A stretch of 48,069 nt of DNA from an uncultured Candidatus Saccharibacteria bacterium (GTDB taxonomy: Bacteria > Patescibacteriota > Minisyncoccia > Phycocordibacterales > Phycocordibacteraceae). How positions within the stretch are numbered: the stretch's first letter is position 1; each line of letters begins with the position of its first letter. The notes beneath the pieces are model-generated. The model did not search any database, was not told the origin of the DNA, and was given only the letters and a program-made list of their open reading frames with translations. The stretch spans positions 1-48,069 of the forward strand of contig CAYQCB010000001.1 in the NCBI GenBank assembly GCA_964415875.1. The letters are read 5' to 3'. Below are positions 1 through 48,069 of the stretch, in pieces. A program made the translations under genes and the position numbers.

Positions 1-2
1 TA

Positions 3-1100
3 AGAGGTGGCACACTCGCACTCGCACACAACGGCAATTTGCCCTCGACAAAAGCCCTTGAAGCGTTTCTGGATGAGCGCGGACTACCCACGGAACACTT
101 TTCAGACTCACGGTTAATTGCAGAGGCCATTTCAGCACACATGGGCGATGGCCTCTCCGTCGAAGACGCAGTCGCCGCAACCTATCCGCTTATGACTGGC
201 GCTTTCTCAATAGTTATTCTGGTGGCCGACAAGCTGATCGCGCTGCGAGACTCGCACGGCATTCGCCCGCTCTCACTTGCCCGCCTCAACGGCGGGTTTG
301 TTGTTTCCTCTGAGACGTGCGCTTTTGGCCCCATGGGGGCTGTGTTTGAGCGCGACGTTCGTGCCGGAGAAATGATTGTGCTCAGCGAGCAGGGTCTCTC
401 AAGCCGGCAGCTGTCTCCGGGAAAGGAGCAGCTCGACGCCTTTGAATTCGTCTATTTTTCGCGTACCGATAGCACTTTGCTTGGCCAGTCGGTGTACGCA
501 GTGCGCCGTCGCTTTGGCGCCATACTCGCGCGCGAAGCAAACGTCGAGGTAGACATTGTCGTGCCGGTGCCCGAGACCGGCATTCCTGTAGCAGCAGGGT
601 TTGCTGAGGCAGCTCTCGTCACCTACGAGCCAGCTATTGCAAAAAATAGATACATCCACCGCACGTTCATAGCTCCCGATCAGCACTTGCGCGAACAGGG
701 GGTGAAAATGAAGCTCGCCCCTATTAAAGAAGCAATTTCCGGGAAACGCGTTGCTCTGGTAGACGACTCGGTGGTGCGCGGCACCACCTCAAAGCAAATC
801 GTCGCCATGCTTTTTGAAGCGGGCGCAAAAGAAGTACACTTTCTGGTCTCCTCTCCACCCGTAAAGTATCCGGACTTTTACGGCATCGATACGCCAAAGC
901 AAAGCGGCTTGCTTGCGGCTAACCACTCCGTAGAAGAAATGCGCAGCTACCTTGGCGCCACTTCCCTACACTTTCTTTCGCTCGAGGGGCTCATAGAAGG
1001 CGTGGGTGTGCCTCGAGAGAACCTGTGTCTCTCCTGCTTCACGGGCGAGTACCCCATCGACCTCCTCGAACGCGCGAACGAGGTCACGCCACGCGCTTAA
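3..1100 (+). CDS. purF: amidophosphoribosyltransferase, 5' end cut by window edge
   Basis: The frame stays open back to nt 3 (RGGTLALAHNGNL precedes the listed ORF). PRPP loop VALVDDSVVRGTTS. C-terminal CLSCFTGEYP cysteine pair typical of Fe-S PurF. Confidence 0.9.
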   Translation, partial: RGGTLALAHNGNLPSTKALEAFLDERGLPTEHFSDSRLIAEAISAHMGDGLSVEDAVAATYPLMTGAFSIVILVADKLIALRDSHGIRPLSLARLNGGFVVSSETCAFGPMGAVFERDVRAGEMIVLSEQGLSSRQLSPGKEQLDAFEFVYFSRTDSTLLGQSVYAVRRRFGAILAREANVEVDIVVPVPETGIPVAAGFAEAALVTYEPAIAKNRYIHRTFIAPDQHLREQGVKMKLAPIKEAISGKRVALVDDSVVRGTTSKQIVAMLFEAGAKEVHFLVSSPPVKYPDFYGIDTPKQSGLLAANHSVEEMRSYLGATSLHFLSLEGLIEGVGVPRENLCLSCFTGEYPIDLLERANEVTPRA

Positions 1101-1129
1101 AGAAGCCACAACACTTTGCCTCCAAATGC

Positions 1130-1160
1130 CTCTCTGCGGACACGCCGTGTCCACAGAGAG
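1130..1160. terminator. hairpin 1 between convergent purF and membrane-protein genes
   Basis: CTCTCTG-c-GGACACG-c-CGTGTCC-a-CAGAGAG. It shares the apical 15-nt palindrome GGACACGCCGTGTCC with hairpin 2. Confidence 0.5.
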
Positions 1161-1198
1161 CTCGTTGTACCACTTCTACACTAGGCCACTCTAGTAAA

Positions 1199-1229
1199 CC
1201 CCCTGAGGACACGCCGTGTCCTCAGGGGG
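1199..1229. terminator. hairpin 2, perfect 15-bp inverted repeat
   Basis: CCCCCTGAGGACACG-c-CGTGTCCTCAGGGGG, located in the gap between convergent genes. Confidence 0.6.
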
Positions 1230-1256
1230 TTCAAGTGGTCGTTGCTGCGGCCAAGA

Positions 1257-2273
1257 CTAAGGCGCAGAAAAATACGCCCCCACCAGCAGACCTAGAAAAA
1301 TCAGTAAACTAATCAAAGACGTAAGGAGCAGGAGGAGGAAATTACCCAAATCCTGCTTTGAGTGAGTCGGCCCACCATGCTGATACCGCCTCACAGACAC
1401 AATGAGAAGATACACGGCTAAATACCCGGCCGGTAGGATAACAAAAATCGGCGCCAGCGGGGCAGTACCACCGGGGTCAAAAAGCGGCACAAGAAATGGT
1501 GAAATAGCTACCAAAGAGAGCACCGCAGTCGTGGCAACTGCAATTTGCCATGCAAGCATCCCGCCGTCAGAGGCGTTGTGCCTTACTTCACTGTAGATTG
1601 CTCTCAATACCTGCGTTAATCCAGTTACATACACGGCCAGACCTACCACGTAACAAACCAACAGTAAAATAAGTTGCACCGAGTCGAGAAAACTAGACAC
1701 TATTCCAAATACAATAACCGCAATAGCAGCAAGCGGCGCCCAGACCTGCGCGGCGATTTCAAGCACGTCAGAAATGATAGAGGCGCGTTTACTTTTTATA
1801 CTCAACACTTTTATGTAAAACTTCACGTGACTAGCTACGACATAAATAATGCTTGCACTCAGGAAAAAGATGCCTGCGTCCTGTGCCGCGTCGAGTCGAT
1901 AATAGGGAAAGAGGTCAATCCATGTCCCAGGAGGTGGCCCGAGTCCAATTGTGAATATGAACCCAAGTAAAATAGGTGTGCTGATGAGAGCAAGTTTTCT
2001 CCACACAAAAAGGGTTGCCCTACGACTTACTGCTAGAGCAAAAAGCACGCCCGCATACGCCCATGTTGCGTATATAAAGAGCGGCACAGCAACTGCTGAC
2101 ACATAGGCATCTACACAACTTGCACCTTGTCCGCCAAGATACACGTGTCGACATATGTGGAACACCAGCGGATGTGCACTCACAAATGCGAGAACGAGCA
2201 AAAAGCTCGCAACAAGCAACACTTGCAATCTCGCACTTATTGAAACGTAGTTTGATTCAATAAGTTCTTTCAT
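1257..2273 (-). CDS. polytopic membrane protein, paralogous over its N-terminal part to the next gene
   Basis: 338-aa ORF that is hydrophobic throughout. Motif GTWIDLFPYYRLDAAQDAG matches GTFLDPFPFYRVNAAELAG in the 144-aa neighbour. ATGA overlap with the upstream gene. Confidence 0.6.
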   Translation of the reverse strand: MKELIESNYVSISARLQVLLVASFLLVLAFVSAHPLVFHICRHVYLGGQGASCVDAYVSAVAVPLFIYATWAYAGVLFALAVSRRATLFVWRKLALISTPILLGFIFTIGLGPPPGTWIDLFPYYRLDAAQDAGIFFLSASIIYVVASHVKFYIKVLSIKSKRASIISDVLEIAAQVWAPLAAIAVIVFGIVSSFLDSVQLILLLVCYVVGLAVYVTGLTQVLRAIYSEVRHNASDGGMLAWQIAVATTAVLSLVAISPFLVPLFDPGGTAPLAPIFVILPAGYLAVYLLIVSVRRYQHGGPTHSKQDLGNFLLLLLTSLISLLIFLGLLVGAYFSAP

Positions 2274-2704
2274 TTAGTAAGAGACTCACTCTTCGAGAGC
2301 CGATATGACTTTATATACCTCCAGACGACCAAGACAAAGGTAACTACGGAGAATACCTGCCCCGCAAGTTCTGCAGCATTCACTCGATAAAACGGAAAAG
2401 GGTCGAGAAAGGTGCCGGGCGCCTGCATAACGGGAGTTAGCACAATGAACAGAACTGCGATTATTGTGTAATATGGCACAAATCTCAGCCAAGAACGGAA
2501 TATCGACTCCTTGACGAAAAGAGTGAGCAGAACTGCCGGCCAGGCATACAAAAAGAAGTAGTAAACTGGCTGAGTAAATGGTTCATGGAAGCGATCGATC
2601 CATGTGCCATAACAGGTACGATTCGTAATTATGCACCAATAACTTACAGGAGCGGAAATCAGCCCTAAAAATGTAAGCACTACTGACGCTATCTTAGTGT
2701 TCAT
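2270..2704 (-). CDS. small membrane protein (about 4 TM), paralogue of 1257-2273
   Basis: 144-aa hydrophobic ORF with the shared FPFYR..AAE motif. Overlaps the stop of the upstream lipase gene by 11 nt. Confidence 0.6.
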   Translation of the reverse strand: MNTKIASVVLTFLGLISAPVSYWCIITNRTCYGTWIDRFHEPFTQPVYYFFLYAWPAVLLTLFVKESIFRSWLRFVPYYTIIAVLFIVLTPVMQAPGTFLDPFPFYRVNAAELAGQVFSVVTFVLVVWRYIKSYRLSKSESLTK

Positions 2705-5700
2705 AATTTTGAGTAACGAGCAATTTTAATTCTTCAAGCATAGCAGTAATTTCTTGGGCTTCTTGAGGAGATACAGTGTTTTGTGGGGCACGGGCTTGCC
2801 AACGGCTCGGCATTTTTGAGGTGATTGAGAGATACTTTTCGAGCGCCTCGATCTGAAACACAATTGTACGGGCGAGTATTTTTTCAATCCCAACAGAGAT
2901 CTTTTTCCGCAAACCCTTCAGAGCACTATCCCGCGTAGACATTGTATCTATGAGCGCGAGATTTCTATTAATTCCTTTCAACTGCGTATCTAGCTGCCGT
3001 TGCATGTTCTTTGATAAGCTAAGCGTTACAACGGCTTTCTCCATATAGGAGATATAGTCTGTGGCTGATACGGCTTCTGTAAATTGCGTCGTCGTACCCA
3101 CACTTGGCTTAATGGCGAAGTCTGCACTACCGTCGCCATTTTCGTCCACCGACAACGCTGAAGCGTCGGCTATGCCGTTTGAAATAGTTAAGTGTACCGT
3201 GGTGCTGGTCGAAACAGGCACATCTGCAATAGTTGCTGTGGCCACGAGTGTCCCCCCAAGAGACTCCTCAATGTCGAGTGAGAACATGCCTGAGGCCAGT
3301 CCACTTAAGTTCAACTGGTATTGACTGCCTGCTGGAGCAATCAGATACTGCACCTCTCCAAACTGGCCGTACTGCGCACCAGGAATGTTTTCTGTAACAG
3401 TGCTGCTTGCGGACAAGCCTGTCGTTTCGCCTTCAGCGTTACTCAACTGAAGAGTGAGTGGAGAGTGGAGGATGAATATGAGTTTTTTATCTTGGGTCAG
3501 GGGAGTAGGAGAGCTTGTCGATATTCCGAATGGTAGGGCATTTTGAGTTGACCCAAGCAAACTGGCAATTAAATCTCCGAGTTGGGTTACTCCAAAAATA
3601 TTTGCATGTGATATTTTAGATTTTTGCGCTTTGTTTATTGAATGTAAATCGACCCAAAACCGTTTTACATTTGTACTGCTCGCCATAGCGAGGGCGCTCG
3701 GCACCGGAACAGTACCATCCCCGTCCTCCGTGAAAATTGGTATATATGAGCGCGGTTGTTCCTCAAACGCCACTGCTGGACCTGCAGCAGACTTGGTTCC
3801 GTACATGGTGTAGAAATCTATTCCGGCCACAGTGTCTATTCCCCACCCTGCAATTTGGTCAACCTCAATACCCGTTGGAGGCACCCAGCGGTCGAGTGTA
3901 TTGTGAATGGTGTTTGCATATTGCACGAGCGCTGAATTTGCGATTTCTGGATCTTTCAAGTCACTCGCCTCAGGGTCTGCTCGCGACGCCAGCGTCCCCA
4001 AAAGAAAATTATCAAACGTATCTCTATCTATTATAGAATTCCCATATGCAGCCTCTTCAGCAGCATAGGCCGGCCCCGAGAAATGCACCACGGGGTGGGT
4101 CGGCTCAGTAATAATCGAGGTGAAGTAGTCCACCGACGGCAACAAGTGATAGGCCATCGGAGAGTTCTGTGCGAGTGCTCTCGCGGCAGCATTTGAAACA
4201 ACACCAATACCGTAATCATAAATGCCGGCATTGTAACCAAGCAGAAGACTGCCAACGGCTGCAGGCGCGCCAGTTTGCGGTACGGCAACCATGATCACGC
4301 GGTCTACCAAAGTAGCGGCCTGGTTGCCAAGGCGTGCGAGCAACGCCTTGGCAACCAGGCCGCCATTTGAGTGCGCAATGATGGTCACCTTCCCTGTTTT
4401 CGAACTGGCAGCCAAACGCCGCAGCATTTGTTCAATATACGGCGTGTCAGTGGCCGTCGCATAGTTAATGTTGCCATTCGTCTCTGCGCCCCTCGTAAGC
4501 AAATCGTTCAGTGACAGCCGCCAGTCATACGCCGCAGGGGACCAATCGTTTATGGTGCCCGCCGCTTTGAGCGATTGCATTTGATCAATAACTGGCTGAT
4601 ATATGGCGCCACCAGCCGAGTCAATAATGTCGCCGTCCTTTGCGTAGATGTCCGAGCATTCGCTTTTACCAGACGTGGTAAGTGCTAATTTAGCAACCTT
4701 TGAGTCGCCCGCACCAAAGACCACTCCCCAAAAACCAGAATACGGCTCCCACAACTTCTCTTCAGCAGTGCCACCACACGCCGTCCCCTCATACAACCGA
4801 CTGCCCTCAATGCCCGGTAGAAAAAGCACGTTGTCAGTGCACGCTCCAGGCACCGCACAGGGATCTGGCACCGATGGGTCCACCGTGAGCCATGGAGTGT
4901 ACGTAACAGCCCCCTCTATGCCATTTCCGCTTCCAGCCACATTCGCTAGCGTGTCATGCGGCCCCGAGGCACTGCCCCACCAATCATCTCGAGCATCGAT
5001 AGCGGTACTCGCGTCATTTAATACGCCGAGATCTGTATTGTCGTGAATGCTTGAATCGTGTACCACGACTGAGTCATGGCCTTCCGAATACATGCCCGTT
5101 GCATTGTGATCGATTTCACTGTGTGCAACCAAAAGAGAACCTCCTCTCATATAGATGCCGTCGTCTGTGTTATTAAAAATGTGCGTGTTGTGCAACGTAA
5201 GCATCCCTCCAGCAACCGTTATACCGACTTCGTGATTTGAGACCTGCGAATCAGAAAGCGTGGTAGTACCAGACCACTGGCCAAAACCGTCATATGCATT
5301 GTGCGTGAAGGTCATGTGCGAAAGCATCAGCACTCCTCCAGCATTTGCTATTCCTGTACGAGGAACAGGTGTGATATACCCGCCACCATAGCGAACAGTC
5401 GCGTACGAGACCGTACCACTTGAGCCTGGCTCAAATTCCACATGCATCCATTGTCCGTCGGTTGGCGTACTACTTGCCTCTCCACTGGTAAGGCCACCAA
5501 CAGAATCATCCTCTGTCGACGTGAAAAAGATGGGACTATCTGCTGTCCCCTCTGCCACAAGCGCTCCATACACCAGCATTCCGTTTTCTTTCCCAAATTT
5601 CACCACAACGCCAGGATCAATATGGAGCGATGCACCAGCCAACACACTGAACAAAGTCACGCCATTGTAAGTCCGCGGCATTTCTACAACGTACGGACTC

Positions 5701-5855
5701 TCGGAAAGTGTCCAGTGAGTGTCAGTAGCAATATTACTTGTGACCGCCGTTGCCGCACGCGCGGACACGGGGAAACCGCAGCATCCGACAATTGCCAAGA
5801 CTGCAGTGAGCCCTATTCGTCTGGGCATGCGCAAGCGCATGGCGAGCCCCTTCAT
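2694..5855 (-). CDS. secreted parallel beta-helix protein fused to an LCAT/lipase-type alpha/beta hydrolase, with a C-terminal coiled coil
   Basis: Signal peptide RIGLTAVLAIVGCCGFPVSARA. The start is probably the MKGL Met at 5855; the ORF is open to 5918. PbH1-like repeats (HNTHIFNNTDDGIYM, HSEIDHNATGMY, HDSSIHDNTDLGV) end in DDWWG. Then YDWR and the nucleophile elbow IIAHSNGG. Confidence 0.8.
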   Translation of the reverse strand: MKGLAMRLRMPRRIGLTAVLAIVGCCGFPVSARAATAVTSNIATDTHWTLSESPYVVEMPRTYNGVTLFSVLAGASLHIDPGVVVKFGKENGMLVYGALVAEGTADSPIFFTSTEDDSVGGLTSGEASSTPTDGQWMHVEFEPGSSGTVSYATVRYGGGYITPVPRTGIANAGGVLMLSHMTFTHNAYDGFGQWSGTTTLSDSQVSNHEVGITVAGGMLTLHNTHIFNNTDDGIYMRGGSLLVAHSEIDHNATGMYSEGHDSVVVHDSSIHDNTDLGVLNDASTAIDARDDWWGSASGPHDTLANVAGSGNGIEGAVTYTPWLTVDPSVPDPCAVPGACTDNVLFLPGIEGSRLYEGTACGGTAEEKLWEPYSGFWGVVFGAGDSKVAKLALTTSGKSECSDIYAKDGDIIDSAGGAIYQPVIDQMQSLKAAGTINDWSPAAYDWRLSLNDLLTRGAETNGNINYATATDTPYIEQMLRRLAASSKTGKVTIIAHSNGGLVAKALLARLGNQAATLVDRVIMVAVPQTGAPAAVGSLLLGYNAGIYDYGIGVVSNAAARALAQNSPMAYHLLPSVDYFTSIITEPTHPVVHFSGPAYAAEEAAYGNSIIDRDTFDNFLLGTLASRADPEASDLKDPEIANSALVQYANTIHNTLDRWVPPTGIEVDQIAGWGIDTVAGIDFYTMYGTKSAAGPAVAFEEQPRSYIPIFTEDGDGTVPVPSALAMASSTNVKRFWVDLHSINKAQKSKISHANIFGVTQLGDLIASLLGSTQNALPFGISTSSPTPLTQDKKLIFILHSPLTLQLSNAEGETTGLSASSTVTENIPGAQYGQFGEVQYLIAPAGSQYQLNLSGLASGMFSLDIEESLGGTLVATATIADVPVSTSTTVHLTISNGIADASALSVDENGDGSADFAIKPSVGTTTQFTEAVSATDYISYMEKAVVTLSLSKNMQRQLDTQLKGINRNLALIDTMSTRDSALKGLRKKISVGIEKILARTIVFQIEALEKYLSITSKMPSRWQARAPQNTVSPQEAQEITAMLEELKLLVTQNYEH

Positions 5856-6023
5856 ATTTTTACCGTAACATATGAAATACGTGCGCAAGTCACCGGGTGT
5901 GGAAAGATGCGAAACCAAAACAGGACACTCCTTTTACTTACGGCTTCACAAGTTTACCCACACACCCTCTCCCTGTGCACAGAGCGTGGCACTGCGTAGC
6001 CTCAAGAGGGTACACTGTACGCA

Positions 6024-7700
6024 ATGACTCCTGACGAACTCAAGAAACATATACAAGGCGCTATACAAGGAGAAGTAAAAGACGATGCCGAGTCACTTAA
6101 AAAAGCGAGCCGCGATACTTCTCTTTTCGTGCGAGTACCAGAACTCGTCGTGTGCCCAAAGGACACCGCGGACGTGTGCGCCATTGTGAAAGCCGTGAGC
6201 GCCTCTCATGCTGCTGGTAGCGGCGCTGTGCTTGCTGCGCGCTCGGCCGGTACCGACATGAGCGGCGGCCCGCTCACTACTGGCGTCGTCGTCTCCTTCA
6301 CTGAACACATGAATCGCGTGCTTTCGGTTGAAGCTGACGCCTTGGGTGGTGTAGCTGAAACAGAGCCTGGTGTGTTCTACCGAGATTTTGAAGTGGAAAC
6401 GCTCAAAAAAGATCTCATACTTCCCTCCTTTCCTGCCTCTCGTGAGCTCTGTGCCATGGGCGGTATTGTCTCAAACAACTCGGGCGGCGAACGCACGCTC
6501 GAGTACGGCAAGACAGAAAAATATGTCGAGGAGCTTGACGTGGTGCTCTCCGACGGATCAACTGCCACCTTTAAAGCGCTCACTCCCTCCGAACTCTCTG
6601 AAAAGAAAAAACTCGAGACGCTTGAGGGGAAGATATACCGAGACATGCACGCGCTCGTCATCAACTCCGCAGAAGTCATTTCGGCGCACCGCCCCAAGGT
6701 TTCAAAAAACTCGGCTGGTTACGCGCTCTGGAGCATCCTCGACTCGAAAACCGGACTTTTCAACCTCGCAAAACTCATCGTTGGCTCGCAAGGCACGCTC
6801 GCTCTCTGGACGCGAGCAAAGTTGCGCCTCGTGAAGCCAAAAGATCACCGCGCCATGCTGGTGGTCTTCCTCTACGAGCTCACGCACCTCCCTGAAATCG
6901 TAGAGAAGGTGCTCCCGTTGCGCCCTGAGTCGTTTGAGAGCTACGACAATCACACCTTTGAGCTTGCTGTGAAATTTTTGCCCGAGATGCTCTCGCAAAT
7001 GGGCTTCGTAAAAGCCGCTCGACTCGGCATTGATTTCATCCCTGAGGCCGCTATGGTCGCCACCGGCGGCGTTCCTCAAATGATTCTCATGGCTGAATTT
7101 GCGGAAGACACTATAGAAGAGGCAGACCGAAAGGCGCTTGCGGCACAAAAAGCCCTCGAAGGATTCCATGTGCGCACAAAAATTGAGAAGAACGAAAAGG
7201 AATCCGAGAAATACTGGATCGTCCGTCGAGAAAGTTTCTCCCTCTTGCGCAAGAGCCTCCACGGCATGTACGCTTCGCCGTTTATCGACGACTTTGTGGT
7301 GCCTCCGTCGTGCTACCCGAGCTTCTTGCCCAAACTTGAAGCGATTCTCCAAGAATATAAGTCACACTTCGTGTACACCGTCGCCGGGCACATTGGCAAT
7401 GGTAACTTCCACATCATTCCGCTCATGGATCTCTCAAAGGCAGAGAATCGCGCCATCGTACTCGAGCTGGCGCCAAAAGTGTATGAGCTCGTCATTTCTG
7501 AGGGTGGCACCACCACCGGCGAACACAACGACGGCATCATCCGCACGCCGTACCTCTCCATGCTTTTTGGAAAAGACATGGTGGCGCTTTTCGAAGAAAC
7601 AAAAAAGACGTTTGATCCGCAAAACATTTTCAATCCGGGCAAAAAAGTGGGCGGCACGTTTGAGGACATCAAAAACGACATGATACAAGACGTCGATTAG
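6024..7700 (+). CDS. FAD-binding oxidoreductase (GlcD / D-lactate dehydrogenase-like)
   Basis: 558 aa. N-terminal FAD-binding PCMH-type region (AARSAGTDMSGGPL) and C-terminal FAD-oxidase region (GGTTTGEHNDGIIR). Confidence 0.8.
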   Translation: MTPDELKKHIQGAIQGEVKDDAESLKKASRDTSLFVRVPELVVCPKDTADVCAIVKAVSASHAAGSGAVLAARSAGTDMSGGPLTTGVVVSFTEHMNRVLSVEADALGGVAETEPGVFYRDFEVETLKKDLILPSFPASRELCAMGGIVSNNSGGERTLEYGKTEKYVEELDVVLSDGSTATFKALTPSELSEKKKLETLEGKIYRDMHALVINSAEVISAHRPKVSKNSAGYALWSILDSKTGLFNLAKLIVGSQGTLALWTRAKLRLVKPKDHRAMLVVFLYELTHLPEIVEKVLPLRPESFESYDNHTFELAVKFLPEMLSQMGFVKAARLGIDFIPEAAMVATGGVPQMILMAEFAEDTIEEADRKALAAQKALEGFHVRTKIEKNEKESEKYWIVRRESFSLLRKSLHGMYASPFIDDFVVPPSCYPSFLPKLEAILQEYKSHFVYTVAGHIGNGNFHIIPLMDLSKAENRAIVLELAPKVYELVISEGGTTTGEHNDGIIRTPYLSMLFGKDMVALFEETKKTFDPQNIFNPGKKVGGTFEDIKNDMIQDVD

Positions 7701-7800
7701 CAGGTCATCGGCTTGTTTCAACAAGCTGAAAGAAGACCCTTGCTGTGGCGTAATAACCCCGAACGCACTCGTGGCGCCTTACCCGTCAACCTCCCCATCC

Positions 7801-9618
7801 ATGCCAGAGCTATCGGCCCTCACAAACTTGCGCGCACGCGGCTCCAGCATTCGTGCCTATGCTGCTCAGCACAAAGTTATCTCGGGAATCGTCATTCTTG
7901 TTGTGTGCTATGGCGCGTGGTACGCCTACGCAGCTGCCACCGCTCCCTCCACCGCCACACGCTATGTGACCACCACCGTGGCCTCGGGCACGGTCGTTGA
8001 AAGCCTCACCGAGACCGGCCAGGTGAGCGCCTCGCAACAAATCACGCTCTCGCCCAAAGCATCAGGAGAAGTAATTGGCGTCTACGTAAAGCCAGGGCAA
8101 TACGTCTACGCAGGGCAAGTTGTCGCGCAACTAGACGCCACACCAGCACTTCAGTCGCTCAAAAATGCGCAGCTTTCTCTCCAAAATCAACAGCTCAGTT
8201 ACGCGCAATCAACAGCCACCTCCACGCTCTCGCTCAACCTCACCGTTGCGCAAAACAACGTAACGACGGCAGAAATAAATCTCCAGAAAGCACACGACAC
8301 TGCCTACGCTTCTCTTTCAAGTGTGTACGGTGACTTGAGTACGGTCGTCACTGGACTCGACAGCGTTTTGCACAGCTCAAACGCACCTGGTCGCACCAAC
8401 CAGCAAAACATAGACGCCTACACCGACATCGTCTCTGCACACGACAACAGCATCTCGATTTACCAAAACACGGCGATCACTTCGTACACTGCTGCATACA
8501 ATGCCTATACAGCACAGGCAGCTCTCTACAAAGCAACCAACGCCACTATTTCAAACAACGACTTACTTGCCCTTGCAAAAGCTACCTACACCACGACCCA
8601 GAGCGTCACAGAGGCAGTCCGTAACACGCACGACTTTTTTGATCGCGTGTCTTCAGATTATTCTATGTACACCCTAGGAAGTTCTCCCGCGCTCGCTACA
8701 CTTCTCGCTTCGACCAACACTTACACCTCAACCGTCGCTGCGGACCTGAGCAGTATCCTGAGCGCCCAAAGCTCTCTGGTAGCCGCACAGCTGTCACTAG
8801 CTCAGGCACAAAACGCTCTGGAAACAGCGCAAGGCGGATCAAACACACTTACTGTGCAGCAAGCGTCCCTTGCCCTACAGCAAGCGCAGGACTCGGTAAC
8901 AAACGCACAAACCACACTTGCGGGTTATACCGTGACCGCACCATTTAGCGGCACTATCGGCAACGTTGGCGTGCAAAAGTATGACCAAGCGTCGAGCGGC
9001 ACTTCTATCGCTACCCTCGTAACGAGTGATAAAACGGCAAGTATTTCTGTAAACGAAGTTGATGCAAGCAAACTCGCCGTGGGACAGAAAGCCGTACTCA
9101 CGTTTGATGCGCTGCCCAATGTCTCTCTTGCGGGCACAGTTGCTTCAATAGACACCGTCGGTAGCGCAACGCAAGGCGTCGTCTCCTACAACGCCGTCAT
9201 TGCCTTCGATACGCAAAATCCACAAGTGCTGCCAGGCATGAGTGTGACGGCAAACATCATTGTGGCGAGCAAATCAGGCCTTGTCGTCCCTGCAACGGCG
9301 ATCAAAAGCGCAGGCACGCAAAGCTATGTCGAAGTCTTTGACCCACCTCTCCCTCTCAGCGAAAGCCCTACGGGCGCCGAGAGTTCTACCACGCCGGAGC
9401 GCATTAGCGTGACCACTGGCCTCTCCGACGACACCAACACCATCGTCACTACCGGCTTGACCCAAGGCATGCAAGTCGTCACGAAAACCATTGCGGGAAC
9501 GGTAACCACTGCAAAGACAACAACGGGCGCGCCATCAATTTTGAACGCAGCCGGCGCAGGCGCGCGACCAGCAGGTGCACGCGCAGGGACTGCAGTCTTT
9601 CGTGGCCCCGGCGGATAA
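7801..9618 (+). CDS. HlyD/MacA-type periplasmic adaptor with an unusually long Ala/Ser/Thr/Gln-rich helical region
   Basis: N-terminal TM helix and a lipoyl-like half-motif [16 protein letters not shown], followed by beta-barrel/MP segments. An alternative GTG start lies at 7771. Confidence 0.75.
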
Positions 9619-9622
9619 GCAC

Positions 9623-10357
9623 ATGATTGAAATACGTGACATCACCAAAACCTACGGAGCTGGCCCCGAAGCCTACACGGCGCTCAAAGGTGTTTCGTTT
9701 ACGGTAAACGAAGGCGAATTTGTGGCCATCATGGGCCCGTCTGGCAGCGGCAAATCGACCCTCATGCACATCATTGGTTGCCTAGACACGCCCACGAGCG
9801 GTTCCTACCGCCTTGACGACCGAGACGTGTCAAAAATGACCGACGACGAGCTTGCAAACATTCGGAAAGATAAAATTGGCTTCGTCTTTCAAGCGTTTAA
9901 CCTATTGCCACGCACCACGGTGCTGCGTAACGTGGTGCTGCCTCTTATTTACGCAAACATGCCTCCACACGAACGCGAAAAGCGCGCAGGCGAAGCACTC
10001 GAGGCAGCCGGGCTGCCCCGCGACCACTTCACGCACCTCTCGAACCAGCTCTCGGGAGGACAGATTCAGCGCGTCGCTATAGCGCGAGCACTCGTAAACG
10101 ATCCTTCGCTCATTCTTGCTGACGAACCCACTGGCAACCTCGACTCCAAAACGAGCCTCATTGTGCTTGGCACCTTGCAGAAACTCAACCGCGAACACGG
10201 ACGCACGATCGTACTCATCACGCACGAACCAGACATTGCCGAACACGCCAGCCGCATCATTCGCCTGCGCGACGGAGTCATCGTGTCCGACGAGAAAAAT
10301 GCCGCGGTGCGAGACGCCACGCTCGAGACGCGCCTCTACGACACGCAAACAACATGA
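9623..10357 (+). CDS. ABC transporter ATP-binding protein (MacB/LolD-like)
   Basis: Starts at [12 protein letters not shown]. Walker [10 protein letters not shown], signature LSGGQIQR, Walker B LILADEPT. Confidence 0.9.
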
Positions 10358-11589
10358 CCACCAACGATTTATTTGACGAAACGTATGCCGCTCTTTCGGC
10401 AAACAAAACACGCTCTGGTCTGACCATTCTCGGCATTGTTATTGGTATTGCCTCCGTCATTGCGCTCACGGCCATTGGGCAAGGGGCGCAAGACGCCATT
10501 CAATCCTCCATTAGTTCTTTAGGATCGAACTTGATCATGGTGACGCCGGGTGCCTCACGGCAGCTCGGCTTCGGCGCTTCAGGCGGTCGTGGCACCGCCA
10601 AGTCGCTCACACGTGATGATGCTACTGCGCTCTCTGGCGTGGCAAACGTCACTGCCGTTTCGGGAGAGTACGCAGGTCGCTACCAAGTAGCTGTGGCAGG
10701 AGCCAACACTAACGTGTCGGTCACGGGCGTTGACGCAACGTATGCAGGCATTCGCAACATTACCGTCGATCAAGGAGCTTTTTTGAGTGCTGCCCAGTCG
10801 CAACAACTTGCTAAAGTTGCTGTGATTGGTCCCACGGTTGCTACCGACCTTTTTGGCGCTGACGCCACTTCCACAAACCTCGTGGGACAGCGCGTGCGCA
10901 TCAACAATCTGCAGTTCACGGTCGTTGGCGTCACCATGCCCAAGGGCGGCAGCGGCTTCGGCAGCCAAGACGACGCGATTTACATTCCGCTCGGCACCGC
11001 ACTACAATACTTCGCCGGCAATGGAAATCACTACCTCTCCACTATCGACATAGAGGCAGCAGACCAAGGGGCGATGACACAGGTGCAAAACGATGCCACA
11101 GCACTCCTACTCTCTCGACACAACATTAGTGACCCCACCAAGGCCGACTTCAGCACGCTCAACCAGGCAGACATAGTCTCAGCCGCCTCAAGCGTGACGA
11201 GCACCTTCACCACACTTCTTGCGGCTGTGGCGGGCATCTCGCTCGTTGTCGGCGGTATTGGCATCATGAACATGATGCTTACCAACGTCACGGAACGCAT
11301 GAGAGAAATTGGTCTGAGGAAAGCAATCGGGGCGACGAAGCGCGACATTAACACTCAATTTCTTGCTGAAGCCATTGCACTTACCCTAGTCGGCGGCGTG
11401 ATTGGCACCGCTCTCGGGTGGGCCGCCGCCTTTGCTGTCACTGCGACAGGACTGGTGGCCGCGCAGGTGACCTGGTCTTCAGTATTGCTCGCCTTTGGTG
11501 TCTCTGCGGCCATAGGTATTGTCTTCGGCTGGTACCCGGCGCGGCGCGCTGCCGCACTCAATCCAATCGACGCACTTCGCTACGAATAG
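10354..11589 (+). CDS. ABC transporter permease (MacB periplasmic core plus FtsX domain)
   Basis: 411 aa. ATGA overlap with the ATPase gene. N-terminal TM helix, large extracytoplasmic domain and C-terminal 3-TM FtsX-like block ([11 protein letters not shown]). Confidence 0.85.
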
Positions 11590-11625
11590 TGTTGTGCAAA
11601 CCTTATTTACTTCACAAGCTCTACC

Positions 11626-12072
11626 ATGGAATCGAACACAAAAAAGAATTACGTTATTATTACCGTTATTTCTCTCGTCGTGGGTGTGGGCCTAGGTTAC
11701 GGAGGTGCTCACCTTTTGAACAAGCCCGCCGCACCCGGGGCGGGTGCGGCGTTTGCCCGCAGCGGCAACACGGCGGGCTTCATGGCACGCATGGGCGCAG
11801 GCACTGGCGCCGCCGGCAGCGGTTTCCTCTCGGGGACGGTCGCGAAGATGGACAGTTCAAGCATCACTCTCAACACGCGAGACGGCAGCTCGCACGTTGT
11901 CTTGCTCACGCCTTCCACCACCGTTTCTAAGAGTGTTACTGGCTCGCTCGCTGATGTTGCTGTAGGCAGCAACGTTCTCATAACGGGCACTACAAACTCG
12001 GACGGCAGTCTCTCCGGGTCTGTCATTCAACTCCAAAACGGCATGCGTGCCGGAGCTTCGCTGCCTAACTAG
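11626..12072 (+). CDS. small membrane-anchored / secreted protein
   Basis: 148 aa. N-terminal TM helix and Gly/Ala-rich linker, then a beta-rich region (SGTVAKMDSSSITLNTRDGSSHVVLL...SGSVIQLQ). Lies 36 nt after the permease gene. Confidence 0.5.
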   Translation: MESNTKKNYVIITVISLVVGVGLGYGGAHLLNKPAAPGAGAAFARSGNTAGFMARMGAGTGAAGSGFLSGTVAKMDSSSITLNTRDGSSHVVLLTPSTTVSKSVTGSLADVAVGSNVLITGTTNSDGSLSGSVIQLQNGMRAGASLPN

Positions 12073-12125
12073 ACAAGAAAAAAGCTCTAGGTTATAAAGA
12101 CTTCAGATATTATAAGGAGCACTTG

Positions 12126-12362
12126 ATGAGCAATTGCCAATTGTGCGGCACAAAAGTCGCCCAAGGTAACCGACATCGCCGCGGCGGATGCGCCACACGG
12201 GCACCGCTTGTGTGCCATAAGCCCTACATCCCCAACACGGATCCTACGGAAATTCTCGATCCCCGGGGGCAACCCGTTCCCGAGCTTGGCCTTCACAGTA
12301 AGAAAAGGAAGCAGCAAAAGCAGAAACCGCAACGCGGGCATCACTCCGCACCAAGACACTGA
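12126..12362 (+). CDS. small basic Cys-containing protein (hypothetical)
   Basis: AAGGAG sits 6 nt upstream of the ATG. 78 aa with a CxxC and a KKRKQQKQK tract. A strong intrinsic terminator follows directly. Confidence 0.4.
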   Translation: MSNCQLCGTKVAQGNRHRRGGCATRAPLVCHKPYIPNTDPTEILDPRGQPVPELGLHSKKRKQQKQKPQRGHHSAPRH

Positions 12363-12370
12363 GCGCAGCC

Positions 12371-12409
12371 ACGCCGTTCGGACACCAGTCCGAACGGCGT
12401 ACGTTTTTA
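12371..12409 (+). terminator. intrinsic terminator
   Basis: ACGCCGTTCGGAC-acca-GTCCGAACGGCGT (13-bp stem) followed by ACGTTTTTA. Confidence 0.75.
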
Positions 12410-12416
12410 TACAAAT

Positions 12417-12451
12417 GCCAAAAGGGCCGACGCGCTGCGTGCGTCGGCCCT
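12417..12451 (-). terminator. intrinsic terminator of a minus-strand transcript
   Basis: Minus strand reads AGGGCCGACGC-acgcagc-GCGTCGGCCCT followed by TTTTGG. Confidence 0.7.
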
Positions 12452-12726
12452 TACGAATGTCCAGACATGTTTGCTGATGGGTGACCCAACCCGGATCGCT
12501 GGCGGCGGTGTTTCTCCCCCGGCAGATAAGCTCTCCCAAATTAAGCGTGAGTTACGCACCGACGGCGCGTTCAGAAAGCGTGAGCTTTTTTCAGCAAACC
12601 GGAATGTCCGAGCAGTGCTTGTGCACTGTCTAAAGCTTCGGTGAGTGGGTGGGCCCACTGCTTTTTGACCTTAGCTGTTAGCACGGGCTCCCCAGCCCAG
12701 GACGACCGCGAACGGTCTTCACTCCT
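12452..12726 (-). ncRNA. candidate structured non-coding RNA of unknown family
   Basis: Bounded by a TTGACG-16-TATTGT promoter and the terminator at 12417-12451. No credible ORF. Local hairpins include GACCG-UUCG-CGGUC, CAGUGC-acaa-GCACUG and AGUGGG-ccca-CCCACU. Confidence 0.3.
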
Positions 12727-12731
12727 CTTTC

Positions 12732-12759
12732 ACAATAGATTCGTTTTTTGCTGCGTCAA
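12732..12759 (-). promoter_or_regulatory. putative sigma70-type promoter
   Basis: On the minus strand: TTGACG (12759-12754), a 16-nt spacer, then TATTGT (12737-12732). Confidence 0.4.
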
Positions 12760-12811
12760 CCACATGCGTGGGGACATTGCAGCTCTTTTTATTTTTGCTA
12801 TGCTTTACGTA

Positions 12812-12904
12812 ATGAAACGCGCATTCGCCATCATCATCGTCGTCCTGCTTGCGCTCAGCATGATAGGACTCGTCTTCCCTGCTCTCATGGCAGGAAATAT
12901 CTAA
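12812..12904 (+). CDS. possible 30-aa hydrophobic peptide
   Basis: MKRAFAIIIVVLLALSMIGLVFPALMAGNI forms a single TM helix. No clear SD. Followed by the terminator at 12922-12953. Confidence 0.2.
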   Translation: MKRAFAIIIVVLLALSMIGLVFPALMAGNI

Positions 12905-12921
12905 CTCCCGTCTTCCGCACC

Positions 12922-12953
12922 AAAAAACTCACCCCTTTGGGGGTGAGTTTTTT
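12922..12953. terminator. bidirectional intrinsic terminator
   Basis: AAAAAACTCACCCC-tttg-GGGGTGAGTTTTTT, with A/T runs on both sides. Sits 8 nt past the stop of the minus-strand operon. Confidence 0.8.
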
Positions 12954-12960
12954 GCGTTAC

Positions 12961-14334
12961 TCAAAAACGTCGCCTTAGATAAAAGCCGAGCGCCGCAAAT
13001 ACCACTGCAAGAACGATAAATGGTAGGACGTCACACATGCGCCCAAATACGAGACTTGCCCCCACGCCCACCACACTTGCCGCTACATAAAAAATGCTAC
13101 GACGAACTTCCCGCGCTCGAGGTGCCTCATACGCAACTCCTCGTCGCAAGTACTCGTAGAGGAGTTCTGCAAGCGCGGCTAGTACACAAAAGAGTATGAA
13201 GAACCAAACACAGGGGTTTTTGAGCCACGTAAAAGGTCCGGCGAGAGCCGCAGCTGCCGCGAGTTGATTGCCAGTAACGTGCGGTGCGTCCACCGTTGTC
13301 TGAGACGTGCTCGATGTACCCGTTTCTCCGCCCGAAGGAGACGTTGAGAATCCTGCAGTGCCCGTTCCTGAGGAGTGCGTCCCTGCTACTTGTAGACTAC
13401 CTGCGCCGGGCGCGGGAGCTCCTAGAGACTGCTCAGTGGCCGCAGTGAGCTCCCCCGGCAGAGCGAGTTGGTACTCACTACCAACTGTAGGCACTCCAGA
13501 GGGAGAGAGCTTTGACACCACGCGGAAGTCGTAGACTGTTCCGGGCACAAGCCCAGAAATGACCACGCGGTGCGCTGTAGTTAGCGATGCATCCTCGGTT
13601 GATTGATTAGGATACCCAAACAAAGGCCCCGCAGTGCTGAGTGTATATGGTCCACCAGAGCGCGCTCCGTACACTACGTAGGACGTGGCTGGTAAGTTAG
13701 TGCTCCAGGTAACCACTCCTGTCGTATCGGAGCGCGACGCGCCCGACTCGTTAAATACGGTAAGTGTTGGAGAAATAGAGCCGCCCGTAGAAAATGACGC
13801 CAACGTTGTATTGCCTGGAACCGTCGGTACCGTTACCGTGTTATCACATTGAACATCGCCGTCTCCAATTCCCACGCACAAATCAAAACCAACTGATTTG
13901 CCTTGATACGTGTTACTGGCGCCCGGATCAAAGGTCACGCTTGCATCGTACGCAGCCGTTGCACCGGGCACTACGCTGGTGAGCGGCACCCGCGAAGCGC
14001 TGAAGAAGTGTGCGAGCGTATCACTGTATAGAACAGTCGAGCCGCTTTGAATCGTCAGTATCAACATTGAAGCAAGTACGCTACTGTTTGTGTTTTCTGC
14101 TTGCACATATACCTGCTCGGAGTCGGTGGGAGAGTAATTATTCGTAACGGAAATGAGGCTCGTGGCTGTTGCACCAGGCGCAAATTGTAGTTGAGAAAAA
14201 AGTGGATTTGGGGCGAAGTTCACATCAAAACCCACACCCGCAGCGTGCGAGAGCGTCGGGCCGCACAGCAGTGTGAGTGCGAGGACGCTCGTGGTGGCAG
14301 CTACCAATGTAAATACGTTTCGTTTCATATTCAT
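12961..14334 (-). CDS. TasA/camelysin-fold paralogue with an FN3-like domain and a C-terminal 3-TM anchor
   Basis: Sec signal ending SHA/AG. APGATATSLISVTNN and NTYQGKSVGFDLCVG resemble the TasA core motifs. FN3-like VTWSTNLPATSYVVYG...GTVYDFRVVS. Ser/Thr/Gly linker followed by three hydrophobic helices. ATGA overlap with the upstream gene. Confidence 0.65.
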   Translation of the reverse strand: MNMKRNVFTLVAATTSVLALTLLCGPTLSHAAGVGFDVNFAPNPLFSQLQFAPGATATSLISVTNNYSPTDSEQVYVQAENTNSSVLASMLILTIQSGSTVLYSDTLAHFFSASRVPLTSVVPGATAAYDASVTFDPGASNTYQGKSVGFDLCVGIGDGDVQCDNTVTVPTVPGNTTLASFSTGGSISPTLTVFNESGASRSDTTGVVTWSTNLPATSYVVYGARSGGPYTLSTAGPLFGYPNQSTEDASLTTAHRVVISGLVPGTVYDFRVVSKLSPSGVPTVGSEYQLALPGELTAATEQSLGAPAPGAGSLQVAGTHSSGTGTAGFSTSPSGGETGTSSTSQTTVDAPHVTGNQLAAAAALAGPFTWLKNPCVWFFILFCVLAALAELLYEYLRRGVAYEAPRAREVRRSIFYVAASVVGVGASLVFGRMCDVLPFIVLAVVFAALGFYLRRRF

Positions 14335-15737
14335 GGAGTAGTACTGGCCGCCGCGGCCGCAGAAACAGGCGTCGAGTTCTCCGTCGGCGGCAGCACTACA
14401 GCGTCAGCAATTACTGGCATTGGGGGTGGAGCGTCGGCTGGTGGCGCACTCGAGCTTTCCTGCGTCCCTGGTGTTGAGCTTTGAGACTGACTGAGCGTTT
14501 GTGGTGCTACGGACTCTGTACTCGAAGCGTCGGCAGGCGCTTCAGGCACGCTTGGTGTACTCGAGGGCGCACCCTCTACTGTTTTCGTCTCTACGACTAC
14601 AGGCGTGGTACTGGCCGCGTCCGGCGCGCCACCCGCATCTTCGGACGATGTTGCTGCCACTGTCGTGCTAGCAAGCGGCTCCACAACAGTATCGTTTTGA
14701 GGAATTTCAGTTGACGCAGCTTCCGGTGGTAGCGGGGCATCGACGTTTGGCCGACCAGGAGTTGGCACGGGGTCAACCCACGAACCCGTTCCGTCTGGAA
14801 TTCGCTGATAAGAATCCCCTTCCGTTGACGACGTATAGGTAAACTCGTCGCGAAGGACTCCCGCACTGTCATACAGTCGGATCGTGTCCCCGTCGTTGTT
14901 CAGGTACGTTTTGCTCCCGCCAAAAACAAACGCTACAGGTGTGTTGGGCGCGAGCAACGTCGTACCACCATAGGGCTCTAATTCGCCCGTCGCCGCTACG
15001 GAACTCACGATGACGTGCGATTTCTCGGTAGTGCCAGAGACTTCAGACACCGTCCACCCCGCGACGTCGACTGGTACACCAGAGGTATTAAATAATTCAA
15101 TAAACTCTTGATTAGCGGGCGCGGGAGCCGAGGAGTCTGGGCGTGGCAGAACTTCGTTGAGTACAACCGTGCGCCCCAAGTGCCCGCTCGCCTGCACCGT
15201 GAGTGGGATGCTGATTTCTTTTGCGAAGCCACCCTCGCTCGACGCAGCAAAGCCTGGCTGCCACGCCTCCATCTGCAGCTCTATGTCACAGGTGTCTCCC
15301 GGTAGCGCAATAGCGGAGCCAGCGGAGATGGCGAAACTCCATGACCCCGTAGTGCTTGTGGTCGCCACCAGGCTCTGCATACTTCCGCTGTATACCGAAC
15401 TACCCATCACGACAGACACCGAGAGACCGTTATAGAACGCCGGCGAACACACGCCTTTCTGTGCAGTAAGGCGGTACTGCGGTGCAATCGTACCTGTAGA
15501 CGAGATGGTAAACGCAGCGGTTCCGTTAGTACTCGATGAGACGCTGGTCGTCAATGCTGAAAAACCCTTGCGCGCAATGTTAAGCGACCCGGCCGTGAGC
15601 GTCCCACCACTTGCGTCTGCTGCACCACTAAAGTATGCGTGCGCAGAAAGGGGTATGCCTGCACTTACCAACAACAATGGTGCCACAACGGCGCCAAGCA
15701 TCCATGAGAAGCGACTATGCGTTTGCGCGGTATTCAT
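14331..15737 (-). CDS. TasA/camelysin-fold protein fused to a lamin-tail domain and a Pro/Ser/Thr/Ala-rich tail
   Basis: SipW-class N-terminus AYFSGAADASGGTLTAGSLNI. LTD-like block VVLNEVLPRPD...EFIELFNTSGVPVDVAGWTV...NNDGDTIRLYD. Low-complexity C-terminus. Confidence 0.7.
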   Translation of the reverse strand: MNTAQTHSRFSWMLGAVVAPLLLVSAGIPLSAHAYFSGAADASGGTLTAGSLNIARKGFSALTTSVSSSTNGTAAFTISSTGTIAPQYRLTAQKGVCSPAFYNGLSVSVVMGSSVYSGSMQSLVATTSTTGSWSFAISAGSAIALPGDTCDIELQMEAWQPGFAASSEGGFAKEISIPLTVQASGHLGRTVVLNEVLPRPDSSAPAPANQEFIELFNTSGVPVDVAGWTVSEVSGTTEKSHVIVSSVAATGELEPYGGTTLLAPNTPVAFVFGGSKTYLNNDGDTIRLYDSAGVLRDEFTYTSSTEGDSYQRIPDGTGSWVDPVPTPGRPNVDAPLPPEAASTEIPQNDTVVEPLASTTVAATSSEDAGGAPDAASTTPVVVETKTVEGAPSSTPSVPEAPADASSTESVAPQTLSQSQSSTPGTQESSSAPPADAPPPMPVIADAVVLPPTENSTPVSAAAAASTTP

Positions 15738-16249
15738 GGCAGCGGTGTTGACGCACTCGCGAGCACCTTACTCCTACGACGACGCAGTACGTCTTCTCCT
15801 ATTACCCACGCAAGCGGTACTCCCACCAAAAGCGCGAAACCCGCGGGACGCCGCGCAAAATCGAGTACGTACCCAAGGTACGGCACCGAAAGCCACACTG
15901 CGCCCAGCACTTCGCTTTGCGCTACCGGTAACAGGTCGGGTGCGTCGTTGGCATCGCCGCGCGTCGTGTAGTAGATCTCCCCTGCTTGAATAGAGTCAGC
16001 GACAATGCGGTGCGTGGTCGGGATTTTCTCGCCACTGCGCTCAAACGTAATGACCTCACCTACAGAGTAGTGCGTACGTGCCTTCACAAACACCGCCGTG
16101 CCGACCGGCATGGTGGGTGTCATTGAACCCGTGGTAACGAGACGAATTTGATAGCCCGCAAACGGCACCACACTACCCGCAAGCAGAAGCGCCAGCGCCG
16201 CAAATGCGACGATTAGTAGTGTGGAAATTATGGCCGTAATTTTTTTCAT
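15734..16249 (-). CDS. sipW: signal peptidase I, archaeal/ER (SipW) type
   Basis: 171 aa. TM helix, then catalytic-Ser box TTGSMTPTMPVG, His box TTHRIV, GDAN box and a C-terminal TM helix. Confidence 0.8.
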   Translation of the reverse strand: MKKITAIISTLLIVAFAALALLLAGSVVPFAGYQIRLVTTGSMTPTMPVGTAVFVKARTHYSVGEVITFERSGEKIPTTHRIVADSIQAGEIYYTTRGDANDAPDLLPVAQSEVLGAVWLSVPYLGYVLDFARRPAGFALLVGVPLAWVIGEDVLRRRRSKVLASASTPLP

Positions 16250-16279
16250 TGCTCTAATTCATAGCCTTAGCGGCTTAGT

Positions 16280-16309
16280 ACTGAATCCAAGCCACTGCTT
16301 GGATTCAGT
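16280..16309 (-). promoter_or_regulatory. intra-operon stem-loop after the first TasA-like gene
   Basis: ACTGAATCCAAGC-4 nt-GCTTGGATTCAGT, a perfect 13-bp stem with no T-run, in the 82-nt gap before sipW. Confidence 0.5.
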
Positions 16310-16331
16310 GTAAACCGTCAAACCGAGACGT

Positions 16332-17915
16332 TTACTGCTGACCGAGTGTAAAGGTCAGCGTTGTCGTGAGACCTGCACCCTGGAACGAGTTGCCCGTGGT
16401 TGGGCCATCAAGCTGCACACCCAGCGTGAGCTTCTTTTCTGCACCTGCTGCGAAACTTATCGGAGCGTTCACTAGCGGTGTAAGCCGCAAGTCCTGCATG
16501 TCTGCATAGCCGTTGTGGTTTTGGTCAATACCGTTAACCAAGCCTGCAACAGGCCCGCCGAGGAAGCCTACCGTGTTGACGTTGGCTGAAACCTGATCTG
16601 CTGGGTTCATGTCACCCCACCAGTTGTTCTGGCCGTTGACGTCGATACCGGTGTTGTTATTGATCCCAATTGCAACATTAGGCGTGAGATTGTTTTGATT
16701 AATGGTTATGTTTGCTGCGCTTGTATTTGGTTGTTCAACCTGAACACCCACCGCGTCCCCCGATCCTGAAGTTAGGTCGTGCACATCGTTAAGCGTTACA
16801 GAAGCGTTGGGCGTGTTGCCCTCAAGTGCAATGGCGTGTGCCCACCCACCAGAGAGATTGTTCACGGAGTTGTGTGTGACAATGAGGCCACTCACTCCTG
16901 GTCGGCCCGTAGCACCAGCTCCTGCGTTGACCATAATGCCGTACGCACCCTTAAGCGACTTCACGTTAGTAACAATGTTGTTACTAACGTTCACGGTCGT
17001 GATAGCCCCAGTAGCTGCGGAGTCTCCTGCGTAGATACCTTGGTTCGAGCCGTTATTGGCTGCATTTCCGATATTCTCAATGACGTTACCTGAAAAGGTA
17101 AAGTTAAACATTGCGGTTGAGTCGCCCTCAAGGTAGATCCCCTGGTGATTAAGATTATCAGTAAGCGAGGTGGCAATGTCATGGATGTGATTATCCTTTA
17201 TTGAGACATCGTGTACACCGCTATGAATTACAATACCTTCAGCGGCCGACGCTCCAGAGATACCGAATCCACGGAGAGTCACGTTACTAGCAGTGATGTC
17301 AAACGGAACGCTTGTCGTAACTGCTGGGCCCTGTGTCGAGACAATCGTCATTGGTTGCGTGACGGGAATTGTAGGCATACTCTCCCAGGTTGCGTTGTAA
17401 TCGCCAGGGGCCACACAAACTACCTTGCCGCTATTGTTTGTATCCTGCGTTGCGGTACTAAGCTTCGTACCTGAGACAGTTATGTCACAGTGCGTTGGTG
17501 CCACATAGTCGGCAATCGTCGCGCCTGCGCCACCCTGAAGAAGGTTCGAGCCATCGAGCGTGAGTGAGGTGATGCGCACCTGTTTCTCGTAGCCGCTTAC
17601 AGACTCAGTGCTGGCGGCACTGATTCCCAAGTGCATGCCATCAATACTTCCTGTGTTCTTGAGCCACACACTCGCTACGCTAGGCGCACCACCTGGTGCC
17701 ATCGCGGAGAAATTCCACGGTGCCGACTGTGACGTCTCCCAGCCATTGACAGCGGTACCATTCGAATCTTTAGCAATGGCGAGGTTGAGTGTGCCCGCCG
17801 TAAACACGTTTGCTTGTGCGCTTGCTGTCGACGTGAAGAATGCGCCAGTCGTTGCCGCATAGGTTGCACCTACGAACGCCAGTGCTCCAAAACCCAGTAA
17901 TAGATACTGTTTCAT
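16332..17915 (-). CDS. TasA/camelysin-fold protein with a large nested parallel beta-helix domain
   Basis: Start at MKQYLLLGFG. SipW-class motif TGAFFTSTASAQANVFTAGTLNLA. MAPGGAPSVASVWLKNTGS. PbH1 repeats (VSIKDNHIHD, FSGNVIENIG, VSNNIVTNV, VTHNSVNNL) ending NNWWG. C-terminal NSFQGAGLTTTLTFTLGQQ resembles the TasA C-terminal strands. Confidence 0.75.
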   Translation of the reverse strand: MKQYLLLGFGALAFVGATYAATTGAFFTSTASAQANVFTAGTLNLAIAKDSNGTAVNGWETSQSAPWNFSAMAPGGAPSVASVWLKNTGSIDGMHLGISAASTESVSGYEKQVRITSLTLDGSNLLQGGAGATIADYVAPTHCDITVSGTKLSTATQDTNNSGKVVCVAPGDYNATWESMPTIPVTQPMTIVSTQGPAVTTSVPFDITASNVTLRGFGISGASAAEGIVIHSGVHDVSIKDNHIHDIATSLTDNLNHQGIYLEGDSTAMFNFTFSGNVIENIGNAANNGSNQGIYAGDSAATGAITTVNVSNNIVTNVKSLKGAYGIMVNAGAGATGRPGVSGLIVTHNSVNNLSGGWAHAIALEGNTPNASVTLNDVHDLTSGSGDAVGVQVEQPNTSAANITINQNNLTPNVAIGINNNTGIDVNGQNNWWGDMNPADQVSANVNTVGFLGGPVAGLVNGIDQNHNGYADMQDLRLTPLVNAPISFAAGAEKKLTLGVQLDGPTTGNSFQGAGLTTTLTFTLGQQ

Positions 17916-18158
17916 AATGCGAGGATTATTATTTTGCCCCTTAGTAAGCCACAATTCCGTACACACCGTTTGTGCTCACAGAACCTAGAGAGAAGTGTAC
18001 GCCTGCATTTCGCAAGTGCAACGCGGGGTGTGGATAGCGGCATTTGCGTTTTTGCTCTTAATGTAGTATCGTTTTCTCACTCGCAGAGTATTAGAGCTTC
18101 AGACCGTCACGGTCGCAGGTATTCAGTTTCGGCGAGGTTAATCAGTTAGATCCATCAC

Positions 18159-18551
18159 ATGGACGAAGAAAACAAGCAAGCAGCAACCGGAGTACCGTCA
18201 GCAGTACAGGGCAACAAGCTCTATGTTGGCGGCATCCCGTACCGCTCGACGGAAGACGATCTGAAGAAGGCCTTTGAAGAGGCTGGCGCAGTTGTCTCCG
18301 CAAGCATTATCAGCGATCGCATGACGGGCCGCTCACGCGGTTTCGGTTTCGTCGAGATGGCCTCTGAAGCAGAGGCTCAGGCGGCAATCGACCGTTGGGA
18401 CGGTAAGGACCTCGATGGGCGCACGCTCTCGGTCTCCTTCGCACGCCCACAGGGTGATCGCCCTCCTCGCCGTGAAGGCGGTTTCGGAGGCGGTGATCGT
18501 GGAAACGATCGCGGTGGTTTCGGCGGCGGCTACGGCCGCGGCGGTTACTAA
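18159..18551 (+). CDS. RRM-type RNA-binding protein with an RGG/Gly-rich tail
   Basis: RNP2 LYVGGI and RNP1 RGFGFVEM. Tail GGFGGGDRGNDRGGFGGGYGRGGY. Confidence 0.85.
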   Translation: MDEENKQAATGVPSAVQGNKLYVGGIPYRSTEDDLKKAFEEAGAVVSASIISDRMTGRSRGFGFVEMASEAEAQAAIDRWDGKDLDGRTLSVSFARPQGDRPPRREGGFGGGDRGNDRGGFGGGYGRGGY

Positions 18552-18559
18552 TCCCCTCG

Positions 18560-18609
18560 CCGGGAATACAAAAGGGCCGCGCGTAAGCGCGGCCCTTTTG
18601 TATTCCCGG
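18560..18609. terminator. perfect 23-bp inverted repeat, bidirectional terminator
   Basis: CCGGGAATACAAAAGGGCCGCGC-gtaa-GCGCGGCCCTTTTGTATTCCCGG, between convergent genes. Confidence 0.75.
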
Positions 18610-18625
18610 TATCGTACCGCCCCAC

Positions 18626-19063
18626 TCAAGAAAGACGCGTGACTTCCCGTTTCTTTGCCTCGGCACTCCAGCCAATCAAATTGGCCAAAATCTGGAAAAA
18701 TGACGCAAGCGATGAGAGTGCGAGGACAAGAATGGCATACCACGCTATCGGCGCCACGAAGTAACAGAAAACAACTACAAGCGAAAACCACAGTCCGGTG
18801 CACCACGGACAGTTAACGAGCGTGCCGAGTGCACCTCGAAGCGACAATGGGTCTGCGCCAGCAAACCAGTCGCGCACAAACGCTGTGATGGCGTCATACG
18901 TAAAGAGCCGAGTTAAACGCATGATCGCAAGCGCCATAAGTATGAAGTCCGTGAGCGGAATGAACGCTGCGAGGCGGTTTTCAGAAATTAGCCAGTTATA
19001 ACCCGTGACGGCAAGCACTATATAAAATACCGACAGTACCAAGTACCACAGATTAATCCTCAT
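18626..19063 (-). CDS. DUF1360-like small membrane protein
   Basis: Likely start MRINLWYLVL. 4 TM helices and a CPWCTGLWFS motif. Confidence 0.55.
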   Translation of the reverse strand: MRINLWYLVLSVFYIVLAVTGYNWLISENRLAAFIPLTDFILMALAIMRLTRLFTYDAITAFVRDWFAGADPLSLRGALGTLVNCPWCTGLWFSLVVVFCYFVAPIAWYAILVLALSSLASFFQILANLIGWSAEAKKREVTRLS

Positions 19064-19192
19064 GAAGGCAGTATAGCAAAACACCGATGCGATACGAATT
19101 GGAGCGGAACACTCTCCAAACCTGACACGAGCACCAGCACGTGCTATAAAAACCTCGGATGCTGAACCCACTTCAACAAGAGGAGGTTCGCT

Positions 19193-19942
19193 ATGCGCCA
19201 CGTGCTCATGCTTATCGCCGCTACGCTTGTTGTGCTGTGTCTTTCTCTTCCTGTAACGGCAGACGAGACGCGAAAAGTTGACGTATCGCTTGTGCTCGCC
19301 ATTGACGTGTCGAGCAGCATTTCTGAAGGACGTTGGAATCTGCAGATGAGCGGTTACGCACAGGCGTTTATGGACGCCAAGATTGCAGAGCTCGTTGCGA
19401 CTGGAGTGTATGGCGCAATCGATGTCACTGCCTTTGTCTGGGCGGGGTGCTCTTCACAAAAAACGATCATTGGTTGGACGACGATTACCGACAGCGCTTC
19501 AGCCAAGGCCTTTGCCAAAAAATTTAGCGGTGTGCGACGGCCGTTTGATGGAAACACCTGCCCTGCTGCAGCGCTCGCTTTTGCGGGAGAGCAATTTGCT
19601 TCGGCGCCACACAGAGCATTAAAACTGGTCACTGACATCTCTGGCGACGGCGGGTCGGACGTGGACTACCACTGCAATGGACGCGTCGTCTCAACTGCTG
19701 AGGTGCGCGACCAGCTTGTGGCTCGGGACGTTACCGTAAACGGGCTTGCATTAATCGTTCCGAACGACATTGAGCTGGCCTCGGGCAGCAGAGACTCAGT
19801 CCCGGTAGTGCAGTTCTACCGCGAAGAAATCATAGGCGGCCGGGGCGCTTTTCTGGAAGTTGTTCTGGACGCCGACAGCCAAAGTGATTTTGTAGCAGCA
19901 CTTCGCAAAAAGCTCGCCAAAGAACTGCTCGCGAGCCGATGA
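19193..19942 (+). CDS. secreted von Willebrand factor A-like protein (DUF1194-like)
   Basis: Signal peptide. MIDAS-like LAIDVSSSIS. GDG block TDISGDGG...VNGLAL. Confidence 0.6.
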   Translation: MRHVLMLIAATLVVLCLSLPVTADETRKVDVSLVLAIDVSSSISEGRWNLQMSGYAQAFMDAKIAELVATGVYGAIDVTAFVWAGCSSQKTIIGWTTITDSASAKAFAKKFSGVRRPFDGNTCPAAALAFAGEQFASAPHRALKLVTDISGDGGSDVDYHCNGRVVSTAEVRDQLVARDVTVNGLALIVPNDIELASGSRDSVPVVQFYREEIIGGRGAFLEVVLDADSQSDFVAALRKKLAKELLASR

Positions 19943-19970
19943 CCCTTGAGACTGCACTCTCGCCCAAAAG

Positions 19971-20008
19971 AACCGCCCCCTCTGTGTCACAGAGTGGGGC
20001 GGTTTTTT
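19971..20008. terminator. bidirectional intrinsic terminator
   Basis: AACCGCCCC-ctctgtgtcacagagt-GGGGCGGTT followed by TTTT, between the convergent vWA and HIT genes. Confidence 0.7.
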
Positions 20009-20063
20009 ATTGAAGACTGTGTTACCAGCCCTCGCGTTACACTAAAAATACAATGCGTGCCAT

Positions 20064-20459
20064 TTACGCACTGTCTCGCAGTTCGCGACCCAGCTTTTCA
20101 AATGCTCCTGGCTCCATTTGATATTTTGGAAATACACCAAGGTCGCCAGCTTTATGGACTGGAATTAAATGCACGTGTGTATGCGCCACACTCGCACCTT
20201 CGACAACTATCGCCACTCTAGGTACGCCGAAGAACCTTCGCATTTTTTCAGCTACAGTTCGAACGCTTGTCATAAGTTCGATGTATTCTTTCTCCGAAAG
20301 ATCAAGAATATTTTCAGAATGAGTACGAGGAATCACCAGCGTATGTCCTTGCTGTGCCGGTGAAGCGTCCAGAAACGCTAAGCATGTTTCGTTACGCCAC
20401 CATATTTCATGATGCGGGATATTCTCTGTAGCTATACTGCAAAAAATACAAGTATTCAC
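20064..20459 (-). CDS. HIT-family nucleotide hydrolase/transferase
   Basis: Histidine triad HTHVHLIP. N-terminal CIFC. Confidence 0.85.
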   Translation of the reverse strand: MNTCIFCSIATENIPHHEIWWRNETCLAFLDASPAQQGHTLVIPRTHSENILDLSEKEYIELMTSVRTVAEKMRRFFGVPRVAIVVEGASVAHTHVHLIPVHKAGDLGVFPKYQMEPGAFEKLGRELRDSA

Positions 20460-20522
20460 ACAGTCATTGTACCTTGCTGAGGAGTGGTTGTTATTATCCC
20501 TCGGACGTGGTGAACTCGGGAT

Positions 20523-21359
20523 ATGACCAAAGACGAGCAGTGGGTGCTGGAGGAGAAATATGGAGGGACGCCAGGCGCGGCGTTTGAGTCAGACAAAGGC
20601 CGGCTCGCCCTTGGCGAGCCGGTGGCCTATGTGATTGGCTCACAGCCCTTTCTCGGGCTCACGGTGTACCTCGACTCCCACCCGCTCATTCCCCGCAGCG
20701 AGACCGAGTGGTGGACGGAGCAACTCATTACCACTCTCACCCCCCAGAGCACCACAGGTGCGATTTCTGAGGCTCTGCGCAGGCCGACGGGCCGAGCAGG
20801 AGGAAAGTTTTTAGCAAAAAACTATTCCGTACTCAGAAATCACGCCAGTGGTGCTCCCCTTACCTTTCTCGACCTCTGCGCCGGCTCTGGCGCCATCGGC
20901 TGTGCTGCTCTCAAAACGTTACCGGACGCACACGTGACCTTTGCGGAAATTGAGCCTGCGCACAAAGAAACCATCATTAAAAACATTCGAGAAAACAACC
21001 TTGATTCGGACAGAGCAGAGATTGTTGTCGGTGACTTATTCGCACCACTTGCCAACCGCCGCTTCGACGTGATTGCGTGCAACCCGCCCTACATCCCTAC
21101 TGCACGCTCTCTTGAAAAGAGTGTTGCGGACTTTGAGCCACCTGCTGCACTTTTCTCGGGCAGCGAAGGACTCGACCTCATTCGCCGCATCGCTCTCGAG
21201 CTACCCGCACACCTCACAGAAAGAGGTAGTGCGTGGATCGAGTGTGACAGTGCCCACGCAGATGTTGCTGCAGCACTCTTTAGCGCCCAAGGATTCTCCA
21301 CAGAAGTCCGTAACGACCAGTACGGTGTGCAGAGAGTGCTGGTGGTATCATTTCCCTAA
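20523..21359 (+). CDS. prmC: release-factor glutamine N5-methyltransferase carrying an in-frame repeat-element insertion
   Basis: SAM motif LDLCAGSGAIG and catalytic NPPY (IACNPPYIP). An extra segment of about 27 aa is encoded by the repeat at 20762-20841. Confidence 0.85.
   Translation: MTKDEQWVLEEKYGGTPGAAFESDKGRLALGEPVAYVIGSQPFLGLTVYLDSHPLIPRSETEWWTEQLITTLTPQSTTGAISEALRRPTGRAGGKFLAKNYSVLRNHASGAPLTFLDLCAGSGAIGCAALKTLPDAHVTFAEIEPAHKETIIKNIRENNLDSDRAEIVVGDLFAPLANRRFDVIACNPPYIPTARSLEKSVADFEPPAALFSGSEGLDLIRRIALELPAHLTERGSAWIECDSAHADVAAALFSAQGFSTEVRNDQYGVQRVLVVSFP
20762..20841. repeat. palindromic element, copy 1 (inside prmC)
   Basis: 10-bp terminal inverted repeat GATTTCTGAG/CTCAGAAATC around a 60-nt core that is 53/60 identical to 39327-39386. 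Confidence 0.85.
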
Positions 21360-21625
21360 TGCCCTCGACGCCGCTCCAGCCCTTTGCGCCGCCGGCGTTA
21401 CTGCTTTCCTTTCTCCCCGCGCACATGCTCTCCACAGGAGCGCTCGTTGCCTGGTTTCTTTTTGCTGTTTTTTTCTTTTGGAGCGTGTATACACTCATCG
21501 CGGTGTACCACTGGTTTAAATATTCGCATGCCTCGGCAGTTGCCTTCCCGGCTATCGCGCTACACCTCTTCGTTTCCTTTGTGCTCGCCGTCTATACGCT
21601 TTCGGGAATCCTGTTCTTAAAATAA
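21359..21625 (+). CDS. small 2-TM membrane protein
   Basis: 88-aa hydrophobic ORF. TAATG overlap with the prmC stop. Confidence 0.45.
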   Translation: MPSTPLQPFAPPALLLSFLPAHMLSTGALVAWFLFAVFFFWSVYTLIAVYHWFKYSHASAVAFPAIALHLFVSFVLAVYTLSGILFLK

Positions 21626-21629
21626 TCAT

Positions 21630-22166
21630 ATGCCTGAATTTGAACTCGAGCCTGGTGAAAAAATTATCCGCACGGCGCGCAAGCACTGGTTTATTTTTGC
21701 CGCAGGTCTTCTCCCCTATGCAATCCTCGCAGTGATTCCTTTCACACTGCCTAATCTGCTCTCTGCCTTTGCTGTCTCCGCACCTCTCACCAGAATCGTT
21801 AGTTACCACGAACCACTCTTCCGTATTGCGCTCGGCGTGTGGCTTCTCGTCGTGTGGACGGCTGCGTGGGGCTCCTTCACTCGTTACTACCTAAACTTGT
21901 GGGTACTCACCAACCAACGCATCGTCGACATCACCCAACGTAGTTACTTCTCGCGGAAGGTCTCGAGCCTCATGCTCAGCCGTGTCCAAGACGTCACCAC
22001 CAACGTCTCTGGCATCCTTGAATCCCTGCTCGGTATTGGCGGCATCACCGTACAGAGCGCTGGGGCTGTAGACGAATTTCACATGCGCGGCATACCAGAG
22101 CCAGAGCACATGCGCGACCTCATTTTGCGGAGCATCTCTGCACCTGCCACAGAAGAGGGAGTCTGA
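21630..22166 (+). CDS. membrane protein with a bacterial PH (bPH_2/YdbT-like) domain
   Basis: Two TM helices, then WVLTNQRIVDITQRSYFSRKVSSLMLSRVQDV, as in DUF304-type domains. Confidence 0.6.
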   Translation: MPEFELEPGEKIIRTARKHWFIFAAGLLPYAILAVIPFTLPNLLSAFAVSAPLTRIVSYHEPLFRIALGVWLLVVWTAAWGSFTRYYLNLWVLTNQRIVDITQRSYFSRKVSSLMLSRVQDVTTNVSGILESLLGIGGITVQSAGAVDEFHMRGIPEPEHMRDLILRSISAPATEEGV

Positions 22167-22180
22167 TACAATCTGCCTAT

Positions 22181-23440
22181 ATGGCAGAACCGCTTTCAAC
22201 AGAGCCCTACAAGGGCGTGCGCGACTTTTACCCGCAGGATTGGGCTCGTCATGAGGCCATCTTTGCTCGCATCAGAGAGACGCTCGTACTCTGGGGCTAC
22301 GAGAGCTACGCTGCTTCGCCGCTGGAGCGCTCTGAGCTCTACGAGTCAAAAACCTCCGACGAAATCGTACGCGAACAGACCTACACCTTCACCGACCGAG
22401 GCGAGCGACGCGTAACGCTACGCCCCGAGATGACGCCGACTCTGGCCCGCATGGTAGCCGGCAAACGTCGCGAGCTCGCTTTTCCGCTTCGCTGGTTTTC
22501 GACGCCAAACGTGTTTCGCTACGAGCGGCCGCAGCGCGGGCGCTTGCGTGAGCACTACCAGCTGAACGTGGACCTAGTGGGACTCCCTGCGGGCGAAGCC
22601 GATACAGAAATTCTGATCATTGCCGCAGCCATTTTGAAGTCGTTCGGGGCAAAAGACAGCGATTTCAGTATTCGCGTAAACTCGCGCACACTCCTTAACG
22701 CAGCGTGCGAAGCTGCGGGGCTTTCGCGTGACGGCGTGCGCGACTACATTCGCCTTCTGGACCGGAAGAACAAAATGCAGGGCGACGAGTTTGCGGCAGC
22801 AGTAAGCGCCATCACGGAGAAAGATCCGCTTGCACTCATCGAAGACGCGAGCGAGTCTCCGCAAGTCGCCGCTGAGAAAAAAGTTGTCCTGGATCAACTC
22901 GCTGCGCTCCTGGCGCGCGGCGTCACGAACGCCGTCTTTGACCCAAGCGTGACGCGCGGTTTCGACTACTACACCGGCATGGTGTTTGAAGTCTTTGACA
23001 CTGACAGCGCAAATACGCGCTCGCTCTTCGGTGGTGGGCGCTACGACGGCCTGGTAGCACTCTTTGGCGGCGACCCTATTCCTGCCGTCGGGTTTGGCAT
23101 GGGTGACGTCACACTCTCAGACTTTCTTGAAACGCACGGCATCTTGCCGGACGCGAGCGGCGGGCGACCCCAACTCTACCTGGGCACGCCTACAGCAAGC
23201 GACATTCCCTCTGCACAAGCGTTTGCACAAAAACTGCGCAGCGTTGGCACACGCGTCTTTGTGAACCTCACTAATAAAAGCCTGGGTGATCAGATTAAAG
23301 ACGCCGTGAAGCACGGTATTCCTTACTTTAGCGCCTATGGTGCTGATGAAATTGCGAACAACAGCGTTCGCATTAAAACACTGGCAACCGGAGAAGAGAC
23401 TGGTACCTCGGTCGACCTGGTTGCGAAGTTTGTTGCCTAA
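22181..23440 (+). CDS. hisS: histidine--tRNA ligase
   Basis: Class II motifs LRPEMTP, FRYERPQRGRLREH and GGGRYDGL. Anticodon-binding C-terminus. Confidence 0.9.
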   Translation: MAEPLSTEPYKGVRDFYPQDWARHEAIFARIRETLVLWGYESYAASPLERSELYESKTSDEIVREQTYTFTDRGERRVTLRPEMTPTLARMVAGKRRELAFPLRWFSTPNVFRYERPQRGRLREHYQLNVDLVGLPAGEADTEILIIAAAILKSFGAKDSDFSIRVNSRTLLNAACEAAGLSRDGVRDYIRLLDRKNKMQGDEFAAAVSAITEKDPLALIEDASESPQVAAEKKVVLDQLAALLARGVTNAVFDPSVTRGFDYYTGMVFEVFDTDSANTRSLFGGGRYDGLVALFGGDPIPAVGFGMGDVTLSDFLETHGILPDASGGRPQLYLGTPTASDIPSAQAFAQKLRSVGTRVFVNLTNKSLGDQIKDAVKHGIPYFSAYGADEIANNSVRIKTLATGEETGTSVDLVAKFVA

Positions 23441-23444
23441 CATA

Positions 23445-24023
23445 ATGAGTTACATCGTCTTTGATATTGAAACTGCCAACACCTTCCCCGGACTTGCCCG
23501 CGCGGACCTCGACCGGCTTGAGCTGGCGCTCGTAGGTGTCTACGACTCCGCGACCGATTCCTACTCGTCCTATATCAAAGAAGAGTTACCGAAGCTCTGG
23601 CCGCTCATAGAGCGTTCCACCATGCTCATTGGCTTTAACTCTGACAACTTCGACATTCCCCTCCTGAACCGGTACTACCCGGGTGACCTTTCACACGTGC
23701 GCTCGCTCGACTTGCTCGTTGAAGTTCAAAAAGGGCTTGGACGGCGCATTCGCCTCCAATCGCTTGCTGAAGCAACGCTCGGCAAGAAAAAGAAAGGCGA
23801 CGGATTGAAGTCAGTCGAGTGGTGGCAGGCAGGGCTCGTAGACAAGGTACGCGAGTACTGCATTGAGGACGTGCGTATCACCCGGGAGCTTTTTGAGTAC
23901 GCGCGCGACCACGGTGTTTTGAAATTTAAAGATTTGCGCGACATTCGTGATATTAAAATCGATACGAGCGACTGGGGCGAATCCCAGACGACAGCAACGC
24001 TCACCCACGCGCTTTCATTATGA
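23445..24023 (+). CDS. DEDD-type 3'-5' exonuclease (RNase H-like fold)
   Basis: Start MSYIVFDIETAN (ExoI). GFNSDNFDIPLL (ExoII). YCIEDVRIT (ExoIII). Confidence 0.7.
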   Translation: MSYIVFDIETANTFPGLARADLDRLELALVGVYDSATDSYSSYIKEELPKLWPLIERSTMLIGFNSDNFDIPLLNRYYPGDLSHVRSLDLLVEVQKGLGRRIRLQSLAEATLGKKKKGDGLKSVEWWQAGLVDKVREYCIEDVRITRELFEYARDHGVLKFKDLRDIRDIKIDTSDWGESQTTATLTHALSL

Positions 24024-24700
24024 CGCAGCCACGCACCATACCGATTGCTATCGTGCTTGCTGGCTGTATTCTCGCGGGAGCAGTCTACCTGACCGTCTCG
24101 AGCGAGATGGCCGCATCGCGCAAGGTGAACGGTGACCCCTCCCTCGTGCGTCCAGTATCAAGTGCTGATCACATTTTCGGCAACCCTGCAGCGCCCGTAA
24201 CGATCGTCGAGTACTCAGACTACGATTGCACCTACTGCAAAACCTTTGACGAGACGCTCCGGCAAATCATCGCCAACGAAGGCGCAACCGGCAATGTCTC
24301 GTGGGTGTTTCGCCACTTCCCCCTCACCGAGATGCATCCAAACGCCATGCGCCACGCCGAAGCAGCCGAGTGCGCGGCCGCCGTCGGGGGTAACGATGCC
24401 TTCTGGGCTTTCGACAAGCAACTTTTTGAAAATCAACCAGTTGACCCGTCACAGTACGGCACGTTAGCGGCAAATGCCGGCATCACTAGCAGTGCTTTCG
24501 CGCAGTGCCTCGCTACCTCCTCTTCCACCATGGACGCGCGTATTGCCGCCGATGCGAAAAATGCACACAGTGCAGGCGCCACCGGAACACCCTACTCGCT
24601 CATACTGGTGGCGGGGCACTCTCCTGTCGTGATGGATGGCGCATACTCGTATGACGCCGTAAAGGAGCTCGTGGACACAGCACTTTCAAAAGCACGCTAG
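24020..24700 (+). CDS. membrane-anchored DsbA-like thiol:disulfide oxidoreductase
   Basis: N-terminal TM helix and a thioredoxin-fold CTYC active site. Confidence 0.8.
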   Translation: MTQPRTIPIAIVLAGCILAGAVYLTVSSEMAASRKVNGDPSLVRPVSSADHIFGNPAAPVTIVEYSDYDCTYCKTFDETLRQIIANEGATGNVSWVFRHFPLTEMHPNAMRHAEAAECAAAVGGNDAFWAFDKQLFENQPVDPSQYGTLAANAGITSSAFAQCLATSSSTMDARIAADAKNAHSAGATGTPYSLILVAGHSPVVMDGAYSYDAVKELVDTALSKAR

Positions 24701-27540
24701 CGCTTGAGCAGCGCGAGCACAGCATCATACTCTGATGCACTTCCCGTTCTCCACTCGCCGCTGCGAAGCTCGCGTACCACGTCGTCAAACTCAGAAAGCG
24801 CCTTCTCACGCTCTGCTTTCCCGATGGGAACCTGAACCTCTTTAAGGCCAGCCTCAGAAATGCCGAGCAACAACGCACGGTCCACGCCTTCCTGCATGTC
24901 CGAGAGCATTTGAGCATAAAGAGCGAGCTGGCGTGTGTAGGACTCATTCTTTGCAGAAACAGAGCTGCCGGTCTTAAAGTCTGCAAGCACCAACCCGTCG
25001 TTCGTGCGAAAGACGGCATCTATTTTTCCGCCAAACTGCACAAGCTCTCCATCAACCTCGCGCGACGCACTTGCCGCATACTCCACGTGCACATTCTCTC
25101 CCAAGGTGTCGAGCGCGCCCTGTGCGGCAAGAAAAGCACTCCACGCTTCGGAGCGGAGCTTTTCGAAGGTGGCGTCTCGCGTGAGTAGCGAACGCGCAAA
25201 GACGCGTTCAAAAGCGTTACGCACTGCATCCGCAGATTCTTTCAAAAAGTAGGCAGCGAGTGCCGCATGCACGGCCGTGCCGTACACAAGTGCGCCTGCC
25301 GGTGGCTCACTCACTCGCAACACGCGACGCGCAAAGAATGTGGCGGGCGACTCTAAGTACTCATTAATTGCTGAGGGCGAAAGACGCCCGCTCGAGAGAT
25401 ACTCATGTGTCAAAGTACGCACCAACTCGCTTGCACGGATAGTGGTGTGGAGTACGGGAAGTGCCTCACCCTGGAGGTCTGCTCGAGGAAGGTCGGCCGG
25501 CAACAGTGCCGTCAAAAGCCGGTCGCGGCCGTCGGCAGATTCTTTCGCATAGGAAACATATACTTGGTCCTTGGCGCGCGTGAGGGCCACGTACAGAAGC
25601 CGGCGAGCATCATCAAGCGACTGTTTTTGTTCAAATGGCGACGGGATGACAGAGCCGCGTCCTCCCTTTTCCCATACGGTCTCAGTACACTCTGGAATGA
25701 TCACGTATTGAAATTCCATGCCCTTGGCCTTGTGCGCCGTAATCACCGTTATGCAACCCTCGCGCTCAGTGACGGCAACCTTTACCGGAGAGAGACCCTC
25801 GGCCCGCGCCGTCAACAAAGCACTTACTGCCTCAGCAAACGTAGACGCTCGTACGCCATAGGTCGCTTCTTCCAAATGCATGACCAGCTTGCGCACCAGA
25901 GAAATGTCTTCGAGTGTCTCTGCGTGGCTCAAGAGATAGTCGCGGGCGCCGCTCTCGCTAAAAATGTAGGAGAAGACAGCGACTGGGGACGCCGTCAAGC
26001 TGTAGGCAATACACGCCTGAATGATTGCTGCTGTTTTAGGATGCGCTTCAGACAGTCGCGCGGTGAATTCACGGTCATTCGTCGTGCGTAGAAACGTAAG
26101 CAGCTCAACCGTCGGCTCGTTCCACCACGGCGCGAGCAGTGCAATGCGCAGAGGGCCATTGTGTGTAGGATCCCCCACGTACTCCATGAGTGCGATGAGT
26201 GCGCGCATGAGCGGCCGCGCCGTGAGCGACACGTCTCCCGCACGCAGTACCGGTAAGGCGCGCGCGGAAAGCGCGTCCGCAAAGACAGTCGCCGTTTCGT
26301 TGGTACGCGTAATGACGGCAATGTCGTGTGGCGCCACCCCGCTGGCGACAAGCGAGTGTGCAAGCTCTGCAATGCGCGCGCGTTCGTCGAGCGGATCGTC
26401 TGCCACCAGAAGTGAGACGCTGCCACCCTCCCCGCGCGTGGCTGACAATTCCACGTGAGTCCCGGTAGACGCCACAATGGTGTGCGCAGTATCAAGCACG
26501 CGCTGATAGGAGCGAAATGATGAGGCGAGCGAAATTTTTACCGCACGAGGGAACCGCTTCTCAAACGACTCAAATGCACCTGCCTCGGCACCTTGAAAGC
26601 GATAAATTGCCTGTTTATCATCTCCCACCACAAACAGATTCGGGTAATCATCAATGGCAAAGAGTTCCAGAAGCTTGTGTTGGAGCGCATTGGCATCCTG
26701 GTGCTCGTCAGCAAGGATGTACTGGTAGCGTTCCTGCAAATCGCTGCGCAAGCTCTCATCAGAAGCAATACGTGCGATCGTGTCTGAAAGCAGTCCAGCA
26801 AAATCAATGACGCTGCGCTCGCGTTTTAACGCATCGTACGCTTCAAGCACTCGGGCAGCTTCTTCAACTTTTTCAAAGCGAGCTACCTTTTCCTGACCCG
26901 CCTTCGTGAGCGTGCCTGCTTGTGCGCCTCGCTTGTAGAGCAGTGACTCGTCAGAGGCGGTCAACGCTGCTTCTTGCACACCCCATGCTCGGTACGCCTC
27001 GAGCGAGACGGCTTCGCGCGTCAGCGTGTCGTAGAGCGAACGCAGTTCACGCACATACGTATACGGCGCCTTCGCCGGACGCAGAAGATCAACCGCAGAT
27101 CGTTCAAGCGCCTCTCGCATAAGCAGCCAACCCTCAACGTCACCCATTACCCGGAAGTTCGCCGTTTCAGAAAACGAACGTGCGTACTCAGCGCGCACGA
27201 GCTCAGCGAACCCGTGAAAGGTGGTGATGGTCACTTTACGCGCCACCTCTTCGCCAATGATTTGAGTAAGGCGCCGACGCATAGTGCGCACAGCCGAGTC
27301 GGTAAAGGTGAGGGCGAGCACGGCGTCAGCGCGCGCCTGCGTCTTGGCGAGGATGTTTGCAATCCGGAGCGTGAGCACGTGCGTCTTCCCTGTGCCTGGG
27401 CCAGCGCTCACTACGACTGGTCCTTCAACCGTGTCCACAGCCTTCTTTTGCTCGGCGTTCAGCGAGGCGTACGCACTGTCAAAAACGGCTGTGTCTGGCA
27501 TTACACTCCAGTGTACCGCACGAGGCGTATAGATATTCAA
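24697..27540 (-). CDS. UvrD/PcrA-family helicase with a C-terminal PD-(D/E)XK nuclease domain
   Basis: Walker A AGPGTGKT and motif II LADEHQDAN. C-terminal GKIDAVF...VLADFKTG nuclease-like motif. Confidence 0.8.
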   Translation of the reverse strand: MNIYTPRAVHWSVMPDTAVFDSAYASLNAEQKKAVDTVEGPVVVSAGPGTGKTHVLTLRIANILAKTQARADAVLALTFTDSAVRTMRRRLTQIIGEEVARKVTITTFHGFAELVRAEYARSFSETANFRVMGDVEGWLLMREALERSAVDLLRPAKAPYTYVRELRSLYDTLTREAVSLEAYRAWGVQEAALTASDESLLYKRGAQAGTLTKAGQEKVARFEKVEEAARVLEAYDALKRERSVIDFAGLLSDTIARIASDESLRSDLQERYQYILADEHQDANALQHKLLELFAIDDYPNLFVVGDDKQAIYRFQGAEAGAFESFEKRFPRAVKISLASSFRSYQRVLDTAHTIVASTGTHVELSATRGEGGSVSLLVADDPLDERARIAELAHSLVASGVAPHDIAVITRTNETATVFADALSARALPVLRAGDVSLTARPLMRALIALMEYVGDPTHNGPLRIALLAPWWNEPTVELLTFLRTTNDREFTARLSEAHPKTAAIIQACIAYSLTASPVAVFSYIFSESGARDYLLSHAETLEDISLVRKLVMHLEEATYGVRASTFAEAVSALLTARAEGLSPVKVAVTEREGCITVITAHKAKGMEFQYVIIPECTETVWEKGGRGSVIPSPFEQKQSLDDARRLLYVALTRAKDQVYVSYAKESADGRDRLLTALLPADLPRADLQGEALPVLHTTIRASELVRTLTHEYLSSGRLSPSAINEYLESPATFFARRVLRVSEPPAGALVYGTAVHAALAAYFLKESADAVRNAFERVFARSLLTRDATFEKLRSEAWSAFLAAQGALDTLGENVHVEYAASASREVDGELVQFGGKIDAVFRTNDGLVLADFKTGSSVSAKNESYTRQLALYAQMLSDMQEGVDRALLLGISEAGLKEVQVPIGKAEREKALSEFDDVVRELRSGEWRTGSASEYDAVLALLKR

Positions 27541-27616
27541 AATTTGACATTATTATATAATCGTAGTAGCACGCACCCAGCGCAAACCAGTTCTTGATTA
27601 CATAAGGAGACAGGAT

Positions 27617-27835
27617 ATGGATAGAGACCGCTTCATCGAACAGCTAGCTGCCCTCGTTGCTGACTGCATGAGCAGTACCGACCCGGCCGTATACACCTCA
27701 GCTGGTATGCTGGTGACGCTCCAGGGAGCACTCCTCGCCGGAGACTCATTCCTTAAGGAGCTCCTGGATGCAAACCGGGCCGTTTGTCGAAAACAAGCGG
27801 CAGAGCTACGGCGGATAGTTTCCGGTAACTTGTGA
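27617..27835 (+). CDS. hypothetical 72-aa protein
   Basis: AAGGAG lies 8 nt upstream of the ATG. Followed by a hairpin and T-run. Confidence 0.45.
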   Translation: MDRDRFIEQLAALVADCMSSTDPAVYTSAGMLVTLQGALLAGDSFLKELLDANRAVCRKQAAELRRIVSGNL

Positions 27836-27852
27836 GCAACCGTCCCACAAAG

Positions 27853-27889
27853 AAGACCGCTCTGGTCTTAGTGGGGCGGTTTTCTTTTG
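27853..27889. terminator. hairpin plus T-run between convergent genes
   Basis: AAGACC-gctct-GGTCTT nested in ACCGC...GCGGT, followed by TTTCTTTTG. Confidence 0.5.
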
Positions 27890-27900
27890 CAGTGCTTCGC

Positions 27901-29145
27901 TTAATAACTCTTCAGATGGCGCGCGCGGTCGTGGGTGCGGATTTTCTCCAACGCCTTTGCTTCAATTTGGCGGATGCGCTCGCGCGTGACCCCAAACTTC
28001 TTTCCCACTTCTTCGAGCGTGTGATAAATACCGTCCATAAGGCCGTGACGCATTTCAAGAATCTTACGCTCCTTGGGTGAAAGGTCTTCAAGAATTGCTC
28101 GCACCTGCTCGCCCAAGATACGCTCCGACGATTCCTGGATGGGTGACGGAATGCGGTCGTCAGCAATAAAATCACCGAGCGTTGATGTTTCGTCGTCGTC
28201 TCGTCCTACTGGGTTCTCAAGAGAAAGCGTGTCCTGGTTGATTTTTTCTATTTGGTAAATCTTCTCCGGTTCAACGCCCATTTCAACGGCAATCTCCTCT
28301 GGCTGAGGATCGCGACCAAGCGCCTGCGAGAGACGACGCGAAATCTGTTTGTATTTCGCAATGGTCTCTACCATGTGCACTGGTATGCGAATCGTGCGCG
28401 ACTGGTCAGCGAGCGCGCGAGTAATGGCCTGGCGAATCCACCACGTAGCATACGTAGAAAACTTATAGCCCTTCTTCCAATCAAACTTGTCGACGGCGCG
28501 GAAAAGACCAATGTTCCCTTCTTGAATCAAGTCAAGGAGCGTGAGGTCGGCAGAACGGCCAACGTACTTCTTTGCAATGGAAACCACGAGCCGCAGGTTG
28601 CTGCGTGCGAGAATGTTGCGCGCCTCAGCGTCACTCTTCTCGATGCGCTTTGCAAGCTCACGTTCCTCGGCTGCCGTGAGGAGCGGGTACTGCCCTATCT
28701 CACGTAGATAAATCTGGATAGAATCGTAGCCCGTTGAGTGGCGGTCTTTAATGTTGCGCGTCGCGAGGTATTCGTCAGCAGTGTCTTCGAGCATGCCGCC
28801 TTCGAGCACGTCCACACCAGCGGTGGCAAGCCGCTCGTAGAGCGACTCGAGAAAATTCACATCGTCTTCAACGTGAGGAAATGATTTTAAAATTTCACTG
28901 TAGGTAACGTAGCCGCGTTCCTTTCCCTTTTCAATAAGAATCTCGGCCGACTCCTTTTTCTGCGACGAAGCTTTTGACTTAGACACGCTTGCGGCTGCGC
29001 GTACCACGCGCTTCGCCGTGACCTTGCCGCGTGTCACGCTTGCAGCTTTCTGTGCCTGCTTCTTTGCAGGAGCAGCTTTTTTAGCGACCGTTTTTTTAAC
29101 GGGCGTCTTTGCAGCACTTTTCCTTTTTGGAGATGTTTTTGCCAT
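27901..29145 (-). CDS. rpoD: RNA polymerase sigma-70 factor
   Basis: Lys/Ala-rich N-terminus. Region 2 [18 protein letters not shown]. Region 4 [24 protein letters not shown]. Confidence 0.9.
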
Positions 29146-29165
29146 GAGTATAAGATGAGTCGCAA

Positions 29166-30845
29166 TCAGTGGGTAAGGCTTGCGAGGCGAGCGGCTATAG
29201 TTTGACAGCGTGCCTCCGCCAACTCGATCTGCACCGGAGAGCCATCTGACTCGGCTCTACGCAACTGCTGTACTGCTTCTTGATACGCGCGACGTACCAG
29301 CGTTTCTTCAAACGCGCGAAGCAAATCATCTGCGGCATGAGTGTCCGGGGCCTCACCAAAGATATCTTCTGTCTCAAAAAGCACTGACTCAGAAGGTACC
29401 TCTTCAGGTAGACTCGACGCCTCAGTAATTCGAAGATACTCTGCTTTTACGCGCTGCGCAAGCGTCGTTCCTTTATAAACGTGGAGAACGGCGAGCACCT
29501 GCTCAGCACGATGCTGATGGGGATCAACGCTCTTGCGAGCAGGTACGGCCATAGGCGTTTCTACAGCTGGAGATGCCTGAGGCAGCCGCTTAAGCGATTC
29601 GCGCACCGACTCAACTGAGAGCCCGAGCGTGCGCGCCGCCGCAGTGGCAAAGTGCTCACGCTCCATGGGGCTCGAAATGGCGCGAATGAGCGGCAAGACA
29701 ATGCGTTCTGAGAGCGACAGCAGACGGTGAGAGTCATGTTCCTGTGCAGAAAGCACAGCGAGGAAGAACTCAACCACCGGCTTTGCGCCCTGCAGGCAGA
29801 GAGCAAACGCTTTGGGGTCCTCACTAAGCAAGTCTGCCGGGTCTTTTCCGTGCGGCAACTGCACTGCCTTCACCTTCAATCCTTCGCTGAGGGAAAGCAC
29901 TGCGGCCTTTGCTGTGGCACCCAAACCAGCCGGGTCAGCATCAAGCATGAGCATGAGGTTCTCACTGTAGCGCTTCAGAAGCGCTACGTGTCGAGCGCTA
30001 AGCGCAGTACCCGAGAGCGCTACGGCATTTTTGAATCCCGCCTGATGCGCATGAATGACGTCCATCTGCCCCTCCACAAGCAGCGCATAGCGACGCGTGC
30101 GAATCGCCTCCTTTGCGCGATCCAGGCCGAAAAGCAGTTCAGACTTGTGATAGAGCTCGGTCTCTGGCGAGTTCAGGTACTTTGCCGGATCTTCGCTTGA
30201 AAGCGCGCGGCCAGTAAACGCCACAACGCGGCCAGCACTGTCGTGAATAGGAAAGATAAGACGATTTCGGAACCGATCGTAGTACGTCCCTGGCTTGCCG
30301 TCGGCTTCTTTTATGAGCCCGGCGGCAATTAATTCCGCAACGGTAAAACCTTCGGAAGACAGTGCTTCGAGCAGTGAGCGCCACGAATCAGGAGCGTACC
30401 CGAGTCCCCAGCCTTTGATCGTCTCTTCAGAGAGTTTGCGCGAGAGCGCGTACGCGTGGGCAGCGCTTCCCGGAAGATTGCCCGCATACCATGCTGAGGC
30501 CTTTTGCATGGCAAGGCGCAGACGATCCTGCCGCGTGCGCAGCGCAGAGACGTCAGCCGAGTATTCAAGCGGTACACCTGCCTTCTCGGCAAGTTGCTTC
30601 AGCGCCTCTTTGAAGTCTACGCCCTCTATCTTCTGTACAAAGGAGAACATGTCGCCGCTCTCATTGCATCCAAAGCAGTGGTAGCTGCCCCGCTCGCTCG
30701 ACACATGAAACGACGGCGACTTCTCCTTGTGGAAAGGACACAGTCCGACAAGGGACCTGCCTCTGCGTGTAAGTGGAACGTAGGGTCGTATTACGGCTTC
30801 AATGGAGAGGCGGTCTTTGATTTGTGCGACCGTATCTCCCTTCAT
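29166..30845 (-). CDS. dnaG: DNA primase
   Basis: Zinc finger [14 protein letters not shown]...YHCFGC. TOPRIM block LVEGQMDV...LDADPAG. Confidence 0.9.
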
Positions 30846-30848
30846 GAA

Positions 30849-33800
30849 TTAAGACTGCCCCGCGTTTTGCGTACGCGCCGCGTAACTTGCACGCTCTTCG
30901 GAGTGCACGGGCGCCGGGCGCTCCCGCTGCAACTGCGCAATCATTGCTTGCTTCTTGCTGCCCACGAAGCCCGTACCCGCTGGGATAAGCCGGCCCAGGA
31001 TCACGTTCTCCTTCAAGCCGCGCAGCCGGTCAACCGAACCCTTAAGCGCTGCGTTAATGAGAATCTTCGTCGTCTGCTCAAATGAGGCGGCTGAGAGGAA
31101 TGAGCGGCGAGAAAGGGCGCTTTCCTTGATGCCAAGCACCACTTCACGAGCCTTTGGCGGCAACTTTCCTGCTTCCTCCATGTCTTTGATTGCCTGCGCA
31201 AATTCCCAGTCTTCGAGCGAATCGCCCACCGAAAACTCAGTGTCTCCGGCGTCGGTGACTTTCACGCGACTGAACATTTGCTTCACTACCACTTCGAGGT
31301 GTTTGCGCGAGACTGGTGCACCCTGCAGTTCGTACACCTTAGCGATTTCAGCAATGATGTATTCCTGCACAGCAGCACGTCCTGCATACTCAAAAAGATC
31401 ATCGAGGTCAACAGAGCCGTCAGTGATAATCTGCCCGCGCACAACAGCATCACCTTCTTTTACCAATGGCACGCGCGGATACGGTGCAAGGTATTCGTAC
31501 GAAGAGCCGTCTTTCTTTCCTTGACCAGCCATAGGCGCAACGACGATAACCTTCTCCTTGCCGGCTTCCTTGATGTCGGTAACGAGACCGTCTGACTTAG
31601 AGATGACGGCCGGGTTCTTTGGAGAGCGCTTCTCGAAAAGTTCCTCAACGCGCGGCAGACCGCTCGTAATGTCACCGCCCACCGACGCCACACCGCCCGC
31701 GTGGAAGGTGCGCATCGTGAGCTGCGTACCCGGCTCGCCGATTGCTTGCGCCGCCACCGTTCCCACTGCTTCGCCGAGATCAATCATCTCCTGCGACGTA
31801 AGGTCCATACCGTAGCAGGTCTGGCACACGCCATACCGAGTCTCGCAAGTCATTGGAGAACGAGCTACGACCCCTTCTACCGTAGAAGCAGCGAGCACTT
31901 CTGCGTCGGCGCGCGTGAGGTACGCACCGCGCTTGAAGAGCACAATGCCGTCCATGTCCTTTGCGTCCTCAGCGAGCACGCGGCCCGTCAGCGCTTCTGC
32001 GTAATCTACCTGCACGCCCGAGGCGCTTACGCGGCCGATTTTCACACCACGCTTCGTGGTGCAATCGTGCTCAATCACGATCGAGTCCTGAGCCACGTCA
32101 AAGAGACGACGCGTGAGGTACCCCGCTTTCGCCGTACCGAGCGCCGTGTCAGCAAGCCCTTTGCGCGAACCGTGGCTACTCATGAAGTACTCCACCGGAT
32201 TCAAGCCCTCCATCATTGACGAGGTCACTGGCACCTCAATCGTCTCACCGGCCGTGTTCTGAATGAGACCCTTCATGCCGATCATCTGCGAGAGGTTGCT
32301 GATAGACCCGCGTGCGCCGGAGCGGATGATGTCCGTTACTGGGCTCATGGGGTCAAGGCCTGCCTCAATAGCACGCTCTACTTCCTGCTTTGCACCCTGC
32401 CAAAGCTCCACAGCCATGCGGTGCTTCTCGTCGTTGGAGAGCAGTCCGGCCTGGTAGTCTGCCTCGAGTCGCGTGGCGCGTTCGCGCGCTCCTGCCAGAA
32501 TTTCCTTTTTCTCCGCTGGCACAGAAATGTCTGAGAGTGACCACGTAACGCCCGAGCGTGTAGCGTACTCGAATCCGAATCGCTTAACGCGGTTCACAAT
32601 GCCTGGCACAGCAGCAAGACCGTACCGAGTAATACACTCGTTCACAATGCGACCAAGCACTTTCTTGGTGATGGCATCGTTCACATACGGATAGTCCTGT
32701 GGCAGCACGGTGTTGAGCAAGAGTCGTCCGACCGTTGTCTCAAAAATCTTGCCGTCAAACTGTGCGTACTTTTCCTTTCCCGGACTCGGCAACACGTGCA
32801 TTGGAGCGCGCAAACCGAGAGCACCGTAGTCATAGGCAAGAATAGCGCTGTTAGGCGAGGAAAAATAATCTCCAGCGCCTTTGCTGTCGTCAATCACCCG
32901 CGTAAGCCAGTAGACGCCGAGCGCAATATCGTGCGACGTAGAGACCACCGGTGCGCCACTTCCCGGCTTCAAGATGTTCTTGTTGGCGCTCATGATGTTT
33001 GCTGCTTCCCATTGCGCCTCTTCTGAAAGCGGCACATGGACTGCCATCTGGTCACCGTCGAAGTCTGCGTTAAAGGCCTGGCACACGAGTGGGTGGAGGC
33101 GAATAGCGTCGCCCTCAATGAGTCGTGGGCGAAAGGCCTGAATACCTTGGCGGTGCAGCGTCGGCGCGCGGTTCAGAAGCACATGCTTTCCTTCAATGGC
33201 TTCTTCGAGAATTTCCCACACCTCGCTCACGCCGTCCTCAATCAAGCGCCCTGCGCCGCGGATGTTGAACGCAAGCTCGCGCTCCAAAAGGCCAGCGATA
33301 ACAAAGGGACGGAACAGCTCGAGTGCCATGTGCTTAGGGAGACCGCACTCGTCGAGCTCCAGGTCTGGTCCCACCACAATCACTGAGCGACCTGAGTAGT
33401 CCACGCGCTTACCGAGCAAGTTCTGACGGAAGTACCCTTGCTTACCCTTCAAGTAGTCCGCAAGACTCTTGAGCGGGCGGCGCTGCGCTGGGGTGAGTGC
33501 ACCCGCTGAGGCACCTCCCTTGCGGATTGAGTTGTCGAGCAGTGCATCTACCGCTTCCTGCAAAATGCGCTTCTCGTTTCGCAGAATCACTTCAGGCGCG
33601 TGGATGTCGATGAGCTTCTTCAGACGATTGTTGCGGTTGATGACGCGACGGTAGAGATCGTTGAGGTCGCTCGTTGCGTGACGGCCGCCCTCAAGGGCCA
33701 CCATAGGGCGCAGTGCTGGTGGAATCACTGGAATGCGCGTGAGGAAGAGCCACTCTGGGCGGATGCCCGCAGCAATAAATCCTGCAATGAGCGAGAGACG

Positions 33801-34571
33801 CTTCGCAAGCTTCTCGCGTTCAGCTGCGCCAGCCTTCTCATAGCGTGCTTCGAGTTCACTCTCGAGCTTCTTCAAATCAACGGAGCGGAAGATATCGTAG
33901 ATTGCCTCCGCACCAATACGCGCCTCGAAAAGACCGCCGTACTTTACCGAGTAGCGGTGGTACTCCATTTCATCGAGCACTTTGCCAACAACGACACCCT
34001 CAATCTCAGATTTCGCTGGCGTCATGCGCTCCTTGAGCGCGTCGCGCTCTTTGTCGGTAGCGGCTGATTTGTATTTCGACTTGTACTCGCTCTCAAGTTC
34101 GCCGAGCAAGTGCTTCTTTTCTTCTTCGTGCACCTTGGTGATGATGTGTCCTGCGAAGTAAACCACCTTTTCAATGTCAGCGGCAGAAGTGCCGAGCACG
34201 AGCGCCATGCGGCTTGGCACAGAACGCAAGAACCAGATGTGTGCTACCGGCGTGCACAGCTCGATGTGGCCCATGCGCTCTCTTCGCACGATGGAGCGCG
34301 TGATTTCGACGCCGCATTTGTCACACACAATGCCCTTGTAGCGGATACCTTTGTATTTACCGCAATAACACTCGTAGTCTTTCTCCGGGCCGAAGATTTT
34401 TTCATCAAAAAGGCCGTGCTTCTCAGAGCGCTGTGTGCGGTAGTTAATCGTCTCGGGCTTGGTTACTTCGCCGCTACTCCACGCGAGAATACGCTCTGGA
34501 GAAGCCAGGGCGAGGCGAAGGCCATTCCAGGCGTCGCGAGCAGGAAACGGTTTGCGCGGTGTTGGTGCCAT
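30849..34571 (-). CDS. rpoC: RNA polymerase subunit beta'
   Basis: NADFDGDQM catalytic loop. Zinc motif CYCGKYKG...CDKCG. 1240 aa. Confidence 0.95.
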   Translation of the reverse strand: MAPTPRKPFPARDAWNGLRLALASPERILAWSSGEVTKPETINYRTQRSEKHGLFDEKIFGPEKDYECYCGKYKGIRYKGIVCDKCGVEITRSIVRRERMGHIELCTPVAHIWFLRSVPSRMALVLGTSAADIEKVVYFAGHIITKVHEEEKKHLLGELESEYKSKYKSAATDKERDALKERMTPAKSEIEGVVVGKVLDEMEYHRYSVKYGGLFEARIGAEAIYDIFRSVDLKKLESELEARYEKAGAAEREKLAKRLSLIAGFIAAGIRPEWLFLTRIPVIPPALRPMVALEGGRHATSDLNDLYRRVINRNNRLKKLIDIHAPEVILRNEKRILQEAVDALLDNSIRKGGASAGALTPAQRRPLKSLADYLKGKQGYFRQNLLGKRVDYSGRSVIVVGPDLELDECGLPKHMALELFRPFVIAGLLERELAFNIRGAGRLIEDGVSEVWEILEEAIEGKHVLLNRAPTLHRQGIQAFRPRLIEGDAIRLHPLVCQAFNADFDGDQMAVHVPLSEEAQWEAANIMSANKNILKPGSGAPVVSTSHDIALGVYWLTRVIDDSKGAGDYFSSPNSAILAYDYGALGLRAPMHVLPSPGKEKYAQFDGKIFETTVGRLLLNTVLPQDYPYVNDAITKKVLGRIVNECITRYGLAAVPGIVNRVKRFGFEYATRSGVTWSLSDISVPAEKKEILAGARERATRLEADYQAGLLSNDEKHRMAVELWQGAKQEVERAIEAGLDPMSPVTDIIRSGARGSISNLSQMIGMKGLIQNTAGETIEVPVTSSMMEGLNPVEYFMSSHGSRKGLADTALGTAKAGYLTRRLFDVAQDSIVIEHDCTTKRGVKIGRVSASGVQVDYAEALTGRVLAEDAKDMDGIVLFKRGAYLTRADAEVLAASTVEGVVARSPMTCETRYGVCQTCYGMDLTSQEMIDLGEAVGTVAAQAIGEPGTQLTMRTFHAGGVASVGGDITSGLPRVEELFEKRSPKNPAVISKSDGLVTDIKEAGKEKVIVVAPMAGQGKKDGSSYEYLAPYPRVPLVKEGDAVVRGQIITDGSVDLDDLFEYAGRAAVQEYIIAEIAKVYELQGAPVSRKHLEVVVKQMFSRVKVTDAGDTEFSVGDSLEDWEFAQAIKDMEEAGKLPPKAREVVLGIKESALSRRSFLSAASFEQTTKILINAALKGSVDRLRGLKENVILGRLIPAGTGFVGSKKQAMIAQLQRERPAPVHSEERASYAARTQNAGQS

Positions 34572-34591
34572 AGTAGTTTCGTGAAGTGCGG

Positions 34592-37500
34592 TTAATGTAG
34601 GGGTGCGTCGCTTTCGCTTGGAAGCGTGAGTGGCTCCACGTCAAGCGCAAGACCGCGAATCTGGTTGGTAAGCACGGCAAAAGATGCTGGCGTGCCGGTG
34701 TGACTGATTGGTTCACCTTTCACGATTGCGTCAAAGGCGGCCGAGCGACCCTGAATGTCGTCTGACTTGATGGTAAGCATTTCTCGAAGTGTATACGCGG
34801 CGCCGTACCCAAGCAGTGCCCACACTTCCATTTCTCCAAAACGTTGACCGCCGTTTTGCGCCTTGCCGCCAAGTGGCTGCTGCGTAATAAGCGAGTAGGG
34901 ACCAATGGAGCGCATGTGGATCTTGTCCTCCACCATGTGGTGCAGTTTCAAGATGTACATGTAGCCAACGGACACTTCCTGCGCAAACGGCTCTCCCGTG
35001 CAGCCGTCAAAGAGTTGCATCTTGCCACTCTTCGAGAATCCAGCCGTTTCAAGCTCGCTGCTGATTTCTTGAATAGTCGCTCCGGAGAACGGCGGCACCA
35101 CGGCTTGGTACCCGAGTGTGTGCGCGGCAAGGCCCAAGTGGAGTTCGAGGATTTGCCCCAAGTTCATACGGCTCGGCACGCCGAACGGCGTGAGGATGAC
35201 GTCGATAGGATTGCCGTCTTTGTCATACGGCATCTCCTCTACTGGAAGCACGCGACTGATAACACCCTTGTTGCCGTGACGACCGGCGAGTTTGTCGCCC
35301 ACGTTTACGTTACGCACCTGCGCAACAGTCACCACTATCTTTTTGATAATGCCGGTCTCCAGCTGATCGCCTTTTTCACGGCTAAAGACGCGCACGCCGA
35401 TGATGCGTCCGCGCTTGCCGCCTTCCATGCGCATGCTGGTGTCCTTCACGTCCTTTGCTTTGTCACCGAAAATCGAACGCAACAGACGCTCTTCCGGCGT
35501 GAGCTGTGTCTCACCTTTGGGCGTCACCTTTCCAACCAGAATGTCGCCCGGGCGCACCTCTGCACCGATACGAATCACTCCTTCCTCGTCGAGGTTCTTC
35601 AGACGAAGTTCGCCGACGTTTGGAATGTCGTGCGTAGTTGTCTCGGGACCGAGCTTGGTGTCGCGCACAGCACACTCGAAGTCTTCAATATGTACCGTTG
35701 TAAATTTCGACTCCTGCACGAGACGCTCTGAGATGATGATGGCATCCTCGAAGTTGGCGCCGTTCCAACTCATGAAGCCGACGCGCACGTTCTGCCCAAG
35801 CGCTAGTTGGCCGCCCTGCGTCGAGGAGTTATCAGCGAGCACGTCTCCCTTCTTCACCCTGTCGCCCATGTGCACCGACGGACGCTGCATGAAAGCAGAG
35901 TTTTGATTTGTCTGCGTGAGCCCCTGCAGACGGTAGTCTTTCGGCTTGCCTTCCTTGCCCTGCACGGTGATTTTGCGCGCATCAACGTGAATGACTTCGC
36001 CTGCTTCTTCAGCAATAACGAGTCGCCCGGTGCTGCGTGCTGCGTGGCCTTCAATACCTGTTGCTACAAGCGGCGCCTCAGGAATAAGTACCGGCGTAGC
36101 CTGCTTCTGCATGTTAGAACCCATGAGTGCGCGGTTCGCATCGTCGTGGTTTACAAACGGAATCATGTTTGTCGCCACGGAAAACATTTGATACGTGGAA
36201 ACGTCCATGAGCGTCACGGCATCTTTCGCGACAATGATCGGCTCGCCCTTAAAGCGTGCCTCGAGAGTCGCTGCAACAATGTTGCCCGCATCGTCAAGTG
36301 GCGTAGCGGCGTGTGCAATTGTTTCAAGCTCTTCGTCGAGTGCATTCAAGTACACGATTTCGTCGGTCACCTTGCCGTCCTTCACGCGAGCATAGGGCGT
36401 TTCGATCACGCCGAAGTCGTTCGTGCGTGCGTGCGTCGCCATGTGCAAAATAAGCCCAATGTTCTGTCCTTCTGGCGTATGGATCGGGCAGAGCCTGCCG
36501 TAGTGGGAAGGGTGCACGTCGCGCACTTCAAAGCCTGCGCGCTCTCTTGTAAGTCCGCCGGGACCGAGTGCTGAGAACGTGCGCATGTTTTCAAGCTCGG
36601 CGAGAATGTTCTGCTGATCCATAAACTGCGAAAGTTGGTTCGCCGTGAAGAACTCGCGTACCGCTGCCTGGAAGGGGCGCGGGTTCACGAGCGCAGCGGG
36701 GAGCGATGTTTCGCTTTCAATAGTAGACATGCGATCCTGAATGTTGCGCTTCATGCGGCTCATGCCAACGCGCATGCGCGACTGCAAGAGTTCTCCGACG
36801 AATCGCACGCGACGGAAACCGAGGTGGTCGATGTCGTCCGGACGTGCGGAAGGATCAACGTTAAGCTTGGTGATTTCCGAGACGATACGCGTGAAGTCTG
36901 CGAGCGTGAGTGTGCGCTTCTCGAGTGCCTTCTCAGTTACCGGCAATCCGAAACGCGCGTTCAGGCGGTGACGTCCCACGCGACCCAAATCGTAGCGTTC
37001 AGCGGAGAAAACGGACTGCACAAAGTTCTTTGCGTTTTCCGGCGTCGCCAGGTCGCCGTCGCGCATGCGGCGGTGGATTTCAATATAGGCATCTTCAACG
37101 GACTTTGCCTCGTCATGCGCAAGCGTTGCCTGAATAGCTGCGAGAGCTCGCTCGTCGCCGGCAAAGTGCTTCAAAAGAGCCTCACCCACACCGGCTCCAA
37201 AAACAGTGAACAGCTGTGTGATAGGGAATTTGCGCTTGCGGTCAATTTTCACAAAGATTGCACCGTCAGCCTCTGAGTCGATCTCGATCCATACGCCGCG
37301 TAGTGGAATTATCTTCGCACCGAAATACGGCTTGCCGCGAATGAGCTCTGACACAAAGAATGCGCCAAAGGAACGGGCGAGCTGCGGCACAATGGCGCGC
37401 TCCACACCAGAAACGACAAAAGACCCGTGCGGGGTCATGATAGGCACATCGGCGAGGAACATCTCTTGTGTTTTCTCCGAACCAAGCGTCTTGTTGATAA

Positions 37501-37780
37501 GCTTCACCGAGACCTTGAGCGGCGCCTCGTACGTGCGCATGTTCTCGCGCGCAAAATCTTCATCGTACTTTGGTTCGCCAAGTTCGAACCCGTCAATCTG
37601 CAGTTCAAACTTCTTGCCAGAGTAGTCGGTAATCGGAGAAAACTCTTTGAATAATTCGCCGAGCCCTTCTTTCAAAAGCCAGTCGAACGAGCCGCGCTGG
37701 TGACCCACTAGGTCAGGAAATGCTACTTTGGGAGCCCGGAAGGCACCGAACGTCTTCTGCACGATTTCGTTTTTCGTCAT
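34592..37780 (-). CDS. rpoB: RNA polymerase subunit beta
   Basis: GRHGNKGVIS and FGEMEVWAL motifs. 1062 aa. Confidence 0.95.
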   Translation of the reverse strand: MTKNEIVQKTFGAFRAPKVAFPDLVGHQRGSFDWLLKEGLGELFKEFSPITDYSGKKFELQIDGFELGEPKYDEDFARENMRTYEAPLKVSVKLINKTLGSEKTQEMFLADVPIMTPHGSFVVSGVERAIVPQLARSFGAFFVSELIRGKPYFGAKIIPLRGVWIEIDSEADGAIFVKIDRKRKFPITQLFTVFGAGVGEALLKHFAGDERALAAIQATLAHDEAKSVEDAYIEIHRRMRDGDLATPENAKNFVQSVFSAERYDLGRVGRHRLNARFGLPVTEKALEKRTLTLADFTRIVSEITKLNVDPSARPDDIDHLGFRRVRFVGELLQSRMRVGMSRMKRNIQDRMSTIESETSLPAALVNPRPFQAAVREFFTANQLSQFMDQQNILAELENMRTFSALGPGGLTRERAGFEVRDVHPSHYGRLCPIHTPEGQNIGLILHMATHARTNDFGVIETPYARVKDGKVTDEIVYLNALDEELETIAHAATPLDDAGNIVAATLEARFKGEPIIVAKDAVTLMDVSTYQMFSVATNMIPFVNHDDANRALMGSNMQKQATPVLIPEAPLVATGIEGHAARSTGRLVIAEEAGEVIHVDARKITVQGKEGKPKDYRLQGLTQTNQNSAFMQRPSVHMGDRVKKGDVLADNSSTQGGQLALGQNVRVGFMSWNGANFEDAIIISERLVQESKFTTVHIEDFECAVRDTKLGPETTTHDIPNVGELRLKNLDEEGVIRIGAEVRPGDILVGKVTPKGETQLTPEERLLRSIFGDKAKDVKDTSMRMEGGKRGRIIGVRVFSREKGDQLETGIIKKIVVTVAQVRNVNVGDKLAGRHGNKGVISRVLPVEEMPYDKDGNPIDVILTPFGVPSRMNLGQILELHLGLAAHTLGYQAVVPPFSGATIQEISSELETAGFSKSGKMQLFDGCTGEPFAQEVSVGYMYILKLHHMVEDKIHMRSIGPYSLITQQPLGGKAQNGGQRFGEMEVWALLGYGAAYTLREMLTIKSDDIQGRSAAFDAIVKGEPISHTGTPASFAVLTNQIRGLALDVEPLTLPSESDAPLH

Positions 37781-37926
37781 GTGGAGGATGTGCGTGAGGT
37801 GAGTAAGGTTTTAAATATAGAAATGCAAACGCACGGACAAAGTCCGCTCTCGCGTTTCGCGCCTGTCTTTTTGTGCCCGTATATACTCCCTTACCCGCCG
37901 CTACACATTCGTTTTTGGGTAGCCAC

Positions 37927-37955
37927 ACTATACCAACCTCTCGTTTTGAGCGCAA
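37927..37955 (-). promoter_or_regulatory. putative sigma70 promoter upstream of rpoB
   Basis: On the minus strand: TTGCGC (37955-37950), a 17-nt spacer, then TATAGT (37932-37927). About 146 nt upstream of the rpoB ATG. Confidence 0.45.
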
Positions 37956-37974
37956 GGGGTCTGTGGATACAAAG

Positions 37975-38002
37975 GCGGGCGGGTCCATGAGGACCCGCCC
38001 GC
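37975..38002 (-). terminator. GC-rich hairpin after the membrane-protein gene
   Basis: GCGGGCGGGTCC-4 nt-GGACCCGCCCGC, starting 5 nt past the stop at 38007. The T-run is weak (CTTTGT). Confidence 0.5.
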
Positions 38003-38006
38003 GGTG

Positions 38007-38558
38007 TCAGCTCGCTCCGATAATAACAAGCTCGGACAGAGTTTTATTCTTTTTCCGTCCCCAGTCATATGGGGGACGTCTGACACTCATGAAGTATGCG
38101 CCCCAGAGGTAAGTCCAGATGTTTATGCACCAGACACATTGCTCTAACACTTTTGGATCTGTGATTAAGCTTGCAAATCCGTGCATTTGCTCGAGTAGTT
38201 GAACGGAGCTAAAACAAGCGGCAAGAACGATCGTTAGCCTCATCGAACCAACTGAGTGATACGAGAGCGTTCCTGTTGCCCTCGACCCCCTTTGGGCTCG
38301 CTCATCTTCATGGGATACCACGTGAAGTAGGTAGGCAAGGGCAATTATGAGTAAGGGCCCGAAAAAGATGTCCATAATCTCTAGATCGTGTGTCAACGAT
38401 GCCTTAAGTCCCAGCGAAAGTATCTCGGTGAGCATGACAACACCGAAGCAAAGCCACGCAAGAAAAAAGTTTGTTCGGCCGGTGAGCCGTTCAAATCGCC
38501 AGGCAAACGGAGTAAACACTCGATCGAGCACAAGCGTATCGATTTTTTCTAGCAGCAT
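38007..38558 (-). CDS. hypothetical membrane protein
   Basis: 183-aa ORF with about 4 hydrophobic helices. No motif recognised. Confidence 0.45.
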   Translation of the reverse strand: MLLEKIDTLVLDRVFTPFAWRFERLTGRTNFFLAWLCFGVVMLTEILSLGLKASLTHDLEIMDIFFGPLLIIALAYLLHVVSHEDERAQRGSRATGTLSYHSVGSMRLTIVLAACFSSVQLLEQMHGFASLITDPKVLEQCVWCINIWTYLWGAYFMSVRRPPYDWGRKKNKTLSELVIIGAS

Positions 38559-38611
38559 TTAAACCCCCACGGTTGTGTAGAACACCCACCTTGAACACTA
38601 CTTTTAAATTC

Positions 38612-39262
38612 TTATTTGTCCAATCGCCAGGAGTCGATTTTTGCATGATTGCCAGTCTTAAGGACGGGTGGCACCTTATAGGTCTTCTTTTTGTGAACTA
38701 TGACATCAGGACGTGTATACACAGCATGAGACGCGACGCGCCGTTCTTCCACAGACTCGTCTTTGCCGAGCACACCTGGAATGCGTCGCGTAACGGCGTC
38801 GACGATTGCAAGCGCTGGAATTTCGCCGCCAGTATACACAGCCTCTCCTACGGAAAACTCTTTCACCGGTGCAATCGTTTTCAAAATGTTTTTAGCTCGC
38901 TCGTCGATGCCCTCGTAACGCCCGCACACAAGCACAACGTCGTCGTAGGCAAGCAGGGCGTCTGCGTCCTTGTTGCTAAATTGTTTAGCGTCCGGGCGAA
39001 ACCACACAATCACGCGCTTGCCGCGCTTGCGACCAATGGCTTTCTCTACAGCTTTCACCACAGGCAATGCCTGCATCACCATACCCGGGCCGCCGCCGTA
39101 GGGGCGCTCATCTACTTTGCCCCAACGATTACTCACAAAGGTACGCGGGGAAAAATAAGAGATTGACATCTTCTTTTCGGTGCGCGCTCGTCCCACTATG
39201 GAAGCCGAAAGATACGCGTCGCACGCGTCTTCAAAAAGGGTGATGAGGTGAAAGCGAATCAT
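38612..39262 (-). CDS. trmD: tRNA (guanine37-N1)-methyltransferase
   Basis: Start at MIRFHLITLFED. DERPYGGGPGMVM. The ORF is open to 39307, but that extension runs into the repeat element. Confidence 0.85.
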   Translation of the reverse strand: MIRFHLITLFEDACDAYLSASIVGRARTEKKMSISYFSPRTFVSNRWGKVDERPYGGGPGMVMQALPVVKAVEKAIGRKRGKRVIVWFRPDAKQFSNKDADALLAYDDVVLVCGRYEGIDERAKNILKTIAPVKEFSVGEAVYTGGEIPALAIVDAVTRRIPGVLGKDESVEERRVASHAVYTRPDVIVHKKKTYKVPPVLKTGNHAKIDSWRLDK

Positions 39263-39304
39263 AAATAGCACCGTCTTTTTATCAAACTCTGACCCTCTTC
39301 TGTG

Positions 39305-39408
39305 CAAGAGGCGAATGATTGGTGAGGCTCTGCGCAGAGCGACGGCTCGAGCAGGAGGAAAATTTTTAGTAAAAAATTATTCCGTACTCACCAATCATCC
39401 GCCTCTTG
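39305..39408. repeat. palindromic element, copy 2 (intergenic, between KH-protein gene and trmD)
   Basis: 22-bp terminal inverted repeat with one mismatch (CAAGAGGCGAATGATTGGTGAG / CTCACCAATCATCCGCCTCTTG) around the same 60-nt core. Confidence 0.85.
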
Positions 39409-39412
39409 CGAC

Positions 39413-39739
39413 TCATGCCGACAAATCGTCGATTACCTGATCAATAGTCTTCCCTTCAGGATCGCCTGCCTGCGCAGTCAGACGCTTGCCGCCGACCGGC
39501 TCATTTATTTTCAAACTCACACGCGCATTATGCTTCATGCCCACCGCCGTAAGGAGCGGGCGAATTGCGCCATTTGCGAGCTTTCCGCCCTTACCAATGA
39601 CCTTGCCCATGTCGTCTGGGTGCACACGCATCGTCAGCAATACGCCCAAGTTGTCCACAGTGCGCTCAATATGCACATCGTCGGGGTGATCGACGATGGC
39701 TTTTATTACGTACTCGAGAAAAGCTACTTCCGGTTCCAT
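39413..39739 (-). CDS. KH-domain RNA-binding protein (YlqC/UPF0109-like)
   Basis: Start MEPEVAFLEYVIKAIVDHPDDV. GKVIGKGGK GXXG loop. Conserved position after rpsP. Confidence 0.75.
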   Translation of the reverse strand: MEPEVAFLEYVIKAIVDHPDDVHIERTVDNLGVLLTMRVHPDDMGKVIGKGGKLANGAIRPLLTAVGMKHNARVSLKINEPVGGKRLTAQAGDPEGKTIDQVIDDLSA

Positions 39740-39789
39740 AGGTAATAGATTAGGAAAACGCAGACCCAAAGCCAAAGCGCCGTCAGACG

Positions 39790-40206
39790 CTACGCCGAGA
39801 CCTCCTCAGTAGAGACTTCTTGTGCTGGTGCCTCTGGTGCCGCCTCTGCTGCAGGAGCCTTCTCTGCAGGAGACGGTACTTCGGCAGCCGCCTCTGCTAT
39901 AGGCGCTATGGCAACCGGCTCTTCTTTCTTGGGTGCCGTCTTCTTTGGAAGAACGTTACGCTTCTTGCCCTCGATAACGCCCTGGGAGACCAAGAGATTG
40001 TGCACAGAATCAGTTGGCTGTGCACCCTTCCCTATCCACGCCTTGATGCTCTCCGCGTTAAGCGTAAGGGCTTTAGTTTTCGGGTTATAGGTGCCGACCT
40101 GTTCCACGATAGCGCCCGCCTTTGCGGCACGCTCCTTCTCGAGTACGGAAATACGAAAAGCCGGATCATTGGTGCGGCCTATGCGCTGGAATCGAATCAT
40201 CAACAT
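39790..40206 (-). CDS. rpsP: 30S ribosomal protein S16 with an Ala/Pro/Glu-rich C-terminal tail
   Basis: MLMIRFQRIGRTNDPAFRISV...GTYNP. The tail runs from about residue 95. Confidence 0.9.
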   Translation of the reverse strand: MLMIRFQRIGRTNDPAFRISVLEKERAAKAGAIVEQVGTYNPKTKALTLNAESIKAWIGKGAQPTDSVHNLLVSQGVIEGKKRNVLPKKTAPKKEEPVAIAPIAEAAAEVPSPAEKAPAAEAAPEAPAQEVSTEEVSA

Positions 40207-40340
40207 GTGCAGCCGACTATAGCAGAATAGTTTTAATAGTGCTAGCCCTGTTACAAACTGCCCTTCCGCAGCATACGGGGCGCCCGCTATCCGTCTGCGT
40301 TCTATTTACATAGATTTGTAACGGGGCTACAGTGCAAGAA

Positions 40341-42347
40341 ATGCCGACAGCCACCTCCTACCAAGGGCCGATCACCATGACCCGCAAGGGCATGGGCTTT
40401 TTCACCATCCCGGACGCAACCGGTAGTGCTGCAAAAACGGCCACAAAAGACGAGGACCTACTCATTCCCCCCGAGTGGACCCTGCACGCACTCCACGGCG
40501 ACATCGTCCGCGTTGAGCCTGCAGGACAGTACCGCGACCCCTCAGGACGCATGCCGCCGCGCGCTGCTGGCCGCGTCGTGGAAATTATCTCTCGCGCTCG
40601 CGAGACCTTTGTGGGCACTCTTGCCACTCACGACGAACCCGGCACCTACCAGGGCATGACTATTCTCATCCCCGATTGGAAGAAAATGCATGTGCCCGTG
40701 GAAGTGCGTGGTTCAAACCCAAAGGACTTGGGCTACAAGGTGCTCGTGCGCATTGGCGGCTGGGACAACACTTCTCCGTGCCCGTGGGGCACCGTCGAGC
40801 AAGTCATCGGTAAGGCAGGCGTACACGACGTGGAGATGCGCGCCCTTGCGCTCGGGCAGGGTTTTGCCAGCGAATTTCCTCCAGGCGTGCTTTCTGACGC
40901 CGCTTACTTGAAGGAACACGGCCGTGAACTGCTTGCTGCAGAAGCAGCAAAAGTGGGCAGCTCCTTTCCTCGCCGCGATTACCGCGACGCGCCTACCTGC
41001 ACCATTGACCCCGCAGACGCAAAAGACTTTGACGACGCCCTCTCGCTGCGCACCCTTCCCGACGGCACGTTTGAAGTGGGCGTGCACATTGCCGACGTTT
41101 CATTTTTTGTAAAACCGGGCACAGCGCTCGACACCGAAGCCCGCGAGCGCGCCACAAGCGTGTACCTCGTCGACCGCACCATTCCTATGCTCCCCGAAGT
41201 GCTCTCGAATGATCTGTGTTCACTAAACCCAAACGAGGACCGTCTTGCGGTCTCTGCAGTTTTCACGCTCGACAAAGAAGCAAACATTCTGAGTCGCTGG
41301 TTTGGCGAGACGGTCATTCACTCTGACAAGCGCTTTACCTACGAAGAGGCGCAGGGCGTACTCGACGCGGGCACAGGCACCATGCACACAGAACTGTCTC
41401 AGTTGCATGCGCTCTCTAAAAAAATCCGAGTAGCACGCCAAGCAAAAGGTGCCGTCGAGTTTGACACGGCCGAAGTGAAAGTGATTCTCGACGAAGCGGG
41501 CACGCCGATTGCCGTCAAGCTAAAAGAGCGCCAAGACACCAACCTCCTTATCGAGGACTTCATGTTGCTCGCAAATGAGTCGGTCGCAGAATATCTCGCA
41601 AAGCTCACAAAAGACGGCGGCCCACACTTCTCTTCTATCTATCGCATCCACGACGCACCGGATGCCGACCGTATTGAAACCCTTGCCGATCTACTCCGCG
41701 TCATGGGCTACCACCTAAAGACTGCAGCGGGCCGCGTCACGGGCGCAGAGCTTAATCGCCTTATGGAGTCGGTCAAAGGCACGCCGGAAGAATACTTGGT
41801 AAAAACGGCAACACTCCGCTCCATGAGCAAGGCCGTCTACTCCACAAAAAACATTGGGCACTTTGGCCTCGCCTTTGATTTTTATACGCACTTCACTTCC
41901 CCAATTCGTCGGTATCCAGATTTAGTTGTCCACCGCCTCATCAAGGCGCATGCGGGCGGCGACCCAGTCACCGTTGCTGAAATGGAAGAGTTCAGTACTC
42001 TTGCACTCCACGCTTCAGAGCGCGAAGTGGGTGCCGCCGACGCAGAGCGGAGCTCAATTAAGATGAAGCAAGTGGAGTTCCTCGCACCACATATCGGCGA
42101 GACCTTTGACGCCGTGATTTCCGGTGTGAACGATCGCGGCCTCTATATTGAAGAGCAGACAACGCATGCTGATGGCATGATCCGTATTAAAGACGTAGGC
42201 GACGATTATTTTGAATACGACGAGAAGCACTACCGCCTCGTCGGCCGCCGCACCAAGAAAGCATTTCAGCTTGGCGACCCCATCCGCGTAAAGCTCACTG
42301 CGGCTCGCGTTGCAGAGAAGGAATTGGACTTCGTTCCCGTTGCGTAA
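40341..42347 (+). CDS. rnr: ribonuclease R
   Basis: RNB motifs DPADAKDFDDALS and YLVDRTIPMLP. FTSPIRRYPDLVVHR. C-terminal S1 domain. Alternative GTG start at 40332. Confidence 0.9.
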   Translation: MPTATSYQGPITMTRKGMGFFTIPDATGSAAKTATKDEDLLIPPEWTLHALHGDIVRVEPAGQYRDPSGRMPPRAAGRVVEIISRARETFVGTLATHDEPGTYQGMTILIPDWKKMHVPVEVRGSNPKDLGYKVLVRIGGWDNTSPCPWGTVEQVIGKAGVHDVEMRALALGQGFASEFPPGVLSDAAYLKEHGRELLAAEAAKVGSSFPRRDYRDAPTCTIDPADAKDFDDALSLRTLPDGTFEVGVHIADVSFFVKPGTALDTEARERATSVYLVDRTIPMLPEVLSNDLCSLNPNEDRLAVSAVFTLDKEANILSRWFGETVIHSDKRFTYEEAQGVLDAGTGTMHTELSQLHALSKKIRVARQAKGAVEFDTAEVKVILDEAGTPIAVKLKERQDTNLLIEDFMLLANESVAEYLAKLTKDGGPHFSSIYRIHDAPDADRIETLADLLRVMGYHLKTAAGRVTGAELNRLMESVKGTPEEYLVKTATLRSMSKAVYSTKNIGHFGLAFDFYTHFTSPIRRYPDLVVHRLIKAHAGGDPVTVAEMEEFSTLALHASEREVGAADAERSSIKMKQVEFLAPHIGETFDAVISGVNDRGLYIEEQTTHADGMIRIKDVGDDYFEYDEKHYRLVGRRTKKAFQLGDPIRVKLTAARVAEKELDFVPVA

Positions 42348-42362
42348 CGAGAGAACAAGACT

Positions 42363-42557
42363 GTGTGGCAGGACTACATACTGACTGCGGCGAATAGTGC
42401 CTTCTGTCTGACGCTTACCCCGATGCTGCGCAGGACGGAAAAACCACCTTACCTATCAAGCATCACGACCGGAGTACTTCTCCTCACCGTTGCCGCTATT
42501 ATGGCAACGCTCCATCTTTGGTTCGCTGCTGCATCACGAGCCATTGTCGGCATCTAA
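42363..42557 (+). CDS. possible small 2-TM membrane protein
   Basis: 64-aa ORF with a GTG start and a hydrophobic sequence. No other support. Confidence 0.25.
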   Translation: MWQDYILTAANSAFCLTLTPMLRRTEKPPYLSSITTGVLLLTVAAIMATLHLWFAAASRAIVGI

Positions 42558-42627
42558 TAGCTCGCACTCGCCTATCGACGCTATCGAAGCGAAAAGAAAC
42601 TACTCTTCGTCCCATCGAAAAACCTAG

Positions 42628-42666
42628 GTGCCTCCTTGATGGACACGGTGTCGATCAAGAAGGCAC
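42628..42666. terminator. imperfect long hairpin between convergent genes
   Basis: GTGCCTCCTTGAT-GGACACGGTGTC-GATCAAGAAGGCAC. The apical GGACAC..GTGTC resembles the hairpins at 1130-1229. Confidence 0.5.
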
Positions 42667-42718
42667 GGCCTTTGACGAAAACACCTGAATTACTGAAACT
42701 TCGTAGCGCCACCAGGCG

Positions 42719-44932
42719 CTATTTCGCTACCGCGACCGCTTCTTCAAATTTCACTGAGAGCAGTTTTGAAATGCCGTCATTTCCCATCGTGACTCCGTAG
42801 AGAATACCCGCGCGACTCATCGTCTCTCTGTTGTGGGTGATCACAATAAGCTGACTTTTCTTTGCAAGGTTTTCAATCATGTCGCCATAGCGACGACTAT
42901 TGGCTTCGTCGAGAGCAGCATCGGTTTCGTCAAGTATCAAGAACGGTGGCGGGTTCACCTGACTCATAGCAAAAATAAGTGCAATAGAGGTGAGCGCACG
43001 CTCGCCGCCCGAGAGTTGCATGAGTGAACGTACTTTTTTCTTTGGCAGGTTCACGGCAATTTCAATGCCAGGGCGTTGCACATCCTTCTTCTCCTCGCTC
43101 TCCATGCCCTCTTCCTCGTCCTCCTCACCAAGTGTTCCTCGACTCACCTCTTCAAGCACGAGTCGTGCGCCGCCACCATCAAACATGAGACTAAAATACT
43201 CTCCAAAAGAATCATTCACCTTCACCAACCCTTCGGTGAATTGCTTTGCCAGCTCTGTATTCAAATCATCTATGAGTGCTCTCAAGCCATCGGCCGATTG
43301 CGAGAGGTCAGTGAGCTCTCGCGCCAGAAATACCTCTCGCTCCGAGACGTCCTTGTGCTCAGCTCGTATGTCCTCGCCCGTGCCGCCCGCTTCCTCGAGA
43401 CGAATCTTCGTACGCTCAAGCAAGCGTTTGCGATCCTCTTGCGTGCGACGCTCCTCCTCGGGCAGCTGGGAGAGCGGTTCGTAAGAAATAGCAGCGTGTC
43501 CCACAAGCGCATACACTTCCGTTTTATCTCTATCCAGCGCACCATTCAAAAGACCTAACTCGTGCGTGCGTGCTTCGCACGCACGCAGAACGCTCTCTGC
43601 ACTTGCCTTTGCTTGCGCCAAATCGAGAATGCGGCGCCGCACCTCCTTGCCCGTTTCTTCATGCGCCACCATGGCCTCGCGCACTCTGCCCCGAGCAGCC
43701 TCAGCCTCCTCAAGCGTCGCACTTGCCGCCGAAAACTTAACCGCGAGCGCCGCGCGCTTCTGCTCAAGCGCAAGTGCGGAATTCTCCTCTTCGGAGAGAT
43801 ACGCGTCTTGCGGTGCCCCATGCTTTGAAAAAAACAGCGTCATAGCGGAGCGGATAGCGGCAAGCGCCGCACGCAAACCCTCACGCTCCTCTCCGGCAGT
43901 GTCAGTTTGCCGCAAGACCTCTTCATGGAGCGCCTGTAATTCTTCACGAGGAACCTTTGCATACGGGTCACGTGCTGCTACCTGCGCACGACGCTTCACT
44001 TCTTCAAGCGCGCCCTCAATACGCCCTATCTCGCGCGAAAGCAGCGCCTTCTCAGAAAGTGCATCTGACACGCGCGTTTCCGCGCTGCGCAGAGCCTCAC
44101 TCCGCTGCACCGTCTCCGCATCCGCCTGGCTCGGGTCGGCAACTCGATTAAGTTCCGCGCTTGTCGCCGTGAACTGCTCTTGGGCTTCTTGCTGTTGTGT
44201 TTCAATGCGTTTTTTCTCAGTGGCGAGGTAGAGATCTTCTATAGCAAAGTACGTCTGCGCAAGTGCGCTCAACTCTTTACGCAACGCGTCGGCACGCTCG
44301 AGCTTTTCCACTTGTTTCTCAAGAAAGCGCAAGTGAGGCGTAAGCTCTCGGCGCAGAGACTCGACGCGACTGATGTTTTCTGAAGTCTTCTCAAGCTTCC
44401 GGAGCGCTTCCTGTTTTTTAAATTCATAGAGGCGAAGCCCCAGAGCGTCCTCGAGCATGGCTCGTCGGTCTCGCGGACTGGAAAGCAAAATACGATCCGC
44501 TTCGCCTTGCGAAATAATGTGGTGGCCCGTGTCCCCAATGTTAGCTCCAGCCAGAAGCTCTTCAATATCGCGCAGCCGCACGCGCGTGCCGTTTATCGAG
44601 TACTCGCTCGTGCCATCGCGAAAGACGGCGCGCTCAATACTCACCTCATCAAAATCAATTTTAAATGTGCGCTTTGTATTATCAAAGACAATGGCGACGG
44701 CAGCGCGGTTTGCTCTCGGTATGGAGTGCGACCCGCCCCAGATAAGGTCTTCAGTGCGCTTCCCGCGCATGCTTTTCATGGACTGCTCGCCGAGCGCAAA
44801 ACGAAATGCCTCAGCTACGTTCGATTTACCGGAGCCGTTTGGCCCCACCACGGCAGTGGTGGCTGTCGAGAAGTCCAGAACCGTTTTCTTGGCGAAGGAT
44901 TTAAATCCGGCGATTTCAAGTCGCTTCAGCAT
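42719..44932 (-). CDS. smc: SMC-family ATPase, short form without a recognisable hinge
   Basis: N-terminal head LEIAGFKSFA...VVGPNGSGKSN. C-terminal head LSGGERALTSIALIFAM, FLILDETDAALD, LIVITHN, ILYGVTM. Only 737 aa. Confidence 0.75.
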   Translation of the reverse strand: MLKRLEIAGFKSFAKKTVLDFSTATTAVVGPNGSGKSNVAEAFRFALGEQSMKSMRGKRTEDLIWGGSHSIPRANRAAVAIVFDNTKRTFKIDFDEVSIERAVFRDGTSEYSINGTRVRLRDIEELLAGANIGDTGHHIISQGEADRILLSSPRDRRAMLEDALGLRLYEFKKQEALRKLEKTSENISRVESLRRELTPHLRFLEKQVEKLERADALRKELSALAQTYFAIEDLYLATEKKRIETQQQEAQEQFTATSAELNRVADPSQADAETVQRSEALRSAETRVSDALSEKALLSREIGRIEGALEEVKRRAQVAARDPYAKVPREELQALHEEVLRQTDTAGEEREGLRAALAAIRSAMTLFFSKHGAPQDAYLSEEENSALALEQKRAALAVKFSAASATLEEAEAARGRVREAMVAHEETGKEVRRRILDLAQAKASAESVLRACEARTHELGLLNGALDRDKTEVYALVGHAAISYEPLSQLPEEERRTQEDRKRLLERTKIRLEEAGGTGEDIRAEHKDVSEREVFLARELTDLSQSADGLRALIDDLNTELAKQFTEGLVKVNDSFGEYFSLMFDGGGARLVLEEVSRGTLGEEDEEEGMESEEKKDVQRPGIEIAVNLPKKKVRSLMQLSGGERALTSIALIFAMSQVNPPPFLILDETDAALDEANSRRYGDMIENLAKKSQLIVITHNRETMSRAGILYGVTMGNDGISKLLSVKFEEAVAVAK

Positions 44933-45044
44933 GTGCTCCAGTATACAATGACCCGCTCAACTCGTGATGCGACTACCTCTTCACCGCAACGCTTCGCAGC
45001 GCAAACACTTCCTCGATCACGTTGCCAGACACTTTCCACGCCGC

Positions 45045-45740
45045 TCACCACCCGCGTGCAAGCAACCCCGCGTGAGCGGCCGACTGCTCTGCTTCCTGTT
45101 TGCTCTGCCCTTCTCCGCGAGCAATCTCTTCCTTCCCGATGAACACGCCGACTGTGAAGTGCTTGTCGTGATCGGGTCCCGCCTCGGCAAGCGTCTCGTA
45201 GTTAGGTGTAATGCCCTGGTGCTCTTGCGCTGCTTCTTGGAAACGACTCTTTGCGTCCTGGTACGAACGCTTCGCGATAACGTCATCAATTTTCCCGTAC
45301 AAATTGTGTGCGATAAATTTCTCTGCGGCGGCAAACCCTTGGTCAAGGTAGATGGCACCGATAATCGCTTCAAAAGCATCCGCCAAGATGACGTCGCGTG
45401 CTCTCCCCGTGTCGCGCGACTCGCCTTTTGAGAGCAATAAATAATCATTGGCTCCGATCAGTTGTGCGCTCTGTGCAAGCGAAACCGTGTTCACGAGCGC
45501 GGAACGAAATGCCGTGAGCTCGCCCTCCGGTTTTGCCGGAAACTTCTTAAAAAGAAAATCGGTCGCAGCAAGCTCGAGCACAGCGTCTCCCAAAAACTCG
45601 AGACGCTCATTGTGCGAGCCGGCGTGTTCGCGGTGCTCGTTTAAGTACGAACGATGCGTCAAGGCCTCGGCAAGAAGACCGAGGTTGTTAAACGTGACGC
45701 CAATTGAGGAAGCAAAAGTAGTGAAATCAGGCATGAGCAC
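45045..45740 (-). CDS. rnc: ribonuclease III
   Basis: Signature NERLEFLGDAVLEL and a C-terminal dsRBD. Confidence 0.9.
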   Translation of the reverse strand: MLMPDFTTFASSIGVTFNNLGLLAEALTHRSYLNEHREHAGSHNERLEFLGDAVLELAATDFLFKKFPAKPEGELTAFRSALVNTVSLAQSAQLIGANDYLLLSKGESRDTGRARDVILADAFEAIIGAIYLDQGFAAAEKFIAHNLYGKIDDVIAKRSYQDAKSRFQEAAQEHQGITPNYETLAEAGPDHDKHFTVGVFIGKEEIARGEGQSKQEAEQSAAHAGLLARGW

Positions 45741-46626
45741 GGGCGTGGTCGAGTAGCTTCTGCACAGCTGCCGTTACGATGGGGAGCATATCATCATAAA
45801 AATTAAGGTCAATGATGTCCTGCAATCGGAACCATTTTGCGTCGTCGAGCCCACCGCTCTTTTTCAGCTCAAGCGGCTCAAACTCTCCTGCCGCTAGAAA
45901 GAACCAAACGTGCTTACGTACGCGTCCTTTTTCAGGATGGGAGGCAATATATTCGTTTTCTCCCACCTGACTTTCCACTTTCACCGTGAGACCGAGCTCC
46001 TCTTTTGCAACACGCTCTACGCCTGCTTCCGGAGTCGGATCCTGCTCAATGTGCCCTTTCGACAGCGTCCAGTGGCCGAACACATCGTGCACGAGCGCCA
46101 AGTAATACTGACCGTCGTGACGCGCGTAAACCACAGCACCACCCATTTTCTCCAACGGGAGTTCTTCGCGCTTTTTCTTGTGTTCGCTTTTTTCGTTTTT
46201 CCCGGGCTCACCAAGCTCTTTGTAGACAGCACCCAACACACCGTTTACAAAGCGCCCCGAGGAGTCGCCGCCAAAGGTTTTTGCGAGCTCAATCGCTTCA
46301 TTTATGGCCACCTTTGCCGGCACCTGCATACGGTCTGCAAACAGAAGCTCGTACAAGCCGATGCGAAGAATACTTCGGTCAACGGGGGCAATGCGTGCGA
46401 GCGGCCACTCAGGCGCCGCTTTTTCAATCACCAAGTCAATATCCTTCTGCTTGGCAACAACACCGTCTAAAAGCTGCTCCATAAAGGCGAGGTCTGCGTC
46501 TGCCCCGCCAAACTCCTCCGCGTTACGCGCTAAAATAGTGTGCGCATCCTTGTCGGGAGCTTCTGACGTATCCCACTCAAACAATGTTTGGAGAACTACG
46601 GAACGTGCTAGATGTCTGTTTGCCAT
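45727..46626 (-). CDS. nusB: NusB antitermination factor fused to a Nudix hydrolase domain
   Basis: Start MANRHLARSVVLQTLFEWD. NusB core ...AINEAIELAKTFGGDSSGRFVNGVLG. Lys/Glu linker. Nudix-like box GHIEQDPTPEAGVERVAKEELGL. Confidence 0.75.
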   Translation of the reverse strand: MANRHLARSVVLQTLFEWDTSEAPDKDAHTILARNAEEFGGADADLAFMEQLLDGVVAKQKDIDLVIEKAAPEWPLARIAPVDRSILRIGLYELLFADRMQVPAKVAINEAIELAKTFGGDSSGRFVNGVLGAVYKELGEPGKNEKSEHKKKREELPLEKMGGAVVYARHDGQYYLALVHDVFGHWTLSKGHIEQDPTPEAGVERVAKEELGLTVKVESQVGENEYIASHPEKGRVRKHVWFFLAAGEFEPLELKKSGGLDDAKWFRLQDIIDLNFYDDMLPIVTAAVQKLLDHARAHA

Positions 46627-46707
46627 TGAAAGATCTGTTACCTCTTGAGTATAGCAAACAACAAGGCCGCGCAAGCGCGGCCTTGTTGTTTTCCGTGGAT
46701 TATAAAA

Positions 46708-47070
46708 TTATGCCCCGCCGCCGAAACCGCTACGCGCCTTTGGGCGACCACCTGTGGCGACTTTGCCGGCGACTCCCTTTGACGCGAGCACTTCTGCGTT
46801 TGCGTGGTCCGCGTGCGAATGTTCGTGTGTGTGCTCGTGCTCACCTGCCGGCGTGGTGTCGGCACCCTGCACCTTACCCACACGCTTCACCTTCTCGCCC
46901 TTAGGGGCTGCAATTTGCTTGCCGCGATACATGCCCGTCGCCTCATCGAGCGTATGCGGGAGACGGAGTTTCCCCGTCTCTTTGTCGGTCACACTCTTCA
47001 CGCCGTCGAGCGCGTGGTGCGATCGACGGTTATTGGTGTGAGCCCTCGTGTGGCGCATTCGTACTGACAT
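46708..47070 (-). CDS. rpmF: 50S ribosomal protein L32, cysteine-less, with a His-rich C-terminal extension
   Basis: [21 protein letters not shown] start typical of bL32. No CxxC pairs. Tail [13 protein letters not shown]...[14 protein letters not shown]. Confidence 0.7.
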
Positions 47071-47095
47071 AGGAAAGACTCTACCACGACCCCTG

Positions 47096-47128
47096 AAAAA
47101 GGAAAAGGTGGTGCCCGAGAGGCACCAC
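47096..47128 (-). promoter_or_regulatory. stem-loop plus T-rich run directly upstream of rpmF
   Basis: Minus strand reads GTGGTGCC-tctcg-GGCACCAC followed by CTTTTCCTTTTT. Confidence 0.4.
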
Positions 47129-47146
47129 ACTTTACTTCTGGCTCCT

Positions 47147-47476
47147 TTAGTCAACCATAGCGCCGAGCAGAAACTGCTCCAGCCGCTCGAGTGTCGCAGC
47201 TGGATTCACCTCATTCAGTTTCCAGCGAGGACACGCGCCTAGAGGACGATTGCCCTCAAAAGGACAGGTTCCCGTTTTGTCGTGCACGCAAATCACGCAC
47301 AATTGCGCTTGAGCCGGATCCGCGCCACGGCTCAAGATTTCGAGGGCGTGTGTCGGATTGCGCAGATATTCGATCTGCTGCTCCATGCTCACTTGCATCC
47401 GTTGCTCGTCATGACGAGCTGCTTCAGGATATAAGACTCTAGGCATACGCACCTCCCCAAAAGAACCATATTCCAT
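47147..47476 (-). CDS. hypothetical Cys-rich protein in the position usually held by YceD/DUF177
   Basis: 109-aa ORF (alternative start MPRV at 47446) with [26 protein letters not shown]. Support is synteny with rpmF only. Confidence 0.4.
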
Positions 47477-47520
47477 ATGCGCGCAAACATGCGCAAGCCT
47501 CTATTTTACCACAAAATCAC

Positions 47521-48069
47521 TCATTTCACAAAGTGAATAAAACTTCTACGGTGGATTTCTGACAGACCGTGGACTCGAAGTGCGTCACAGTGCGCTTTGG
47601 TCCCATATCCTTTGTGCTTCTCAAAACCGTATGCTGGAAACTCTTTGGCGAGCTCTACCATGAGCCGATCTCGCGAGACTTTTGCGGCAATTGAGGCGAG
47701 CGAGATGAGTGGGACAGAAGCGTCGCCGCCGATGATGGTGCGTTGAAGATACGCAGACGGCGCGCGAAGCGCGCCGTCTAAAAAGACTTCTGCAAAGCTC
47801 GCGTCCGGTGCCAAACGCGCAACGCCCCGCGCCACGGCTTCACGTATCACCACAGCAATTCCCTTTTGGTCTATGGCCGCGGCGCTCTCAAATTCAACTA
47901 CAAACTGCACGTCGCCCCTTATGGCACGCTCCTCAAGAAGGACAAAAATCTGTTCCCGCTTCGCCTCAGTGAGTTTTTTTGAGTCAGCAACTCCAGGAAA
48001 CTCAGCGGCCACATCGAACCCAACTGGCGCCATTACCACGCCGACAGACACCGGCCCTGCAAGCGGCCC
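47521..48069 (-). CDS. rnhB: ribonuclease HII, N-terminus cut by window end
   Basis: The frame stays open to the window edge, where it reads GPLAGPV. DSKKLTEAKRE. C-terminal HKGYGT...H. Confidence 0.85.
   Translation of the reverse strand, partial: GPLAGPVSVGVVMAPVGFDVAAEFPGVADSKKLTEAKREQIFVLLEERAIRGDVQFVVEFESAAAIDQKGIAVVIREAVARGVARLAPDASFAEVFLDGALRAPSAYLQRTIIGGDASVPLISLASIAAKVSRDRLMVELAKEFPAYGFEKHKGYGTKAHCDALRVHGLSEIHRRSFIHFVK

Follow-up and report, generated by a model that had tools for sequence, protein, structure and literature searches.

A non-coding stretch within a lineage-restricted insertion of a Saccharibacteria genome as a candidate orphan small RNA

Introduction

The described systems that come closest to the locus analysed here are the orphan trans-acting sRNAs recognized by a promoter and an intrinsic terminator between genes, the 6S/Ms1-type RNAs, which bind RNA polymerase, SRP RNA, RNase P RNA and tmRNA, and the type I toxin-antitoxin pairs with divergent RNAs, such as tisB/istR-1 and zor/orz. 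Like orphan trans-acting sRNAs, the candidate considered here occupies an ORF-free stretch with promoter-like hexamers and a G+C hairpin followed by a U run, and it is oriented opposite to the flanking gene. In contrast to these sRNAs, it is known from sequence alone, its promoter is atypical and no seed or target was found; with its ~300 nt it would also be longer than most of them. The candidate resembles the 6S/Ms1-type RNAs in being a stand-alone unit of a few hundred nt with a terminator-like hairpin of its own, but it shows neither a rod-with-bubble fold nor a match to RF00013 and is unconserved even within the genus. Its size range is similar to that of SRP RNA, RNase P RNA and tmRNA; however, the source genome has both RNase P RNA and tmRNA elsewhere, and in the case of SRP RNA there is no match at the stretch and no detectable Ffh/FtsY partner. 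As in type I pairs, a gene for a hydrophobic peptide of ~30 aa lies beside a divergent non-coding unit. Unlike in such pairs, the candidate is without complementarity to the peptide mRNA, and the peptide gene is vertically conserved, has its own leaderless promoter and occurs in congeners all of which lack the RNA. We regard the locus as at most a new orphan intergenic sRNA candidate, that is, one of a known kind.

The window (the whole stretch of DNA that was analysed, 48,069 nucleotides) is contig C1 of the source genome, which comprises 0.73 Mb in 45 contigs and is 98% complete. Homologues of its MacB-type permease come with source names from Parcubacteria, Kaiserbacteria and Paceibacterota, which all belong to Patescibacteria. 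An earlier note had proposed that a promoter-to-terminator unit on the minus strand of this window encodes a novel structured RNA. We observed that the ~300-base stretch in question is non-coding, lies inside an insertion and is confined to one small clade.

Results and discussion

The candidate unit lies within an insertion

To the left of the stretch, a MacB permease gene, a gene for a 148-aa DUF5666-like protein and a 78-aa ORF all lie on the plus strand, and to the right the genes for a 457-aa and a 468-aa surface-type protein lie on the minus strand (Table 1). In the loci of 13 relatives, ~29-125 nt separate the start of the 30-aa ORF from the point where the tblastn match to the 148-aa gene stops, versus 742 nt in this genome, which implies that positions 12073-12790 are an insertion relative to the congeners. 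When the insertion was compared with the relatives' loci by nhmmer, blastn and tblastx, neither DNA nor six-frame similarity was found. The insertion is bounded by the 148-aa gene on one side and by the promoter of the small membrane-peptide gene on the other, and it contains the 78-aa ORF with its own strong terminator (12371-12400), plus the candidate RNA unit. It is carried solely by the source species and its closest kin, and it parts two genes that are neighbours in the relatives. No paralogues or pseudogene remnants were found in the same genome.

A replication terminus or dif site at the stretch was considered and rejected, as there is no GC-skew switch and no global change of gene orientation here. 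One copy of a 16-nt imperfect direct repeat (14/16 bases, TCCGCACCAA.A.ACT) was noticed at 12345-12360, where the 78-aa gene ends, and the other, 569 nt further on, at 12914-12929, where the small peptide gene ends; the repeat may reflect the insertion's origin, or be due to chance.

Table 1. Features of the locus (positions in the window).
Feature	Position	Strand	Basis or remark
MacB-type permease gene	10354-11589	+	
148-aa DUF5666-like protein gene	11626-12072	+	
Lineage-specific insertion, ~0.72 kb	12073..12790	.	spacing versus relatives; no similarity to relatives' loci
Orphan 78-aa Cys-rich basic protein gene	12126..12362	+	AAGGAG ribosome-binding site; homologues
Intrinsic terminator of the 78-aa gene	12371..12408	+	13-bp stem, T5; terminator scan, inverted repeat I3
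Terminator-like hairpin of the candidate unit	12414..12452	-	inverted repeat I4
Candidate RNA body	12455..12725	-	predicted 5' hairpins and multibranch domain
Promoter-like hexamers TTGACG-16-TATTGT	12732..12759	-	9/12 consensus matches; without TG extension
Extended -10 element TGCTATGCT	12796..12804	+	7 nt ahead of the small ORF's ATG; putative leaderless mRNA
Conserved 30-aa hydrophobic peptide gene (MKRAFAIII...)	12812..12904	+	BLAST, peptide alignments
Second promoter-like site ATGAGA-17-TATCAT	12888-12860	-	inside the peptide gene
Bidirectional terminator	12921..12954	.	15-bp stem, T6 on both sides; inverted repeat I1

The 78-aa ORF is taken to be a real gene, yet an orphan one, and is described here as a putative zinc-ribbon gene. 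Its product has the pattern CxxC-x14-C-x7-C and a Lys/Arg/Gln-rich tail, and the exact protein sequence is recorded from NCBI and Logan sources. Two homologues, both from Logan assemblies, are 84% and 72% identical to it, with the N-terminal Cys-rich half conserved. The N-terminus bears a faint resemblance to L28 (E 0.052), the true L28 gene of this genome being located at C15:4190-4387. Among the 221 congeners there was no credible homologue (2 marginal matches, E 0.005-0.008), and a protein alignment search of GTDB contigs and IMG/VR found none. The codon score of the gene is -0.16 per codon versus 0.25 ± 0.13 for real genes; such atypical codon usage suggests foreign DNA.

The stretch is kept in a related lineage with mosaic divergence

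Of 22 listed sequencing runs, from 11 studies, all were of DNA and none of RNA, and 20 contain at least part of the stretch. The contigs of four soil-metagenome runs (X5, X6, X7 and X9) were compared with the window over 11600-13400. The contig of run X5 is near-identical, with 2 differences in 12146-12759, and runs X6, X7 and X9 represent one related lineage containing the stretch. In this relative, the 148-aa gene differs at 47 of 200 positions of 11815-12014, mostly at every third base (~76% DNA identity), and 12015-12303 is replaced by 291 unalignable letters. Over the next 650 positions, 12304-12953, there are 25 differences and no listed indel, and beyond 12953 the sequences are unrelated. 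These data suggest that the full-length stretch has been retained in a second lineage.

When translated, the loose end before 12304 gives the residues of the protein P0129, which identifies P0129 as the relative's homologue of the 78-aa protein. P0129 has a frameshift near codon 66 and, by read-through, a length of 119 aa, and its tail corresponds to window positions 12335-12481 in another frame (35/49 residues identical). From this tail and the aligned contig rows we infer ~18 nucleotide changes of the relative in 12335-12481; together with ~5 changes in 12304-12334 and the change at 12712, ~24 of the 25 differences are explained. By subtraction, 12459-12920, which spans the RNA body, both promoter regions and the peptide gene, has the 12712 change plus at most one or two more. 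Identity to the relative is thus ~86% in 12304-12458 and, by subtraction, ~99.5% in 12459-12953, this step being derived from counts and not from sequence seen. No synonymous change is visible in the relative's peptide gene. At the protein level, the 78-aa gene is 72% and MacB 95% identical (390/411 residues).

The identity step at ~12459 fits selection on the RNA less well than a recent recombination tract, a clonal frame that borders on an imported patch, or a chimeric contig, and the mosaic divergence as a whole suggests recombination among co-occurring lineages or chimeric contigs. Since the step is sharp, the near-identity of the RNA body was not counted as functional evidence.

The putative promoter is of an atypical type for this genome

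The minus-strand promoter proposed by the earlier note is found at its place as far as the hexamers are concerned, but such sites occur at chance level and their type is rare in the genome. In 11500-13500, 2 promoter-like sites were found versus 0.9 ± 1.0 expected from shuffles, and the loose form of the -35/-10 type occurs 40 times in the genome versus ~33 expected (our own arithmetic). Most promoters of the source genome seem to consist of an extended -10 element (TGNTANNNT) that lacks a clear -35: within the 150 nt ahead of each of 354 long ORFs this motif had 72 matches in all, versus 16 inside these ORFs, and 34 of the 72 upstream matches begin 11-20 nt ahead of the start codon, a position which implies leaderless mRNAs. 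The RNase P RNA gene is preceded by TGTTATAAT. The -35/-10 type proposed for the candidate gave 3 matches in the 354 upstream regions, and no TGNTANNNT match was found on the minus strand within 12363-12960. The atypical type, the missing TG extension and the lack of a minus-strand TGNTANNNT together lower the credibility of the promoter.

The hairpin at the end of the unit

The strong intrinsic terminator that had been described for the unit holds in respect of its stem, which is a perfect 12-nt inverted repeat (12422-12433/12441-12452) with a 10-bp G+C core (12424-12433/12441-12450) and a 7-nt loop (12434-12440), followed by UUUUGG on the minus strand only. The U run contains only 4 U, and the hairpin is not listed by the terminator scan, because the scan requires at least 5 U of 8. 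The hairpin is placed tail to tail with the plus-strand terminator of the 78-aa gene, so that it would also separate convergent transcription. The RNase P RNA and tmRNA of the source genome likewise end in intrinsic terminators.

In the related lineage, the hairpin region 12414-12458 would have ~10 changes, located in the loop, tail and flank. The loop is changed at four of its 7 bases, whereas no change is visible in the 20 core stem bases; the probability of such a split between loop and stem by chance is ~0.002, computed for 9 changes. Four further changes lie in the tail and the U run, where UUUU would become CUUU. These indirect counts suggest that the hairpin stem is maintained in the relative. 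This same putative change of the U run (A>G at 12423) retains a G.U pair on the plus strand but not on the minus strand. The relative's plus-strand terminator of the 78-aa gene appears to have 2 loop changes and 2 stem A>G changes, the latter giving plus-strand G.U pairs.

Folding of the RNA body is marginal and no homologue was found

When the terminator was included, the z-score of the fold was -3.06 for the minus and -3.03 for the plus strand. Without the terminator, the z-scores were -1.76 on the minus strand (11/200 shuffles as good) and -2.23 on the plus strand (4/200), and these weak values mean that the "clean hairpins" of the earlier note are not clearly beyond what base composition gives. 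The predicted multibranch domain is closed by a helix at 12469-12477/12591-12599. Some details of the earlier description stood. The hairpin GACCG-UUCG-CGGUC is present at 12717-12704, although the pair closing its UUCG loop is G-C and not the classical C-G, and all four of the soil-metagenome runs compared read G at 12712, which turns the loop into CUCG. The repeated box was found in two GGACATTC copies, at 12609-12602 and 12462-12455, the second of which would be GGACGTTT in the relative via two changes. The central claim of a structured RNA is not supported: stability without the terminator is only marginal, and the only relative is almost identical to the source genome across the RNA body. 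No homologue is found beyond the immediate clade.

BLAST searches did not find the RNA body in 60 relatives, 221 congeners and 400 genomes of the order; the only matches to the stretch in those genomes were short hairpin-like ones of 28-45 nt, and in the order these were three matches of 28-32 nt (E 5e-4 to 9e-4) on the hairpin or on short G+C runs. No homologue was detected in all the fetched loci by nhmmer, blastn and tblastx, and none in 80 metagenome loci fetched by their neighbouring MacB permease. These 80 loci are only 56-66% identical, so there are no close relatives among them. The RNA body was also not found in phage and plasmid collections, and a search of GTDB contigs and IMG/VR with exact patterns was likewise negative. 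From the single sequence (5' 130 nt, predicted fold) we built a covariance model, which gave 1 match in the 150 congeners searched, at 21.7 bits and inside a 471-aa ORF; this match is not credible. Hence, the conservation outside the source genome that had been looked for ends with the immediate clade, as judged by the 221 congeners and 400 genomes of the order. In the literature searched, passages of PMC8321541 included, we found nothing on the candidate RNA or on SRP loss in the phylum.

A small RNA or a spacer

The reading that we prefer is that a discrete, orphan and lineage-restricted RNA is made from the minus strand and ends at the hairpin, which we consider possible, if somewhat short of probable. 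The ~300-nt transcript would run from about 12725 to the hairpin 12452-12422; its transcription, its start site and any function are what we infer from the features described above. The U run on the minus strand only and the back-to-back terminators plausibly favour an sRNA, as do the hairpin stem apparently kept in the relative while the loop changed, the ~390 nt without a called or conserved ORF that are retained in a genome of 0.73 Mb and occur in two lineages or more, the suitably spaced -35/-10-like hexamers, and the fact that the RNase P RNA and tmRNA of the source genome have terminators. Against an sRNA are the chance-level promoter, the short U run, the non-significant fold, the lack of homologues and the lack of a duplex signal (see below).

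Alternatively, the stretch could be a spacer brought by the insertion, either not transcribed or transcribed incidentally, with the hexamers present by chance and no functional RNA gene. The hairpin would then have its role on the plus strand, either by giving the 78-aa mRNA a second 3' stem-loop or by acting as a backstop terminator, and the change at 12423 suits plus-strand pairing. A promoter of chance level and atypical type, folding not above shuffles once the terminator is left out, the end of conservation at the immediate clade and the codon usage of the 78-aa gene, suggestive of foreign DNA, are all as expected of such a spacer. However, streamlined genomes seldom retain 390 nt of useless DNA, the stretch persists where the 78-aa proteins have diverged to 72% identity, and it is only on the minus strand that the hairpin has a U run behind it. 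We therefore hold this explanation, too, as a tentative one, serious enough to stand beside the sRNA without being probable.

It is unlikely that the RNA body together with the leaderless membrane-peptide gene constitutes a young cassette, i.e., a functional, structured and clade-specific RNA that is either extremely constrained or spread by recombination among co-occurring bacteria of the candidate phyla radiation (CPR). Such a cassette would be at least 99% identical (by subtraction) between the two lineages, with the neighbouring genes diverged by 15-25% in DNA; the sharp identity step described above stands against counting this as a sign of function.

The 30-aa peptide gene and a possible antisense role of the stretch

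The extended -10 element of the peptide gene is the sole TGNTANNNT match between 12363 and 12811, and in most of 20 relatives' loci a similar element, of the type T(G)nTAnnnT, precedes the ATG at the corresponding position. The peptide gene was found in ~60 of the 221 congeners (E below 1e-5) with 72-90%, mostly 75-90%, nucleotide identity, and the segment that contains it, 12791-12903, was the only piece of the locus conserved in the congener DNA search. In the relatives it is usually the last gene of an operon, preceded by the 148-aa gene or an ORF of ~490 aa. In the source genome the small ORF and the 457-aa gene have the terminator at 12921..12954 in common.

The vicinity of this gene offers another explanation, in which the stretch would be a type I toxin-antitoxin-like or antisense regulator of the peptide gene, with a minus-strand RNA made from the promoter at 12759-12732, or from the second site at 12888-12860 and then overlapping the peptide gene. 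The arrangement is suggestive in that a hydrophobic peptide gene adjoins a divergent non-coding unit and contains a second promoter-like site of the same direction. Nevertheless, none of the 221 congeners has the RNA body, in contrast to the ~60 that have the peptide gene, and no direct repeat of at least 9 nt is shared between the RNA body and the peptide mRNA (12790-12955). Duplexes of the RNA with six neighbouring mRNAs or start regions (the peptide mRNA, the 78-aa mRNA and the start regions of the 148-aa, MacB, 457-aa and 468-aa genes) were no better than those of 100 dinucleotide shuffles, with z-scores from -0.76 to +2.1 and a value of +0.6 for the peptide mRNA. As neither duplexes nor repeats link the stretch to the peptide mRNA, the type I toxin-antitoxin reading is unsupported, and we consider it quite improbable.

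Known RNA families, the SRP system and the RRM leader

The search against Rfam gave no family match at the gathering threshold in the whole window. The best Rfam 15 match in 12300-12900 at E up to 10 was RefA9, with 22.9 bits versus a threshold of 49 (E 0.41), and it covers the hairpin only. ARAGORN found nothing in the window. The by-eye exclusion of RNase P RNA, tmRNA and SRP RNA was upheld by the covariance-model searches. RNase P RNA was rejected with the genome's copy at C11:3034-3399 (125.8 bits) and tmRNA with the copy at C30:2983-3392 (85.7 bits); in the case of SRP RNA, neither RF00169 nor RF01854 has a match in the genome. 6S RNA was likewise rejected, with no RF00013 match and a minimum-energy fold predicted to be multibranch rather than a rod with a bubble.

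A divergent housekeeping RNA (6S-like), or a member of a wider undescribed class of structured RNAs, could in principle occupy the stretch, as no 6S RNA was detected in the source genome and the whole unit with its terminator folds at a z-score of -3. We find this very unlikely: no collection searched yielded a homologue by sequence or credibly by covariance model, whose single match lies inside the 471-aa ORF, the predicted minimum-energy fold does not resemble the rod of 6S RNA, and the insertion is absent from the congeners.

With regard to the SRP system, no real match to Ffh or FtsY (PF02978, PF00448, TIGR00959, TIGR00064) was found in the source genome, the only weak profile match being a P-loop ORF that by eye we take to be thymidylate-kinase-like. 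No ORF of this genome bears the DTAGR motif. An SRP RNA would hence have no partner in the source genome. RF00169 had no match in 41 genomes of the genus; the matches of PF00448 in the order were confined to P-loop fragments, in 10 of 61 genomes; and PF02978 matched none of the 121 genomes sampled across the phylum, with 14/14 controls positive, although for the genomes beyond the source a blind spot of the search's first-look filter is possible. We take these negative results as provisional, since they contradict the view that CPR bacteria encode Ffh and FtsY.

Elsewhere in the window, the gene for an RRM-type RNA-binding protein has a conserved 5' leader of ~95 nt at 18068-18161 (+), which was compared with the relatives L013, L020, L021, L043-L046, L048, L052, L055, L057 and L058. 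Its outer stem CUCGC...GCGAG is invariant. The sequence of its central hairpin varies between species and by eye still pairs, and this hairpin is absent in one species. RNAalifold reported no compensatory pair because the variable hairpin is misaligned, and there was no Rfam match at E up to 10. The leader could be autoregulatory.

Coding potential of the stretch

We looked up 12 ORF versions of the stretch exactly (both strands, alternative starts) in a collection of ~15 billion proteins. None was present, whereas the neighbouring real genes, including those of the 30-aa peptide and the 78-aa ORF, were; the non-coding nature assumed earlier is in line with this result. The 83-aa GTG ORF (12407-12658) does cross the hairpin and continue past it, as had been pointed out, but it is not the sole ORF, since there are also frames of 37 aa on the minus strand and of 57 and 50 aa on the plus strand, and a minus-strand ORF of 150 aa begins inside the stretch. 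The codon scores of the stretch's frames range from -0.28 to +0.07 per codon (real genes 0.25 ± 0.13, 5th percentile 0.03), a measure that is weak here because the real 78-aa gene scores low as well. That the stretch encodes one or more small proteins, e.g., from the 37-aa ORF at 12684-12571 or the 83-aa ORF at 12658-12407, is highly improbable: the frames are open, and those of 37 and 57 aa have codon scores of 0.07 and 0.05, close to the 5th percentile given above, but all 12 versions are missing from the protein collection, the hairpin-crossing 83-aa ORF has no homologue that we could find, neither a ribosome-binding site at usable spacing nor a leaderless start is present, and Pfam and NCBIfam gave no match on any frame.

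Conclusions

The small genomes of CPR/Patescibacteria are thought to have little regulation. If the stretch is transcribed, its product would join a very short list of candidate regulatory RNAs from these bacteria, and it would indicate that such RNAs can be young and clade-specific. The by-products of the analysis, namely the extended -10 promoters with leaderless mRNAs, the conserved peptide gene, the RRM leader and the undetected SRP, may be worth more than the candidate itself.

Follow-up and report, generated by a model that had tools for sequence, protein, structure and literature searches.

Four adjacent genes on the minus strand of the window, the whole 48,069-nucleotide stretch of DNA analyzed here, combine a signal peptidase with three exported proteins and raise the question of what these proteins make at the cell surface. 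Our analyses indicate that the operon most likely builds a membrane-anchored surface fiber from relatives of TasA, a Bacillus biofilm protein. The tight linkage described in the initial annotation, with two ATGA overlaps, an 82-nt gap and a bidirectional terminator, is present in the sequence.

A conserved four-gene operon

12961-17966, minus strand: operon of four genes
16332-17915, minus strand: gene 1 (P1), 527 aa from the ATG at 17915; the GTG ORF (16332-17966) extends to 17966
16280-16309, minus strand: perfect 13-bp intercistronic hairpin, within the 82-nt spacer 3' of gene 1
15734-16249, minus strand: gene 2, 171 aa, archaeal/ER-type (S26B, SipW-class) signal peptidase I
14331-15737, minus strand: gene 3 (P3), 468 aa
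12961-14334, minus strand: gene 4 (P4), 457 aa
12922-12953, unstranded: bidirectional intrinsic terminator (A6, 8-bp GC-rich stem, T6) at the end of the operon

Genes 1 and 2 are separated by 82 nt (16250-16331), both overlap junctions (15734-15737 and 14331-14334) read ATGA on the minus strand, and the signal peptidase gene is translationally coupled to the genes for three exported proteins. The terminator is a symmetric hairpin, A6-CTCACCCC-TTTG-GGGGTGAG-T6 (dG -25.6 kcal/mol, flanks included). The 82-nt spacer also folds strongly (dG -33.1, z = -4.9), and a strong hairpin of unrelated sequence follows gene 1 at the equivalent position in 13 of the 17 loci examined, the window counted. Its probable function is that of a partial terminator or mRNA-stabilizing element lifting gene-1 dosage.

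A survey of gene neighborhoods in related genomes recovered the same order (fiber subunit, peptidase, lamin-tail protein, anchor) in a further 12 distinct loci, which represent at least eight patescibacterial lineages, including Saccharibacteria, Doudna-, Kaiser-, Nealson-, Moranii-, Pacei- and Parcubacteria. Because this order is kept at gene-1 identities down to 27-30% and with differing flanking genes, the grouping is more than chance. Several loci carry two to three tandem P1 paralogues upstream, and minimal cassettes whose P1 lacks the beta-helix described below still keep the peptidase, P3 and P4. PF12389/TasA homologues in Patescibacteria have already been noted in a survey, whose passages considered here give no account of their operons (PMC9245690); the present architecture appears to be undescribed so far.

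The assignment of gene 2 as an archaeal-type signal peptidase I is upheld by its match to TIGR02228 (91.7 bits, cutoff 51.85). The Ser/His catalytic pair is intact, Ser42 (16124-16126), His80 (16010-16012) and Asp99 (15953-15955) being all invariant, and the GSM.PT, TTHR and GDAN boxes are unchanged in five of five cassette orthologues. Transmembrane (TM) segments lie at its N-terminus (residues 1-35) and C-terminus (137-155). The quoted motifs were all located: the peptidase has GSMTPT, TTHRI and GDAN, gene 1 has FTAGTLNL and gene 3 has LTAGSLNI. We are confident that the operon is a SipW/TasA-type export cassette.

P1, a predicted TasA-type subunit split by a beta-helix

17841-17915, minus strand: signal peptide, residues 18-42 of the GTG ORF
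17781-17840, minus strand: predicted donor strand and SipW-cognate motif, FFTSTASAQANVFTAGTLNL, residues 43-62
17517-17780, minus strand: jelly-roll, N-terminal half (residues 63-150), which contains the PGG...VWLKNTGSIDG motif
16572-17516, minus strand: inserted right-handed parallel beta-helix, residues ~151-465 (~315 aa), CASH/NosD-like
16491-16526, minus strand: EF-hand/dockerin-like loop, D481-Q-N-H-N-G-Y-A-D-M-Q-D492, where the helix returns to the jelly-roll
16335-16571, minus strand: jelly-roll, C-terminal half (residues 466-544), with GNSFQGAGLTTTLTFTLGQQ at its end

All four ORFs exist at the annotated coordinates, but translation of gene 1 almost certainly starts from the ATG at 17915, which is residue 18 of its GTG ORF, because homologues begin there with MKK... 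The encoded P1 is predicted to be the major fiber subunit, a TasA/camelysin-type jelly-roll interrupted by the beta-helix. Cleavage probably occurs at T40-G-A42/F43-F44: all 27 homologues keep T40 and A42, at least 90% of them have F44, and the distance from there to GTLxL resembles that in TasA (TWA/AF). Residues 43-62 align with TasA residues 28-47, AFNDIKSKDATFASGTLDL, a region that begins with the 11-residue TasA donor strand (residues 28-38; PMC9674648). In the AlphaFold2 monomer model (pLDDT 85, pTM 0.81) this segment has a pLDDT below 50, as expected since a donor segment is unpaired in a monomer. The model places strands at residues 62-68, 71-77, 96-104, 110-121 and 130-137 in the N-terminal half and at 498-505, 510-519 and 533-542 in the C-terminal half, which aligns with the C-terminal half of helix-free relatives and with TasA 185-205, NKYQGNSIKLQFSFEATQ.

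In profile searches P1, P3 and P4 themselves stay below threshold for PF12389, the peptidase M73/TasA family, and for TIGR04088. However, PF12389 is matched by 22 of the 27 gene-1 homologues and 4 of 16 P3 homologues, and TIGR04088 by 23 of the 27 gene-1 homologues. These matches bear out the SipW-cognate N-terminal motif reported for the products of genes 1 and 3. The homologues include a protein annotated as [quoted passage not shown]. In helix-excised P1 homologues, PF12389 matches the N-terminal half up to position 107 of 196. A helix-free 197-aa relative (locus L040) matches PF12389 over 2-192 of 196 (E 7.5e-13). The P1 core HMM is matched in both of its halves by this relative (E 5.5e-26 for the full sequence) and also by the helix-free L032 relative (E 8e-28); because helix-free relatives match both models, they tie P1 to full-length PF12389. 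The P1-core profile is moreover collinear with genuine TasA (8AUR), with a score reached by none of 3000 shuffles. These sequence comparisons support P1 as a true TasA/camelysin-family protein with a beta-helix insertion. TasA was never among the matches of the PDB profile searches. It was likewise absent from full-length Foldseek searches, where P1 retrieved only beta-helix enzymes and tailspikes and P4 only FN3 tandems, because these domains dominated the matches. The jelly-roll assignment therefore relies on profile comparisons rather than on a domain-level structure match.

The name of PF12389, "Camelysin metallo-endopeptidase" (Peptidase_M73), could suggest a metalloprotease operon. We regard this as highly improbable, given that HExxH is absent from all four proteins, that the M73 protease assignment of CalY is considered a likely misidentification (PMC11580942) and that TasA is a structural fiber protein (PMC9674648).

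The beta-helix proposed for gene 1 is apparent both in the AlphaFold2 model (pLDDT mostly >90) and in Foldseek. It interrupts the loop that joins the "LTLDG" strand to the EF-hand-like loop, and has two invariant cysteines (C160 and C184) and an NWWG cap at its C-terminal end. Its best structural matches are alginate lyase 6kfn (TM-score 0.67, target-normalized), PL6 alginate lyases, GH87 glucanase, pectin-active enzymes and phage tailspike depolymerases, and the profile search adds a match to pectate lyase 7xks; it may be a carbohydrate-binding, or possibly glycan-cleaving, module. From the same matches, and from five charged helix positions conserved at 75% or more (K309, E382, D394, E411 and D452), it could be argued that P1 is mainly a polysaccharide lyase or hydrolase, secreted or on the surface, with a SipW-type signal, depolymerizing host cell wall, capsule or EPS, and that P3 and P4 are unrelated surface proteins served by the same peptidase. 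This seems quite unlikely to us: no charged residue of the helix is invariant across the 27 homologues, and the window P1 has Q at site 309, the best-conserved basic position. The TasA-type core also occurs without the helix in the minimal cassettes, which places the conserved function in the core system rather than in the helix, and an enzymatic helix carried on a fiber would fit our preferred fiber model.

In the loop that follows the helix, D481, N485, A488 and D489 are invariant and N483, G486 and D492 at least 90% conserved among the 27 homologues, and helix-free relatives of 195-197 aa keep it as NGFADLDDL. Its D-x-N-x-N-G-x-x-D-x-x-D pattern suggests calcium binding.

P3, a predicted initiator or tip

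Residues 1-34, minus strand: signal peptide, A32-H-A34/Y35-F36
15576-15635, minus strand: donor-strand motif, YFSGAADASGGTLTAGSLNI
15183-15575, minus strand: beta-rich N-domain, ~130 aa
14745-15173, minus strand: lamin-tail domain, PF00932
14334-14744, minus strand: Ser/Thr/Pro/Ala-rich tail

The lamin-tail domain attributed to gene 3 is clear (PF00932, 54.3 bits, cutoff 34.3, E 2e-14), and a sequence scan found neither a TM segment nor LPxTG in P3, for which 30 homologues were recovered. P1 and P3 both have a SipW-cognate signal in which P1'/P2' is aromatic (T-G-A/FF and A-H-A/YF), and both carry the TasA-like motif of the N-terminal strand, which lies 15 residues upstream of G-(T/S)-L-N-(L/I); outside this motif, pairwise BLAST of P1, P3 and P4 shows no paralogy. 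The hhalign comparison of P3 with the P1 family (94-96%) covers the donor strand and first strands only. TasA scores 13.8 bits against P3, a value reached by none of 3000 shuffles, and only the first ~75 residues of mature P3 align convincingly with the TasA-like core. In minimal cassettes (L032, Gottesmanbacteria, and L040) P3 is reduced to signal, donor motif and lamin-tail domain, and elsewhere peptidase and P3 are fused in a single ORF (L033, L034, P0049 and P0056), which ties the enzyme to its substrate. We predict that P3 is an initiator or tip akin to TapA, whose donated N-terminal strand extends from an Ig-like domain that is itself complete (PMC10151520).

P4, a predicted acceptor-only membrane anchor

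Residues 1-31, minus strand: ordinary signal peptide, S-H-A/A-G
13840-14241, minus strand: TasA-like beta-sandwich lacking a donor strand, residues 32-165
13459-13767, minus strand: FN3/purple-acid-phosphatase-N domain, PF16656
13240-13458, minus strand: disordered linker
12964-13239, minus strand: three TM helices

P4 belongs to a large family (129 representatives at E<=1e-30), and its FN3 domain (PF16656, 31.8 bits, cutoff 30) and three C-terminal TM helices agree with the initial description; N-domain, FN3 and TM regions are confident in the AlphaFold2 model. The N-domain aligns with the P1-type core along 109 collinear columns, from the PG motif to the N.YQG motif (hhalign 92%, E 6.9e-7), and TasA reaches 8.9 bits, equaled by one of 3000 shuffles. 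The distance from cleavage site to PG motif has a median of 20 residues in P4, versus 34 in TasA and 48 in P1, making the mature N-terminus 14 residues shorter than that of TasA and 28 shorter than that of P1. The P4 N-domain is thus homologous to the P1 core but without the donor segment, and we predict that P4 is an acceptor-only anchor tethered by FN3 and the disordered linker to the membrane helices. Of the three TasA-fold paralogues initially proposed, two (P1 and P4) are therefore established and the third is suggested, since P3 aligns only at its N-terminus and the quoted core motifs are not evident in it.

A model for fiber assembly

On balance, we favor the operon as a dedicated secretion-and-assembly module for a TasA-type surface fiber held by donor-strand exchange; the sequences tip us slightly toward polymerization of the cassette products. 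After Sec export, the peptidase would free P1 and P3, uncovering their N-terminal donor strands. P3 would act like TapA, its strand filling the groove of the first P1 and freeing that subunit's own donor strand, which would put the lamin-tail domain at the distal end. P1 subunits would then link up head to tail as a shaft, a beta-helix jutting from each, until the donor strand of the last P1 is caught by P4. Since P4 would accept a strand but could not donate one, it would both terminate the fiber and anchor it in the cytoplasmic membrane, and the conserved hairpin would let the shaft subunit be expressed more strongly than the products of the three genes downstream. Membrane anchoring has a precedent in the BsaA oligomers of Clostridium perfringens (sipW-bsaA-bsaB-bsaC operon; PMC11580942). 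The polarity itself, with P3 as tip, P1 as shaft and P4 as anchor, is tentative, and the simple capping scheme would need amending if the ~130-aa N-domain of the window P3 has its own open groove.

The same domain logic, with P4 accepting and P1 or P3 donating strands, would also suit a stoichiometric complex that does not polymerize, in which P4 captures the strand of a single P1 or P3 and displays one beta-helix or lamin-tail module per anchor as a surface lectin or adhesin. The 315-aa lateral helix on each subunit might sterically impede TasA-like packing, and the TasA-like paralogue BsaB of C. perfringens does not assemble beyond monomers or dimers (PMC11580942). We nevertheless find this rather unlikely, because P1 still combines a donor strand with a complete acceptor domain, the pairing that polymerizes TasA (PMC9674648), the conserved hairpin suggests an excess of P1 over P4, and the tandem P1 paralogues are as expected of shaft variants. 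In an ultra-small, probably episymbiotic bacterium, the fiber would likely serve adhesion to a host cell, polysaccharide or eDNA, and could plausibly be a tool for host attachment.

Comparison with known systems

The parallel with tapA-sipW-tasA of Bacillus subtilis (PDB 8AUR, 5OF1) drawn in the initial annotation is apt for the system as a whole, although its distribution of anchor, peptidase and subunit needs revision: the TapA analogue would be P3, with a donor strand and a separate Ig-like domain, and P4 an acceptor-only anchor. In both systems an archaeal/ER-type signal peptidase is encoded beside its own substrates, which carry SipW-cognate signals with an aromatic residue soon after the cleavage site. 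The major subunit of each is a jelly-roll of the PF12389 type, in which F..(S/A)GTL(D/N)L is the N-terminal donor-strand motif, PG...N.G marks one strand and N.(Y/F)QG another at the C-terminal end. An accessory gives (TapA) or would give (P3) an N-terminal strand that extends from a separate Ig-like domain. By contrast, the order here is subunit, peptidase, accessory and anchor, so that the major subunit leads the operon instead of closing it; the ~315-aa beta-helix occupies the loop where TasA has a helical excursion; the accessory has a lamin-tail domain instead of the TapA fold, and no TapA/TIGR04087 sequence match was found; the peptidase falls below the SipW equivalog cutoff (92 vs 190 bits); the organism is a monoderm-like CPR bacterium; and the sequence likeness to TasA is detectable with profiles only. 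To our knowledge, the tapA-sipW-tasA operon has no counterpart of a TasA-like acceptor with FN3 and three TM helices but without a donor strand, and we met no acceptor-only membrane-anchored component in a non-systematic survey of its literature.

The C. perfringens sipW-bsaA-bsaB-bsaC operon similarly has four genes, SipW, more than one TasA-like paralogue, an adhesion-domain protein and a polymer anchored in the cytoplasmic membrane without LPxTG (PMC11580942). It differs in having the peptidase gene first, a vWA adhesion protein whose secretion is aided by type IV pilus genes, and BsaA stabilized by intermolecular isopeptide bonds; it lacks the beta-helix insertion and the lamin-tail domain, and a TM-anchored TasA-like acceptor is not described there (PMC11580942). 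Archaeal bundling pili (AbpA/AbpB of Pyrobaculum calidifontis) and other archaeal TasA-like filaments share the TasA-superfamily jelly-roll and polymerization by donor-strand complementation, with a larger accessory proposed as a filament starter bearing distal adhesin-like domains (PMC9245690); the ABP operon has no dedicated peptidase, and neither an inserted beta-helix nor a lamin-tail domain is present. Chaperone-usher pili (Pap/Fim) show no homology, have a different cell envelope and rely on an usher and periplasmic chaperone that have no equivalent here, where the proposed anchor is an integral membrane protein. They are alike in logic only, as donor-strand-exchange polymers that begin with a tip, extend through a repeating shaft and end growth with a terminator, the role that we give to P4.

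Organization and genomic context of the operon

As the initial annotation had proposed, four linked genes with two overlaps occupy the minus strand between positions 12961 and 17966. Both overlapping junctions read ATGA on the coding strand, the sole spacer is indeed the 82-nt interval 16250-16331, and the claimed shared bidirectional terminator at 12922-12953 is a symmetric A6-stem-loop-T6 structure (dG -25.6 kcal/mol).

Features of the operon (genes taken from the ORF listing)
16332-17966, minus strand: gene 1, product P1, predicted TasA-family protein with a beta-helix insert
16280-16309, minus strand: intercistronic hairpin after gene 1, perfect stem, with counterparts in other loci
15734-16249, minus strand: gene 2, signal peptidase
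14331-15737, minus strand: gene 3, product P3, protein with a lamin-tail domain (LTD)
12961-14334, minus strand: gene 4, product P4, predicted TasA-like protein with a fibronectin-type (FN3) domain and transmembrane (TM) helices

The GTG extension of gene 1 is probably untranslated, since its homologues begin at an internal ATG (17915, residue 18). Scanned for consensus promoters, the region upstream of gene 1 yielded nothing convincing as a sigma-70 site, so that we claim no promoter for the operon. Of the 17 loci examined, window included, 13 carry a strong hairpin 3' of the P1 gene (the window and loci L001-L007, L010-L012, L014 and L023). These hairpins have perfect stems of 10-15 bp, unrelated sequences and, mostly, no T-run. 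The element may act as a partial terminator or an RNA-stabilising structure setting subunit stoichiometry, and it fits a dosage device favouring the putative shaft subunit, P1.

The window is chromosomal and also contains rpoB, rpoC, dnaG, rpoD, hisS, smc and a MacB/HlyD transporter. Between a 148-aa gene (11626-12072) and the operon terminator, the ~890 nt at 12073-12960 form an unusually long gap for a compact genome, holding no ORF with a family match and several strong hairpins without Rfam match (e.g. a 13-bp stem at 12371-12400). Rfam searches of the window and of the gene-poor region 12000-13000 gave nothing credible. A glycine-rich RRM RNA-binding protein (18159-18551) is encoded divergently upstream of the operon, followed by a DUF1194 protein with a signal peptide (19193-19942). 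Elsewhere, a 1074-aa protein (2694-5918, minus strand), a further candidate secreted or surface effector, has both an LCAT-like alpha/beta-hydrolase (lipase/acyltransferase) domain and a right-handed beta-helix (PF13229/NosD).

A signal peptidase of the SipW class

Gene 2 had been recognized as coding for an archaeal-type signal peptidase I, and its product scores 91.7 bits on the corresponding model TIGR02228 (archaeal/ER-type, S26B), well beyond the curated cutoff of 51.85. The Ser/His pair, on whose presence this assignment had been made to depend beforehand, is intact: S42 (GSM.PT), H80 (TTHR), D99 (GDAN) and D105 are invariant in all five sequences compared (window and four orthologues from equivalent operons). 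We take the GSM.PT, THR and GDAN boxes to be those that hold the SipW catalytic residues (Ser/His, not Ser/Lys). Hydrophobic segments lie at both termini. On the SipW equivalog model NF046067 the protein reaches 92.1 bits, below the 190-bit cutoff; it is of the same class as Bacillus SipW, not its orthologue.

In two other loci, L033:10451-12019 (Saccharibacteria) and L034:10163-11653, the peptidase and a P3-like substrate are joined in a single ORF, which implies self-processing. The substrate part comprises a second hydrophobic segment, the SipW-cognate motif, the N-domain and sometimes an LTD. Two database proteins, P0049 and P0056, likewise join an LTD with an S26 peptidase.

P1, a TasA-type core interrupted by a beta-helix

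The TasA-like core proposed for P1 is supported by its family, whereas P1 itself remains below the thresholds of both relevant models. Direct Pfam and NCBIfam scans of P1, P3 and P4 gave no match to the TasA family: PF12389 did not match full P1 (cutoff 22.5 bits), the helix-excised core reached 12.2 bits (E 0.16), and TIGR04088 fell below reporting thresholds on the P1 and P3 sequences. PDB sequence and profile searches with P1, P3, P4 and their alignments never returned TasA, the Bacillus biofilm fibre protein; their matches were beta-helix enzymes, FN3 domains and noise. We found 28 homologues of P1, one of them named [quoted passage not shown]. In the alignment of 27 sequences, window protein included, PF12389 matches 22 (best E 7e-7) and TIGR04088 matches 23. 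These PF12389 matches are confined to the first 48-107 of 196 profile positions (positions 4-107 in helix-excised homologues). The decisive link comes from helix-free relatives of 195-197 aa, encoded in a Gottesmanbacteria MAG (L032) and in L040: for the L040 protein, the PF12389 match extends from position 2 to position 192 of 196 (49.2 bits, E 7.5e-13), and the L032 and L040 proteins match both halves of the helix-excised P1-core profile (E 8e-28 and 5.5e-26), which places the beta-helix as an insertion between the "...LTLDG" strand and the "NGYADLQDL" loop. These profile matches place P1 in the TasA family, by a homology that is transitive, via its own family, and with a beta-helix inserted in its core.

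When TasA (a sequence identical to 8AUR chain A) was compared with the P1-core profile, the score was 12.5 bits, from TasA 6-89 and 186-205 in collinear order, a value reached by 0 of 3000 composition-preserving shuffles. This calibrated HMM test and the transitive link through the helix-free relatives supersede hhalign comparisons with the single TasA sequence, which were weak (probabilities 2-23%). The AlphaFold2 model of P1 (27 sequences; pLDDT 85, pTM 0.81) places five core strands before the beta-helix and three after it, which may form a jelly-roll beta-sandwich comparable to those of 5OF1 and 8AUR; residues 1-55, comprising the signal peptide and the presumed donor strand, are unstructured, and the donor-like segment has low confidence in the monomer. 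Foldseek on the full-length model retrieved only beta-helix enzymes and tailspikes, the accessory domain dominating the search. The nearest relatives of P1 (66-67% identity) are found in Candidatus Paceibacteria MAGs.

Residues 481-492 of P1 (D-Q-N-H-N-G-Y-A-D-M-Q-D; 16491-16526) show an EF-hand/dockerin-type calcium-loop pattern, nearly invariant in the family. Since the helix-free relatives of 195-197 aa retain it as NGFADLDDL, this loop is part of the TasA-like core, not of the insert.

The insert itself (residues ~162-440, pLDDT mostly >90) is modelled as a right-handed parallel beta-helix, whose Foldseek matches include the alginate lyase 6kfn (TM-score 0.67, target-normalised), 7c7d and PL6 enzymes; PF13229 and NosD match some P1 homologues. 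These resemblances would suit an enzyme, as would five helix positions that are 75-89% conserved. Across the 27 aligned sequences, though, every D, E, K, R and H position of the helix varies, and the best-conserved basic site, position 309, is K in 23 of 27 homologues and Q in the window protein. Given this lack of fixed charged residues and the Q at 309, we favour binding over catalysis, an enzyme being the possible alternative.

P3, a lamin-tail protein with a SipW-type signal

P3 carries a PF00932 lamin-tail domain (residues 189-302; 54.3 bits against a cutoff of 34.3, E 2e-14), which is matched in 16/16 aligned homologues. Once mature, it begins with YFSGAADASGGTLTAGSLNI, which is in register with FFTSTASAQANVFTAGTLNL of P1, and between the inferred cleavage site (T-G-A|F in P1, A-H-A|Y in P3) and the G of G(T/S)LN each protein has 15 residues. 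With PF12389 matching the N-terminal region in 4 of 16 P3 homologues, the TIGR04088 matches of the P1 family, motifs in register and the peptidase gene adjacent, the SipW-cognate signal ascribed to genes 1 and 3 holds. TasA is reported to have Phe at P2' and to be cut by its dedicated SipW and inefficiently by LepB (PMC10269814); in P1 and P3 the aromatics lie at P1'/P2'.

Beyond this motif, the likeness of P3 to TasA is more limited. Pairwise BLAST among P1, P3 and P4 matched only the P1/P3 N-terminal motif (E 0.015). P3 aligns with the P1-family profile at 94-96% probability over the donor strand and first strands (~75 mature residues), and its N-domain (residues 55-185, ~130 residues) has a weak likeness to that of P4 (42-69%). 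TasA scores 13.8 bits on the P3 N-domain profile, reached by 0/3000 shuffles, in an alignment covering TasA 6-59 only. Because these alignments cover only the donor strand and first strands, a TasA fold of the P3 N-domain is suggested, not established. The C-terminal 137 residues are of low-complexity Ser/Thr/Pro/Ala composition, and P3 has neither a TM segment nor LPxTG. None of the four operon proteins matches TapA or TIGR04087, and for P3 we propose functional analogy with TapA only. The interpretation given in the initial annotation was thus largely right, although it overstated the case for gene 3 and was imprecise about which gene takes the TapA role.

Two further readings were rejected, a metalloprotease for lack of HExxH and a sortase pilus for lack of LPxTG.

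P4, a predicted membrane-anchored relative with a short N-terminus

A word-indexed homologue search with P4 returned only the self-match; exhaustive HMMER retrieved 1945 representatives at E<=1e-3, 129 of them at E<=1e-30. The AlphaFold2 model (60 sequences) shows a confident beta-sandwich (36-163) and an FN3-like domain (193-291), followed by a disordered linker and three TM helices (374-456). FN3 tandems dominate Foldseek results for the whole chain. By hhalign, the N-domain (144-sequence alignment) and the TasA-like profile of the CPR proteins share 109 aligned columns, which begin at the PG...N strand and end at the N.YQG...F.L strand (92% probability, E 6.9e-7). TasA scores 8.9 bits on the N-domain profile in two collinear pieces, a score reached by 1 of 3000 shuffles, and a direct PF12389 scan matches one of 60 family members (E 0.017). 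Judged by these profile alignments, the P4 N-domain is homologous to the TasA-family core.

The A-x-A cleavage site of the P4 family is conserved, with A31 present in 59/60 members, and lies a median of 20 residues from the PG proline, as compared with 34 in mature TasA and 48 in P1. Since the P4 N-terminus is this short and the donor strand of TasA consists of its first 11 residues (PMC9674648), P4 appears to be an acceptor sandwich without a donor strand.

Each of the three proteins has one extracellular cysteine pair (P1 160/184, P3 97/150, P4 153/163), probably forming a disulfide; among these, C160 and C184 (P1) and C150 (P3) do not vary within their respective families, and the P4 pair lies within the conserved ...DLCVGF.GG...C.

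A cassette conserved across Patescibacteria

We compared loci reached through gene 1 homologues (four) with others from a scan in which a single genome represented each GTDB species, using HMMs of the four families. The order P1-like protein, peptidase, LTD protein and P4-like protein on one strand recurs in 12 other distinct loci, labelled Saccharibacteria (2), Doudnabacteria, Kaiserbacteria, Paceibacterota, Nealsonbacteria (complete genome CP179888.1), Moraniibacteriota, Parcubacteria, "Patescibacteria group", one unclassified MAG and two metagenome contigs; four more loci keep this order as far as the contig end. As the flanking genes differ between loci, the cassette is a conserved unit. 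Full-length P1 homologues were found in Patescibacteria only, bar that unclassified MAG, matches in other phyla being restricted to the beta-helix.

The cassette also varies in composition. Its minimal versions, L032:5947-8450 (the Gottesmanbacteria MAG) and L040:6025-8129, have a TasA-sized P1 devoid of beta-helix and a P3 that comprises no more than signal, donor motif and LTD. RTX calcium-binding repeats are present in the P4-like protein of L032, and the label Gammaproteobacteria attached to L040 may reflect a binning error. Five other loci (L012:3149-7602, L033:5959-10444, L034:3681-10028, L023 and L056) have 2-3 tandem P1-like paralogues before the peptidase gene, which suggests interchangeable or mixed shaft subunits.

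A putative donor-strand fibre and its relation to known systems

TasA polymerises by strand donation: every subunit inserts its N-terminal strand into the sandwich of the following one, which is thereby completed (PMC9674648). TapA starts this process with its own N-terminal strand, donated by an Ig-like domain that is itself complete beforehand (PMC9674648, PMC10151520). The elements observed here are a peptidase of the SipW class, its cognate signals, a TasA-type core in P1, a donor-less homologue of that core in P4, and synteny. Read against this literature, they can be mapped onto a fibre. P3 would be the strand-donating initiator, and its LTD would therefore end up distal. P1 would form the self-propagating shaft, displaying one beta-helix per subunit, and P4 would take the last free donor strand, thereby terminating the fibre and tying it to the membrane. 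In such a P3-P1-P4 arrangement all grooves would be filled and no donor strand would remain free. We regard the cassette as a genuine, conserved system that hints at a mechanism; its assembly into a fibre, the polarity of that fibre and its biological role are offered as proposals. Taking all parts together, we tentatively envisage, as a reading that we find possible rather than probable, that a type of surface pilus of their own is widespread among Patescibacteria: a TasA-type donor-strand fibre independent of sortases, ushers and type IV machinery, started by an LTD tip that donates a strand, ended and held in the membrane by an acceptor-only TasA-like integral membrane protein and, in many lineages, with beta-helix bristles providing one carbohydrate-binding or -cleaving unit per subunit.

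How ultra-small CPR bacteria attach to and exploit their hosts is a central question. The cassette, compact, strongly syntenic and widespread in the phylum, is a second candidate appendage with a clear, testable role for each gene, and, if our reading is true, the fibre could be a principal organelle by which episymbionts attach to, or attack, the host surface. The TasA core would, moreover, be able to carry a functional insert of 300 residues. Saccharibacteria include cultivated, genetically tractable strains, and experiments look feasible, as the cassette occurs in Saccharibacteria-labelled MAGs (L002/L009, L018). Among the publications that we retrieved, the functionally studied CPR surface appendage is the type IV pilus (e.g. 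PMC11623550, PMC10633639).

PF12389 homologues in Patescibacteria have already been recorded, in a one-line remark of a survey (PMC9245690), the only pairing of SipW/TasA with CPR taxa that we found; NCBI and JGI also label some P1 homologues as SipW-signal proteins. A full-text search, covering part of the journals, returned no account of the operon, a helix-inserted TasA, an LTD strand-donor or a TM-anchored acceptor-only TasA-like protein. The closest systems are the tapA-sipW-tasA operon of B. subtilis, whose TapA (YqxM) has no recognized homologue in the window operon, the C. perfringens sipW-bsaA-bsaB-bsaC locus, whose polymer is membrane-anchored (PMC11580942), and the archaeal bundling pili (PMC9245690). 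In the studies of TasA (PMC9674648) and BsaA (PMC11580942), attachment to the membrane or cell wall is not ascribed to a TM-anchored TasA-like subunit; an acceptor-only P4 anchor, as proposed here, would supply an explicit solution for both termination and anchoring.

Follow-up and report, generated by a model that had tools for sequence, protein, structure and literature searches.

Palindromic repeats that are tolerated inside genes as an extra translated surface segment have been described for the Rickettsia palindromic elements (RPEs) and for intragenic REPs (PMC10969869; PMC3733652). RPEs (RPE-1 to RPE-10) are small, occur in intergenic spacers as well as in-frame in housekeeping genes, and have no transposase nearby. 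REPs are occasionally intragenic and in-frame, and different REPs have been found at about the same recB site in two Xanthomonas species (PMC3733652). MITEs, which are small, non-coding and dispersed and have inverted ends, also form in-frame fusions with host ORFs (PMC10969869), and long perfect inverted repeats lie within functional protein-coding genes of Nematomorpha mitochondria, where a strict DNA secondary structure coexists with a working protein (PMC6649704). Template switching is an established route to the homogenisation and expansion of inverted-repeat arms and to spacer inversion (PMC8604942, PMC13100816).

Here we analyse a palindromic element, type A, that is present twice in the window, by which we mean the whole 48,069-nt stretch of DNA under study (host GC about 55%, CPR/Paceibacteria). 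Type A is best described as a low-copy repeat family, palindromic and hairpin-forming, of the ultra-small Paceibacteria-type CPR bacteria; in kind it stands nearest to the REP/REPIN and RPE elements. Within a partial coverage of the literature on CPR combined with REP, MITE or RAYT and on prmC combined with palindromic repeats, we found no prior description of the family and no paper that pairs a CPR or Patescibacteria term with a REP, MITE or RAYT term.

Results

Two type A copies in the window

Copy 1 (20762..20841, + strand) is located in-frame in prmC (20523..21359, + strand), the gene for a release-factor glutamine methyltransferase of 278 aa, where it contributes residues 80-107 or so of the inter-domain linker. 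Its ends, GATTTCTGAG at 20762-20771 and CTCAGAAATC at 20832-20841, are perfect reverse complements flanking a 60-nt core, as a first-pass annotation of the window had recognised, and together form a 10-bp inner closing stem beneath a three-way junction. The same annotation had reported that the core recurs at 39327-39386; the core is indeed there, but as part of a full 80-nt copy, copy 2 (39317..39396, + strand), which lies in the spacer between a KH-domain gene and trmD in the rpsP operon and is antisense to that operon. The two copies share 86% identity over 81 nt, and the 10-bp inverted ends of copy 2 (GATTGGTGAG/CTCACCAATC) differ from those of copy 1 by compensated changes. Within the window, a 41-nt degenerate core pattern matches these two copies only (0 matches expected from 100 dinucleotide shuffles), and covariance model R1 scores copy 1 at 103.2 bits (E = 1e-27, with boundaries at exactly 20762..20841) and copy 2 at 99.2 bits.

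Helix 1 of the junction (20775..20799, + strand) reads CTGC-GCA-GGCC-GACG-GGCC-GA-GCAG with GACG as its loop. Its inner 4 bp covary between the window copies (GGCC/GGCC versus GAGC/GCTC), and across 22 copies three of these four pairs are changed on both sides. Helix 2 (20802..20828, + strand) is a hairpin of 11 bp that contains a single bulged A and is capped by the tetraloop AGCA; its 5' side starts within a conserved GAGCAGGAGGAA block, changes on both sides occur in six of its pairs, and 99.6% of cells pair. Beyond the 80-nt unit, the stem of either copy runs on for about 13 nt into sequence unique to the site. The full hairpin of copy 1 (20748..20855, + strand) thereby gains outer arms at 20748-20761 (AGCACCACAGGTGC) and 20842-20855 (ACGCCAGTGGTGCT) with 3 uncompensated positions, and folds at -58.9 kcal/mol (z = -9.5 against shuffles). 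The full hairpin of copy 2 (39304..39409, + strand), with outer arms at 39304-39316 (GCAAGAGGCGAAT) and 39397-39409 (ATCCGCCTCTTGC) and one A.C mismatch, likewise folds at -58.9 kcal/mol (z = -8.8 against shuffles), comprises 22 Watson-Crick pairs in a stem walk and terminates 3 nt short of the KH-domain gene's stop codon. L110, the nearest relative, has perfect arms in its orthologue of copy 1 (GCACGGCTGGCGT/ACGCCAGCCGTGC); these and the window arms differ by one compensated change, CA:TG to GG:CC. More than 40 independent assemblies (NCBI, JGI, ENA, Logan) show the same architecture as the window, which makes an assembly artefact, including a chimera at this point of prmC, unlikely.

The element in the PrmC linker

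Homologues of the prmC product carry Pfam MTS/Cons_hypoth95 and are named HemK/PrmC by the source databases. Copy 1 is translated as ..AISEALRRPTGRAGGKFLAKNYSVLRNH.. within a stretch of the protein that includes ..ISEALRRPTGRAGGKFLAK... As first annotated, the element sits in-frame between the ETE and SAM-binding motifs, the SETE-to-LDLCAGSG spacer counts 53 aa in the translation, and the catalytic motifs of PrmC are intact. Alignment with the solved HemK (1NV8/1SG9) places 46 residues of the window protein where the structure has 11, an excess of about 35, and supports an insert of roughly 27-36 aa, a range that takes in the estimate of about 27 aa made at first sight. An AF2 model of PrmC has a mean pLDDT of 88, with residues 76-80 and 86-109 below 50 and the insert between two confidently folded domains; the insert is thus predicted to be a disordered loop in the inter-domain linker. 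Across PrmC orthologues the motif-to-motif linker length is bimodal (35-44 versus 51-80 aa) and some orthologues have no insert. In one of the loci examined (L099), the apex has been lost through a deletion between ACTC microhomologies.

The frame through the linker is open and free of stops in all 80 metagenome prmC loci, and just one of the six frames of window copy 1 is open. Between PrmC lineages the hairpin of helix 2 is read in frames 0, 1 and 2, yielding unrelated peptides, and intergenic, untranslated copies have the same structure. We conclude that what is conserved is the nucleic acid and not the encoded peptide; conservation of the segment at the protein level, which would have spoken against an insertion of palindromic DNA, is contradicted by the three frames and the conserved non-coding copies. 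Compared with three orthologous copies, the core is 92.5, 87.5 and 81% identical, against 75, 65 and 66% for the surrounding gene and 53, 53 and 47% for its 4-fold sites. An FSAE(K/N)Y-type motif recurs in many PrmC orthologues, and prmC is on the same (C-rich, model) strand in 32 of 34 loci.

Perfect inverted duplications were also seen in native coding sequence: one of 21 bp, in-frame, at 4315-4363 of the window in a gene unrelated to prmC, and further ones in the prmC segments coding for RLA-x-GEP and SAHA..ALF.

The type A family in Patescibacteria

An exact-core scan of one genome per species (185,579 species) returned 23 type A copies in 21 Patescibacteria loci, and full copies were limited to Patescibacteria MAGs; at the exact-core matches in three non-Patescibacteria MAGs (L013, L017, L027) and a Kaiserbacteria MAG (L018), the rest of the element is absent. 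The core is 81-100% identical at unrelated loci in many genomes and falls into defined subfamilies. The first-pass annotation had taken the element for an 80-nt block with fixed terminal repeats, a description that does not hold for the family: the closing stem shows covariation and runs on into arms that differ from site to site, giving a stem of 19-29 bp in total under a conserved three-way-junction cap. The apex is strongly conserved, and the stem keeps only its complementarity. In the named structure 95.5% of cells pair, versus about 50% when the partners are slid, and 19 of 29 pairs are changed on both sides. The inner closing stem exists in at least two forms, with all 10 of its pairs changed on both sides, and covarying base pairs are present in every helix of the element.

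Copies are few: 2 in the 48 kb of the window and, leaving prmC aside, 3-4 in flanks totalling about 650 kb. All in-frame copies found are in prmC and the remaining ones are intergenic. One locus (L010) contains two tandem direct copies with identical cores and different arms.

Repeated occupation of the same sites

About two thirds of the PrmC linkers in the clade carry a palindrome, with at least six apex types represented, one of which, type B, occurs in both orientations; the prmC linker is therefore a recurrent home or target and not the site of one chance event. Neither the type A nor the type B core matched in a scan of viral contigs, so a phage vector is not indicated. Three sites, namely the prmC linker, the dsbA 3' spacer and the KH-trmD spacer, are held by differing apex types or orientations in different genomes, and in L010 and L014 too the KH-trmD spacer contains the element, with its relative orientation unchanged. 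Orthologous positions carry copies in genomes whose proteins share just about 60% identity, and at least three loci are occupied across such genomes. An NJ tree of PrmC with the linker removed, bearing on vertical versus horizontal history, was star-like and shows only that the apex types are scattered.

Elements are also nested in one another. A 57-nt element has entered one and the same tetraloop in two type A subtypes, each at its own locus, and a variant of this element lies inside a type B copy; the helix 2 tetraloop carries nested insertions in L033 and L035. Such small related elements enter apical loops without target duplication.

Each site has outer arms of its own, with perfect Watson-Crick pairing and often a tandem GA/GA closure. 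In three loci (L001, L016, L025) the 5' arm consists of the EQL codons, that is, the arm copies adjacent native sequence, and among PrmC orthologues arm changes are compensated in the nucleotides while the residues change; a by-eye comparison of the L004 and L022 arms yielded no compensated change. No target-site duplication or fixed terminal repeats were found, the flanks having no consistent direct repeat, nor did we find a type A copy present in one strain and absent, with clean boundaries, from the same site in a close strain. GA..GA was considered as a 2-bp target duplication and rejected: it flips to TC..TC together with reverse-oriented type B copies, and hence belongs to the element. 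The outer arms, first read as an inverted target duplication, are now possible as such only in the form of template switching.

Strand asymmetry and orientation

Some 900 stem pairs include 6 G.T and 7 A.C single mismatches; since G.T is about as frequent as A.C, wobble pairs are not favoured, and we count this as support for pairing at the DNA rather than the RNA level, as we do the many short alleles that are perfect palindromes nearly to their centre. Of eight 2x2 internal loops, six are 5'-GA/GA-3', as are 10 of 50 stem termini; TC/TC was never seen. Of 29 intergenic copies, 25 have the model strand on the C-rich strand (14 to 1 when orthologous sites are counted once), although in short loci GC skew does not separate the direction of replication from the prevailing direction of transcription. 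Copy orientation follows the compositional strand asymmetry of the chromosome, and intergenic copies are mostly antisense to the adjacent genes (about 11 loci versus 4).

Search for associated enzymes and RNA families

As had been reported, the window holds no transposase, nor did we find a HUH gene there, on reading the ORF list by eye and running Pfam on the 10 ORFs without a by-eye name. A tblastn search of the fetched loci with approximate RAYT and IS200 TnpA queries returned no credible match, a weak negative, and a Pfam Y1_Tnp gene at the edge of L003 is the sole hint of a Y1 enzyme. Rfam 15 gave no match in the whole window at gathering thresholds and, around the element, chance-level miRNA matches (E > 3 in a search to E <= 10). 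Hammerhead, twister, purine-riboswitch and bulge-helix-bulge structures were rejected by eye, as their junction lengths and conserved nucleotides appear not to fit. An RNase III gene was read by eye at 45045..45740 (- strand) from its ..ERLEFLGDAVLELAAT.. signature; stems of at least 20 bp would be RNase III substrates.

Comparison with described systems

Type A resembles the RPEs in being a small palindromic repeat found both between genes and in-frame in a housekeeping gene with no transposase nearby, and copy 1 combines a hairpin of z = -9.5 and an insert of pLDDT < 50 with intact PrmC catalytic motifs. The part of the first-pass reading that likened the element to RPEs as a palindromic repeat tolerated in-frame as a loop is thus borne out, whereas membership of an RPE family is not: the exact-core scan found full copies in Patescibacteria MAGs only, the host is CPR/Paceibacteria and not Rickettsia, the copy number is low, and its in-frame copies are in prmC only, while RPEs reside in dozens of unrelated genes. 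The type A apex is conserved and its arms are hypervariable, and because the translation depends on the frame there is no conserved RPE-like peptide.

With REP/REPIN elements type A shares hairpin-forming repeats about 20 nt from the ends of flanking ORFs, and its strand asymmetry is compatible with ssDNA processing. REP/REPIN elements, however, are palindromes of 20-40 bp with an unpaired GTAG or CGTC tag at one end; they are moved by RAYT enzymes (Y1 transposases) whose genes they flank, and they reach high copy numbers, often as inverted dimers. Type A is at least 80 nt long with a three-way junction and no terminal tag, and CGTC occurs in it solely where the helix 1 loop is read on the opposite strand. 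Type A copies are also few instead of tens to hundreds, with one tandem direct pair (that of L010), and their stems are not conserved between copies. The MITE-like features of type A are its small size, lack of coding capacity, inverted ends, dispersal and in-frame fusion with a host ORF; unlike MITEs, it has no target-site duplication, its inverted ends covary and are not fixed, no parent IS with matching ends was found, and its orientation is biased relative to GC skew. IS200/IS605-type ssDNA elements and their miniature derivatives have neither terminal inverted repeats nor target-site duplications, form hairpins and are strand-specific, with an orientation coupled to replication; in type A we observed hairpins, no target-site duplication, strand asymmetry and an orientation that follows GC skew (25/29).

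The coding palindromes of Nematomorpha mitochondria are comparable as long perfect inverted repeats within genes, but there both arms code for conserved protein and no dispersed conserved apex is involved, whereas the type A arms are in a dispensable linker and are capped by a repeated core that is also found between genes. Template switching fits the wobble-free arms, the compensated multi-nucleotide differences, the arms that invert adjacent codons and the flipped inner units (PMC8604942, PMC13100816); being a mechanism and not an element, it leaves the conserved core, the GA/GA closures and the dispersal unexplained.

Discussion

The reading that we favour, at a probability of about 50%, is that type A belongs to a REP/RPE-like family of ssDNA hairpin repeats with arms shaped by template switching. 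The element would work as a single-stranded DNA hairpin of one replication strand and would be copied or moved in trans by an enzyme encoded elsewhere, for which a Y1/HUH-type protein (RAYT/IS200-like) is the most plausible candidate. Landing may favour hairpin loops already present or the few places where these compact genomes tolerate an insertion, a preference that would account for the repeated occupation of the prmC linker and a few short spacers by different apex types. Polymerase template switching at the hairpin would be the simplest source of the matched, site-specific Watson-Crick arms and of their upkeep, homogenising and extending arms and inverting spacers, and the extra residues may be merely tolerated by PrmC. 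Against this reading stand the lack of a nearby transposase and of a target duplication, the low copy number, and the conserved GA/GA closures, which template switching does not account for. Moreover, the orthologous positions and the conservation of the core in situ are closer to what a maintained functional element would show than to what active selfish DNA would. The first-pass view of merely tolerated selfish DNA is accordingly not established, given that the core is more conserved than the surrounding gene and that orientation follows GC skew; function or active maintenance is possible.

A host function is the first alternative to weigh, doubtful as we consider it: a cis-acting hairpin at a few fixed chromosomal positions, that in prmC being dual-coding, which could serve as an ssDNA replication signal (priming, fork processing, or condensin or topoisomerase loading) or as an RNA hairpin (RNase III processing or transcript stabilisation). 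Such a role would explain why core conservation far exceeds that of synonymous sites in the host gene, why at least three loci stay occupied across genomes of about 60% protein identity at low copy number, and why a palindrome is kept in most PrmC linkers whatever its apex type; the orientation with GC skew and the strand-specific GA/GA closures also agree with it, and a gene read by eye as RNase III, for which such stems would be substrates, lies in the window. It is harder to reconcile with the interchange of unrelated apex types at the same sites, with orthologues that do without any palindrome or have lost the apex (L099), and with the nesting of elements in one another. A role at the mRNA level in particular is argued against by the antisense majority of intergenic copies and the absence of a G.U preference, and neither an Rfam match nor a candidate binding protein was found.

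We think it unlikely, if conceivable, that type A stands for an undescribed class of strand-oriented ssDNA structures with a conserved apex (a three-way junction or another type), a GA/GA-closed base and a free-running stem. Members of this class could be functional sites at a few fixed CPR positions, one of them in an essential ORF, or a mobile element that targets hairpin loops, builds nested palindromes without a transposase of its own and remodels the same protein linker.

It is improbable that there is no discrete element at all, the palindromes being by-products of active template-switching (fold-back) mutation that arise independently wherever they are tolerated, with shared cores due to convergence or gene conversion. 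The perfect inverted duplications in native coding sequence, the arms that copy adjacent EQL codons and the documented arm homogenisation, arm expansion and spacer inversion (PMC8604942, PMC13100816) are what this mechanism predicts. Yet an 80-nt core with two covarying hairpins that recurs, dispersed over unrelated loci in many genomes, is beyond what local fold-back copying can create, and the defined core subfamilies, the conserved GA/GA termini and a nested 57-nt element that is near-identical at different loci point the same way. As a complete explanation template switching is largely refuted; as the mechanism that shapes the arms it is probably correct.

That the 27-36 or so residues are a selected PrmC loop, for instance one that binds a partner, with the palindrome incidental, is very hard to maintain. 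The stop-free frame in every locus and the recurring FSAE(K/N)Y-type motif would suit it, but the reading is essentially refuted by the three frames and the conserved non-coding copies, and the linker moreover accepts at least six unrelated apex types and both type B orientations, compensates arm changes in nucleotides at the expense of residues, is modelled with low confidence and is absent from some orthologues. Equally remote is an intron-like or ribosome-bypass element that leaves mature PrmC without the insert: the long stem would juxtapose both flanks, and ribosome-bypassed hairpins are known from yeast mitochondrial 'byps' and T4 gene 60, but removal would free frame and stop codons to vary, whereas the frame is open in 80/80 loci and all listed homologues when one frame in six is open in the window copy, and neither an Rfam match nor the signature of a bulge-helix-bulge or of group I/II introns was seen.

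If type A is mobile, as in the favoured reading of an ssDNA hairpin repeat, the RPE/REP phenomenon of palindromic repeats in essential proteins extends to a phylum-level radiation with tiny genomes. The natural series at these sites (empty, plain palindrome, six apex types, flipped, nested) displays how hairpin DNA grows, inverts and is tolerated in genes, and orientation by GC skew together with conservation in situ makes the choice between replication-coupled single-strand elements and domesticated chromosomal signals testable. For annotation, lineage-specific 'inserts' of 10-45 residues in CPR proteins should be expected to be translated hairpin DNA and not functional domains. The same genomes also contain a family of short GTAG-containing palindromes (TGTAGGAC..GTCCTACA), which likewise occurs in the prmC linker and could qualify as a REP.

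Two copies of a hairpin element in the window

The first-pass annotation had placed a palindromic element at 20762-20841, and these coordinates proved exact: GATTTCTGAG (20762-20771) and CTCAGAAATC (20832-20841) are perfect reverse complements flanking a 60-nt core. The whole segment is, as claimed, read through in frame within prmC (20523..21359, plus strand), an ORF for a PrmC/HemK protein of 278 aa in which the LDLCAGSG and NPPY motifs are present and whose named homologues carry names from Paceibacteria, Kaiserbacteria, Minisyncoccota or Patescibacteria; these names assign the window to a CPR bacterium. The recurrence of the core at 39327-39386 was confirmed, as part of a second copy that turned out to be complete, at 39317-39396. 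Copy 2 sits antisense in the rpsP operon, in the spacer that separates trmD from a gene with a KH domain, and ends in GATTGGTGAG/CTCACCAATC, with GG/CC in place of the TC/GA of copy 1. When the window was searched with a degenerate pattern covering 41 nt of the core, only these two copies of the element (type A) matched (0 expected from 100 shuffles). Both fold as a long stem with a three-way junction at its tip (-58.9 kcal/mol for both; z = -9.5 and -8.8), and compensated changes separate them in all three helices, namely the closing stem, helix 1 (GGCC/GGCC in one copy, GAGC/GCTC in the other) and helix 2 (G:C versus A:T). Beyond the 80 nt each stem continues for about 13 nt, with a sequence unique to its site.

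When one genome per species was scanned for exact matches to CAGNNNGACGNNNCGAGCAGGAGGAA, 25 stretches came up. The full element was present in 21 of these loci, with 23 copies in total and every one in a Patescibacteria MAG; the match stood without the rest of the element in three non-Patescibacteria MAGs and one Kaiserbacteria MAG (locus L018). Twenty-two type A copies align over 80 columns without gaps, and the proposed structure pairs 95.5% of cells, compared to 37-53% after sliding of the 3' partners, with changes on both sides in 19 of the 29 pairs. None of 500 shuffles reached the observed value for four of five measures, and 2/500 did so for the fifth (further pair types). R1, the covariance model derived from this alignment, matched only the two known copies in the window and added a few copies in related loci; Rfam held nothing comparable to the element.

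Hairpins of several types occupy the prmC linker

We then turned to the linker of PrmC, the inter-domain segment between the ETE motif and the SAM-binding motif, in 80 additional prmC loci taken from metagenomes (L handles denote fetched relative or metagenome loci). R1 matched the linker in 19 of the 80, always on the sense strand, and only 3-4 places outside it in approximately 650 kb of flanking DNA. Linker length, measured from PR.ETE to CAGSGAIGC, is bimodal (35-44 versus 51-80 aa), and most distinct linkers fold into a strong hairpin irrespective of length; 45 of 68 distinct linkers contain a perfect inverted repeat that runs without interruption for 10 bp or more, against a shuffle mean of 5.8. 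Short linkers encode plain palindromes, for example CTCATGTAGGACAT-CGG-ATGTCCTACATGAG, and long ones the type A apex in several subtypes; type B occurs forward (peptide FSVVGLGLAARSATEN) or, in L035 and L066, reverse (peptide FSVALRAARPSPTTEN), types C, D and E are further apex classes, and about a dozen linkers have no hairpin. One linker (L025) holds two elements and another (L099) a deletion derivative that retains the arms. Even the nearest relatives of the window disagree: L110 (PrmC 72% identical) carries type A with perfect arms, L109 (69%) type E.

Other palindromes were noted in and around prmC. Two conserved PrmC segments are encoded by near-perfect palindromes in many orthologues, RLA-x-GEPL by GCAAGCGGCTCGCC-CGT-GGCGAGCCGCTTGC and SAHA-AA-ALF by AGCGCGCACGCGGC-T-GCCGCGTGCGCGCT (e.g. 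L001:10074-10104 and L057:10625-10653; weaker at about 20598-20625 in the window). At most prmC loci a hairpin lies ~20-60 nt before the start codon (e.g. L003:9942-9986, L055:315-354), with similar ones in the window at 12921-12954, 18560-18609 and 46656-46691; an A-rich tract followed by a GC-rich perfect hairpin (AAACAAAAACGCCCGCGC-loop-GCGCGGGCG..) gives these the look of bidirectional intrinsic terminators, a class separate from types A-F.

The nucleic acid is conserved and the peptide probably tolerated

Sequence comparison indicates that the conserved entity is the nucleic acid, not the protein. Relative to L110, L002 and L001, the 80-nt core is 92.5, 87.5 and 81% identical, prmC outside the linker 75, 65 and 66%, and its 4-fold sites 53, 53 and 47%. 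Most lineages translate helix 2 of type A in frame 2, but L072 and L103 use frame 0 and L041 and L108 frame 1, and the resulting peptides are unrelated. PrmC probably just tolerates the inserted segment: its AlphaFold model (pLDDT 88 overall) falls below 50 at residues 76-80 and 86-109, a stretch of 46 residues in the window protein corresponds to 11 in solved HemK, and all 80 loci are in frame and stop-free, which also argues against splicing or ribosomal bypass of the segment. Every reverse-strand frame of the window copy contains stops, which accounts for type A always lying sense in prmC. By eye, an RNase III signature (..ERLEFLGDAVLELAAT..) is present in the window ORF 45045-45740 (minus strand); the 20-29-bp perfect stems in prmC mRNA and intercistronic spacers would be natural substrates for this putative enzyme.

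Stems and orientation point to DNA

Within type A it is the apex that is conserved. In the closing stem, two main forms of the inner 6-10 bp occur, GATTTCTGAG/CTCAGAAATC and GAAAAG/CTTTTC, and the outer arms add 10-20 bp that differ in each copy and are nearly always perfectly Watson-Crick, for a total stem of 19-29 bp. In an RNA helix under selection, G.U pairs are expected to accumulate; here, single stem mismatches are rare, with no excess of G.T (6) over A.C (7), from which we infer that pairing is kept at the DNA level. In orthologous copies (L001, L016, L025, L052 and L029) the arms differ, each matching its partner by complementarity, and the 5' arm consists of native PrmC EQL codons; in a tandem pair in L010 the cores are identical and only one copy has long arms. 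The simplest account is that template switching by a polymerase at the hairpin would generate perfect, site-specific arms. Template switching is documented to homogenise inverted-repeat arms, expand arms and invert spacers (PMC8604942, PMC13100816). As the window's own example we cite 4315-4363, within the unrelated ORF 2694..5918 (minus strand; 1074 aa, surface or lipase-like), where a perfect inverted repeat (21 bp, separated by 7 nt; GCGGCCTGGTTGCCAAGGCGT-GCGAGCA-ACGCCTTGGCAACCAGGCCGC) encodes ..AHSNGGLVAKALLARLGNQAAT.., RLGNQAA being GGLVAKA read in reverse complement, an in-frame inverted duplication.

The orientation of copies is not random. Among 29 intergenic copies of types A and B, 25 have their model strand on the C-rich strand of the locus (14 to 1 when orthologous sites are counted once and |skew| < 0.015 is ignored), prmC lies on the C-rich strand at 32 of the 34 loci that span 10 kb or more, and the plus strand of the window, which bears the model strand of both copies, has negative skew throughout. 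Most intergenic copies run antisense to the neighbouring genes, by about 11 loci to 4. The stems themselves are strand-asymmetric: tandem 5'-GA/GA-3' is seen in 6 of the 8 2x2 internal loops and at 10 of the 50 stem termini, TC/TC in none.

Re-used sites and the nature of the element

The KH-trmD spacer is also occupied in L010 and L014, in the same relative orientation as in the window. Behind a DsbA-like gene, the contents of the spacer vary: type A lies there in L061, L050, L086 and L035, and type B in forward orientation in L066, L105 and L097 and in reverse in L057; other genomes have a terminator-like hairpin alone or nothing. The GA/GA base is inverted together with reverse-oriented type B copies and is therefore part of the element; its interpretation as a target duplication was rejected. 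Type F (57 nt, ..GACTTTGTTTTCTTATGAGCGAAGCGAATTAGAAAACAAGAAGTACTCTTGTGGTG) sits in the same helix 2 tetraloop of two type A subtypes at two loci, L033 (prmC; within 234-419) and L035 (after dsbA; ~5357-5510), and a variant lies inside the L097 type B copy (~16265-16415) and in frame in a second PrmC loop in L082, directly before NPPY (within 2229-2345); no target duplication was found at these four insertions.

Smaller hairpins are also present. L107 and L071 have inserts at additional PrmC sites, and a short GTAG-containing palindrome family (..TGTA-GGAC-ATCSGAT-GTCC-TACA..), with several copies per locus (L057:1027-1061, 6062-6092, 10209-10239; L040:5837-5865 and ~6539; L061:7927-7959; L100:2880-2914; L106:~3800 and ~3826), sits in the prmC linker of many genomes and in frame in another large ORF (L057, L061, L100), apparently at one position judging by similar flanks. 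Two intergenic palindromes of the window, 1134-1163 and 1197-1231 (17-bp arms, AACCCCCTGAGGACACG C CGTGTCCTCAGGGGGTT), share the centre GGACACG-C-CGTGTCC and resemble the short GGAC..GTCC palindromes of other Paceibacteria loci.

The strand asymmetry, the skew-linked orientation, the lack of terminal inverted repeats and target duplications and the insertion into hairpin loops fit a REP/RPE-like family of hairpin repeats that would act as single-stranded DNA on one replication strand. A function for the host is a less likely reading, kept alive by the strong in-situ conservation of the core and the syntenic occupancy of sites. The likeness to Rickettsia palindromic elements drawn in the first-pass annotation holds for a palindromic repeat tolerated in frame, and such elements are not new in kind, since in-frame intragenic REPs and RPEs are already known, recB of two Xanthomonas species even carrying different REPs at about the same site (PMC3733652, PMC10969869). 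Unlike those, the REP/RPE-like family described here belongs to another phylum (CPR), combines a three-way-junction apex with a free-running stem, has a low copy number, is strongly conserved in situ and uses few sites, which several apex types take repeatedly. A literature search of partial coverage found no paper tying CPR bacteria to REP, MITE or RAYT elements, or prmC to palindromic repeats.

No clean empty-versus-filled pair was found among the compared loci. No transposase is apparent in the window, in line with the first-pass annotation: its other ORFs appear housekeeping or envelope-like by eye, Pfam detected no transposase domain in 10 unnamed ORFs, and no mobilising enzyme was found. 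The sole candidate seen is at the edge of L003, where 20717-20819 is the start of a Pfam Y1_Tnp gene (IS200/RAYT-type tyrosine transposase); the prmC of this locus carries type B, and type A lies at 17136-17211.

Follow-up and report, generated by a model that had tools for sequence, protein, structure and literature searches.

A palindromic element with a conserved three-way junction and copy-specific arms in the KH–trmD spacer and in prmC of a Candidatus Saccharibacteria bacterium

The genomes of CPR bacteria (Patescibacteria) are tiny and leave little space for repeats; to our knowledge, very little is known about the mobile DNA and non-coding elements of these bacteria. Among described repeats, REPs are palindromes of 20–40 nt that are tagged at one end by the tetranucleotide GTAG or CGTC and whose doublets form REPINs. 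MITEs (Correia, ERIC, BOX) are small elements with inverted-repeat ends and without transposase; direct repeats may mark their ends, and they can form part of transcripts and serve as substrates of RNase III. Long stems are also found in the intervening sequences of rRNA genes that are removed by RNase III. Rickettsia palindromic elements (RPEs) are palindromic repeats of ~100–150 nt that form a long hairpin and have no transposase attached. They are scattered through intergenic regions and RNA genes and also occur in frame in essential protein genes, whose ORF is left intact, and palindromic insertion of this kind within genes is established (PMC10969869). REP/REPIN sequences, which RAYT enzymes (IS200-like Y1 HUH) mobilise, are non-autonomous extragenic palindromes located just after genes and forming ssDNA or RNA hairpins, for which a link to the lagging-strand template is plausible (PMC3733652, PMC6006769). 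An association with the replication strand is known for the ssDNA transposition of IS200/IS605 elements (PMC5027513, PMC6006769). Finally, attC sites, in which structure is conserved and stem sequence varies, are recombined as folded single strands in an orientation tied to replication (PMC5371416).

A palindromic element that resembles each of these systems in part was found twice in the window, i.e. the whole stretch of 48,069 nt that was analysed, from an uncultured Candidatus Saccharibacteria bacterium (assembly GCA_964415875.1, contig CAYQCB010000001.1). The features concerned are the following.

39303 to 39410, no strand assigned: palindromic element copy 2, whole unit (39305–39408 of the first-pass annotation plus two further pairs; model R1, 110.4 bits, E 2e-33)
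39303 to 39326, no strand assigned: copy 2 outer stem P1, 5' arm
39327 to 39386, no strand assigned: copy 2 60-nt core, three-way junction
39387 to 39410, no strand assigned: copy 2 outer stem P1, 3' arm (one A/C mismatch with the 5' arm)
39413 to 39775, − strand: KhpA-like KH-domain gene (PF13083)
38612 to 39262, − strand: trmD (PF01746)
39315 to 39440, + strand: 41-codon ORF through copy 2, judged not to be a gene
20747 to 20856, no strand assigned: palindromic element copy 1 (covariance model, 115.5 bits), in frame in prmC
20523 to 21359, + strand: prmC/hemK (release-factor glutamine methyltransferase), host gene of copy 1 (PF05175, PF03602; names as given by the sources)
45045 to 45740: rnc (RNase III), encoded in the window

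Exhaustive scoring of the whole window with the covariance model returned these two copies and no more. They share a repeat of 81 nt (20762–20842 and 39317–39397, both on the + strand). In copy 1 the 60-nt core (20772–20831) is enclosed by an outer inverted repeat (20747–20771 with 20832–20856), and in copy 2 the corresponding repeat (39303/39305–39326 with 39387–39408/39410) makes up the long outer stem noticed at first sight, of 22–24 bp with one mismatch. The core of copy 2 contains helix P2a (39329–39333 paired with 39351–39355), hairpin 1 (39337–39348, GAGC-GACG-GCTC) and helix P3a with hairpin 2 (39357–39383, GGAA-AATTTTT-AGTA-AAAAATT-A-TTCC). The fold put forward in the first-pass annotation, a closing stem around two hairpins, was upheld, except that the AGGAGG described as single-stranded proved to be mostly paired (GGAA/TTCC, GCAGG/TCTGC). 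Both copies fold at −59 to −63 kcal/mol on either strand (z −6.5 to −9.8), with values for copy 2 of −58.9 on the + strand and −60.4 on the − strand (z about −9.5 to −9.8 against dinucleotide shuffles).

Alignment of the two cores confirmed that they differ at seven positions (12, 13, 20, 21, 36, 44 and 51), six of which constitute the compensated pairs 12/21, 13/20 and 36/51, the seventh (44) lying in the loop of hairpin 2. The inner part of the outer stem also covaries as had been proposed, TTTCTGAG/CTCAGAAA in one copy corresponding to TTGGTGAG/CTCACCAA in the other, so that the stems are kept through compensated changes at all three stem differences of the core and at two more in the inner outer stem. 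Further out, the distal stems of copies 1 and 2 are unrelated sequences, each of which pairs (25 nt at 88% in copy 1); in the 5' arm of copy 2, the inner ~10 nt (GATTGGTGAG) are similar to other family members, and the distal part (GCAAGAGGCGAAT) is found in no other copy. Two window copies that are 86% identical over 81 nt might be taken for the product of a recent duplication, their compensated differences being due to chance. This explanation is contradicted by the compensation just described and by the unrelated distal stems, as well as by ~26 further copies in other genomes that obey the same rule, the observed score being reached in 0 of 500 shuffles. The probability of such a duplication is considered negligible, and chance compensation following it is refuted by the covariation in copies from other genomes together with the comparison of the cores.

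Further copies were sought by two exact-pattern scans, which gave 14 loci in species-representative genomes and 14 in metagenomes; these scans demanded exact junction words, so that conservation of the junction is partly forced. Counting those recovered through protein context, ~28 distinct copies are known in all, every one in Patescibacteria/CPR MAGs or metagenome contigs, with a lineage named for part of the records. All genome-scan records that name a lineage are Patescibacteria/CPR (Saccharibacteria, Paceibacterota, Parcubacteria, Kaiserbacteria), the remaining ones being labelled just 'bacterium', and organism names are lacking for the metagenome contigs. No copy was detected by blastn in phage and plasmid collections, none of 52 loci matching a loose pattern in 490 kb of viral contigs was confirmed by the covariance model, and ~390 kb of flanking loci contained no extra copies. 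With Rfam 15, no family matched the whole window at the gathering threshold, and no tRNA or other Rfam family reached threshold in the 48 kb; the element itself, at E ≤ 10, matched only generic miRNA-hairpin models, at ≤23 bits versus gathering scores of 62–90. Inspection of both strands by eye for hammerhead, twister and pistol ribozyme cores gave nothing convincing, in agreement with the blank Rfam result, and no description of this repeat family was found in the literature.

In the + reading, the unit consists, from 5' to 3', of a P1 arm, GGCTCTGCGCAG, hairpin 1, CGAGCAGGAGGAAA, hairpin 2, TATTCCGTAC and the second P1 arm. The outer stem P1 measures 17–30 bp across copies, hairpin 1 has a stem of 3–7 bp and a loop GACG, TTG or similar, and hairpin 2 has a stem of 6–7 bp and an AGCA loop. 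Pairing of TCTGC with GCAGG and of GGAA with TTCC produces a compact three-way junction. A conserved centre of ~80 nt is thereby defined, comprising the inner stem and the junction with its two small hairpins. Within P1 only the inner ~10 bp are alike between copies, the distal 10–20 bp being unique to each copy, and no two non-orthologous copies share a distal stem. Folding energies in the family range from −45 to −80 kcal/mol (z about −6.5 to −10). In L005 (78–307) and L022 (1–305), the KH gene is followed by two or three units in tandem, repeated every 116 nt, and the contigs end within the array. Loci L017 and L021 have mismatched arms, with the 5' arm from one copy and the 3' arm from another, which points to recombination or to assembly chimeras.

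This architecture sets the element apart from the systems cited above. REPIN stems are conserved between copies, unlike those of the element, which also occurs inside genes; its alignment shows no terminal GTAG or CGTC tag, CGTC appearing only as the complement of the hairpin 1 loop GACG, and no RAYT was seen within the window. The terminal repeats of MITEs are conserved and match a parent IS, whereas here conserved terminal inverted repeats are absent, the distal arms vary and there is no known parent IS. In attC sites the terminal core sites are conserved and the structure is a bulged hairpin, as opposed to the conserved centre, unconserved ends and three-way junction found here; moreover, the neighbours of the copies are housekeeping genes, with no integrase or cassette array beside them. 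The likeness to RPEs, which belong to another host phylum, is one of behaviour and not of compared sequences. RPEs occupy dozens of genes, as against a low copy number and two protein genes (prmC and dnaE) here, and the present element differs further in its conserved centre, its copy-specific arms and a reading frame that varies between orthologues.

A MAFFT alignment of 24 copies (912 stem cells, 38 pairs) contained 92.4% standard pairs, versus 72.7% in column shuffles and 42–53% with partners slid. Double changes were observed in 24 of the 38 pairs, and the covariation score was 0.524 versus 0.155, with no shuffle out of 500 reaching the observed value. When diverged prmC copies were included, 95.5% of cells were paired, double changes affected 30 of the 38 pairs and the otherwise invariant helix GGAA/TTCC became GGCG/CGCC; this enlarged alignment was fitted to the covariance model and hence leans towards structure. 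Over both alignments, shuffles were paired at 71–73% and slid partners at 40–53%. Orthologous copies behave likewise: window copy 1 and L029 are separated by three compensated pairs in P1 and two in hairpin 2, and L006 and L030 by four compensated pairs in P1, with none half-changed. Over 24–28 copies, drawn from other genomes, stem-disrupting changes were not as frequent as compensatory ones, and the covariation first seen in the window is borne out on the larger sample.

It had also been argued that selection acts on structure rather than on sequence. The structural part of that claim holds, but the element is not free of sequence constraint, since the junction and inner helices are conserved in orthologous copies. 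Third-position identity at conserved four-fold residues was 0.25–0.37 for lepA (L006/L026), groEL (L002/L013) and the KH gene (window/L005), and 0.55 for prmC (window/L029). The syntenic hosts are saturated at synonymous sites, and the junction and inner helices of their copies are still unchanged. A protein-based sample of prmC, free of search-pattern bias, comprised canonical copies in the window, L029 and L090 (97–121 bits) and strongly diverged ones in L084–L086 (50–63 bits), the fold being always kept.

The kind of pairs that are tolerated bears on the molecule under constraint. Of 1003 stem cells, 941 were Watson-Crick, the rest being 18 G.T, 11 A.C and 33 other mismatches (~6% non-Watson-Crick). 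G.T was about as frequent as A.C and rarer than the other mismatches; the ratio of G.T to A.C was 9 to 5 in sense-transcribed and 9 to 6 in antisense-transcribed copies, and G.U counts were equal on both strands. Orientation with respect to transcription was antisense at 11 and sense at 5 independent positions, a difference that is not significant. The window itself holds one of each, as originally proposed: copy 1 is sense inside prmC, and copy 2, in the KH/trmD spacer of a minus-strand operon, would be transcribed antisense relative to it. The + reading strand had a negative GC skew in 25 of 29 loci, copies sense to their host gene included, and skew was negative on the + strand over the whole window (1–48069); the rule is broken by L003, within a ribosomal-protein operon, and skew is confounded with gene orientation. 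This pattern would fit a rule tied to the replication strand. Combined, the Watson-Crick purity, the occurrence of both orientations and the skew argue that the pairing belongs to the DNA, or to both strands, and not to a single RNA. The features expected of a functional RNA, namely G.U tolerance on the transcribed strand and constant orientation, were not displayed by the element, and of the two molecules first envisaged, folded RNA or ssDNA, the ~6% of non-Watson-Crick cells and the two orientations favour palindromy at the DNA level. Template-switch correction of quasi-palindromes, an established mutational route (PMC7202029), would allow pairing to be kept while the sequence of the arms drifts.

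Purely Watson-Crick pairing, conserved loops and junction, an orientation that follows GC skew even in copies sense to their gene, and low-copy, dispersed positions often beside housekeeping genes might equally be expected of a host site working as ssDNA or cruciform on the lagging-strand template (in priming, replication restart, segregation or topology) and read by a junction-recognising protein. One would not expect to find such a site within coding sequence or rRNA insertions, nor that close relatives should variously have it, lack it or carry another palindrome family in its place, and the skew that it invokes is the one confounded with gene orientation and violated at L003. A host ssDNA site is for these reasons judged quite unlikely.

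Copy 1 adds ~36 residues (STTGAISEALRRPTGRAGGKFLAKNYSVLRNHASGA) to a variable linker of PrmC, and in-frame copies were found in prmC of the window, L029, L084–L086 and L090. Among 121 PrmC homologues, the linker between PR.ETE and DL.G.G measured 17–21 aa in ~20–25 and 43–71 aa in most others, and the DNA of ten homologues was examined for the insert. Three palindromic families occupy the same linker site: the canonical one and two unrelated others, one in L087 (303–512) and L088 (6754–6942) and another in L083 (10187–10321). L029 (2925–3128) carries a remnant 5' arm of a second family beside the canonical element. The class of insert was distributed patchily with respect to PrmC similarity, being shared with the nearest PrmC neighbour in only 30 of 117 cases, versus 16% expected by chance, and empty-site proteins were up to 85–87% identical to filled ones. 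Comparison with the empty site of L089 showed that the whole 108 nt of the window prmC copy are extra. The L090 copy has a 5' arm that overlaps the conserved codons for WWTEQL, suggesting that the distal stem derives from native flanking sequence; this was rejected as a general rule on account of the wholly extra window copy. The prmC site is a hot spot at which inserts turn over, being gained, lost and replaced, as befits a mobile or unstable element and not a fixed host signal.

In dnaE (DNA polymerase III alpha), in-frame copies lie inside the HHH_6 region (L024, 2249–2362; L011, 1697–1810), inserted between ..FTVV and IRFGL of the helix-hairpin-helix region with a switch from frame A to frame C. 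We infer from the usual DnaE at that position that these copies are likewise wholly extra.

A shared + strand frame (the ORF from ATG 39315 to TGA 39440 does exist in copy 2) had been proposed as a candidate for selection on the peptide. This was not sustained: three readings of the same element exist among prmC orthologues, namely frame A (ISEALRRPTGRAGG.F...YSVL), frame C (..EEAIFQQKN.P) and a mixed one that passes from B to A, so that conservation applies to the nucleotide fold but not to the peptide. A small protein encoded by 39315–39440 was rejected, as frames differ between copies. Protein searches with a concatenated six-frame query found the + frame peptide in PrmC proteins and in one ORF judged spurious, lying over the copy downstream of lepA. 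The 36-aa peptide had a single match among 1.84 billion representatives, judged unrelated without inspection, and minus-frame peptides had nothing at E ≤ 10; such short peptides are near the detection limit of protein databases, and the dnaE host was found through DNA context only. Across all loci, a 60-nt core has on average 4.8 of its 6 frames free of stop codons, versus 2.7 in shuffles, and seven copies are open in all six frames, database proteins showing + frame peptides only.

Neighbouring genes of the copies were checked with Pfam. Intergenic copies mostly start ~0–20 nt past a stop codon. They directly follow those of lepA (L006, L026, L030), clpB (L001, L012, L016), recA (L007), gyrB (L008), ftsW (L009), dnaB (L010) and the KhpA-like gene (window copy 2, L005, L022). 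Other spacer copies lie between rpmE and prfA (L004), between cysS and dnaB (L014) and upstream of groES (L002, L013), and the L003 copy lies within its ribosomal-protein operon. In 16S rRNA genes, copies are found ~10 nt inside the 5' boundary of large insertions, at 5447–6187 in L027 and at 6930–7716 in L028 (same sequence as L015); the insertion points are after GGATTA of the GGATTAGATACCC site and after ACTGAGA, and no group I intron matched at those places. Apart from the palindromic element and a LAGLIDADG ORF, the L015/L028 insertion contains very little. As compared with the rRNA intervening sequences removed by RNase III, the element forms just the first ~130 nt of much larger insertions with LAGLIDADG or other ORFs, and most of its copies are outside rRNA.

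Positions after stop codons and at the edge of 16S insertions, conservation of the junction at syntenic sites, a very stable fold on both strands and an RNase III encoded in the window would all suit a host RNA module, in which the long stem serves as an RNase III processing site or 3' stabiliser in operons and rRNA precursors and the junction binds a protein that directs processing, for instance in the release of rRNA insertions or the separation of KH from trmD. Several results speak against it. The copies lie in both orientations relative to transcription and there is no wobble enrichment on the transcribed strand. Translation runs through the in-frame copies of prmC and dnaE, where a cut would destroy an essential mRNA. 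Between close relatives, elements are gained, lost and exchanged at the prmC site, no Rfam family matches, and copy 2 has no U-tract after its stem. A host RNA module is accordingly regarded as unlikely. Nevertheless, the syntenic conservation of the junction and the position by rRNA-insertion boundaries lend RNA-processing and ssDNA-site roles some residual probability.

Copy 2 itself accounts for 104–108 nt of the ~150-nt spacer between the stop codon of the KH gene (39413–39415) and the start of trmD, its stem beginning 3–4 nt past that stop codon. Judging from the N-terminal sequence, trmD probably starts at ATG 39262 and not at TTG 39307, which would overlap the element. A promoter-like site lies near the trmD start (39285–39258, − strand). 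In a Kaiserbacteria MAG, the tandem copies that follow the KH gene (L005, L022) are syntenic with copy 2. The stem is flanked by CTTCTGT and GACTCAT, with no U-tract after it and no terminator listed; lacking a U-tract, copy 2 is not a canonical terminator. Derivation of the distal stem from a pre-existing terminator is plausible for some copies, given the long perfect hairpins that the window has at gene ends, and unsupported for copy 2, which has no A/T tracts. Copy 2 would be a passenger in the rpsP–KH–trmD operon. Once transcribed it is predicted, and probably so, to be an RNase III substrate: its transcript would form a duplex of about −60 kcal/mol, plausibly cut by that enzyme, which would be a side effect and not the reason for its existence.

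The element is most likely a selfish DNA hairpin and not a functional RNA. We consider it somewhat probable that copy 2 belongs to a low-copy, non-autonomous family of palindromic DNA elements specific to Patescibacteria/CPR and similar to RPEs or to REPINs/MITEs. The dispersed and unrelated contexts of the copies, and the differences among close relatives in the presence, absence and family of the prmC insert, argue for this reading. Against it stand the low copy number (two in 48 kb) and the retention of the junction at syntenic positions (lepA, KH, groES, clpB) in synonymous-saturated hosts; a decaying selfish copy should not keep its junction unless refreshed by re-insertion or gene conversion, and this counts against a selfish nature. 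No transposase, RAYT or IS200-like gene was present among the window ORFs checked, and no transposase or parent IS among the ORFs scanned in the 48-kb window and in loci of up to 20 kb.

As a selfish hairpin, the element would be, or would have been, mobilised in trans as a folded single strand of DNA, its conserved centre acting as the part recognised by a putative enzyme that may prefer a CGAG target and possibly existing hairpins. In ~10 copies, CGAG direct repeats are found exactly at the base of the stem (CGAG|stem...stem|CGAG). By a loose count they occur in 12 of 30 copies versus a background of 7.6%, constant and not variable, which again differs from the variable duplications flanking MITEs; neither window copy has them. 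The arms would stay paired largely through DNA-level processes, namely template-switch correction together with selection to fold as ssDNA, and not through selection on RNA. Given that no distal stem is common to non-orthologous copies, simple cutting or copying of the whole unit does not explain the arms. They could have originated from old copies drifting under template-switch correction, from units inserted at the tips of older elements or of hairpins already present, or from a palindrome that grew outwards. The combination of a constant centre with perfectly paired arms that differ from locus to locus would also be explained either by a CPR-wide nucleic-acid signal, with an invariant junction read by a dedicated protein on ssDNA or on both transcripts, or by a new kind of mobile element that rebuilds its arms at each site through hairpin-templated copying or homing into hairpin tips. 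These ideas are offered tentatively, as rather improbable ones.

Palindromes inside genes are already known from RPEs (PMC10969869). What differs here is the conserved centre with copy-specific arms, the three-way junction, the frame shifts between orthologues, the link to 16S insertions and the genome-reduced host phylum. Tolerance of palindromic elements in essential genes (prmC, dnaE) and in rRNA insertions is not confined to Rickettsia. The family provides a clean natural case in which many compensated changes preserve a nucleic-acid structure and the reading frame of the encoded peptide can change freely, and a warning that strong covariation alone is no proof of a functional RNA. The conserved junction offers a handle for finding the putative enzyme or binding protein. 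In practice, the elements break assemblies, contigs ending in tandem copies, and they create spurious ORFs and inflate protein lengths in CPR annotations.

Other palindromes and related features were observed in the window, ~70% of whose coding sequence is on the − strand. A 16-mer, GTGAGGCTCTGCGCAG, at 44085–44100 (− strand), within an SMC-like ORF (42719–44932), matches the 5' junction of copy 2 exactly and is followed by a CGCG-GAAA-CGCG hairpin at the place of hairpin 1, in frame (..SEALRSAETR..); the covariance model scored 44045–44120 at 8.9 bits only (E 2.1), and the 16-mer may be what is left of a third copy in inverted orientation, or may match the junction by coincidence at the codon level. 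Two perfect hairpins, at 18560–18609 (23 bp) and 46656–46691 (16 bp), have a common centre, GGCCGCGC-loop-GCGCGGCC, flanked by runs of A and T. Both have the appearance of bidirectional terminators, the first being placed between two converging genes, and very long perfect stems are kept at gene ends in this genome. A perfect 21-bp palindrome with a 7-nt loop (4315–4363) was found inside an ORF of 1074 aa (2694–5918, − strand) with LCAT and beta-helix domains and is possibly another small in-frame palindromic insert. Lastly, two similar hairpins (CTGCGGACACGCCGTGTCCACAG and CTGAGGACACGCCGTGTCCTCAG), 69 nt apart, are located at 1130–1231, after a gene that ends at 1100.
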